A stretch of 42,336 nt of DNA from Perkinsus chesapeaki ATCC PRA-425 (GCA_013115145.1 JAAPAO010000289.1:1-42336), one strand, 5' to 3'; numbered from the stretch's first letter, positions 1-42,336 are shown. Program-made: numbers and translations. The notes: generated by a model not told the origin, from the sequence alone.

Positions 1-2300
1 AACGAAACCATCCTTTTTTAAAAGTGTCAGACAGGTTGATAGCTCCGACCTAAGGGCCTGTCGGGCCTCCTCGTCAGGTTGCAGGTGATATCGGAGCAGC
101 CTGTGGCAAAACCTAAATGATGGCCTCGAGGGAAGGGGACAAGTGGAGGGCAACCTTTGTGGTATCTCATCGACGTTGTTGATGAGTTTAAGGCAGATGA
201 TCTCCAACAGCGCTCGAGCGAGGTGTGGGCCTGGAAGTGTCAAGAATGGCAAAGGCTACCACGGGAGAGCCACAGTAGGGCCAAGTAGGGGAAGTCTCAC
301 CGGTGAGACGGGAGGACAAGCCAGTGAGTTGGGCATTAATGAGGTCCTTGGCCACCTTTGCCTCACGATCGTCTTTCACGCACAGCACGGCTTCACCTCT
401 ATTTGCATCTGAATGCTCCATGACAGAGTCATTGAGACTAGTCGAACCTCCAAAGCCCGCTCTGCCAGCTCGGCCGCACATCTGCCGTAGACGGGACGCA
501 TCGAGTGGATGGATCCCCACTTGCAGTGATCGAATGATAACTCTACGGGCCTGAGTCGACAGTCGGTTAAGAAAGCCCATGGGGAATAGAGGTACGGGAA
601 GATTGACGCCGGCAGCCAGGGTCGATGTCGCGCAGAGAGTATGGATGTAACCATTACGGAAGGCTGTCTCGATGACCCTTCTCTCTTCCATGGTGTGGCC
701 CGAGTGGTGATACCTGTGAAAACGGCATAGTCAAATGGGTAGTGCATGCACTCACGCGATGCCGCTAGGGATGCACCTTTCCAAAATAGGGGATAGACCA
801 GCTGGGCAAGCCCGAAGGATCTCGACCGCCTGCCGTCGTCCCCGAATGCTGAAGGGTTCTTGGGAAGTGTATGCAGGCTTGTGTGCTTACATGGTCTCAT
901 CGGAGTCCCACGGTACTCCAGGCCAGGTGTTCGCGAGATGCGTTGCGGTCTTCTCGCACCACACCTTTGTGGCACAGAAGACAATTACACCAGTTGCGCT
1001 TGAGGAGGAGGATGGTACCGTCTTCGATTGGTCAGATAATTCCGAGCAGGCTTCCTAAGGGTTATTGAATACCGGAAGGGCGCGGGTTCGAACCCTCGCA
1101 CGGGCTGCTTACTTGAGCCACTTCCCACACTAGAGCTGTTATGCGGTCAGGGTCCCCTCGTATCACTGGTAGTTCTCTAACTATTTTGTCCAATTCGGGA
1201 CTGTGCAAACGCGGGCCGACTTTAATAAAGTATTCCAGTGGCACTGATTGCAGGCGTTGTTGCTGACATGTTGGTGAGCAGCAGAAGGCTACCTGGACGG
1301 AATTCAGTGTTGAAAGTGTCCGCGTCGATCAGCCAGCTCTTAAGAGGATCTAGGCTGGGGAGAGTTGCCGACATACACACCACTTGGAGCTCGTAGGGCT
1401 CAGCGGAGGCGGCGGACACACGACCCGTGGCGAACCTGAGAGGTATCGGGTTCGATTCCTGGGGAGGGCATCTCGACCAACAGCATTAATTTGAGCAAGA
1501 TGAGCTCCAAGATATGCCCTCTTTGTTCATCTCCTATCATATGTAACTCGTCAATAATAACCGTTCCTGAGGCAGGATGTGACGGAAATGTGGTATTAAT
1601 TGCTACCAACGTTCGCAGTTGAACTATCTGCCTGTGACACTAGACGGTTTACCATACCATTAATCTTCTCGAGTGTACCTGTCCGCGAAGCTGCACGCTG
1701 ATCGTTGCCTGTAGAATACCCAAAGCCACGTCGACGCCCGCAGTCCAGCCGCCGATGAGATCCTCCTTATCGACGGAAGCGTTTGAATGGAACGCTTCAA
1801 TTCTGAGTGGGATGGATTTGGTGTCAATGTACATCTGATGGGCTTACCTCAGGGCTGCCAGACTCGAGCTCTGAGCCGAGTCTCCCCAAACTCGTCGAAG
1901 TTGATGTAACTTCTCTTGGCAAATAGAGACGTATCTATCGATGAGCATTGTGAACTGAGGCGGTGAAGTGACGGACGGTAGGGTGTAGAGGCCCCGGAGG
2001 CCCCGAAAGAGAAGACGTCTTAGCATGATGAGCTCTGCGACGAGGCTTTTGCCGCCACTAGTCGGGGCACAATAGACGCCACATTTAAAGGGGCGGTGGG
2101 CAGCAGCAGCTGCTGCTGGAGTGCAGTCATCATCAGTAGGTTCTTGGAAGCCAAAGATAGAGCAGCCGAGGAGGGCCCCTGAGAATGGTGTGAAAGGACT
2201 GTGATGGGCATAGCAGCAGCTTACTGAGGCAATCAGATTGCCAAGTATAAAGTCCAGTGATACCGCTGGAAAGGCGGTATCTAAACGATGAGGCGGAAAT
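1..2300 (-). CDS. Multi-exon DNA polymerase theta/HEL308(HELQ)-family SF2 helicase; 3' part runs off the window start, 5' end approximate
   Basis: Spliced exons give the Q motif [13 protein letters not shown], Walker [86 protein letters not shown] and RALLEII, all typical of the POLQ/HEL308 helicase domain. POLQ vs HELQ cannot be resolved because the C-terminus is outside the window. Confidence 0.88.
1055..1112 (-). other. 58-nt intron containing an antisense tRNA 3'-end-like fragment (B-box/T-arm)
   Basis: GTAAGC...TTAG intron between ...VWEVAQ and EACSELS...; the + strand reads ccggaagggcgcgggttcgaaccctcgcacgggct. Confidence 0.6.
1436..1481 (-). other. 46-nt intron containing an antisense tRNA 3'-end-like fragment
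   Basis: Removal restores the frame [29 protein letters not shown]. The + strand reads aggtatcggg-ttcgatt-cctgg-ggagggc-a: a pairable T-stem, a 7-nt acceptor 3' strand and discriminator A. Confidence 0.65.
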
Positions 2301-2639
2301 ATGGTACAAGGTTGTTCAGTGAATTCAAGTTAACGGATGAAGATGATTCCTGTCTGTTGGTCGAGAGCTGGACACCTTCCCAAATAAACCTTTTAATAAC
2401 AATCAAGCTTCTTCGTCTTTTTCCTCGGGCGCGGCACGGCCTATGAGGCCCTACAGCCGCCTTATATTTTATCAGTTAATACTAACCCTCTCATTTTCCA
2501 CATCTCTAATGCACACTTGCCGTGCTGCCCTATGACGCCTCGGCTGCCAATAAGAATGTCAACATTTTATCTCCCCAACTATAAGCGCTCTTCTAATTCG
2601 GGGTTCCCTAAAGTCCCCCATAAGCTTGGATGCGCCATC

Positions 2640-3383
2640 TTACGCTTCAACTATGTTCGGGGGTAGATGCCAGAACCTAAGGTCTGTTGGTGTAAGGGGA
2701 GGGTAATGCTGACAGTAGGGTAACGATCTAGGGTTCAGGATCGACGAGTTGGGGCCATACTCGTTGATGGACATCCTGGGGAAGAGTCCATGTCGGTTTA
2801 CACTGTGAACGTTACAGTACACTTTGGCTCACCTGGTCAGCGCCTTCTGGTCTCGCTCTTGTGCCGTATAAGCATCTCTCCCACGTGGATAGGCGATGCC
2901 GTCCAGGGAGACGTATATGGCGACTCGGTCGCCGTCGAGCACTCGAGAGCGCCATAAGCCCAGCCGACGGTTAGACTGTTTCTTCAGCATTTGACGGACC
3001 TTCGCCCGCATCTTGCTCTTGTACTGCCTAGCTTGATCACGCTTCCTCTTCCGTTCGAGGCCAGCTCGCTCTCTTAGTGGACTAGGAGCCCCGATGCTCC
3101 TAGAGTTGCCAGTGATCGGCACAGGAGCCGGAGGCTCTTCAACTGAGGTGGCACCGATGGTCAGGAAGGAAAGGTGGAGATCATCACCTTGGTGTGGTTT
3201 GGTGTAGTCCTTAAGGTAGCCGGCGTAGTTCTCCGGCAGGACTATATCATCATCCGAGTGGCGGTGCCGGTAATCGGTGGAGTAGCTTTCGACGGGTAAT
3301 AAATTGTGGTAGTAGTCATCATCATCGATAGACGAGGTTTGTTGATTCCAAGCTACTGGCGACATGTTACTGACATTATACAA
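2640..3383 (-). CDS. Hypothetical two-exon protein with a basic helical segment (LERKRKRDQARQYKSKMRAKVRQMLKK)
   Basis: The 184-aa ORF joins ORF 2640-2822 in frame through a GTGAGC...CACAG intron. Confidence 0.55.
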
Positions 3384-3608
3384 GTGTTAATAGCTAGAGG
3401 TGTCAGAAAAAAGGAGAGGAGAGTACACTTCTGGACAATAGGAGCATACGTAGGGAATAAAGTGCTGTCGAAGTAATGCAGCGAACGCCGCCAAACGTGA
3501 TGAGCTCATCGTAGTGGTGACGTCGTTCAATAAAGTCATCTACTACCAAAGTCAATGCACCGACATCACGGGTCATGTTAGAGGCTCAAAGCACTATATA
3601 GACAGGAT

Positions 3609-3650
3609 ATATATCTATTTATATATCTATTTATATATCTATTTATATAT
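3609..3650. repeat. Minisatellite (ATATATCTATTT) x3.5
   Basis: Exact 12-nt units start at 3609, 3621 and 3633, with a partial unit at 3645. Confidence 0.95.
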
Positions 3651-4473
3651 GTACACGTTGCAGCAGCAGCAGTCGTTGAGCTGCTATGCCGTGATGTACT
3701 CTACTTATCGGTATGTGATATCATGTTTTATCCCCCATAGTTCCCACTGCTACTTTTAACTCAATATTAAACGAGTAAGAGATAGATAATCATGAAGGAG
3801 GGAAAGACTGTCAACACAGTTTCAGTCGGGGACACAGGGAAGCAGGAATGGGCAGCGGCACGAGAACGGCTGTTTGGTCCCCTCAAGTGGGCCATAAAGT
3901 ATCCTCATCGCAGTAAATGTGTTTATAGATTCAAAGGGATACCTCATCAGAGCACGAAGCTACTTTTAATCGCCCCGATGTCTTCATGAGGGAACAGTCT
4001 CTGATGGTCCTCGAAGCTTTGCCACCTAAATGCCGTCATTTCCCCCTTCACACCAAAACTCGATGCCCACCGATTCTTGAATGCTTCTTCTTTGTCTGAA
4101 GTATCCAAAACATTATGACGACTTTAGCAGTGTACCGCACTCGATAGGATTCCTATATTTCTTGCTTTAGTCCACACATTCGTTCTTTTTCATCTCATCC
4201 TCCCTTTCATTTGACAAGTACATCTCCACCAGCCGAGGCCACATAAGCTGACATAGATAGAGCCACAAAGAGCTTCGCTGCATATTCACCAACTTAACGT
4301 CAATGATACCCCCAAATAACGAGCGTAGTTCACCGCTGTCATGTGAAGGCCCAGTAATCCGAGAACGGACGGTAAGGAAGCGTTTTTGCGATGAAGAAAT
4401 GTAAGAGAGCAAGAGTCGGTAAGTGATACTGCTTAGTTTGTTTCGGTTTCCTCCCTAAACCTTCTCATCGTCT

Positions 4474-7400
4474 ATGAGTGGCAGTGCTGGTGCCTCTGTC
4501 TCAACCGGAGGAGAATCTACACTGTAAGTTTTTGGCCTTCTGCTCTGTCGGACTGGGTCCCTACAAATGTAGACTATTGGGTGATCATCGAATCATCTGC
4601 ACGAAAGTCCGTCGCTCGAATGTCGCATAAGCTTATCAACGCGCCTCTAGTTTTGTGAAGGTCATCGTTTGTAGGTACTTTCCAGTGGACTCCTCCGATG
4701 ACTGGGTATCACTGGAAAGCAGGGACTTGCCGGAGGACGGTGATAAGATACTTGACCTACTCCGAATGGAGCTGGTCCCCTTGAAGCTCTGGCATGCACT
4801 TGCTGTAGAGTATTTTAGACAGAGGAATGATACTGTTAATATGATGAAAGTGCTGGAGGCAGCTACTGATAAGGAGCTGGAGAGCATTCAGGTGGGAGAT
4901 GTTCTCTACTGGTGATGACTTTGCTGTCAGATGTACGCCAGCCAACTACACCAAATGCAGTTTCTCATGTACGACTCTATGGGAGCATCATACTTGCAAA
5001 AAGGTCTCTATGATGGTGATGAGGAATCTGGTAGTATTATTGGGGCGATTCGGGTGAGTAGGAGTTGATTCAGTTAAGAAGGCGACGGACATGTACCAAC
5101 GTGGAGAGAATCTTAACCCCTTCGACCCTCGAACATGGCTCTCAAGAGCATGGACGGAGTTTTGCAAGTAGTGTATTGGTCGCTTAAGTGAATGTAAATG
5201 GCCATTGATCAGCTACATCAAATCCTCGGATGCAAATGGACCGTCTGTTGGAGGGCATGAGGCTTTAACAAAGTGTGTATCACATCTTGGTAATGTTATC
5301 AAGGCGGGGCCTATGGTCAATGAAGGTGGGGTGGCGGATATGGTCAGAGCACGCCTTCTTAGAGGTAAGTCTACTGGGAGGAGAGATCAACGTATTTTAC
5401 ATAATAAAAACTGATATTCCGTCTAGAAAAACCAAGGCAAAAGCGAGCATGAATTATCCTGATAAAATCTGACGCTTTTTCTAACAGGTGCGGCATTACT
5501 TTTGTTGGAGCAGCCAAAGGAGGCATTGACAGAGTACCGATTGGTGCTGCAAATGGCTGGGAGCCGCGTTCCGACCACTGCTAAAGTGGCTAATACTGCT
5601 AGGCTTGGTAGTAACGGGGCAGGAGAATGGGACGATTGGGACTGGGCGAGGATATTGGTTCCGTCAGGAACGGCTTGCGTGTTTGGCGGGGGAGCCGCTG
5701 GGTTATTTGGATTAAGATTAACAGACTCGTGCAGGAGTTAGGCGAATAATAGCTCCAACAGGTCTGCTTGGAATCACGGCGTAACCTGTCAGTTAATCTG
5801 TGAAATCTCGGAAGAGTGACGGAATCTTCAGTGACGAGATATTTGGTAAAACTGTTTCTTAGGGTTGGGAAATCAGCTGTCGTTTAGCGGGCTTAAAGAA
5901 TGCGAAATCGACTGTAAACTTGATAAATTCTGACCGAATCTGGTTCGGGATTGAGTGGGCTTATCTTTCAGGTATAGCAGCATGCCAGATGAAATTGGGG
6001 AATTTACCCAAGGCACAGGAGGCCATATTCCGGGCATTGGCGATGACTAGGAAAGGGGACCTGGATGGTGATGTAGTGGCGGCAGCGGCAGCGATACTGC
6101 AGGCTGGAGAGAGCTCTAGCGGGTACTGAGACTATACGAGGGAGCGGTATGAGTATTTAGGTCGTTGGATGCGGGTCATTTAGCGCAGGAGACAGCTCTG
6201 GCTGAGAAGGCGGGGGACCATCCCGTTGCTTTAACCATTCTTGCACGACAGGTGGGAGAGATGTCGGGCAGGGGGATCGGACCTGGGTGCTTTGGTTCAG
6301 AGCCTGGTGTTGGCGGCCGCGGCTAAGGATGATGAGGAGGGCCGTAAGAGATATCTTAGGACGGCCCGACGACTGGTAGGCTGAGGTAGCGCGTTGTGGG
6401 AAACAGAATGGTGGCAGGCGGAGGCGGCGGAGTCTCGGGTATGTGGGAAAGGGGCGAGACCGTTGTTGACGGAAATATGCCTGTTGAAGGCTAAGATCAC
6501 ACACGCTGAAGGGGACGTGGAGAAGGCTAAGAAACTATATGAAGAAGCTACAAAGCAGCTACCTTTGGGGAGCATGCATTACTCACATACAGCAAGCAGC
6601 AACAAGGACACTCCTATACCGTCAATGCTGCCGACCACGGAGAGGCTGTCATGTGCAGCTCTGTCGGGCTTGATTGCGACATCGGCGGATGATGGCACGG
6701 AAACTGGACGAAAGATGCACGTTCATCACGGGAAAAAGTTGCTGCAACTGCAGGCTGTGTCGGCGGCTAATACGGACAGCAGTGTGACTCATGGCGGGCT
6801 GAGGTTCGATGATGCTATAGCGTTGTTGTTGGCGAGGCAGTTGGGGCATGCACCGTTGCCTAGTGATAGTAGGAAGGCATTGGAGTTGGTTGAAGGGGTG
6901 AGTATGCATGCTAAACAAGCTAAGGAGAAGTAATAAGGGATACGAGGGGAAAACCGGCAGCGTGGTTATTGAACGTGTGAGCGATTATACTAAATGGGGA
7001 AATGGCGTTTGCCAGTGCAAGATAGGGTAGGGCCAGTTGAAGCAGATTGCAATGAGTAATACAGCTAATAGGATACTACTGAGGTTTCACTGACCATCGG
7101 AGATGATATTGCCGCTATGGTTATTTTGAAATGATCCTTCCCTACAGGCACGGCACATTTGACCAGAGTCTAGATTATGAGAGACATAAGTTGTATGTGT
7201 CATTGGTGTTGGGGGGCAAGAATATGGGAGCATTAACTAAGGCCGAGGTAGGGCTGCTGCTGCTTGGTGTGGTGTTGATGTATATAGGGGATGGTGGGTA
7301 GGCACAGCATTGCTTACAGGAGCTCAATGAGTTCTTGGCAGCTAAGGAGGAGAATAAGGAGGAGGATGTGTCAGTGGTTCAGGTAAGGTGCTGGAATGAC

Positions 7401-10400
7401 GGTGGGAAAATAATTCTACGCGGCTGTGGCTCTTATTGATGTTACTAAGGCGGATATTGTTAGGCGTTGATCACGAGAGGAGCGCTGCGGGCATCGGCGT
7501 TGAAGGAGCCTAAAAGGGGTCTGGACGACTTGGCGAGGGCTAAGATAATTATGTTGAAGACGGATGGTGGCGGCGTCGATGCGGAGGCTTATAGAGTGCT
7601 GTGGCGTAAGAGGAGTGGTGACTGTATTGGGCGAATTGTGGTGGTAGGCACACGAGTGTTTAACAAGGGTTTGTGTTATGAGGGAATGGCCACCACACAT
7701 GGAGGAATGTCTGGCGTTGACAGGGCTTTGAAAACGTGACAACAGCAGCAGCTGTAGTGATGGATGACGGGATGCGGAACATCAGGTACCGGAGGCTGGT
7801 GGAGAGGCAGCCGGATTACACGGACGCTATGGTTCGTATTGGAAAGATATACGAGAATGTTAGAGGCGACCTGTCCAAGGCTGAGGAATGGTAGCAAGGG
7901 GGATGCCTGCCGATGAGGGAGATTTAACCACGGTTCATGTAGGTATCGGAAAGCTATGGATGCGGTGCCGCTGAAGGAGGGTGGGACAACTATGGGAGCT
8001 TTGTGTCGAGCATCTATGCAGCACCACAAGCTAGTAAGTACTGAGAATCGAGTATTAAGTAGCTCTTGTTCAGAGGAATGCAGCGGCAGGCATAAAGACT
8101 ATAAGGGACAACTGTGGGTCACATAACGATCCTTATATTTACGAGGTGAGTGGGAGAGGTAGCCATCACTGAGGAATTGTATTTTGGCAGCTATTGGGAG
8201 ATATGCATGTCGACCATGCTAGATCGAGCTATGCTAAAACCCAGATAGACGAGAAGGATAGCATGAATAAGGCTATCAAGTTTTATCTCAAGGTAATGGG
8301 CGGACAGTCTCGGCCGGCGTCGAGGCTGCTGAACTATTCAGCTATGGATCTCAATGGATGCCAGTGTTATTGGAAATTTGGGGTCAGTGGGGTGTGTTGT
8401 ATTTTAGGCCATCGCCGGATCAACCCCTCCGAAGCCCCATGGTACTCCACATGGCACTCCATCATCGCCGCCTCATGCTGTATCAGCTATAATGGGCATA
8501 GCTGCGGTAAGCCGTGCTTGGAGATTCGTCGGTATCCTTGTTGCTAGGTACTGGGACATAGAGGGAGGAAGCAGCAGGCAATGGATTTATTGACCTCTAT
8601 TGAGGAGCATTCCACTGGTGAGGTTAAGTACCAGCTCAGTTGCCGTGTTAGGGTGGAAGCAGGTTGGAATTGGGCGGCATCGGCGAATCTGGGGCACTTG
8701 TATGTTGACGAGTATTATGCTATGAAGACCGAGATAGATGAGAAGAAGAGGGCTGATAAATCTCACGGTGCCCTGCAGATCCCACCACAGCTTTTGGCTG
8801 CGGAGCATGCAGTACGGCCACGTCGTCCTGGTATTGGCATTGGGAGTCTGCTCTTTGATTAGGCGGCTCGTCGGGCTGTCAAGTGTTATGAAGGCGCTAT
8901 GAAGACATATACCGGCGGTGACAGCACCATCAAGCAAGCGTTGGTGCTATACCTTTCGAACGCGTAGGTTTGATTCACCACTGGAGTTGAGGCTTGCCAC
9001 GGGCTTGGTAGGTATTTTCTGGCTGATCGGCATAATGATAGCATTGACATGCTCAACGAAGCCGTAGTGATGTGGCCAGAGAACCTCAGATTCAAGTACG
9101 ATGACGATAGGCATCAATCATCGGCATGATCGCCCTGGGCTCGTTCTATCACAACGCTTGCGCGTTAGGTATAACTTAGCTATGGTGCTCGAGAACTATG
9201 CAGCCGCCTCTCTTTTGGATAGTACGAAGAAGAACCAAGCCGAATGGGTTAAGAAGGCTCTATTAATGGTGAGCCCTCCGAGGTTTCGAGGAAGCATGCA
9301 ATTGCGATGATGTGCAGGTCCGGTGTGCGCTTGGCCATTTCCGGTCAATCGAGAGTATCGCGGGCACGACACCGATGCAGGCGATTCCCCGCATCCTGAA
9401 ACGGAAAATATTCAATAACAATTACATCACCAATCCAGAAGGTGAGTGTCGCTATCGTACCACTGGGTGGGGAAGACAGGAAGTGACCGTGGACAAAGTG
9501 TCATGGAAACCACCGGAGCCGCCATTGCGAGCCTTGATTGCGTTGAAGAGCGTGAACTTGTCTCTTCAGCGTTCACCAAGGAAATGAAGGCCCCGGAGGA
9601 TATATTCTCAAAGGCGTTCAAGAGGCATTTCGAGTATCTCCGTGATACGGTAGGCATACAGCACATCTCGATCCGACCGTGGCTATACTCTATGTTAGTC
9701 GAGGAAAGCGGAAGATTGGCTGCGTAAGCTGGAAGTCACGCAGAACGTGCATGAGGAGACTATGAGGTTAATTGAAAAAGAGAGAAATGAAAGGTATGCA
9801 TTTCGGCAGGGTGGCCGGTTTTTCACTCTTTCATCATTCCTTCCGGAAGGAATCTCTATTTTTCCGAAAGGAAGAATGCCTACTATTTCTCGGAAAAATA
9901 GCTACTCCGAGAACAAGACTTAAAACAAGACTCCGATATAAGAGGCATAGCACGTGAGAAGGCTCTTACGAATAGCGCAATACGTTTATAATGCTCGGCA
10001 CGGATCCAGTATTTAGTATCCACTTTGCGTTTTGGCAAAGATGGTATAGCGTAGCTCTTGGCTCACGGAACTCTTGAGGGCTTCGGTGCATAGCCGGCTG
10101 TGATGTCACGTTAATCGATTGAAGACTTGGCGTCGGCGCAATGCCGTTAAGTTTGGTCGTGTAGCGGGCATTGAAAGTGAACCTTTTTTAGGATGGAGAG
10201 GGAGAAACGTGAACAAGAGGCAAAGGAGGAGGAAGACAAACGACGACGGGAGGTGGGAATGGGTCAGGTCGCCATCCTGATGCTAGACTTATGCCACTCT
10301 TCATCATCTCTTGCTAATCGAAAGTTGTTAGAGGCTCTGGTTAGGAACTGGATCGGGAAGCCGAGAACAGGATGGACGTTATTCGATCAAGTGTAGCCAA

Positions 10401-11292
10401 CATGGGGCAGGAGGAGGAAGAGGTAGGCGAAGAACCGACTGGCATCGTAGGCGTTGGGATCGAGCTCATGCTGCGGAAAACATTCTCGTCGTGAGAATCT
10501 CACGAATAATCTCTATCAGGAGGAAGAAGTGGCAGCCGGAAAGAAGCGCAAACGACCTGCGAATGGAGGTAACGCGGTGGGTAGGAAGCGTCTGCGCAGC
10601 CCCGGCATTCATGGACTGCCATGATGGATGGAGTGTGAGGCTCCTACATGGCCCGTATCGTGGACTAGGCTTGTCATACTCAATGAACTCCACGTGAGCT
10701 CTCACCTCGAGATGAGATCGCCACAAGCCTCGTGATCCTTCCATGAGTGCTGAATCGCCACTGGTGGTAGCCTTCCTTCATGCTCCTGACTCATTGGTTG
10801 TGTAACTCTGCGTCACCACTCTGTGCACTAAAATAAAAATAGCGGTGAATAACTCTCGGCTCGTGCGGTCACGTTCCAATCATTGCAACGCAATGGCTAC
10901 AACATGGCAACTCATACCAGCCGTGCCATGGAAGGCTGCTTCAGCTACTGCTTCAGATCGTCGGAGCAAAGCTGCAGCTAAAAAGAAGGCTAAAGCTGTC
11001 GAGGAGGATAACTTCATCAACGACGAGCCTAGCTCATCCGGTAAGAGTTAGGGCTAGACAGATAGACTCATGTGTCAACTTTCCAGTTGGGCATTTGCTA
11101 ATCACATGGACAACGCGTTCTTGGAACACCGAAGTAGTTTTAGTCTCAGCCTTTCTCCTGTTAGATAGCGAGTCTTCTTCATCAAGTTCTTCATCTAGCA
11201 GCGATGAGTCCCAAAGCGCCGCCGGATCTGCTAGCAGTAGCACAGATAAGAAGGGCAGCAAAAAGTCTAGGAAACGTAAGGTTCGGGGATAA
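4474..11292 (+). CDS. CTR9: RNA polymerase II-associated PAF1 complex subunit CTR9 (TPR protein), many exons
   Basis: N-terminus DWVSLESRDLPEDGDKILDLLRMELVPLKLWHALAVEYFRQ matches the CTR9 start. TPR-like helical exons follow, then charged coiled-coil exons (RLIEKERNER/MEREKREQEAKEEEDKRRRE) and a CTR9-like tail (EEDNFINDE; DSESSSSSSSSSSDE; KKSRKRK). Exon chain is approximate. Confidence 0.8.
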
Positions 11293-12359
11293 AACCGGTT
11301 TGAATGACACAATAGTGGACGTAAGGAAAATCCGGCAGCTCGGGCTCTATAGCTCAAGAGCTCTTTGATAATACACTTGACATTCGTCAGGTTCACAGAA
11401 GAGGAATAAGCGGAGATTGCGGAAGGGCCCTACCGACAATGAGGACTCGGCTCCTCGCCAACAGACCGACGGAGAAGTTTTAGAAGAACTTTTCGGCGAT
11501 GTCGATATCTAATGGCGAGTAGCTTGAACGTGTTTGATTCACTGAGTGAATTTCACTTATGGACATTTATGGAAACTTTTCCAAGGTGATATCTCTCGTT
11601 GAGTTCACAACGGCCTAGGAGTATTTGTTTGCGTAATCTACCGGGTAGTATTTTTGTCCCTGGACCGTTAGACGGCCTGTATACTAATGTTTCTCCGATC
11701 GCCGTGACATAGCTCCTTTGGGATTCCCCGGAAATCATTCCCGACAGTAGGTAGTGACACTTTAGATAAACAGTGTTAATCTCGTTCAAAATGCTGCGTG
11801 ACTGCCTTGGCTTTACACCGTTTAGGCGTGGCTCGTTTCTGCGGTCAGCTGTTTTATTAAAATGAAATTATAAATGAAATAATAATTCGAGTCATTGTAG
11901 CTCTAATCTGCAATGGTATCACTAATAGTGATTCATTATATAACCTACTAAGTGCTATAACTATTTATATTACATAACTTTCATACTACAATTTGTTGTC
12001 TACAACCAAGCCTCCCCTGGTGGTACTTGGGATGCATGCATAAGTGCCACGTTGTCAAGTTGGCAATGTCAACGCAGGCACTGCCTGCCGGGCACCATTA
12101 TTTTTCTTGAAATGATCTCGCATGCTTACATCGTAAGCCTAACAGACCATCTCTGCTCTAGGTCCGAGCGTTGCATGCAATTCGAATGATTTGACCGCTT
12201 GGGAATTGGGACTCAAATCGAATTTGAGGTGTATACTGTACACTGTATAGTATATCCCCAGCACTAGGGAGTTACGTGAATAAGATTTATTACCCCAACA
12301 AGTGTTTGTTCCTTGTGAGGAAATGTGGTGCCGATAATCCCAATGTTACCGTGAGCCTT

Positions 12360-13445
12360 TTGGGTGATCTACATGCCTCTAGTTGATATGTCTGTCCGTT
12401 CAGTAGATGGTCTACGTCTCTCCGGTCTGTGCATTGACTATTGATTCTATGATTCATCTACTTTCTGCGGTTCGTACTTGAAACTAGTGAAGGGGTCAAT
12501 CTAAGTTTGAAACACGTCATGTTTGTGATAGATACCGTATCTATGTGAACTCATGATCCTAAGGTTCACGCTCTGTGAACTACACTGTAGTCACTACAGC
12601 GGTTAGTGGTATCTGTGGGTGACGTAGATGGTTTTGTTTTGAACATCAAGTATTGGCTGCGTGAGCTGTCTTTCTTTATGGCTTACTTATGATCCGTGGG
12701 TGATCCACCCGCTCCTGGTGTTACACCAGTGGTGTATATGTCAACTAATGACCCAGTGGGTGGTCTACGACTCTCTGGTCTATGAACTAACTGGTCAAAA
12801 TATCAGTGATACTATGAATGGTCTAGATGTTTTTGTTCGTATGGGTACTGACGGGCTAATGGTGATCCGTTTTGTTGTCCGTCCGTTGACTCATGGCATC
12901 GTCGGTGATGCACGTTTTTGCGGTTTGTACGTGAACTAGCGAGTCACTAGTAGTGACAACGTCATACCTTTAAATGTTGATTTTCTGTTCGTGGAGCACT
13001 GATGCAACTGATGAGTTATTGATACTGGGTTGATGGGCCGGGTTATTATGGACTTCTCAGAAGCAACTGGTGTTTTTGTTTGTATGCGTACGATNNNNNN
13101 NNNNNNNNNNNNNNNNNNNNNNNNNNNNNNNNNNNNNNNNNNNNNNNNNNNNNNNNNNNNNNNNNNNNNNNNNNNNNNNNNNNNNNNNNNNGCCGGGTTA
13201 TTATGGACTTCTCAGAAGCAACTGGTGTTTTTGTTTGTATGCGTACTGATGGGCTAAGGGTGATATGTTTTTTGTCTGTCCGTTGGCTCATGGCATCGTC
13301 GGTGATCTAGGTTTTTGCGGTTTGTACTCGAACTAATGGCTATGTCGTAGCTTCGAATAATGCTTTTTCGTTCGTGGAGTACTGATGCAACTGATGAGTT
13401 ATTGATACTTGATTGATGGGCTAGGTCATTATGGACTTCGTAGAA
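12360..13445. repeat. Degenerate, T/G-biased tandem repeat region with a ~240-bp unit, spanning an assembly gap
   Basis: The block gtttttgttcgtatgggtactgacgggctaa...catggcatcgtcggtgat...gttcgtggag(c/t)actgatgcaactgatgagttattgatact...attatggacttc occurs at ~12827-13068 and again at ~13224-13445. Shorter ggtgatcta/ggtctacg motifs recur from ~12360. Confidence 0.7.
13095..13191. other. Assembly gap (97 N)
   Basis: Run of N. The 55 nt at 13037-13091 are repeated exactly at 13192-13246. Confidence 0.98.
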
Positions 13446-14997
13446 GCTCAGCTGTCACGAGTACCACCATGATACCGCAGTTTTGTGAGCAATGTTCACT
13501 TGACGTCTCTCGTGAGCAGAACTAAGGCATTCTATGCAAATAGCGCCATGCTTTTGCTTGCGAGTCGTTTCCTGTGCAAACAAAGTTTGTAGTGCCTGAT
13601 ATTCACGAGACCCGTCCGCAGGATTTTTTGTGCCCCCCTCTCTTTTCCTCTGGACGAACTCACCATAATGATTCCAACCACAGCGTCGTCTATCGAGAAT
13701 GTCTCTGCGAAACCGCAGACTATGCAGTAAGTGGCAACAGTTACAGTTGGCAGCTGTGGATTTCACAGTGTGGAAGCTCCTTTGGTTTAAACTGTGGGCA
13801 GCCTTGCAGTTCGCACTACCAGTGCAGTGCAGGGTCTGCGCTACCTCATCTGGACGGCTGTCAAAAACTGGAACTCTTCGCTTTCAGGCAGTTCATCGTT
13901 CAATGTGCGACCGCTGAAGACACGCGGAATCTAATGGCATTCATAAGCAAAAGCCCCGGCATAGCTTGCTATCAGAGAGTGAACCCAGAAAGTAAGATCG
14001 TGTATCATCAGCCTATCGGCAGCCGGCGACCTGTCACGTAGCTCCTAGGGCATGACGCGTGATAGACGCCCGACGCATGGGCGACGGGGATCTCTAAAAT
14101 CGCAAGGATTGCTATTGTTGCCCACCCGGGTACCCAGAAGGCGCTCCCGCCCACATCGGGACTGCACGGAGTTGATTCCGCTGCACAATACAGTTGATAC
14201 GACTCCTGAAGGTTGATCAGAGCATTTCTTCCCCGTAGTGGGTCGAGCTCTATTCTTCACTGTTTCAGCTTGGACGCAACGTCTCCCGTCACCACCGATG
14301 ACGCCTCGCGAACTGGAATCGCCAGGAGCTCTCTGCGCAAAAGGCATTACATCGAAGGGAATAGATTATGATGCGAGCATCGGCGAGGAGAGGTCTCCTT
14401 TGGTTCTGAGCGGCCCCTGTATAGTAGAAGACAAGACTGATGCCCCACAGCGGGCCGATGGAAAGGAAGGTCATGACTCGCACTGTGAGTTGGACTGGAA
14501 ACGATAGATGAGTGTTCGCCGAGCACTGTTCGGTCACCAGTGGCTCTTCCACTAACACGAGGTTTCCCTTGTGTGCGTGTAATACATGGTCTACCTTGTG
14601 CGTGGTCCCATCCTGGTGGTGCGGCTTCCATGCTGTCCCGTGGCCGTCCACAGGTTATCTTTTCGACCGTTTTTTATATCACCGATGCAGGGCAAGTATG
14701 CTATCGCTGTGCAAGCTTCGTCACATCCACGAAACCTCGGATTCCGAGGATATATCCCGAGTGCTTTCGTCGGATAGTGTGGACTCCACACTGTGGAGGT
14801 CCTATGATCGTTACCTCCATATTATAGACCGTCAAGTTATAGAGTCCATAGTATAGACTATATTATGAAGGTGGCGACCGTATCAGCTAAGGCTATAACA
14901 CAATCAACCTCAGAACTTCCCCGTCGAGCTTGTGATAACCGGGCATGGCTTTCTAGCGGTAACCGCTTCGCAACACTCTGTTTCTATGTTTCTCAGC

Positions 14998-15966
14998 TCT
15001 AAGCACCCTCGAAGATGACTCGATTCCAGCTGGGGTGGATGATGTTTTGAGGAGCCCAGTGGTACTTCGCCAGGGCGATGCAGTGAAAGGGAAGGCGGCA
15101 GGGCCGCTTCTTAAACGGACGCCGCGGTCGAGTAGACGCACAGCACAGCGGAATGCTAAGGAGCCAGCGCCACTACCTGCGAAAGTGTCAAAGTCGAGTG
15201 CCGCCGCCCAGGATGACGAGACGTCGACCAAGGACTCGTCGACCCGACGAGTGAAGAGCACGGGGAAATCGTCGAAACAGTCACAAAAATGTGCTTCGAA
15301 TACTAAGAAAAATTCTAAATCCCAGTCGGTCTCAAAAAGTCCTGCGACTGCCAACAGCCATCCAATGAGCCTTGATGTTGCCGATAAGAAAATGGAGGCC
15401 GGCGGACGTATTAGTTCAGATAAGTAAGAGCTGCTCTTAAAGAACATCTCCATATTTCGCTTTATCTTGACATCTTCTCAATCACTTTAGGTTCCGCCAA
15501 GGATTTGTTTCTCCTAAAACCGGTAAGGTGGTATTTGTAGTGCGAGATATACTAGGTTACCGAAGGATACACCACGCAAGACAGTAAGTTGTCGCCCATA
15601 TCTCGGCGCACAATTTAGCCTCTCGCTTCAACTGACAAGCTCGATTATAGAGTTTTGTTAGGTATAAGGTTGCATGGGAAGGCTATTCCGATTCAGAGGC
15701 TACCTGGGAACCAGCTGCTAATATCCCGGCAGCGGAGTGGAAAGAGGTGCGTTTCGAGAGCCTTTTCTCCCTCGGGTTGCTGGTCTCTTTATTCGTCATA
15801 GCTCTACCCGTCTATCAGAAATGCATATTCCTCCGTGCTTCAGGAATGTGCTGATGCTCGAAGAAAGTACGAGCTCGAGAATAAGCGAAGATCCGGAGTA
15901 AAGAGACCGAGAGACCCCGAAGTGCTTTCAGAGTTCGATGATGGTGACTTAATTCCATTGGATTAA
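14998..15966 (+). CDS. Chromodomain protein with a long Ser/Lys-rich disordered N-terminal region; 5' end uncertain
   Basis: The exon at ~15662-15748 encodes YKVAWEGYSDSEATWEPAANI (chromodomain core). The last exon is ECADARRKYELENKRRSGVKRPRD...IPLD*. Confidence 0.75.
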
Positions 15967-16722
15967 TAAGAACTCCTTTTTGTGAAGTTGCTCGAATCGT
16001 TGTTACTATTTTCGCCTGTGCAACCGTCGTTTAGAGAATATCTCCTTCTGTTCCATCTGCTCTAATGCTGCTGCTCATCTGAATGTACTTAATGCACCAT
16101 ACTTATGTTGTTGTAGTCGTGTTGTGACACGGGAACGGGTGAACATATCCGAACCTAATGGGAGCCATCTCAGCAGCCGGTAGACGGGCTTTAATCTCCC
16201 GTGTCTCTCAGCCGATACTTCCATATCCTATAACTTCCCATGCCTCACTGGAGGAGCTATGCCTTCGACTGGGCCAAGCTTGGCTTCCTAGGAATGGTGC
16301 CGGCTGCTGCTGCTGCTGATCAACCTTCCAAAGGCCCTCATCTCATCAGCAGTCAGATGTCGGATGAAACGGCGGGCGCGCGCCGGTAATTCTCGTCTGC
16401 TGGCTCAGGCTCCAAGACTTCCAGACTGAGGTGTCGGTTTGGCTTCATAAGGTCTATCAAGCTGCCTGGGTCGAACAGCCTAGAGTTGTGTAAGTCTCAT
16501 ACCGATTTCCCCATCGGAAGCCCCCCTACCATTTGGCCCTTTGTGATGCATTACTAATAACAATACTGTCTGTTGTTTGGTCATGCTGACAGTTAGGTCT
16601 TGCCGATGGCGATTTGCCATGAAATGTTAGTTTCCATGTTTCTACTAACAGGGGTTCGTCGCCCACAACAACAGCAGGAGCTCGACATAGCTTGCTGCTC
16701 CTAATCGCCGGTCTTTGTATAT

Positions 16723-17722
16723 TTGTACGCTTTCCTGACACACTCGAGTCAACCTTCATCGGCCTACCTCCGATGCTCCATCATCAGGTTCGATCTTGCC
16801 TCGTTCATTCTTGGCTTCTCCTCGGTAACTCTGATCTTCGTGCTGCTCCTCAGACAGTATGTCTTCAACGCTAGCAAAGAAGGTAACAACAACCTGCCAC
16901 CCAGCTCGGTTTGGTATCTTTTCGCAGCCGGGAGATCCCCACGTAAGAGCAAACCCTCGCCGATATCCGTTCGTGATTCGGCCTACAACAAGGGTTCGTC
17001 CGCTAAGAGGAGAGGAAGCACTAGTCGAGGCGGCGCCACCGGCCACCGCGAGCACCCCGCCAAGGACAGGTGGACATTCTTAGCTGATCTGCGCTTCTTT
17101 GTTTTTAGCCTTCGGGGTCCAGAATCGCGCCTGTCAGGTCTGCCGGCGCCAGTAGGCCCTCAACCTCAGCCCAGAGTTCAACCGCTCCTCAACCGGCGAG
17201 GTCACCCGGCCACAGAGCCAAGCCGAAGTCGCACTCGTCGAGAACGAGCACTCCGCAAAATCAACTCACGCCCAGATCCTCAATCTTGAACAGTGATAGT
17301 CCCGAGGATCATATCAGATCACGGTATCACCGCGCGCCACGAAATTATGTCGTACATGAGCTTTGCAGAATCGCCGGCAGACCGAGTCCGGTTCCCACAA
17401 AGATTGCCGGTGATGACGGAAAGGTGTACGAAATTGACAGTATCGTAGACTCTAGAAACAATGGGGAAGTCGAAGAGTAGGCTGGCGGACGCCGCCGAAA
17501 CAGCAGTGCTGTTATTAGGTTCCTCGTAACATGGGTTGGCTATCCTCCAACTTCGAGCACTTGGGAGCCTGGCCAGAACTTGCCAATGTAAGCTCTTGTC
17601 CCGGGCAGCAGCAGTGTTGCCAGCAGCAGGCTGTCAGGCATCTTATCGACGAGTTCAAGGAGTTCTCGTCCTCATCGAGAGCTCGCCGTCACGTGAAGCC
17701 ACCGCCGTCAGATTCTGAGTAG
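16723..17722 (+). CDS. Chromodomain protein with a candidate N-terminal transmembrane helix; 5' end uncertain
   Basis: Spliced YEIDSIVDSRNNGEVEE|FLVTWVGYPPTSSTWEPGQNLPM|HLIDEFKE is a complete chromodomain with the aromatic-cage residues. Upstream is the hydrophobic stretch LASFILGFSSVTLIFVLLL and an S/R/P-rich linker. Confidence 0.75.
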
Positions 17723-18573
17723 CTGAGAGGCTTCAAGCGTTGAGGGAGAAGTATATCAAACGTATAATAGAGAATGCAGATGAGAATACTAAATGCCGTC
17801 TTCTGGTCGGCGGTGACCAATACTCTTACACTTCTCTGCAGTCTGGCTTTTGTTATGGTCAATCAAATTTGTAAGTGCTGTCAGGATTCTTCCTCGTTCC
17901 CATACCTTCAAAAATGTCATCTTGCCGTATCGCTGGATGTGCTGGCGTCCACAAGCTCATCCGATCGCTGCTGGCCATCGGATACTTCGGCATGGCCGTG
18001 GAGGAGACAGCGGGCACAACGGCGAAGAGGAGCGGTGAACAAGAGTGCTGGATGACTAAGTGAGAAGCGAGCCCTCTTATGTGGCCGGCATGAGTCTCTT
18101 TAGAATTGCAGAATCATGGGATGAAGCCAGCGAATGGTGGTGGAAGGTTTATAAGGTCACTTGGGAGGACCAGCCTCAAAACGTGTAGGTGCTGGGGGTT
18201 GGTGCTGTCATCTGGGGGTGGTCAGGTATAATCTAATTGCCATCACCTTCTCCTTTATTATTATTGTTATAAGCTTTATACTTGGATCCAAGCACATCAG
18301 TAGAACTATTGAGGAGGACGGTAAGCTTGCAGCCACAGTTTATCGTTTGCATTGCCGCTGCTGCTGCCTTGATATCTCAAATACTCATTGTGTAGCCGAA
18401 GCAGTCTCCTCGGAGGTGGTTGGTGTGATGTACTCTGGTCGACCGAGTCGGCATAGTTTCGTCGGGGCACGAGAACTTCTGATTTATAAGTATTATTGGT
18501 TATATAAGTTAGCGCTTGAATTAATCCGTATATCGTTATAATGTAATAAATTAATATAGTAGATGAATCATAT

Positions 18574-19233
18574 ATGAAAGCTTGGCTAACGGAGATGTCC
18601 CGCAGCCTACGGGCTACTAACCCATATAAAATTTTATACGGGCCGTCGGAAAATAAACTTATGAGTGGCGGCATGGGAACCAAGTGCGCTCTATCTGCTA
18701 TTGAATCGCTCTGTATGATAAAGCATTTGCATATCCAAGGTCGACGCACGCATCTTGAATGCTCAGCTCGTATCCATGCCGCGTCCGCTGATGCTGTTAT
18801 CGAAGCAGCCGATGACTCGCAGGAAGATGAAGGTGGCGAAGATGCATCAGCTCCTGAGGAGGAGGGAGATGAGATGGCAGCGAAGAAGAAGGCTCCCAAG
18901 AAGTCTAGCAAAGCCAGCACCAGTAGCAAGGCTCGAGGTCGCTCTACTGAGCGTAAAGGTGACGAGGCGGAGCCTAAGAAAGGGTGAGCTGCGAAGGTGG
19001 AGACCAGCGTTGACCGTGGATGGCTGCTACAGGTCAACGAAGACCAAGGCTCGTTCAACCTCTCGAGCAGCCCGTCCAGCAACACCGGTCTCGCCAGCCA
19101 GCTCAGCCAAGTCTGGAAAAGGGTAATCGACAGCAGCAGCCGGCGGCGGCGGCGAGCTGCTGGCATTGACGGTGATGCACTCAGGACCCCGAAGAGCTCG
19201 AATAAGCGCCGCTCGAGCCGTCCAAGAGCGTGA
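18574..19233 (+). CDS. 3' part of a hypothetical protein with an acidic patch and a Lys/Ser/Arg-rich tail
   Basis: Two GT-AG introns join ...AAKKKAPKKSSKAST...KKG|STKTKARSTSRAARPATPVSPASSAKSGK|..TPKSSNKRRSSRPRA*. Upstream exons are unresolved. Confidence 0.55.
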
Positions 19234-19402
19234 GGGTGAATTCATTCCATTAATGATAATTGTCGTCGTCATCAGCTGGTGATCACTACTTACCTATCCG
19301 ACTGCTATTATGATAATGCAAGTAGTGACGGTCGACAGTTGTTGAGTTTCCTGTTGGGCGGAGGCAGCGGAGCGACGCGGTACCAGAAGGTTTTAGTGAT
19401 CG

Positions 19403-20426
19403 ATGGTTTTATATTTAAACATTGAGGTTAAGAACAGCGATAGTATTGTGGAAGATAACATCGAAAGGCGAGCAGGCCGAGGGTTTCTGAGTAGGCATGC
19501 AGATCGCTCCGCCGATGATGACGACAGAGAGACTATCAGGTCAAATAATGTACCAGCTTGCATCATTGATAATCCACGACAGTGCTGTAACGGACAGGGT
19601 AGCCACAGCATGCTTGGAGGGGCTTGAGGCCACGCTGAAGGGACAGCATAGCTTACAGGTGGGGAATATAGGCTGCTATTTTACGTGAAAAATAGATAAC
19701 ACAGTCTTACTGCGTGACTGGGATGATTGCCTTATGTCGTAACTGCGCAGCAAATCGATCAACCGTTTCATGTGCTCCGCTGAATTCAATAATATCAAGT
19801 TGAATGGTTCGACACTGGACAAATTATTCTAAAAATGCGTAATCCTTGTATGATGCTGCAGCAGCCTTTGTGTTTTTGGTAGGTCGAGGTCACCAAGCGA
19901 GGAGTTTGGGGCAACTACTTTGTCCTTGAAATACGTCTGGTTGGTGTCCCCTATGATGCCGTTAGCAAAAGTAAAGGATTACTTATCGGAGGTGAGCTGC
20001 TGCTGCTCACCAGAAGCACATTTTGAAATGCAATGGCGGCCTGCTGGTAGGTATGATAAACCTTTTCAGAGTAACAGCGTGCTCTGATGCTTCCTACACG
20101 AATGTCATGGTCTTCCGAAACGCAGAGAGACTCTTAGAGCAACGATTGCCAGCTGAAGTGGCGGAGAAGCTGGCTGAGAATGGCGTAGAGGCCGACGTCG
20201 TTATAAAGGTAAAGTGTCACCGGAGGTGGTGATGGCAGTGACTTTCTGGCAGAGCAATAAGGAGGAACAAGAACTCTACCAAACGATTATGATACATCAA
20301 GTTGTTCGGGACGAGGATTCTGATGATGATTCTGACTGGTCAATCGAGAAGGAATACGTTATTGTCGATCCCGTGCAAGATGGAACAACAACGACGAGGT
20401 CGAGGATCCATGCGCTGAGTCGATAA
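19403..20426 (+). CDS. Hypothetical multi-exon protein
   Basis: Protein-like exon fragments (RNAERLLEQRLPAEVAEKLAENGVEADVVIK; QVVRDEDSDDDSDWSIEKEYVIVD) separated by GT-AG introns. No family recognised. Confidence 0.4.
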
Positions 20427-20831
20427 CACTCGTGGTGACATGTGTACACTGATCTACACAATTCTGATAAACTGTCCTCTTCATCCATGAATCTCTTAAA
20501 CGGTATCAATTTCATCTATCATCACTGAGATAGAACAACAGCAGCCGTTTTGAGTTACCCAGCGGAGTGGCAGTCATAGCAATCGATGAAGCAAAAAGAT
20601 CAACGTGGACACATGTGGATCTTCGAGATACCAGCTTGGCATGACATTGTCAAACACTCTCAAACCACGATAAAAAAATGGCATGGTTTGGTATAGTTGA
20701 GGTTAGAGAAATTACTAGGAAAGGCAATCACATGTTTCGATGGGAAAAAGTACGCAATAGGACAAACGCCACACTGCGTCAACCAGCTCCACGAAAAGGG
20801 TCGAAATAGTAGAAACAAGTTTTAATCAGAC

Positions 20832-21287
20832 ATGTCGATATCAGTGGAGGACTTGCGGCATCGCTTCACAGAATTCCAAGTTGACGGATGCATCGACGTG
20901 GTGGCATTCCACAATTTAGTAATCAAAATAATATATCTCAGCGAGTCAGCTTACAATTAGCAGGTGCGAGGCTGCTGCTGCCTGGGAGAGCCTGTCATGA
21001 GCGACGGTATGATTATGACCCTTTTCAAATTGCTGGATGTGTCTCGTCGAGGGGTACTTAATTGGTCCGAATTCGAAAGGTGCGTTTGTGGGTTTGGCGG
21101 TCGAGCGATCTCGAGCTGCCAGGCTGCCATCGTTACTTTTGAGTATCTCACTGAAGCCCAGCCATCCGGGGGACCCGCTCCCCCCGCCGGGCATCATCGA
21201 AGTGCCTCCGATTGCCAACCCGATGAGCTCTATGGTGCGACCGCTTCGGTGAGATTCACAAACCCCTTTGACGAAGCATCCTTTTGA
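20832..21287 (+). CDS. EF-hand-like calcium-binding protein
   Basis: MSISVEDLRHRFTEFQVDGCIDVVAFHNL then LFKLLDVSRRGVLNWSEFERC: helix-loop-helix pairs with a D-x-S-x-x-G-x-L-x-x-x-E loop. Confidence 0.6.
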
Positions 21288-23721
21288 TAGGTTGTCGTTG
21301 CCAAGAGTGGAGGAGGGCTGTCTCTCGGAAGGCACCACGTGGGCAAGACTAGGGCTTGACATTGAAGATGATATTTCTTTGGCGACGCGGTAAGTACGGT
21401 GTAGGACAGCAACACTGAATCTCACTTTTGACAGGTCGATGTCTCGGAGACAAGAAAAGACGCAGTTCAAGCATCACAGGACTCTTCAGCGGTTTGGGAA
21501 ACATGAGGATGCCTTCACAGGAAATCCGCGGGACGTCTCAATAGGTCCTAAGGTGTCACTTTACATATCGATATTGCGTTATCATTCCGAGACAGACGTC
21601 AGCATCGCCGATGGCAACCACCGCAGCGCTCGCGAGCGGCAAGCGGCATTTTGAGGACTTGGCAGCGCTGGAGTACATGCGAATCGCGTCGGTAGATGAA
21701 TCCGTTAATGCATGGCTAAGAACTGGTCGACCGCCTTTACTTTGAAAAATGTCAGTTTGTGTTTAAAAAGTTATCAAGTTGGAGTCACGGATTATCGTAA
21801 CTCTGCTGCTGTGATTCGTGTAGCTTGGATGCTTCCCACCGCGCCGTGAGAAAAGTCTCTGGTCTATGATGTGGGACGATAAAGTCCTGATAATAATGCC
21901 ACACGTGGTGTCCATGCAGCGTCACAGTAATTTGACGTCGTTCGGCACTTAATCTTCTCCATCGCGTCGATGAAACCGCCGACTGTTGAACACAAGATTC
22001 GCTGTCTTGGGTAAATTGGACATGACTAGTATGACAATTCTTGTAACATTTATATCACTCCCTTATATAGCGAGGCTCCGAATTCGACTTGATGTCCGCC
22101 GAGAAGGCCGCCAGACAGTCCTCCAGTCTGAAACACAATTCCACCCGAAAGAGCGGCAGGCCATTACTTCTGCGCCAGCTCGTGCACGCGCTCGAGATCA
22201 CTTCGCTGCTGACCACCGCGGCCTTTCCGTGCCAGTTTCCGGAAGGCATCCCTAATATTTATAATTGAAATGATCAACATTACCGCCCTACCGTTTTATC
22301 GCATTCTCAAGTCTCCCAATCTCGCGAGCGAGCAATCGTGCAGCGACTTGTCGGCACCTGCCAAGAGCTGTGCTCGCTGAGCCGAGTCACAAATCACCGC
22401 TCCTGAGAAGCCTTCAGTCGTTCCGTGGCGATCTGTACAAATCGACATAGGGAGGAGATGCCAGCGGGATACTGACAAGACCGATAAGATGACAGCGATT
22501 TCGGCGTCGTTGGGTCACCGTAATTGGTCCTGTTTTCGCGACATCTGTGCTGCTGCTTGTGGCGCTGGTATTAGCGTCCCGTGGAAGGGAAACCGTGCGG
22601 TGCGGAGGTATCTGAGAAGGCTCTTGACAAAGATCTGAGGGCTAGCCGCACTAGTCCAGTATCAAGCCCGAAGCAATGGGAGAGAATGATTCGTAATTTC
22701 TCTCTTAATATTGAGTGCTGTAGCTTTAAAGATGAGGAGTAAACTGCGTAACCCATTCGTAGCAACTTGTGTATAAGAAAATGGTTTGAGAACGATTACG
22801 GGCACCAATCAATGGGTATATCAGGTACAAGCTGCCAATGCACAACAGGTACACTCCCGAAGTTCCACAACCCAACTCCTTGCAATGAACGAGAATCAAG
22901 CCAATTCTTGCGCAACATTGCTAGCAATCACAGCTTGAAAATGCGCGCAAAATTCATGTTTATGTTGTTAAGGGAGTATATTAAAGCGAATCATTTCACA
23001 CGTGACCACGCACACCATTCAGAAGGTCACGTACACCCTTCATCACTGACTGACATGAGTTTTAAACCGTAGCTTCGACTCGATGAGACACACAGTATTT
23101 TACACAGTATTTATTTTATACACTGTATAATACAGTCTGTATTAATAATGTTACCTCGTTGCTCTCAGCTGGCATTGCTTTACTATTTAGTGGCGCGCGC
23201 CGCCAATTGTTCCCCATAGTAGCACTGAGGGGTGCACTCATCGATTGGTGCTGTATAGGCAAATGTCCTCCACCGTATAACATCGCACAGTGGTTATTGG
23301 CGCTCACTCCCAGCGAAGTGGTGCAATGCTGTGGGGGGAAGTACATATGAAATCAACACTTAAAAAATGGTACAGCTTATAGCCTCTTCGATATGCTGTT
23401 ACTAGGCCGACCATGCATGATATTAGCAATTGTATATCAGCTATCCACCAGTTCTAGACACCACAATGACCGTGCAGAAGTTTCGGAAAAACACTCATGT
23501 GACTTTGGAGACCTTTTCCCTACTCTATCTCTGCACACTCCCCCAGACACCACTCCCAGGCTCAGGAACCCCCCCCCCGCATAAGTGATGACTTTAACAA
23601 CACAAGCAAGGCAGTGATGTAATGATGTTGTAGAGTGTACGTACACAAAAAGGCCCATTGAAACCAACGGCAATAATATCAAACCGTCAGGACTTCTCTC
23701 CCATAAATACTACTCCCTCAT

Positions 23722-25070
23722 TTACCGTCCAAATCGCCTACTGCCGCCGCCCTTGCCTCCTTTGCCCCCCTTCTTGCCACTGCCACTATTTGGCTTTAGG
23801 ATCACTTTAACCACACCAGAAGATGTCATTGTGGCTTGCCGGAATCCACGGCCTCCTTTTCCCTTACTGCTGCCTTTACCACCTGAACAGAAAACCAAGT
23901 GCAAGTATAAGCAATCCCGAATCCAGATTGAAAATTTCGTATTCTGGACAGCGGCCGAGCTTCATTACTGAAGCGACTGAGTTGTCAATAACGTTACATA
24001 GTATTTAAGAACGCTCAGTGCATTTGGTACATTCACCAGTGCGGCCCGCCGAGGTGACCGCGTGGGAAGTTAAAAACGCTAACGTGTGTGTTACACGACG
24101 ACACTTCCCCCTCCGGTATCACAATTCCCGTGAATCAGCCTCCAGGAATGACACGGCACACGACCAGCTCCTTACTAGACCATTTCCGTGATGCTGTATG
24201 AAAAGCGAGAAATATCACGACAGCCATGACATCAGGCAAATAAATGGGGAAATATTCCCCCCAGCGAGCCCAAACTATTTCCCATTCTACTACCGGGACT
24301 TCTATTATTCTTCCAGGATGCACCTTTGCGTGCCCTTAAATTCGGCGAGTTAAAGTCTCTACCGTTCCGTTGAGAACGATCCTCTCTTGCAACCATTACG
24401 ACATCATCAGTACCCATACGATCAGAGTACATTCCCCTGACCAAGATTCGCCTGACCGCTGCGCCACGAAATTCATCTGTAAGCAGTACATGCTTGTTAT
24501 TCCGCGGACCTTCGCGTTCGGCACTCGGCGACCTCCATTTGGTGGGACGTCGAAGTCATCGTCAACTTTCCGAGGGCCGCATCGATCGTCGTGTTGATCA
24601 TAACTAAGAGCAAATAACACTCTCTGCATTCCAAAGAAGAGGCAATTCTCGAACTTCACGCAATGCCGAGATATAGTAGATCTATTTCGTGGGTAACAAG
24701 CACTCCTTCGTTTGGTGTTCCTTAACGACTCCCCACTGGCAACATTGTAGCGATGAAATATTTCTGAACGAGCCGAACAGAGTCCAGAAGGATACCAGAT
24801 CAAACCCTAGTACGAAATCTACGGGCCTATCCCACAGTATGTTCCTGGCCGCAGCAGTCGGTAGGGTTGTGAGCTATGGAACACAGCACTGCATGCAGCA
24901 CCCCTGTCCTCCTCCTCCTACTATTACTACCCCATAGTGTTATTAGCACTACGGCCACCATTTGTTGTTTGTCTCCCTGATCGCTCCCTGTCATCAAGCA
25001 GGTCCTCATCGGAATTGTCAGCGGGCTTTAGGAATATGCTCTGAGTGTCGCACCTGCGAGTCATCCGAAT
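23722..25070 (-). CDS. Hypothetical multi-exon protein with a Gly/Lys-rich C-terminus
   Basis: Fragments KPADNSDEDLLDDRERSGR, RKVDDDFDVPPNGGRRVP and SGGKGSSKGKGGRG...KKGGKGGKGGGSRRFGR*. Exon chain not resolved. Confidence 0.35.
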
Positions 25071-25427
25071 TGGGAAATAACAACTGAATAATGCGCCACA
25101 GACAAGCCAATCAGTGCGAGAGTTGGTAACTTGTATGGATAGTAATAGGATGAACCATATGACCCTTTTCCTACACAACTGACTTCATGTACAGTACTAT
25201 TAATCCGCTCCATTATTATTCCTATATGTGAAAATACTATTAATATTAGGAGCCTGTATAGTAGAATATACCAGAGGCTTATCGTTGAGGCGTCAAAGTA
25301 CCCGAGAGATTTGATACTTCACTTTGGCGCGGTGGGCGGTATAGCGGCCTCACTAACGGCACGGATGGGGGGAGGTCGCCAACACCGAAGCTCTTCCATA
25401 AGCCAACTCGAAGGATAGTTTTTCCAG

Positions 25428-28400
25428 GGAACTAGCAAAGCTGCTACAGAGAGATAAGAAAGTGGTGGTAATTACTATTAGAATAGTGTCGCGTAGCTCC
25501 CAGAAGATGTGACCGGAGGCATACTATGAACGCAAGAACTTGAGCCAAGATGGCTACAGACTCACTAGATGCTAGCTCAGAACCGCAGGCTCGGAAAGGA
25601 CTAGTAATAGCTATGCATGCTGAAGCGCTCGCCCAGAAATATTGATCGAACGCATATACAAAGCATAGAGCAGAGCAACATCAGGAAGTACGTCACATCT
25701 CGCCCCCTCAGGTGGCGACTCACTGAGCCACCTAATCAACGCTCTCTCTGGAAGGGTTAATAGGAACCTTCCTGACTATTCTGGGAGACAGCTTAACCAA
25801 AGCTTCCACGTCTCCAGTGACAGATAGTTTACCATCATTACCAATGTAAAGAGGTCTTAGCTGATTATCCCATAGACGACATTCTTGAACCAAATACTCA
25901 CCACGACCAGTCCAATTTTTAATAAGACCGTAACGAGAAATAGAATCATACGGATCCTTCCAGGTAACAAATTTACCAGCCGCTCTTCGGGTAATGCGAG
26001 GCTCTCCTGAACCTAAGCTAGTTGAAGGACGAGAGTGTACATTACGGGAAGAATCGCGAAGATCTACATCTCCATCAAGATAAACTTTTAAATGATCAGA
26101 ACTGTAAACTTGTTTACGACCGTCGGGCAACTTAACTTCATAACAACGTGATCCAATCTTACGTGTTATCACTCCTTCACGCCACATACGGTCTAGCTTA
26201 TGACTAGGACGATGCCAAACCAGAACCTCATCCCCTTCCTCAAATTTCTCAATTGGGTTAGGACTCTGTGGCTTCTGAGATTGCCAGAGCAATTTCCAAT
26301 CTTCTAAAATCTTCGTTCTCCTTATACGGAGTTTCTCACAGGCCGAGGAAATGGCCGATGAGTTTTTCTTATTGAAATGTGAAACATATTTGATAATGTC
26401 ATCATTATTGATCGGACTTGAACTCACCTGTGACGACGCCCATTGGGCTAAAGGGGATTGAAGTGGGAAACCATAAACTGCCTCGTGGGGAGTGATACCC
26501 AGAATTGTATCAACAGTTGTATTAACTCGAGCTTGGGCTAGGCCTAAGGCATCTTTTAAAGTTAGCTTGGGATCTTCCTCCAACAAGGCACGTAGAGCCA
26601 TATTAACCACCGCATGAGGCCTCTCGTAAAATGACCCACTCGATGGGTGATACACAGGTATCAAGACGTGCTTAATATGATAAAGAGAGAGAAGAGTATC
26701 AAAATTAATGCTTTTGACAAATTGAACACCATTATCAGTGATCACACACCGCGGACAGGAGTACTTGAGCAGGAATTCATTCTCGAATACTCTACTCACC
26801 TCCTCAGCAGATACCTTTTTCATAATGAAGAATAGACAATACCTTGTCAACAAGCATGTAATAGATAAGATGAATCGCTCACTGCGACTAGCGCCTACGA
26901 GTGGGCCTACTATATCAACTCCAACGGTTTCGAACGGCCTCGATGGACAAAACCAATGAGATATAGCAGCTTTACGTATCCTGGGAAATTTAGTAAACTG
27001 ACAAGCCTTACAGCATTTAACACATCTTTTGATATCAGACCTCGCCTTAGGCCACCAAAATACTCTCATAATCAACTTGAATGTATTATTAATACCAATA
27101 TGACCATGTAATCTATGAAAATAACTTATTACTTCGTTAACAAATGATGAAGCATATTTAGCAGACGGAAGAACAATCTTCGGAGAATCCTCATAATACT
27201 CACTAGGCTTAGTAGATACTTTACATAAGATACCATCAACCATAAGCATATGTTGGGCATATTTTTGGATATTTTTAGGGCATTTATCAAAACTGGGGTT
27301 ACTTGACTCTAATACCTTTATGCTTTCAGCAGCCATAGTATCTTTATGCTGCTGAGATTGAATAAATCTAGTAAATATATCGCCAACAGATACAACATCA
27401 CCATTACGCCAAGCTTGAAAGCAGTTACTCAATAAGACATAATCTTGAAAGCTGGGCAAATTATCAATAGTGGCAACAGAGACACTGCAACAATCTAGCT
27501 CAACCACATCTATTCCCGTACAGAGATCTTCTGCAACCTGAGGCAGCGACCGGATGTCCTTGGCAGGAATAGCCGTATCAATACGAGAAAGTAGATCTGG
27601 TTGTGCATTCTGACTTGCCGATACATGAATGAACCGGATAGAGAGTTTATGCGAGCGAACAAGTCTTAACATATCAATACAACACTCACGTAATCTGGAA
27701 GTGGCCAACCACTCCACTCCCTTCATCTTATGTGGGCGATCATCTAATCGTCTGATCGCAGTAGTAGAGTCGCTCGCAAGCATGACGGATTCTAACTGTG
27801 GGAAGTGATCATTAATAAGTAAAGAACAGAACTGCCCCAGCGAGCTGCTTAAACAGAAAAGCTCCCTCCTATTCGCATGCCAATAAGTGGCATTACGTGC
27901 AAACAGGTGGGAACGAGCACCAATAATCACGATCTTATAAGTCGCAGCTCCCGAGGAAACATTCTTTTCAATCGAATACCAAACAGAAGCATACCCACAG
28001 TTAGACGCGTCATTACCGATCACTAATATCTTAACAACAGAAAGTAAGGGCACCTCTAGAGGAATACGCGCCCATGCTTCTACCGCAGCAAATAAATGGT
28101 TATTAACCTCCTTATGAATATCAGGAGGCAACGGATCATCAAAACCTAAACTCTGGGATGCACTAATCCTACGAGCCCAATCACAATGACTACGAGCCTG
28201 AACTTCCTCTAGTGAGAACCATAAACTAATGAAACGACCAGCTAGACAAAAAACATCACGTTTACAATTAGAAACTGCAGCTTCAATCAATGGCGGTTTC
28301 ATGCGCAAGACGGAACCGTCCCACGACCAATAAGCACCGAGCCATTTAGAATAGTCGGTACTCCAAACCGCCTTCTTCTCTTCCGGGATGTCGAAACCCA

Positions 28401-31400
28401 CCAGATTGAGAGTCTGATTCAAAATCAGCTCAAAGTTCTCAAGGGTTTCTTGGCAAGATATAACTAATATATCATCCATCATCCGTATGGTTGTCACAGT
28501 AGGAAAGTAATGCTCCAAGATGCTCCATACCAAATCCAGTGATTGCTCTAGGGCTCCAGGCCCTATGGCCAGACCAAAACTGAGTCGGGTACTTCTCATG
28601 GTAATACCACGGCCATAATTTATGAAAATCGGATGAGAAATGGCTAGCCTATAAAACGCTCGAGCCAAATCATACTGGCGAACCTGTTTTCCTGGGGTGA
28701 GGGTCCCTCTCAGCTTCTGAACAATGCTTGCAACACTATGTTTTTTACTAGATGCTACGGGAGCTTTCACATTTAAGACTCGCGCATCTATTACAGGACG
28801 AACTTTGGTAGTTTTCGCCATGGAAACCACCGGAAAAGCTGTCGCCGTATCATCTGGGACCTCACCTGGGAAAACTCGCTCCCACCACTGCCGATTCTCA
28901 TACATTTCCAATTCTTTCAACCATAACTCATATTGCTCCGGACTCAGTTTTTGTAATAATCTATTAGGTGACCACGATCTTCTGTCTCCTTTACTTTTAG
29001 TCTCATCCCAATCCACCATAAATCTATATTTTTGGGTAGGTGTATCACGTACATCTTCATCCGTTAATCTAACTAATCGAATCCTGTAACCTTCCGCATT
29101 ATTAACAGAGATCCATCCTTCATTAGCCAATTTCTCGAAACATTTATCGATAGAATCACAGTCGCTCCAATCTCTTTTGATAACAGTTTTTGGTACATCA
29201 GCTGGCACCCACTCCTGGGTTTCTTGCTCGGACTCTTCCGGGCCTTCCTCGATTTCCTGATTGACGGCATCCAAGACCGCTAAATCATCTCCGGAGAAAG
29301 AGGAACTCAAACTGCCTTGCAGCTCGACGTTGCTGCAATCGATCCTTTCTGGATTGATAATCTCAACGAAGGACACATCCGAGAACTCGTAGGCCCCGTT
29401 CCTTTCTCTAGGTAACGGCTCCGACCTATTACGCGAGGAATCGGATTCTCTTAACGCATCCAACAACTCTTGCTGGATACACTCAAAAGCTGACTCATCG
29501 TCAAATCTATATACCAGCTTTGCACCACATAAACGCAACGCTGACCTCCCCAAAATGAGGTCAAATGACAGCCCTGACGCTATCAAAAATGGTAATAGTA
29601 AGTCCTTGCCACCCACTGTGCATGGAATAATTGTTTCTTCCGTGAGCAACTGTGTCTGCCTGTTAGCAAAAATCGCGCGAAGCGGCGCAATAAGCCTACG
29701 CTTCACTTCCAACTGCTTTGCCAAACTCTCACTAATCAAAGCCAGCGCTGATCCACTATCTATCAACGCTTCATGCTCAACTTCGTCAATCGTAACTTTG
29801 CATGTACTGGGAGGGCACGCTGTTGCTAAAGTGAGAGATCTAAACTCTTTAGACTCCTTTTCTTCAATCGATGCGATCTCGATGGAACCCTGCTCCACTT
29901 CGACCGCCATCGTTTTATGATTAGGCGAAGAATTGGGTTTAGATTCTACGCCCGACTGTGCTTTACCATTCTTCTCGGCTTGAACTGGTGGTTGACGTTT
30001 GGGACAATCCCGAGCGATATGTCCATAGTTCTGGCAATTAAAACATTTTATACTACTCTGACCTTCGCTTGTTCTAGAGCTCGGCCTCCACTGCACCTGA
30101 CGTTGTTCGCTATCTCGACGGAACTGCTGCTCGTGCTGGCGACCTCCCTGGCCCTTTCCCACAGAGAAACCTTTTCCAGGCAGGAATCCCTGTTGCTTAG
30201 AATCTTGGAAGTCTCTCTCAAAGAACTCGGCCGTATCAATGATGCTGGCCAAGGGCTTACTATATAGTTTAGCACCATAACGAGTTTTGAGCTTTGCAAC
30301 CAAGGGACCAGGCAAGCCTTTAAGAAATTGGTTCCGCACATCCATAGCAGTTAATGCCGGTAGTGAAGCTGCTAGTTCTTGCACTCTACCACCGAATGCA
30401 AGTACATTTTCATCAGATCTCTTATATAATTTGCTGAAATTACTAGCTGCTCGACCTTCACTCCACTGACTGGCGTATTCTGTATCCAGACGCTCCCATA
30501 ATAAATTGAAAATATCCTCTTGCAGTTCTCCAAGATCGTCCAAATCATTCAGCTCTGCCAATTGATCTTGGCAAAAAGTTTTCGCTCTACCAACCAAGTT
30601 TCGAGTCAAATAATAACATGCCAATCTTCCTTTCAGCTGGTAACTGCGGCATCCCGACACCACTCGTTTCTTAAAGATCTCATATGTCACATAAGAAGTA
30701 CTAGACTCTTTAGTATCAACATTCCAAGGAGCCGCCTCTACCAACGGAAGAGAATTCAACTCGATTTTATTTTGAACTTGGTCGCTGGCAACTTCAGGAA
30801 CCTTATCTTTGGCCTCTAGACCTAAGCCTTTGGCAATTCTTCCTATCATCGCAGAGTTATTATCATTAAAAATAGACTCCAAAGCTTGCAATTTAACTAA
30901 TAAGCGCATAACACATAAGCTTAGACAATAGGCCAACTCGGCCGCTCCATCTCCCAGACCACTATCAAGCGTACACCAATAAATTGCAACAAATACTGCT
31001 CGCCAAACTTCACCAAAGTTCGTGGCATTAGTGCCTCTAGTAATCTCTTTAAAGAACTCCTTCAGCTCAGTACCTCCCTTTCTCACTAACACTCCTATCT
31101 TCGATCTTGCTCTTGCTTCATCTGCAATATCGAGAAGTTCATCAACTATTAGATAAACTTTCTCCGCCATAGCTTTATCCTCCGGCTCTTCTGGCTGGAT
31201 GTCCCGCAAGCCCTGCATCGACCACCAATTTGTCGCGTAGCTCCCAGAAGATGTGACCGGAGGCATACTATGAACGCAAGAACTTGAGCCAAGATGGCTA
31301 CAGACTCACTAGATGCTAGCTCAGAACCGCAGGCTCGGAAAGGACTAGTAATAGCTATGCATGCTGAAGCGCTCGCCCAGAAATATTGATCGAACGCATA

Positions 31401-31770
31401 TACAAAGCATAGAGCAGAGCAACATCAGGAAGTACGTCACAAATAGCTATTAGTAAATTGCTTTATTAAATAATACAAGGCAGATAGATACTTATGAACA
31501 TCAGACTCACGGGAGAAGTACCGAGGGTGGGGTTCGAACCTGCGCCATGCGCATGCGTGCAGATCCTGGCCCAGTTGTGTGGCAGATTATTATGTGCCTT
31601 GAAAAATCTTGTACACTTTGAATTATGCTATTTCCAGTGTGAGAATCGATTACAGTGGCCCGCGCAATATTCAACTGCCCATTTCCGACTGGAGTGGCTG
31701 GGGGCTCCAAACTGTTCCGAGAAGCAGCTTTTAGATTTGCCTCTTCGATTTTAGGAGGTATTATTTAACA
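25428..31770 (+). CDS. Putative host gene whose intron hosts the LTR element
   Basis: Exon ELAKLLQRDKK (25428-25461) ends at a GT donor. After the element, a CAG acceptor at 31483 gives in-frame IDTYEHQTHGR..PGPVVWQIIMCLEK. The empty-site intron would be ~62 nt and AT-rich. Confidence 0.35.
25487..25697 (-). repeat. 3' LTR (211 bp)
   Basis: Identical by visual comparison to 31231-31441. TGTGAC...GCGACA on the element strand. Confidence 0.97.
25539..25560 (-). promoter_or_regulatory. SL-like 22-mer in the 3' LTR
   Basis: Same sequence as in the 5' LTR (+ strand cttgagccaagatggctacaga). Confidence 0.9.
25698..25709 (-). promoter_or_regulatory. Polypurine tract GAGGGGGCGAGA
   Basis: Purine-rich run directly abutting the TG of the 3' LTR on the element strand. 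Confidence 0.8.
25732..31266 (-). CDS. Gag-pol polyprotein (1844 aa)
   Basis: Zn-knuckle CFNCQNYGHIARDC; aspartic protease ALIDSGS; RT TTKVRPVIDAR/YDLARAF/RLSFGLAIGP/MMDD/WLGAYW; RNase H NDAS...RREL...SDS...HVSASQNAQPDLLSR; integrase H..GH.G...CKAC, VGVDIVGP, TDNGVQF, YER. Confidence 0.97.
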   Translation of the reverse strand: MPPVTSSGSYATNWWSMQGLRDIQPEEPEDKAMAEKVYLIVDELLDIADEARARSKIGVLVRKGGTELKEFFKEITRGTNATNFGEVWRAVFVAIYWCTLDSGLGDGAAELAYCLSLCVMRLLVKLQALESIFNDNNSAMIGRIAKGLGLEAKDKVPEVASDQVQNKIELNSLPLVEAAPWNVDTKESSTSYVTYEIFKKRVVSGCRSYQLKGRLACYYLTRNLVGRAKTFCQDQLAELNDLDDLGELQEDIFNLLWERLDTEYASQWSEGRAASNFSKLYKRSDENVLAFGGRVQELAASLPALTAMDVRNQFLKGLPGPLVAKLKTRYGAKLYSKPLASIIDTAEFFERDFQDSKQQGFLPGKGFSVGKGQGGRQHEQQFRRDSEQRQVQWRPSSRTSEGQSSIKCFNCQNYGHIARDCPKRQPPVQAEKNGKAQSGVESKPNSSPNHKTMAVEVEQGSIEIASIEEKESKEFRSLTLATACPPSTCKVTIDEVEHEALIDSGSALALISESLAKQLEVKRRLIAPLRAIFANRQTQLLTEETIIPCTVGGKDLLLPFLIASGLSFDLILGRSALRLCGAKLVYRFDDESAFECIQQELLDALRESDSSRNRSEPLPRERNGAYEFSDVSFVEIINPERIDCSNVELQGSLSSSFSGDDLAVLDAVNQEIEEGPEESEQETQEWVPADVPKTVIKRDWSDCDSIDKCFEKLANEGWISVNNAEGYRIRLVRLTDEDVRDTPTQKYRFMVDWDETKSKGDRRSWSPNRLLQKLSPEQYELWLKELEMYENRQWWERVFPGEVPDDTATAFPVVSMAKTTKVRPVIDARVLNVKAPVASSKKHSVASIVQKLRGTLTPGKQVRQYDLARAFYRLAISHPIFINYGRGITMRSTRLSFGLAIGPGALEQSLDLVWSILEHYFPTVTTIRMMDDILVISCQETLENFELILNQTLNLVGFDIPEEKKAVWSTDYSKWLGAYWSWDGSVLRMKPPLIEAAVSNCKRDVFCLAGRFISLWFSLEEVQARSHCDWARRISASQSLGFDDPLPPDIHKEVNNHLFAAVEAWARIPLEVPLLSVVKILVIGNDASNCGYASVWYSIEKNVSSGAATYKIVIIGARSHLFARNATYWHANRRELFCLSSSLGQFCSLLINDHFPQLESVMLASDSTTAIRRLDDRPHKMKGVEWLATSRLRECCIDMLRLVRSHKLSIRFIHVSASQNAQPDLLSRIDTAIPAKDIRSLPQVAEDLCTGIDVVELDCCSVSVATIDNLPSFQDYVLLSNCFQAWRNGDVVSVGDIFTRFIQSQQHKDTMAAESIKVLESSNPSFDKCPKNIQKYAQHMLMVDGILCKVSTKPSEYYEDSPKIVLPSAKYASSFVNEVISYFHRLHGHIGINNTFKLIMRVFWWPKARSDIKRCVKCCKACQFTKFPRIRKAAISHWFCPSRPFETVGVDIVGPLVGASRSERFILSITCLLTRYCLFFIMKKVSAEEVSRVFENEFLLKYSCPRCVITDNGVQFVKSINFDTLLSLYHIKHVLIPVYHPSSGSFYERPHAVVNMALRALLEEDPKLTLKDALGLAQARVNTTVDTILGITPHEAVYGFPLQSPLAQWASSQVSSSPINNDDIIKYVSHFNKKNSSAISSACEKLRIRRTKILEDWKLLWQSQKPQSPNPIEKFEEGDEVLVWHRPSHKLDRMWREGVITRKIGSRCYEVKLPDGRKQVYSSDHLKVYLDGDVDLRDSSRNVHSRPSTSLGSGEPRITRRAAGKFVTWKDPYDSISRYGLIKNWTGRGEYLVQECRLWDNQLRPLYIGNDGKLSVTGDVEALVKLSPRIVRKVPINPSRESVD
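31211..31227 (-). promoter_or_regulatory. Primer-binding site TGGTGGTCGATGCAGGG
   Basis: Starts with TGG 3 nt after the 5' LTR. It is complementary to a tRNA 3' end ...CCCTGC-ATCGACC-A-CCA. The tRNA identity is not determined. Confidence 0.85.
31231..31441 (-). repeat. 5' LTR (211 bp)
   Basis: Identical to 25487-25697. Contains the gag-pol ATG at 31266. Confidence 0.97.
31283..31304 (-). promoter_or_regulatory. Spliced-leader (SL)-like 22-mer in the 5' LTR
   Basis: TCTGTAGCCATCTTGGCTCAAG vs the Perkinsus SL ACCGTAGCCATCTTGGCTCAAG (recalled from established knowledge): 20/22, last 19 nt exact, 16 nt upstream of the ATG. Confidence 0.9.
31518..31562 (+). other. Predicted 45-nt intron beginning with an antisense tRNA 3' end
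   Basis: GT-ACCGAGG-GTGGG-GTTCGAA-CCTGC...CAG; the reverse complement resembles a tRNA-Leu-type 3' end, GGTTCGAACCCCACCCTCGGTA-C. The reading frame is also open if the segment is retained. Confidence 0.45.
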
Positions 31771-32649
31771 CCTCTGCCTATTCTAGAACCAAGTGGTTTC
31801 TCCATCCATTACCTATTTTTGTTTCGTCTCATCTCCTCGATGTTGAATCTATCTTGCACTATTTAGCGTTCGTACTTCCTAAGGAAATGAATTTCGTTTA
31901 GTAGTAGGGTTCATTAAGGAACATTAGCGACTTTGACGGTTTCGGCCCCAGTGCTGGAACCAAGCTACTACGTGACCATCTAAGATGTGGACTCCTATCG
32001 ATTCTTGTGAGTCGTATTGCATCGATTAAGCGAGGGAAATTCGGATCCCTAACTGAGGGGGGCAGCAGATAACATTGCTAGTCCGTTACGGCTCCACGTC
32101 TCAGTAACTCAGTCATCAGTTAAATGCAGCCCTCTGGACAATACCAAAACAGATCGGCCTTTATTGGCATACCAACGGCGGGAACAGTCGAGGCTGAATT
32201 TGACGACTATGTGAGAAGTCCAGTGCAGAGATGTAACGCCTGGTACTTGTCGATTGTGCAAATTGTCCCCGTTTGCAGCCGCTTTCCGTTCGACATCTCC
32301 GAATGCTATGGACAATCTCTACGGCAACAGATCGGCTGCTTACATGTAACCGATGTCACATTGGAGGACGCTCGAGGCTGGTGTGTTTCAGGAACGCATC
32401 TGGGAGGGGCGCACAGAAGGAACAAGCTCCGAGCGGTAGCCTGGAAAACGGATTTTATCGTCAATACGGAACTTTACAGAAACCCTCAATCCATCAAGCG
32501 GCAGCCGTGCCCCGAGTGTACCGGAGCCTCCAGCTCCTGTAGCTTTCAGGGACTTGCCTTCTGGAAAGATCACTGAGGTCTGCATAAGAGGCATGGGAGA
32601 CGCAACGTGGGCTTGTTCAGAGCACTTCGTTTGAGGGGACCTCTTCGGG

Positions 32650-33098
32650 TCGTTTTGGGGACCTATCTGTCAAGCAGAAGGTTGAAAGGGTTGCTGAGGG
32701 CCTGAACCATTTGAGACAGGTAGACCCTGGGTTCGATCCCGGCACCTGGAATGTATATTATTAAAGGTTCATAATGAACATGCCGCTCAAGTTCAAATGA
32801 GGGCGGATGAGCTTCGTTCGGATATCCAGAGTAATGTCGATTCTGCGGGGACGAACGCCAGCTGGTGTAGGTGCGGCACGGGACATCGGTCAGCTCAGAG
32901 AGGAGGTCACCACTTCATCTAGACAACAACAAAAGTACCCTCCCTGGGATTCGAACCGGGGACCGATTTCTTGCTAGATTCTTGCACGAAGTTAAAGCTA
33001 TTTTAGAGGGTCACATTCGGCGTAGTGAAGCCTGTCTTGTTCATATACAGTCGCAGGCTGAGGAGCTGGCCAAACGGCAAGATAGAATGGAGCGAGCA
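32650..33098 (+). CDS. Coiled-coil protein, paralog 1 (conserved core only; ends unresolved)
   Basis: GDLSVKQKVERVAEGLNHLRQ|VHNEHAAQVQMRADELRSDIQ|SAARDIGQLREEVTTSSRQQQK|FLHEVKAILEGHIRRSEACLVHIQSQAEELAKRQDRMERA. Confidence 0.7.
32720..32766 (+). other. 47-nt intron with a sense tRNA 3'-end-like fragment
   Basis: gtagaccctgggttcgatcccggcacct resembles the tRNA-Ala-type end GGGTTCGATCCCCGGCACCT. The intron position is shared with the paralog. Confidence 0.6.
32935..32977 (+). other. 43-nt intron beginning with an antisense tRNA 3' end
   Basis: GT-ACCCTCC-CTGGG-ATTCGAA-CCGGGGACC...TAG; reverse complement GGTCCCCGG-TTCGAAT-CCCAG-GGAGGGT-A-C. Boundaries are supported by alignment to the paralog. 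Confidence 0.7.
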
Positions 33099-34327
33099 GT
33101 AAGGGTCTCCGGTTGCTAATGGTTCTGCTGGATTGCTGACTGCCGCGATTACCCCACATTTCTACAAAGCTAAAATCCCATTTCTCATTTCTCACATTTC
33201 CAACACCTCAGAGTCGCCGAAGTAGTTTTCATAGCACTATTTTTCGGGATAAATGGTACATCAATGGGGCAAATTGTTTTCCAAATCATCGCCATTTGTG
33301 TTGTGCGGCTTTAACTCTGAGTAGCTACATATTAAAATACTATACTATGATAAGTATATCTGAGATTCTAATCAGGTACAACTGCTCGAGTCCCAAGTCC
33401 TTCGTTGATGCTTTTGCATACCACATGTCCCGTTGTTGTAGTCCTTTAAGTGTTGTGTTGCCGTCGATCCTTCCTACCCTCCCCCAGTCTAATATTTCAT
33501 GGTCGCGCCTGGTGGGGAGTCCTCCACTCTTCCCCATTCTTCTTGTTGTCCAGCGGAAGCTTCTCGCCGTTCTGCCGGCTGCGCAGTTCACTCGACGACG
33601 ATGGACGGCAGGATGAACTTCTCGGCCTGCTGCTGTAATAATAATTATCTTGCTCTTTGCGCCGCGTCTCCCTTATACTGGAGTATCTTGGCTCATAGTA
33701 GAGCTCTGGCACTGTCATCTCTAGAATCTTTCGCTTCAACGCGTGGAGAGGGCGAGCCTGTAGGACTGGTTTCGGCCTGTTTATGACCCGGAGCTTTCGG
33801 GTTGGTACTGAATGCTTGTATAGCCTATACGGTCGCCTTGGGATAACACTACAAGCCGAGGGGCGAGGAGACCTCCGAAAATGAAGTATTCTGCTCCGTC
33901 TTTGCGTCCATTTTCCCTCGATAAGTGACTTTACGTGAAGAGGCTCCATTCCACTGTGGAATGCAGCCTCTTCTGATCTCCTCGGAATTGCCACCCCGAG
34001 GCTGTAGAAGCCATCCTGTGGCTCGGTCAGGTCGCCCAGGGACACAGGTGGGCCCGAGACACTTCATGTTGAGCCCTCGAGATGGCGTTGATGGCAATGG
34101 TGCCGATGCTGCTTCTGCCGAGGGTCTGGTAAGGGCCTCCGACCCGGCAGTGGTTTGAGCATTCCTTCGGTTCAGGATGCCATACCATTGAGCGCATCTG
34201 GTCAGCATTATGCAGCTACAAGGGGATTGAAAGTACTATAAAGGCCGGTGGGGATGTTGAGCAACGACTGTTGTGGCAGAGCGGCCCGCCCGAGTTCCTT
34301 TCGCTGAGCTTACACCAGTCAGCTGCG

Positions 34328-35005
34328 CGCTTGGGCGACTTGTCGGTGAAGCAGAAGGTCGAGAGAGTCTCTGAGGGCCTCAGCGTGCTTCGACAGGTGA
34401 GCTTGGGCAACGGGGTCGCTAGGCTGCGGACAGTATTCTGGGAAGATGTGACAGAAATCGACAACAAAAAATCGAAGCAAAAATGGTGACGGCGCTTGTG
34501 AATATTATTATTATAAATCTTTATTGCATAATAATATAGTCGAAGGAGCAGCCTTTCTAGGTGGTTGCCTGTATGGAATAGGCTCGAGTAGTGTTGCGGT
34601 GCGAGAACTCCGATGCTCACCTCTCCGTTTCCAATCTGGAAGTCATTTTTGAGCCTACGACCATGTGGACACCTACGTGTCGTTTTACTGTTAGACTATT
34701 TGTTTGGGTAGGTTCACAACGAAGCAGCCTACAGTGCTCAGTCAAGATACGACGAGCTGAGGAATGACGTGCAAGTTGTGAATGCCAGTGTGGTCCAGCT
34801 GAAGGAGGAGGCCACTGGCAGCGCTCGACAGCAACATCAGTGAGGTCTAGGGCCGAGCGTCGAAGGAGAATCTGAAACCGTTAGATACCTCCACGAGCTC
34901 AAGGCTATACTAGAGGGGCATATTAGGCGGAGCGAAGCATGTATCATTCACGTACAGAATCAAGTTGAAGAAGTGGCCAAAAGGCAGGATCGTCTTGAAC
35001 GAGCT
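34328..35005 (+). CDS. Coiled-coil protein, paralog 2 (conserved core only)
   Basis: GDLSVKQKVERVSEGLSVLRQ|VHNEAAYSAQSRYDELRNDVQVVNASVVQLKEEATGSARQQHQ|YLHELKAILEGHIRRSEACIIHVQNQVEEVAKRQDRLERA is clearly homologous to paralog 1. Confidence 0.7.
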
Positions 35006-35363
35006 GTGAGTGCTGAGAGAGTCGTAGAGCAACGTGGGACGAACGCATCTAGTGGGGCTGTTCAAATGACCGCTTCCGACATTCAAAGGCGCACGTTGAA
35101 TCCAATCCTAGCAGGGCTATTCAATCTCGGGAGAGGTGCATTAAGCATCCTGAGTATTTTTCATCAAACTATACCCGGAGCATTGATGGATAACTTCATG
35201 ATCTCTTTCTCAGGTTCAGTTGCTGGAGACGCAGATCCTCCGTTAATTTGTAGTGGTGTAGTCATGAATGTTCCACCAGCGTTGTCCGAAACCATCTCTC
35301 TTGCGTTCCAGTGTCAAGGCTATCTTGCAGCATTTGTCAGCAGTGGCGGTTTGGACCGCAGTG

Positions 35364-37620
35364 ATGCTATCGAAGGCCCTAAGACCGTTGCCCCATGGGC
35401 GGCGACTGTTATCTTCGGCGAGGCATCGAAGCTTTTCAAGCAGCGTCTGGTCGAATGTGACGGGGGAGAGCGGAGAAGGATCGCCTATGGATGCCCATGA
35501 TGTCGCTTTCTACCAGCAGTTTGACGTGCCACTCTTGGGCAAGTACCACAACTACTATCCAGAAAACACGCCATCATTTAATCTAATGGAAAGGTAAGGC
35601 AACGATAGCGGAGAACAATTAATGGGCGCGCGGTCAGGTGTGTCGATGAGGCTCATGCGAGAGGAGCAGAGCTGGCGGCCTCCTATGAGCCTTATCTTCC
35701 CGTCGATTTGATGCAGTCCCTCATTATTACAGTAAGTCAGCGATGGAACTCTTCGACAGATGAGAGTGCGCAACGTATGATAGCCGACCGGGCAGAATGA
35801 GCCAGAACCCAGTGCGTCCCTGGCTTTACTAAGTACTGCCGAATGCCGCATAGATGGGGCCACAATTTCGGCGCACGGCTGGTAGTTCACCAAAAGACAT
35901 AATCCTCTATTTGCCCGATAAGACGGTCTCTGCCTCTCGCGTTGCGAACTCTTCATTGTTGGGTTTATGTTCGGTAGATACACGACTACATACCTGGGCA
36001 TAGTTGGATGGCATCTATAGCAGTAGCGGCAACAGTGGTGGGCGGGGGGGAGCTGAAGGCGACCTTGGAAGAATCTTAGGTGCGGATAATGGTGCTACCG
36101 TTGTTGATCTCATCGATGAGGGCTGGTAGAGTGAAGCAAAGGATCATGCCGCAGATGGATGTAGAGGGATGATGGCTGCCGCGCGGCTTAGGGTGCGGTT
36201 AGGCACTTACTGCGGAGATGAAGGAGGCAGAAAAGAAGGGAAGTCAACAACAGCTTATACGAGCTCAGACTAAGTAATGGTGCTGGGGGGCATGCTATTA
36301 GAATGAGAGTTCTGTACCGATGAAGGGCATAGTCGAGCTATGATGGTGACAAGCCTGACACATGAGCAGTTTTTCTTGTTGGCGATAGGCTTTGAAACTA
36401 TGTACTTGATACCACTTTGTGGAAAGGAAGCGGGAAAAGCCCCGCGAAATTCCCTCTGCCTTCTGTAGGTACTCCCAGTTCATAAAGGAGCACGGGTCGA
36501 TGGTGACAATGAAGGGCATGTTGGGCATGTTCGTACAGATACCTATATTCACCACTGCATTCTTGGCAATGCGACAGATGTCGAACCATCCACATATTTT
36601 TAAAGGTATCCTGTATCCCACTCTACCCCAATCCGACCTCAGGATTCCCCATGGAGACCCCACTGTGGCTGGACTCCTTGGCTCTGTCTGATCCGTAACA
36701 ATCTCCTCATCATCTTCAATTCCCTTTAATATGCCTCTTCAGTATAATAGTTCTACCAGTCTTGGCATCTGCGTTGCTCCTCACCAATATTGAATTCTTC
36801 GGCTCTATCGACTCCGCCCAGGCGGCAGAGGCAGGCGATCGACCGGACACCAAGAACAAGCTGGGTAGCTGCTTCGGCCACCCCTTCCCCCAACGTTGCT
36901 GGTGTGCCAGGCATCGACAGCAAGACCATGCAGAAGTACTCTCGCCATGGCTTTCGTGCTCTCTGCGTGATTGCCTTGCCCGCGACGATGTACCTTCCAG
37001 CAGGCCTCTTCGTGTACACATGTAAGAGGCTTTGCTCCAGCTTCGTGGTGTCTTGGCTTCTTAGGCACCAATGCGATGTGGGCTATCACTCAGAACCGTG
37101 TGCTGCGGTTTCCAGTGGTGGAGCAAGCTCTTAATATTCCGCATAATGTAGCATCCTGTTCACAAGAAGGCAACTGAGGGGAGAATTTTTCGCCACTTGA
37201 TTAAAGTGGTTTATCGGGGGGCCTAATGGCTATTATAACTATTATAGGATGCACAGGAGAGCTGAGACGGGTTTATGGAGGAGCAGCTTCTCTGTAGATT
37301 GTATAGTGATTACGTCCCAAAGTGTCGGAGCCGGAATCCTTCTCATTGGTGAGAAAATAAGAACACCCATGAAGAGTTGTTTGCCGGCATTTTCCTGTAC
37401 ACCAATTATACCATCATAATGAGGGCTCTTTCGACCTCTGTGGTGCAAAATCATCGTTTGCAGATAAAGAAAGAAGAGAAGAAGGATGAGACTTATTTCG
37501 ACCCAGGCTCGATTGTCACCGTTGAGGAGGTTCGCCATGTTGGTAGCGTTGTTGTTGAGGCTGCTTGGGTGTGTTAGGCGTTGAGGATCTCTAAAGAGAA
37601 CAGTCAGCGAGCCGAACAGG
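35364..37620 (+). CDS. OXA1: Mitochondrial inner-membrane insertase, Oxa1/YidC/COX18 family; 3' end approximate
   Basis: Presequence-like MLSKALRPLPHGRRLLSSARHRSFSSS; LPVDLMQSLIIT|IHDYIPGHSWMASIAVAATV|VRIMVLPLLISSMRAG; MFVQIPIFTTAFLAMRQM; LPAGLFVY...NAMWAITQ. Confidence 0.85.
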
Positions 37621-38499
37621 TAGCCAGAATGAATCTACACCAGAAAGTGGCACGGAGGGCGGCACAGGTAAGCCTCTACCTACTGGGACCCACCTAGCAT
37701 CACAATGTTCCTTATACGGAGTGGATCTATTTTCAAAAATTTCAACTTTTCTGATTTTTCTTTCACAATGGAAATTTGGAAAGGAAATACGATCAAACTG
37801 CCTTCCTTTTGGGAGCGCCTGATGCTCCTCTATGAACTCTGGTCCTGGCGGAGCTTTGCTATTGTGAGTGCGATGATGTTACTCCATCAGGCCGCTGTTG
37901 AGGCATCCTTACCACAAATGGTTAATATGAAAAGAAAACAGAAATAATGTTGTTGTTGATGGTGGTGGTGTTTCCGAATAATTAAATGGACTTGCGCAAG
38001 TTGGTAGAGTTAGTAACACCAGCAGCAGCAGTTGACAATAAATATGCATTATGACGCTACTATCATCGAACGATCACTCGAGGACTGTACCGTCGTGGGG
38101 TGCCATCTGATAACAGTAAAGATAGTAAAGCATTAACTAACACATCCATGGTGCGATTGGCTAGGTACGGTTAGACTGTTGCCTATCTGCCCTACCAATT
38201 CGAGTGGTGGCTTGAAATACTTCCCACTAGTGAGGCTGCATCACACAGACTGTATGTGTCCGTAATTCCGCCGACAATACTCACGCCATTACGGCTTTGT
38301 TACCATTCGATAATTCATTTTATTTCACCAAATCAGATTATCATGCCACAAGTGCAGTGACGGAGGTGAGCCGGTAGTCCCCTCTGCTACGCTGTATGGG
38401 TGCTGTGGAGTACTATAGTTGACCCTCAGCGGTGTAGTCCGCCCCCCACTGTCACGTACCCAGCTACGCCACTGGACAAGTGCCGAATAAATACCTTGC

Positions 38500-39735
38500 T
38501 TTGCATCAACGTAGCTCGAATTGCTGGTGTAACTCTCCGGCACCCCACCACTGTGCAAGCTCGGATGTCTGCTGCCGTGGTGATGATGGTGGTGATGACT
38601 GCAATAGATGCGATCGCGTTTCTGCGCCGTTGTGGTGCCCACCTGTGCTCGCCATCTGATCTCGAATTTTTATGATGATGATGCTGAGATGATCGGTCAC
38701 TATCTGATTCGACCTGAGTCCGTCATCACTGCTGACAATTCTTCGATCGGCGGCGTCGGCGGCCTACCCCAGGTGGGGTAAGAAGCCTTCCATAGCGCTG
38801 ATGACTGTGCAGTCGCTCACGGTACGTCATTCGACGGCTCTTGGCTGCTGTTGAACGGCTTCGATGCTTTCGTGCTCCTTTGAAAAGAGCGTGTATTCTC
38901 GAGGCTGCCGATTTGGACCGCACGCCTAATGAAGGCGGTCCACCCAACACGACGTCGGGGATCGTACTCGTCCAGATATAGAAAATGATAGTCGCAATGA
39001 CGAGGGAACCGATGACGATGAGAACAACGGCGTAGTAAGGCAGACCGCCTCCAGACTTCGGTGGGCCCTCGGTAGGCAGCTGCTGCCGAAGACCTGAAAG
39101 CCGGCAGGATATTCAATTATTTGCGTCGACAGCAGACAAGCCGCTCGGTGTGATTCTACCGCGATTTGCGAAAACGTACTTGTAGCTTGTGGGAACGCTA
39201 TAATTGGTGTCGCCGGCAAAGCCGTGGTATCTTGGACCGCCGTAGGAACCGGTTGCTGTTGATTCTGACACCACCTCTCTGAACTAGGCTCGACACTGCT
39301 AATGCGGCTCACTGCTGTCATAACGCCGACGGTCCCTTGCATCTGCTGAGGAAGGCTGAGACTAGCCTGGGGAGCTCCAAGCGAAGGAGGAGGAGGAGGG
39401 ACCACCTCGAGAACCGATGGTGCCGGAGCCTGAAAGGATATTGGCGGAGCTGAAGTAGCGACGCAGCTACCAGCCCTCGAGTTGATAACACGTCAAGTGC
39501 TAGGAGCAATAATGCTGCTCGCTGTAGTCGTCGATATATGTCCAATTGCTGTGTTGACATATATGGGAAAGGGGCATGAAAAAAAACTGCCAAGGCCGAC
39601 AGCAATCAGTAATACCGCGAATTGACGAACGCCAAAAAATTGTAAGATGAAACGTGAAACTACAAATGCAAACAAGCAAGAGGTAAAGACGGACGTGATG
39701 GACCCACATACACGCTCAAAAGCATGACTCATCAC
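38500..39735 (-). CDS. Hypothetical multi-exon protein (hydrophobic N-terminal part, Pro/Ser-rich and basic regions)
   Basis: Overlapping ORF fragments with GT-AG junctions. No family recognised. Confidence 0.3.
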
Positions 39736-39989
39736 TAAAGTCCAACGAAGATCTCCTCCAAGGTCCTACTGCTGCCGTACGACGTCCGTGGTAGAAAGGC
39801 CATCGTGAGACACCTTGCCTCACCACCTGCCTCGGGCAGGCCATATAATTGGCCAAACAAGCAGCCAGCAGACCGGTACGGTGAAAGGTCGGAATCGCTA
39901 GTGAGAAAAAAACCGGCGACCGCCTATCAAATGGGAAAAGCAACCTTCAACAGTTCATCATCCTAATGGCCACTGTAGTCTGACTCCAA

Positions 39990-41990
<2,001 letters not shown>

Positions 41991-42336
41991 CAGTAGAAGT
42001 ACGTCCCGATTCGACAAGAGCGCCGTCGCCTTCGGGCTGATGACCAGCCCTAATCAGACCTGAGAACCGCAAAGATATTAAAGGAGAGGCCAAAATTACC
42101 AACTTACGGCCAGTCAGCCCATTGCCCAGCTGAGTTGCCGAGGTCCGACCAGCTTGTCCAGTGTCGCATCTACAAATAAATGGAATTGTCCAAAAGGACA
42201 TGTGACGGAAATTGCTGAGCAGCAGGCGGCAAACGGGCATGACGCAGTTCAGCCATTCTCTACGCGCATTTGCTGCGCGCCGCCCGCAAAATCTCTGCGC
42301 GCGCCCTCAAAAACTCTTAATCCACCCTCAAATTTC

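What the first reader, a model, noticed from the sequence alone, without database searches (positions are those of the whole stretch)
31231..31441. LTR retrotransposon whose LTRs encode the host trans-spliced leader just upstream of gag-pol
Seen: both 211-bp LTRs contain TCTGTAGCCATCTTGGCTCAAG on the element strand (31283-31304 and 25539-25560), followed by 16 nt and the ATG of the 1844-aa ORF. It is followed by TTCTT rather than a GT donor, so it has the mRNA-like arrangement, not that of an SL-RNA gene. Established: the Perkinsus SL is ACCGTAGCCATCTTGGCTCAAG, related to the dinoflagellate DCCGTAGCCATTTTGGCTCAAG. LTR replication needs the 5' R repeat for strand transfer, and trans-splicing would normally remove it. 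Inference: the SL may be the start of R. Trans-splicing at the SL's own terminal AG, or transcription starting at it, would regenerate a 5' end matching the 3' LTR copy, so one RNA could be both translated and reverse transcribed. Alternatively the SL was captured once from a trans-spliced transcript. I know of no description of this arrangement, but could not search.
Basis: partly seen in the sequence, partly recalled or inferred. Interest (0 to 1): 0.93.

Follow-up and report, generated by a model that had tools for sequence, protein, structure and literature searches.

The report
Host spliced leader built into retrotransposon LTRs
A young, intact retrotransposon of the oyster-clam parasite Perkinsus chesapeaki carries a copy of the host's trans-spliced mRNA leader inside both of its terminal repeats, as do at least eight other repeat families in the same genome, which suggests that these elements have folded the host's RNA-capping trick into their own copying cycle.

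Summary
Observation confirmed. Window 25487-31441 (minus strand) is an intact Ty3/gypsy-order LTR retrotransposon. It has identical 211-bp LTRs, the target-site duplication CTATT, a 19-nt PBS for tRNA-Ile, a PPT and an 1844-aa gag-pol ORF. Each LTR holds the Perkinsus SL (19/19 of positions 4-22; TCT for ACC at 1-3), 16 nt before the ORF's ATG, with no GT donor.

It is not a one-off. Of 34 non-gene SL copies in this 41.7-Mb P. chesapeaki assembly, at least 24 lie in LTRs or retroelement 5' ends. They fall into about nine unrelated families (gypsy, Bel/Pao and a divergent clade). Three other elements in this genome lack the SL, including this element's closest relative, and so does one in P. 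marinus. Earlier first-stage notes of this scan flagged the same arrangement elsewhere in this genome.

One environmental cDNA contig shows an SL joined at the internal AG of the LTR's SL copy (GTAG|CC).

Best reading (about 0.55): the SL marks the U3/R border, was captured by reverse transcription of trans-spliced element RNA, and now supplies both acceptor and strand-transfer homology. The mechanism is inferred, and no description was found in the searchable literature.

The parts
31442..31446 (-). 5' target-site duplication CTATT
   Evidence: Read; identical 5-mer at 25482-25486.
31231..31441 (-). 5' LTR, 211 bp, TG...CA
   Evidence: 100% identical to 25487-25697; sequence.
31283..31304 (-). 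22-nt copy of the host spliced leader in the 5' LTR (positions 4-22 exact; 1-3 TCT instead of ACC); presumed U3/R border
   Evidence: SL sequence from PMC3101222 and from the genome's own SL RNA genes.
31298..31299 (-). AG of GTAG inside the SL copy: trans-splice acceptor seen in cDNA
   Evidence: record 2. The contig lies on 31082-31299 and then continues with TGAGCCAAAA on the + strand. On the element strand this reads ...TTTTGGCTCAAG joined to CCATCTTGGCTCAAG.
31209..31227 (-). Primer-binding site, 19 nt complementary to the 3' end (including CCA) of tRNA-Ile(AAU)
   Evidence: the tRNA-Ile genes on C420 and C344 end in ...AGCCCTGCATCGACCA.
25732..31266 (-). gag-pol ORF, 1844 aa. Contains zf-CCHC (aa 406-423), aspartic protease (490-578), RT (885-977) and integrase H2C2 (1374-1426). 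It starts inside the LTR and reads through U5 and the PBS.
   Evidence: annotated as P. chesapeaki FOL47_005154.
27832..27833 (-). Second AG at which an SL-bearing cDNA begins, inside pol; the next in-frame ATG is codon 1162 at 27781-27783, upstream of the integrase
   Evidence: record 1 (27448-27833 plus loose TGAGCCAAAATG); sequence.
25698..25709 (-). Polypurine tract GAGGGGGCGAGA abutting the 3' LTR
   Evidence: Read.
25487..25697 (-). 3' LTR
25539..25560 (-). SL copy in the 3' LTR
25482..25486 (-). 3' target-site duplication CTATT

Best explanation
The element is an intact, recently inserted and transcribed Ty3/gypsy-order LTR retrotransposon of Perkinsus chesapeaki. The SL copy in its LTR marks the 5' end of the element's mature RNA, that is, the U3/R border. 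It most likely got there when an SL-trans-spliced element RNA was reverse transcribed: minus-strand strong-stop DNA ends with the complement of the SL, which was carried into the new LTR. Once in both LTRs it does two things. First, its AG dinucleotides act as trans-splice acceptors, so the RNA receives a capped host SL for translation. Second, the RNA's new 5' end still shares 15-22 nt plus the downstream R with the 3' LTR, so first-strand transfer survives trans-splicing. Lineages from several superfamilies acquired this independently, and inserted dead copies then decay. Shown: the anatomy, the recurrence across families, the patchy distribution, and one SL junction at the internal AG. Inferred: capture by reverse transcription, the position of R, and the benefit for strand transfer.
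For: Anatomy: LTRs, TSD, PBS for tRNA-Ile, PPT and the gag-PR-RT-IN order are all present.

Recurrence: the SL core occurs at 41 places in the genome against 0 for the control pattern, and only two of these are SL RNA genes. SL copies sit in both LTRs of three further full-length elements with unrelated LTR sequence. These are C8 (LTR ~190 bp), C61 (~420 bp) and C919 (~390 bp). C919 is Bel/Pao-like, and C8/C61 form a separate divergent clade. Repeated LTR-like families also carry it: C217/C476/C553, C211/C1631, C1555/C3065/C3246 and C1348/C3397. So do the retroelement 5' ends on C135 and C3238.

Position: the SL always lies 30-205 nt before the LTR end and PBS, with the gag ATG usually 16-47 nt after it.

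RNA: a cDNA contig about 100% identical to the element carries an SL joined at GTAG|CC of the LTR copy.

Junction variability: SL positions 1-3 differ within families in 4 of the 6 closest pairs (P about 0.014). They stay SL-like, with no C at position 1 and no purine at position 3. This is the behaviour expected of a U3/R junction formed at strand transfer, which I infer from established retroviral and Ty1 biology.

Indel: in family C, copies with and without the 7-mer GTCTCAG directly after the SL coexist. SL-guided transfer of an RNA spliced at that downstream AG would produce exactly this.
Against: RNA evidence is two Logan contigs from a single 454 RT-PCR metatranscriptome. That the library was DinoSL-primed is my inference from the TTTT in the loose ends. 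No 5'-end or poly(A) mapping exists, so R is not defined.

If RNAs spliced at the internal AG were the replication template and the SL end guided transfer, LTRs should accumulate tandem SL+relic arrays. None exists in the assembly.

Three young or intact-looking elements in this genome lack the SL: C2973, C531 and C3377, the last being the sister of this element at 98/95 support. A P. marinus element lacks it too. So the SL is not required for LTR replication in Perkinsus.

Old copies of the C919 family have lost 13% of SL core positions against about 20% of the flanks, which is near neutral.
Confidence: 0.55

Rival explanations
1. Neutral relic. The SL was copied into the LTR by accident when a trans-spliced transcript was reverse transcribed, like the relict SLs of dinoflagellate and Perkinsus retrogenes. 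It has no role in the element's cycle and is intact only because the insertions are young.
For: Relict SLs from recycled cDNAs are known in dinoflagellates and were reported for P. marinus (PMC3229502; PMC6050394). Dead copies of the C919 family lose the SL at close to the flank rate. SL-less families are equally young and intact.
Against: A one-off accident would have to recur in at least three unrelated retroelement lineages and be retained in every full-length copy found. At least 24 of the 34 non-gene SL copies are in retroelements rather than ordinary genes. The SL is the only sequence shared by otherwise unalignable LTRs, and its AG is used as an acceptor.
Confidence: 0.25
2. Cis-encoded leader, or regeneration at the terminal AG. 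The replicating RNA either starts by transcription at SL position 1, or is trans-spliced at the copy's last AG. Its 5' end then equals the 3' LTR copy exactly. The junction seen at the internal AG is a side product used, at most, as mRNA.
For: No tandem SL+relic exists in the DNA, as this model predicts. Positions 1-3 are hypervariable, as at an RNA 5' end. Both AGs of a relict SL are regarded as usable acceptors in dinoflagellates (PMC3229502).
Against: The single cDNA over the site shows the internal AG, not the terminal one. There are no data on transcription start sites. If host SL were re-copied every cycle to its very end, positions 1-3 should read ACC, but they do so in only about a third of copies.
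Confidence: 0.17
3. Not an element feature at all: an insertion into or next to an SL RNA gene (as for SLACS/CRE/CZAR in trypanosomatids), or an assembly chimera.
For: Several SL-bearing contigs break at or near the SL (C1348:1 and C2594:1). This shows the SL is an assembly branch point.
Against: The SL lies inside both identical LTRs, with the TSD outside them. There is no GT donor and no similarity to the SL intron of the true genes. The window contig is 42 kb with unique flanks, and an independent cDNA contig spans the SL copy and the downstream LTR and gag.
Confidence: 0.02

Closest known systems
Relict spliced leaders of recycled cDNAs (retrogenes) in dinoflagellates and Perkinsus (Slamovits & Keeling 2008, as summarised in PMC3229502 and PMC6050394)
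   Same: A DNA-encoded copy of the SL exon without its intron lies upstream of an ORF. The new SL is joined at the AG at SL positions 6-7, leaving the 15-nt relic CCAT(C/T)TTGGCTCAAG.
   Different: Here the copy sits inside the LTRs of autonomous LTR retrotransposons, duplicated at both ends, next to the PBS. No tandem relic arrays accumulate in the DNA, whereas dinoflagellate contigs show them readily (L096, L106, L151, L156).
Cer1, a Ty3/gypsy element of C. elegans, another host with SL trans-splicing (PMC3315495)
   Same: An LTR retrotransposon in a trans-splicing host, with some transcripts carrying the host SL.
   Different: In Cer1 the 8-kb gag-pol/genomic RNA is not trans-spliced, and only a 2.4-kb spliced mRNA carries SL1. 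No SL is encoded in the Cer1 LTR according to that paper. The Perkinsus elements instead hard-code the SL.
R region and first-strand transfer of retroviruses and Ty elements (established knowledge)
   Same: A short repeat at both RNA ends guides transfer of minus-strand strong-stop DNA. The U3/R junction is error-prone. As in Ty1, the gag ATG lies in or next to the LTR.
   Different: Here the start of the presumed R would be a host-derived 22-nt sequence that the host can also add post-transcriptionally.
SLACS / CRE1 / CZAR, site-specific retrotransposons in trypanosomatid SL RNA genes (own knowledge)
   Same: An association between a retroelement and SL sequence.
   Different: Those are non-LTR elements inserted into SL RNA genes. 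Here the SL is part of the element and the insertion sites are unrelated to SL genes.

Membership tests
LTR retrotransposon, Ty3/gypsy (Metaviridae) order | Two direct long terminal repeats ending TG...CA, flanked by a short target-site duplication | tested here: met
   211-bp LTRs, 100% identical. TG...CA ends and the 5-bp TSD CTATT were read.
LTR retrotransposon, Ty3/gypsy (Metaviridae) order | PBS complementary to a tRNA 3' end just inside the 5' LTR; polypurine tract just before the 3' LTR | tested here: met
   19-nt match to the tRNA-Ile(AAU) 3' end plus CCA, 3 nt after the LTR. GAGGGGGCGAGA abuts the 3' LTR.
LTR retrotransposon, Ty3/gypsy (Metaviridae) order | Domain order gag(NC)-PR-RT-RNase H-IN | tested here: met
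   Pfam hits: zf-CCHC 406-423, aspartic protease 490-578, RVT_1 885-977, Integrase_H2C2 1374-1426. RNase H and the rve core were not detected at threshold. The RT groups with other gypsy-like elements of the genome.
Relict SL of a recycled cDNA (Slamovits-Keeling type) | Genomic copy of the SL exon without a GT donor or SL intron, upstream of an ORF | tested here: met
Relict SL of a recycled cDNA (Slamovits-Keeling type) | Transcript carries a fresh SL joined after SL position 7 (AG), leaving a truncated relic | tested here: met
   One cDNA contig. This is a single observation, and primer-derived TTTT is inferred.
Relict SL of a recycled cDNA (Slamovits-Keeling type) | Tandem accumulation of relics in genomic DNA after repeated cycles | tested here: not met
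   No SL+relic tandem in 41.7 Mb at up to 3 mismatches, apart from one dubious hit.
SL RNA gene | GT splice donor directly after the 22-nt exon, followed by the SL intron | tested here: not met
   The copy is followed by TTCTTG and shows no similarity to the intron of the true genes at C411 and C2742.
SL-gene-specific non-LTR retrotransposons (SLACS/CRE/CZAR) | Non-LTR element inserted at a fixed site within SL RNA genes | tested here: not met
   The element has LTRs. The SL lies inside both LTRs, and the flanks beyond the TSD hold no SL gene sequence.

The most novel reading that the evidence does not exclude
LTR retrotransposons of Perkinsus have repeatedly turned the host spliced leader into the first 22 nt of their R region. 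The genomic RNA is made by SL trans-splicing rather than by a defined LTR promoter start. At each replication cycle, positions about 4-22 of the LTR's SL are re-copied from a host SL RNA, so part of the LTR is templated by the host. This would be a general solution to the conflict between trans-splicing and LTR replication, and would make U3 promoter precision dispensable.
Probability: 0.3. Interest if true: 0.88.

Novelty: new variant of a known kind. Interest (0 to 1): 0.74.

Why it matters
Trans-splicing removes the 5' end of a primary transcript. LTR retroelements need that end (R) to jump strands during reverse transcription. How retroelements coexist with pervasive SL trans-splicing has been examined in few systems; in C. 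elegans, Cer1's genomic RNA simply escapes trans-splicing.

Here a whole community of LTR elements from different superfamilies carries the host leader at the place where R should start, and one is caught being trans-spliced there. If the mechanism holds, three things follow. It would be a new way for a retroelement to define its RNA 5' end using a host RNA-processing signal. It would link LTR elements directly to the "cDNA recycling" that shaped dinoflagellate and perkinsid genomes. It would also give a built-in tag for active retroelements in Perkinsozoa.

There is a practical consequence too. SL-based transcript or retrogene surveys in these organisms will pick up LTR elements.

Tried and rejected
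1. Cross-species test. The nearest P. marinus relative of the window ORF (P0004, contig GG682187) is a complete element with 183-bp identical LTRs and no SL, so it only adds an SL-less family.
- The P. olseni orthologue of the C919 Bel/Pao element (62% aa identity) was found. One copy is degenerate and has no LTRs (L080).
- The 5,979-bp contig (L081) begins only 93 nt before the LTR end, downstream of where the SL would be, so it cannot tell.
- An exhaustive protein search with the C61 RT followed by five contig look-ups gave short contigs without LTRs. One had no DNA available and one was not on record.

2. A metagenome scan for the SL core returned dinoflagellate SL genes, tandem relics and other contexts. 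None of the 80 loci had a match to the Perkinsus retroelement proteins. Pfam found no RT or IN in the long ORFs next to SL copies.

3. RNA evidence. Only one run held the element. Two runs carrying the same coded species label (organism A) as the best holder held nothing. No raw reads were available, so starts, ends and strand could not be measured.

4. The 21-nt SL2 of P. marinus is absent from this assembly.

5. Ten SL copies could not be classified: C2407, C2594, C2851, C3036, C3349, C3375, C3405, C387, C812 and C2474. The ORFs tested next to four of them (C2407, C3349, C3375 and C3405) gave no Pfam hit or were too short.

7. Rejected: SL RNA gene, SL-gene-targeted insertion, and assembly chimera (see rivals).
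Full report
**1. The observation**

Window 25487-25697 and 31231-31441 are 211-bp direct repeats, 100% identical. Read on the minus strand they begin TGTGACG and end GCGACA. They are flanked by the 5-bp duplication CTATT at 31442-31446 and 25482-25486. Between them lies one ORF, 25732-31266, of 1844 aa.

Both repeats contain TCTGTAGCCATCTTGGCTCAAG, at 31283-31304 and 25539-25560. The 19-nt core GTAGCCATCTTGGCTCAAG occurs twice in the window, against none in 100 shuffles. It is followed by TTCTTG, which is not a GT donor, and 16 nt later by the ATG at 31266.

**2. What the element is**

Pfam finds four domains in gypsy order:
- a CCHC zinc knuckle (aa 406-423);
- a retropepsin-like protease (490-578);
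- RT (885-977);
- the integrase H2C2 domain (1374-1426).

Three nucleotides after the 5' LTR comes TGGTGGTCGATGCAGGGCT (31227-31209). This is the exact complement of the last 16 encoded nucleotides plus CCA of the genome's tRNA-Ile(AAU) genes, so it is a 19-nt PBS. GAGGGGGCGAGA (25709-25698) abuts the 3' LTR as a polypurine tract.

The identical LTRs and the open frame indicate a recent insertion. The ORF is the annotated protein FOL47_005154 of Perkinsus chesapeaki, which identifies the genome. The published P. marinus SL1 is ACCGTAGCCATCTTGGCTCAAG (PMC3101222 and PMC9399869). The assembly's own SL RNA genes, at C411:603 and C2742:298, read ACCGTAGCCATCTTGGCTCAAG|GTAAAT.

**3. It is a genome-wide habit, not a single capture**

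The SL core with up to one mismatch hits 41 places in the 41.7-Mb assembly, against 0 for the control pattern. The 15-mer CCATCTTGGCTCAAG is exact at 36 places, and 32 of these are preceded by GTAG. Only two of the 36 are SL RNA genes.

Three further full-length elements carry the SL in both LTRs, and their LTRs are unrelated in sequence:

| Element | LTR length | Distance from SL to LTR end | What follows |
|---|---|---|---|
| C8 | ~190 bp | 51 nt | PBS TGGCGACACC |
| C61 | ~420 bp | 30 nt | same PBS |
| C919 | ~390 bp | ~205 nt | not resolved |

C919 is Bel/Pao-like, with Peptidase_A17 and IN H2C2. C8 and C61 form their own divergent clade (100/98 support).

More SL copies lie in repeated LTR-like families:
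- C217/C476/C553/C2893/C3352;
- C211/C1631a;
- C1555/C3065/C3246, where C3246 is next to a gypsy pol remnant;
- C1348/C3397, which have a TGGCGAC... PBS-like site;
- C1068 and C69, of the C8 type;
- C3196, of the C61 type;
- C1631b, of the C919 type.

Two more sit at the 5' end of retroelement ORFs. C135 has a gag with a CCCH finger followed by an RT-like ORF. C3238 has CCHC knuckles downstream.

In total, at least 24 of the 34 non-gene copies are in retroelements, and ten remain unclassified. Five other first-stage notes of this scan report the same arrangement on other pieces of this genome. I treat them as leads that agree, not as independent support.

**4. It is not universal**

Three elements of this genome have no SL-like sequence in their LTR or upstream region:
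- C2973: LTR 152 bp, 99.3% identical LTR pair;
- C531: LTR 230 bp, 99.6% identical LTR pair;
- C3377.

A complete P. marinus element with identical 183-bp LTRs also has none. In an RT tree, C3377 is the sister of the window element (98/95 support). SL presence has therefore been gained or lost several times, recently relative to family divergence.

**5. RNA evidence**

Only one public RNA run held the element. It is a 454 RT-PCR metatranscriptome of a marine sample. Two of its contigs are essentially identical to the element.

The first contig lies on 31082-31299 and then continues with TGAGCCAAAA on the + strand. On the element strand it reads ...TTTTGGCTCAAG followed by CCATCTTGGCTCAAG and then TTCTTGCG.... 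So an SL is joined after the AG of GTAG inside the LTR's SL copy (31299-31298), leaving the 15-nt relic. This is the junction described for relict SLs in dinoflagellates (PMC3229502).

The TTTT, where Perkinsus has TCTT, most likely comes from a DinoSL primer; this is my inference from the library type. Direct priming on the genomic SL copy would have produced primer + TTCTTG without the relic. Mispriming upstream would need a 4-of-6 match at the primer's 3' end. True trans-splicing is therefore the simplest reading, although it rests on one contig.

The second contig begins with SL sequence joined at CAG|TT at 27833, inside pol. The primer has almost no complementarity there, so this also looks like a real acceptor. 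The next in-frame ATG is codon 1162, ahead of the integrase. Whether this yields a subgenomic mRNA or is splicing noise is unknown.

**6. Clues to how the SL behaves during replication**

(a) SL positions 1-3 vary, even between close relatives: TAC/TCC, ATC/ACC, TCT/TCC and ACT/ACC. Four of the six closest pairs differ there, where flank divergence predicts far fewer (P about 0.014). Across 23 copies, position 1 is never C and position 3 is never a purine. The full 22-mer was therefore captured, and its first three bases sit at an unstable junction. That is the known behaviour of the U3/R border, where strong-stop DNA ends and is extended after transfer (established for retroviruses and Ty1; an inference here).

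(b) In the C217 family, copies with SL+GTCTCAG+TTCTT and copies with SL+TTCTT coexist, and they do not follow overall similarity. Splicing at that downstream CAG, followed by SL-guided strand transfer, would delete exactly those 7 nt. Slippage between CTCA repeats is the alternative.

(c) A C8-type copy on C69 has a 13-nt deletion ending exactly at GTAG|CC.

(d) No tandem SL+relic exists anywhere in the assembly. This argues against RNAs spliced at the internal AG being copied with the SL end guiding the transfer. Several possibilities remain:
- those RNAs serve only as mRNA;
- transfer occurs in register before the added SL is copied;
- the replicating RNA is spliced at the terminal AG or starts at the copy.

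(e) Old, dead copies of the C919 family have lost about 13% of SL core positions against about 20% of the flanks. After insertion the SL decays much like the rest, as expected for any element sequence.

**7. Interpretation**

The best-supported account has three steps:
- the SL copy marks the start of the mature RNA, and hence of R;
- it entered LTRs through reverse transcription of trans-spliced element RNA, and did so several times;
- it is kept in replicating lineages because it reconciles trans-splicing with the need for a terminal repeat.

I put this at about 0.55. A purely neutral relic (0.25) explains the decay in dead copies and the SL-less families. It does not explain the recurrence across superfamilies, the concentration in retroelements, or the use of the AG as an acceptor. 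It remains the simplest way to explain why no tandem relics accumulate. SL gene insertion or assembly artefact is excluded.

**8. Comparison and novelty**

Relict SLs in retrogenes of dinoflagellates, also reported for P. marinus, are known. LTR elements in trans-splicing hosts are known too. In C. elegans, Cer1's genomic RNA avoids SL1, and only a subgenomic mRNA carries it.

Six full-text searches and the nine papers read turned up no description of an SL encoded in LTRs or of its relation to R. The library lacks many subscription papers, including Slamovits & Keeling 2008 itself, so earlier mention cannot be ruled out. I class the finding as a new variant of known kinds: LTR retrotransposon plus relict SL.

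**9. Limits**

- Other Perkinsus genomes could be reached only through single proteins, which gave no informative LTR.
- There are no raw RNA reads.
- All statements about R, strand transfer and selection are inferences.

Noticed in passing
window 27781-27833 (minus strand): An SL-bearing cDNA contig starts at an AG (CAG|TT) inside pol. After a 6-codon out-of-frame uORF, the next in-frame ATG is codon 1162, upstream of the integrase domain. This may be a subgenomic trans-spliced mRNA or splicing noise.
   Followed up: partly
L094, L159, L110, L138, L109 (JGI metagenome contigs, samples Ga0214919/21/23): Long AT-rich contigs carry full DinoSL copies (..TTTTTACCGTAGCCATTTTGGCTCAAG) directly upstream of ORFs, up to three per contig. 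They sit beside genes for RNA polymerase Rpb2, PIF1 helicase and a dynamin-like GTPase. This may be a large DNA virus or an AT-rich protist that hard-codes the dinoflagellate leader in front of genes.
   Followed up: no
L135:62-3190 and the SL copy at L135:4586: A Helitron-type Rep/PIF1 helicase ORF lies 1.4 kb upstream of a DinoSL copy that is followed at once by a 477-aa ORF, in an environmental contig.
   Followed up: no
G000 loci L004, L009, L010, L019, L026, L027, L030, L033, L217: Many unrelated SL-bearing LTR families share a 6-7-nt stretch ending in AG right after the SL (RTCTYAG|TTG; in C61, TGCGAG|TTGG). This looks like a second acceptor or a conserved start of R. It is unexplained.
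   Followed up: partly
L014/L015/L020 (C919 family), L008, L010, L019: In some families the SL copy is followed by GT (CTCAAG|GTTCTTTC), and this is largely conserved across old C919-family copies. Formally it is a donor-like arrangement without any SL intron similarity.
   Followed up: no
L064, L065, L017, L218, L035: In several families the gag ATG is formed by an A plus the TGG of the PBS (A|TGGCGACACC in C8/C61, A|TGGCGACGTC in C1348/C3397, AAATGGTACCC in C3377). Translation therefore starts on the primer-binding site, only 28-50 nt from the SL.
   Followed up: no
L003:1500-1769 (C3423:9455-9557): A third copy of the first ~100 nt (U3 part) of the window LTR, 95% identical, diverges completely before the SL position and runs into short tandem repeats. 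It is either a chimeric or a variant LTR.
   Followed up: partly
window 12871-13447: A cluster of imperfect direct repeats (55-114 nt, 82-100% identical, spacing 155-397 nt) lies in a T-rich stretch. It is unrelated to the element.
   Followed up: no
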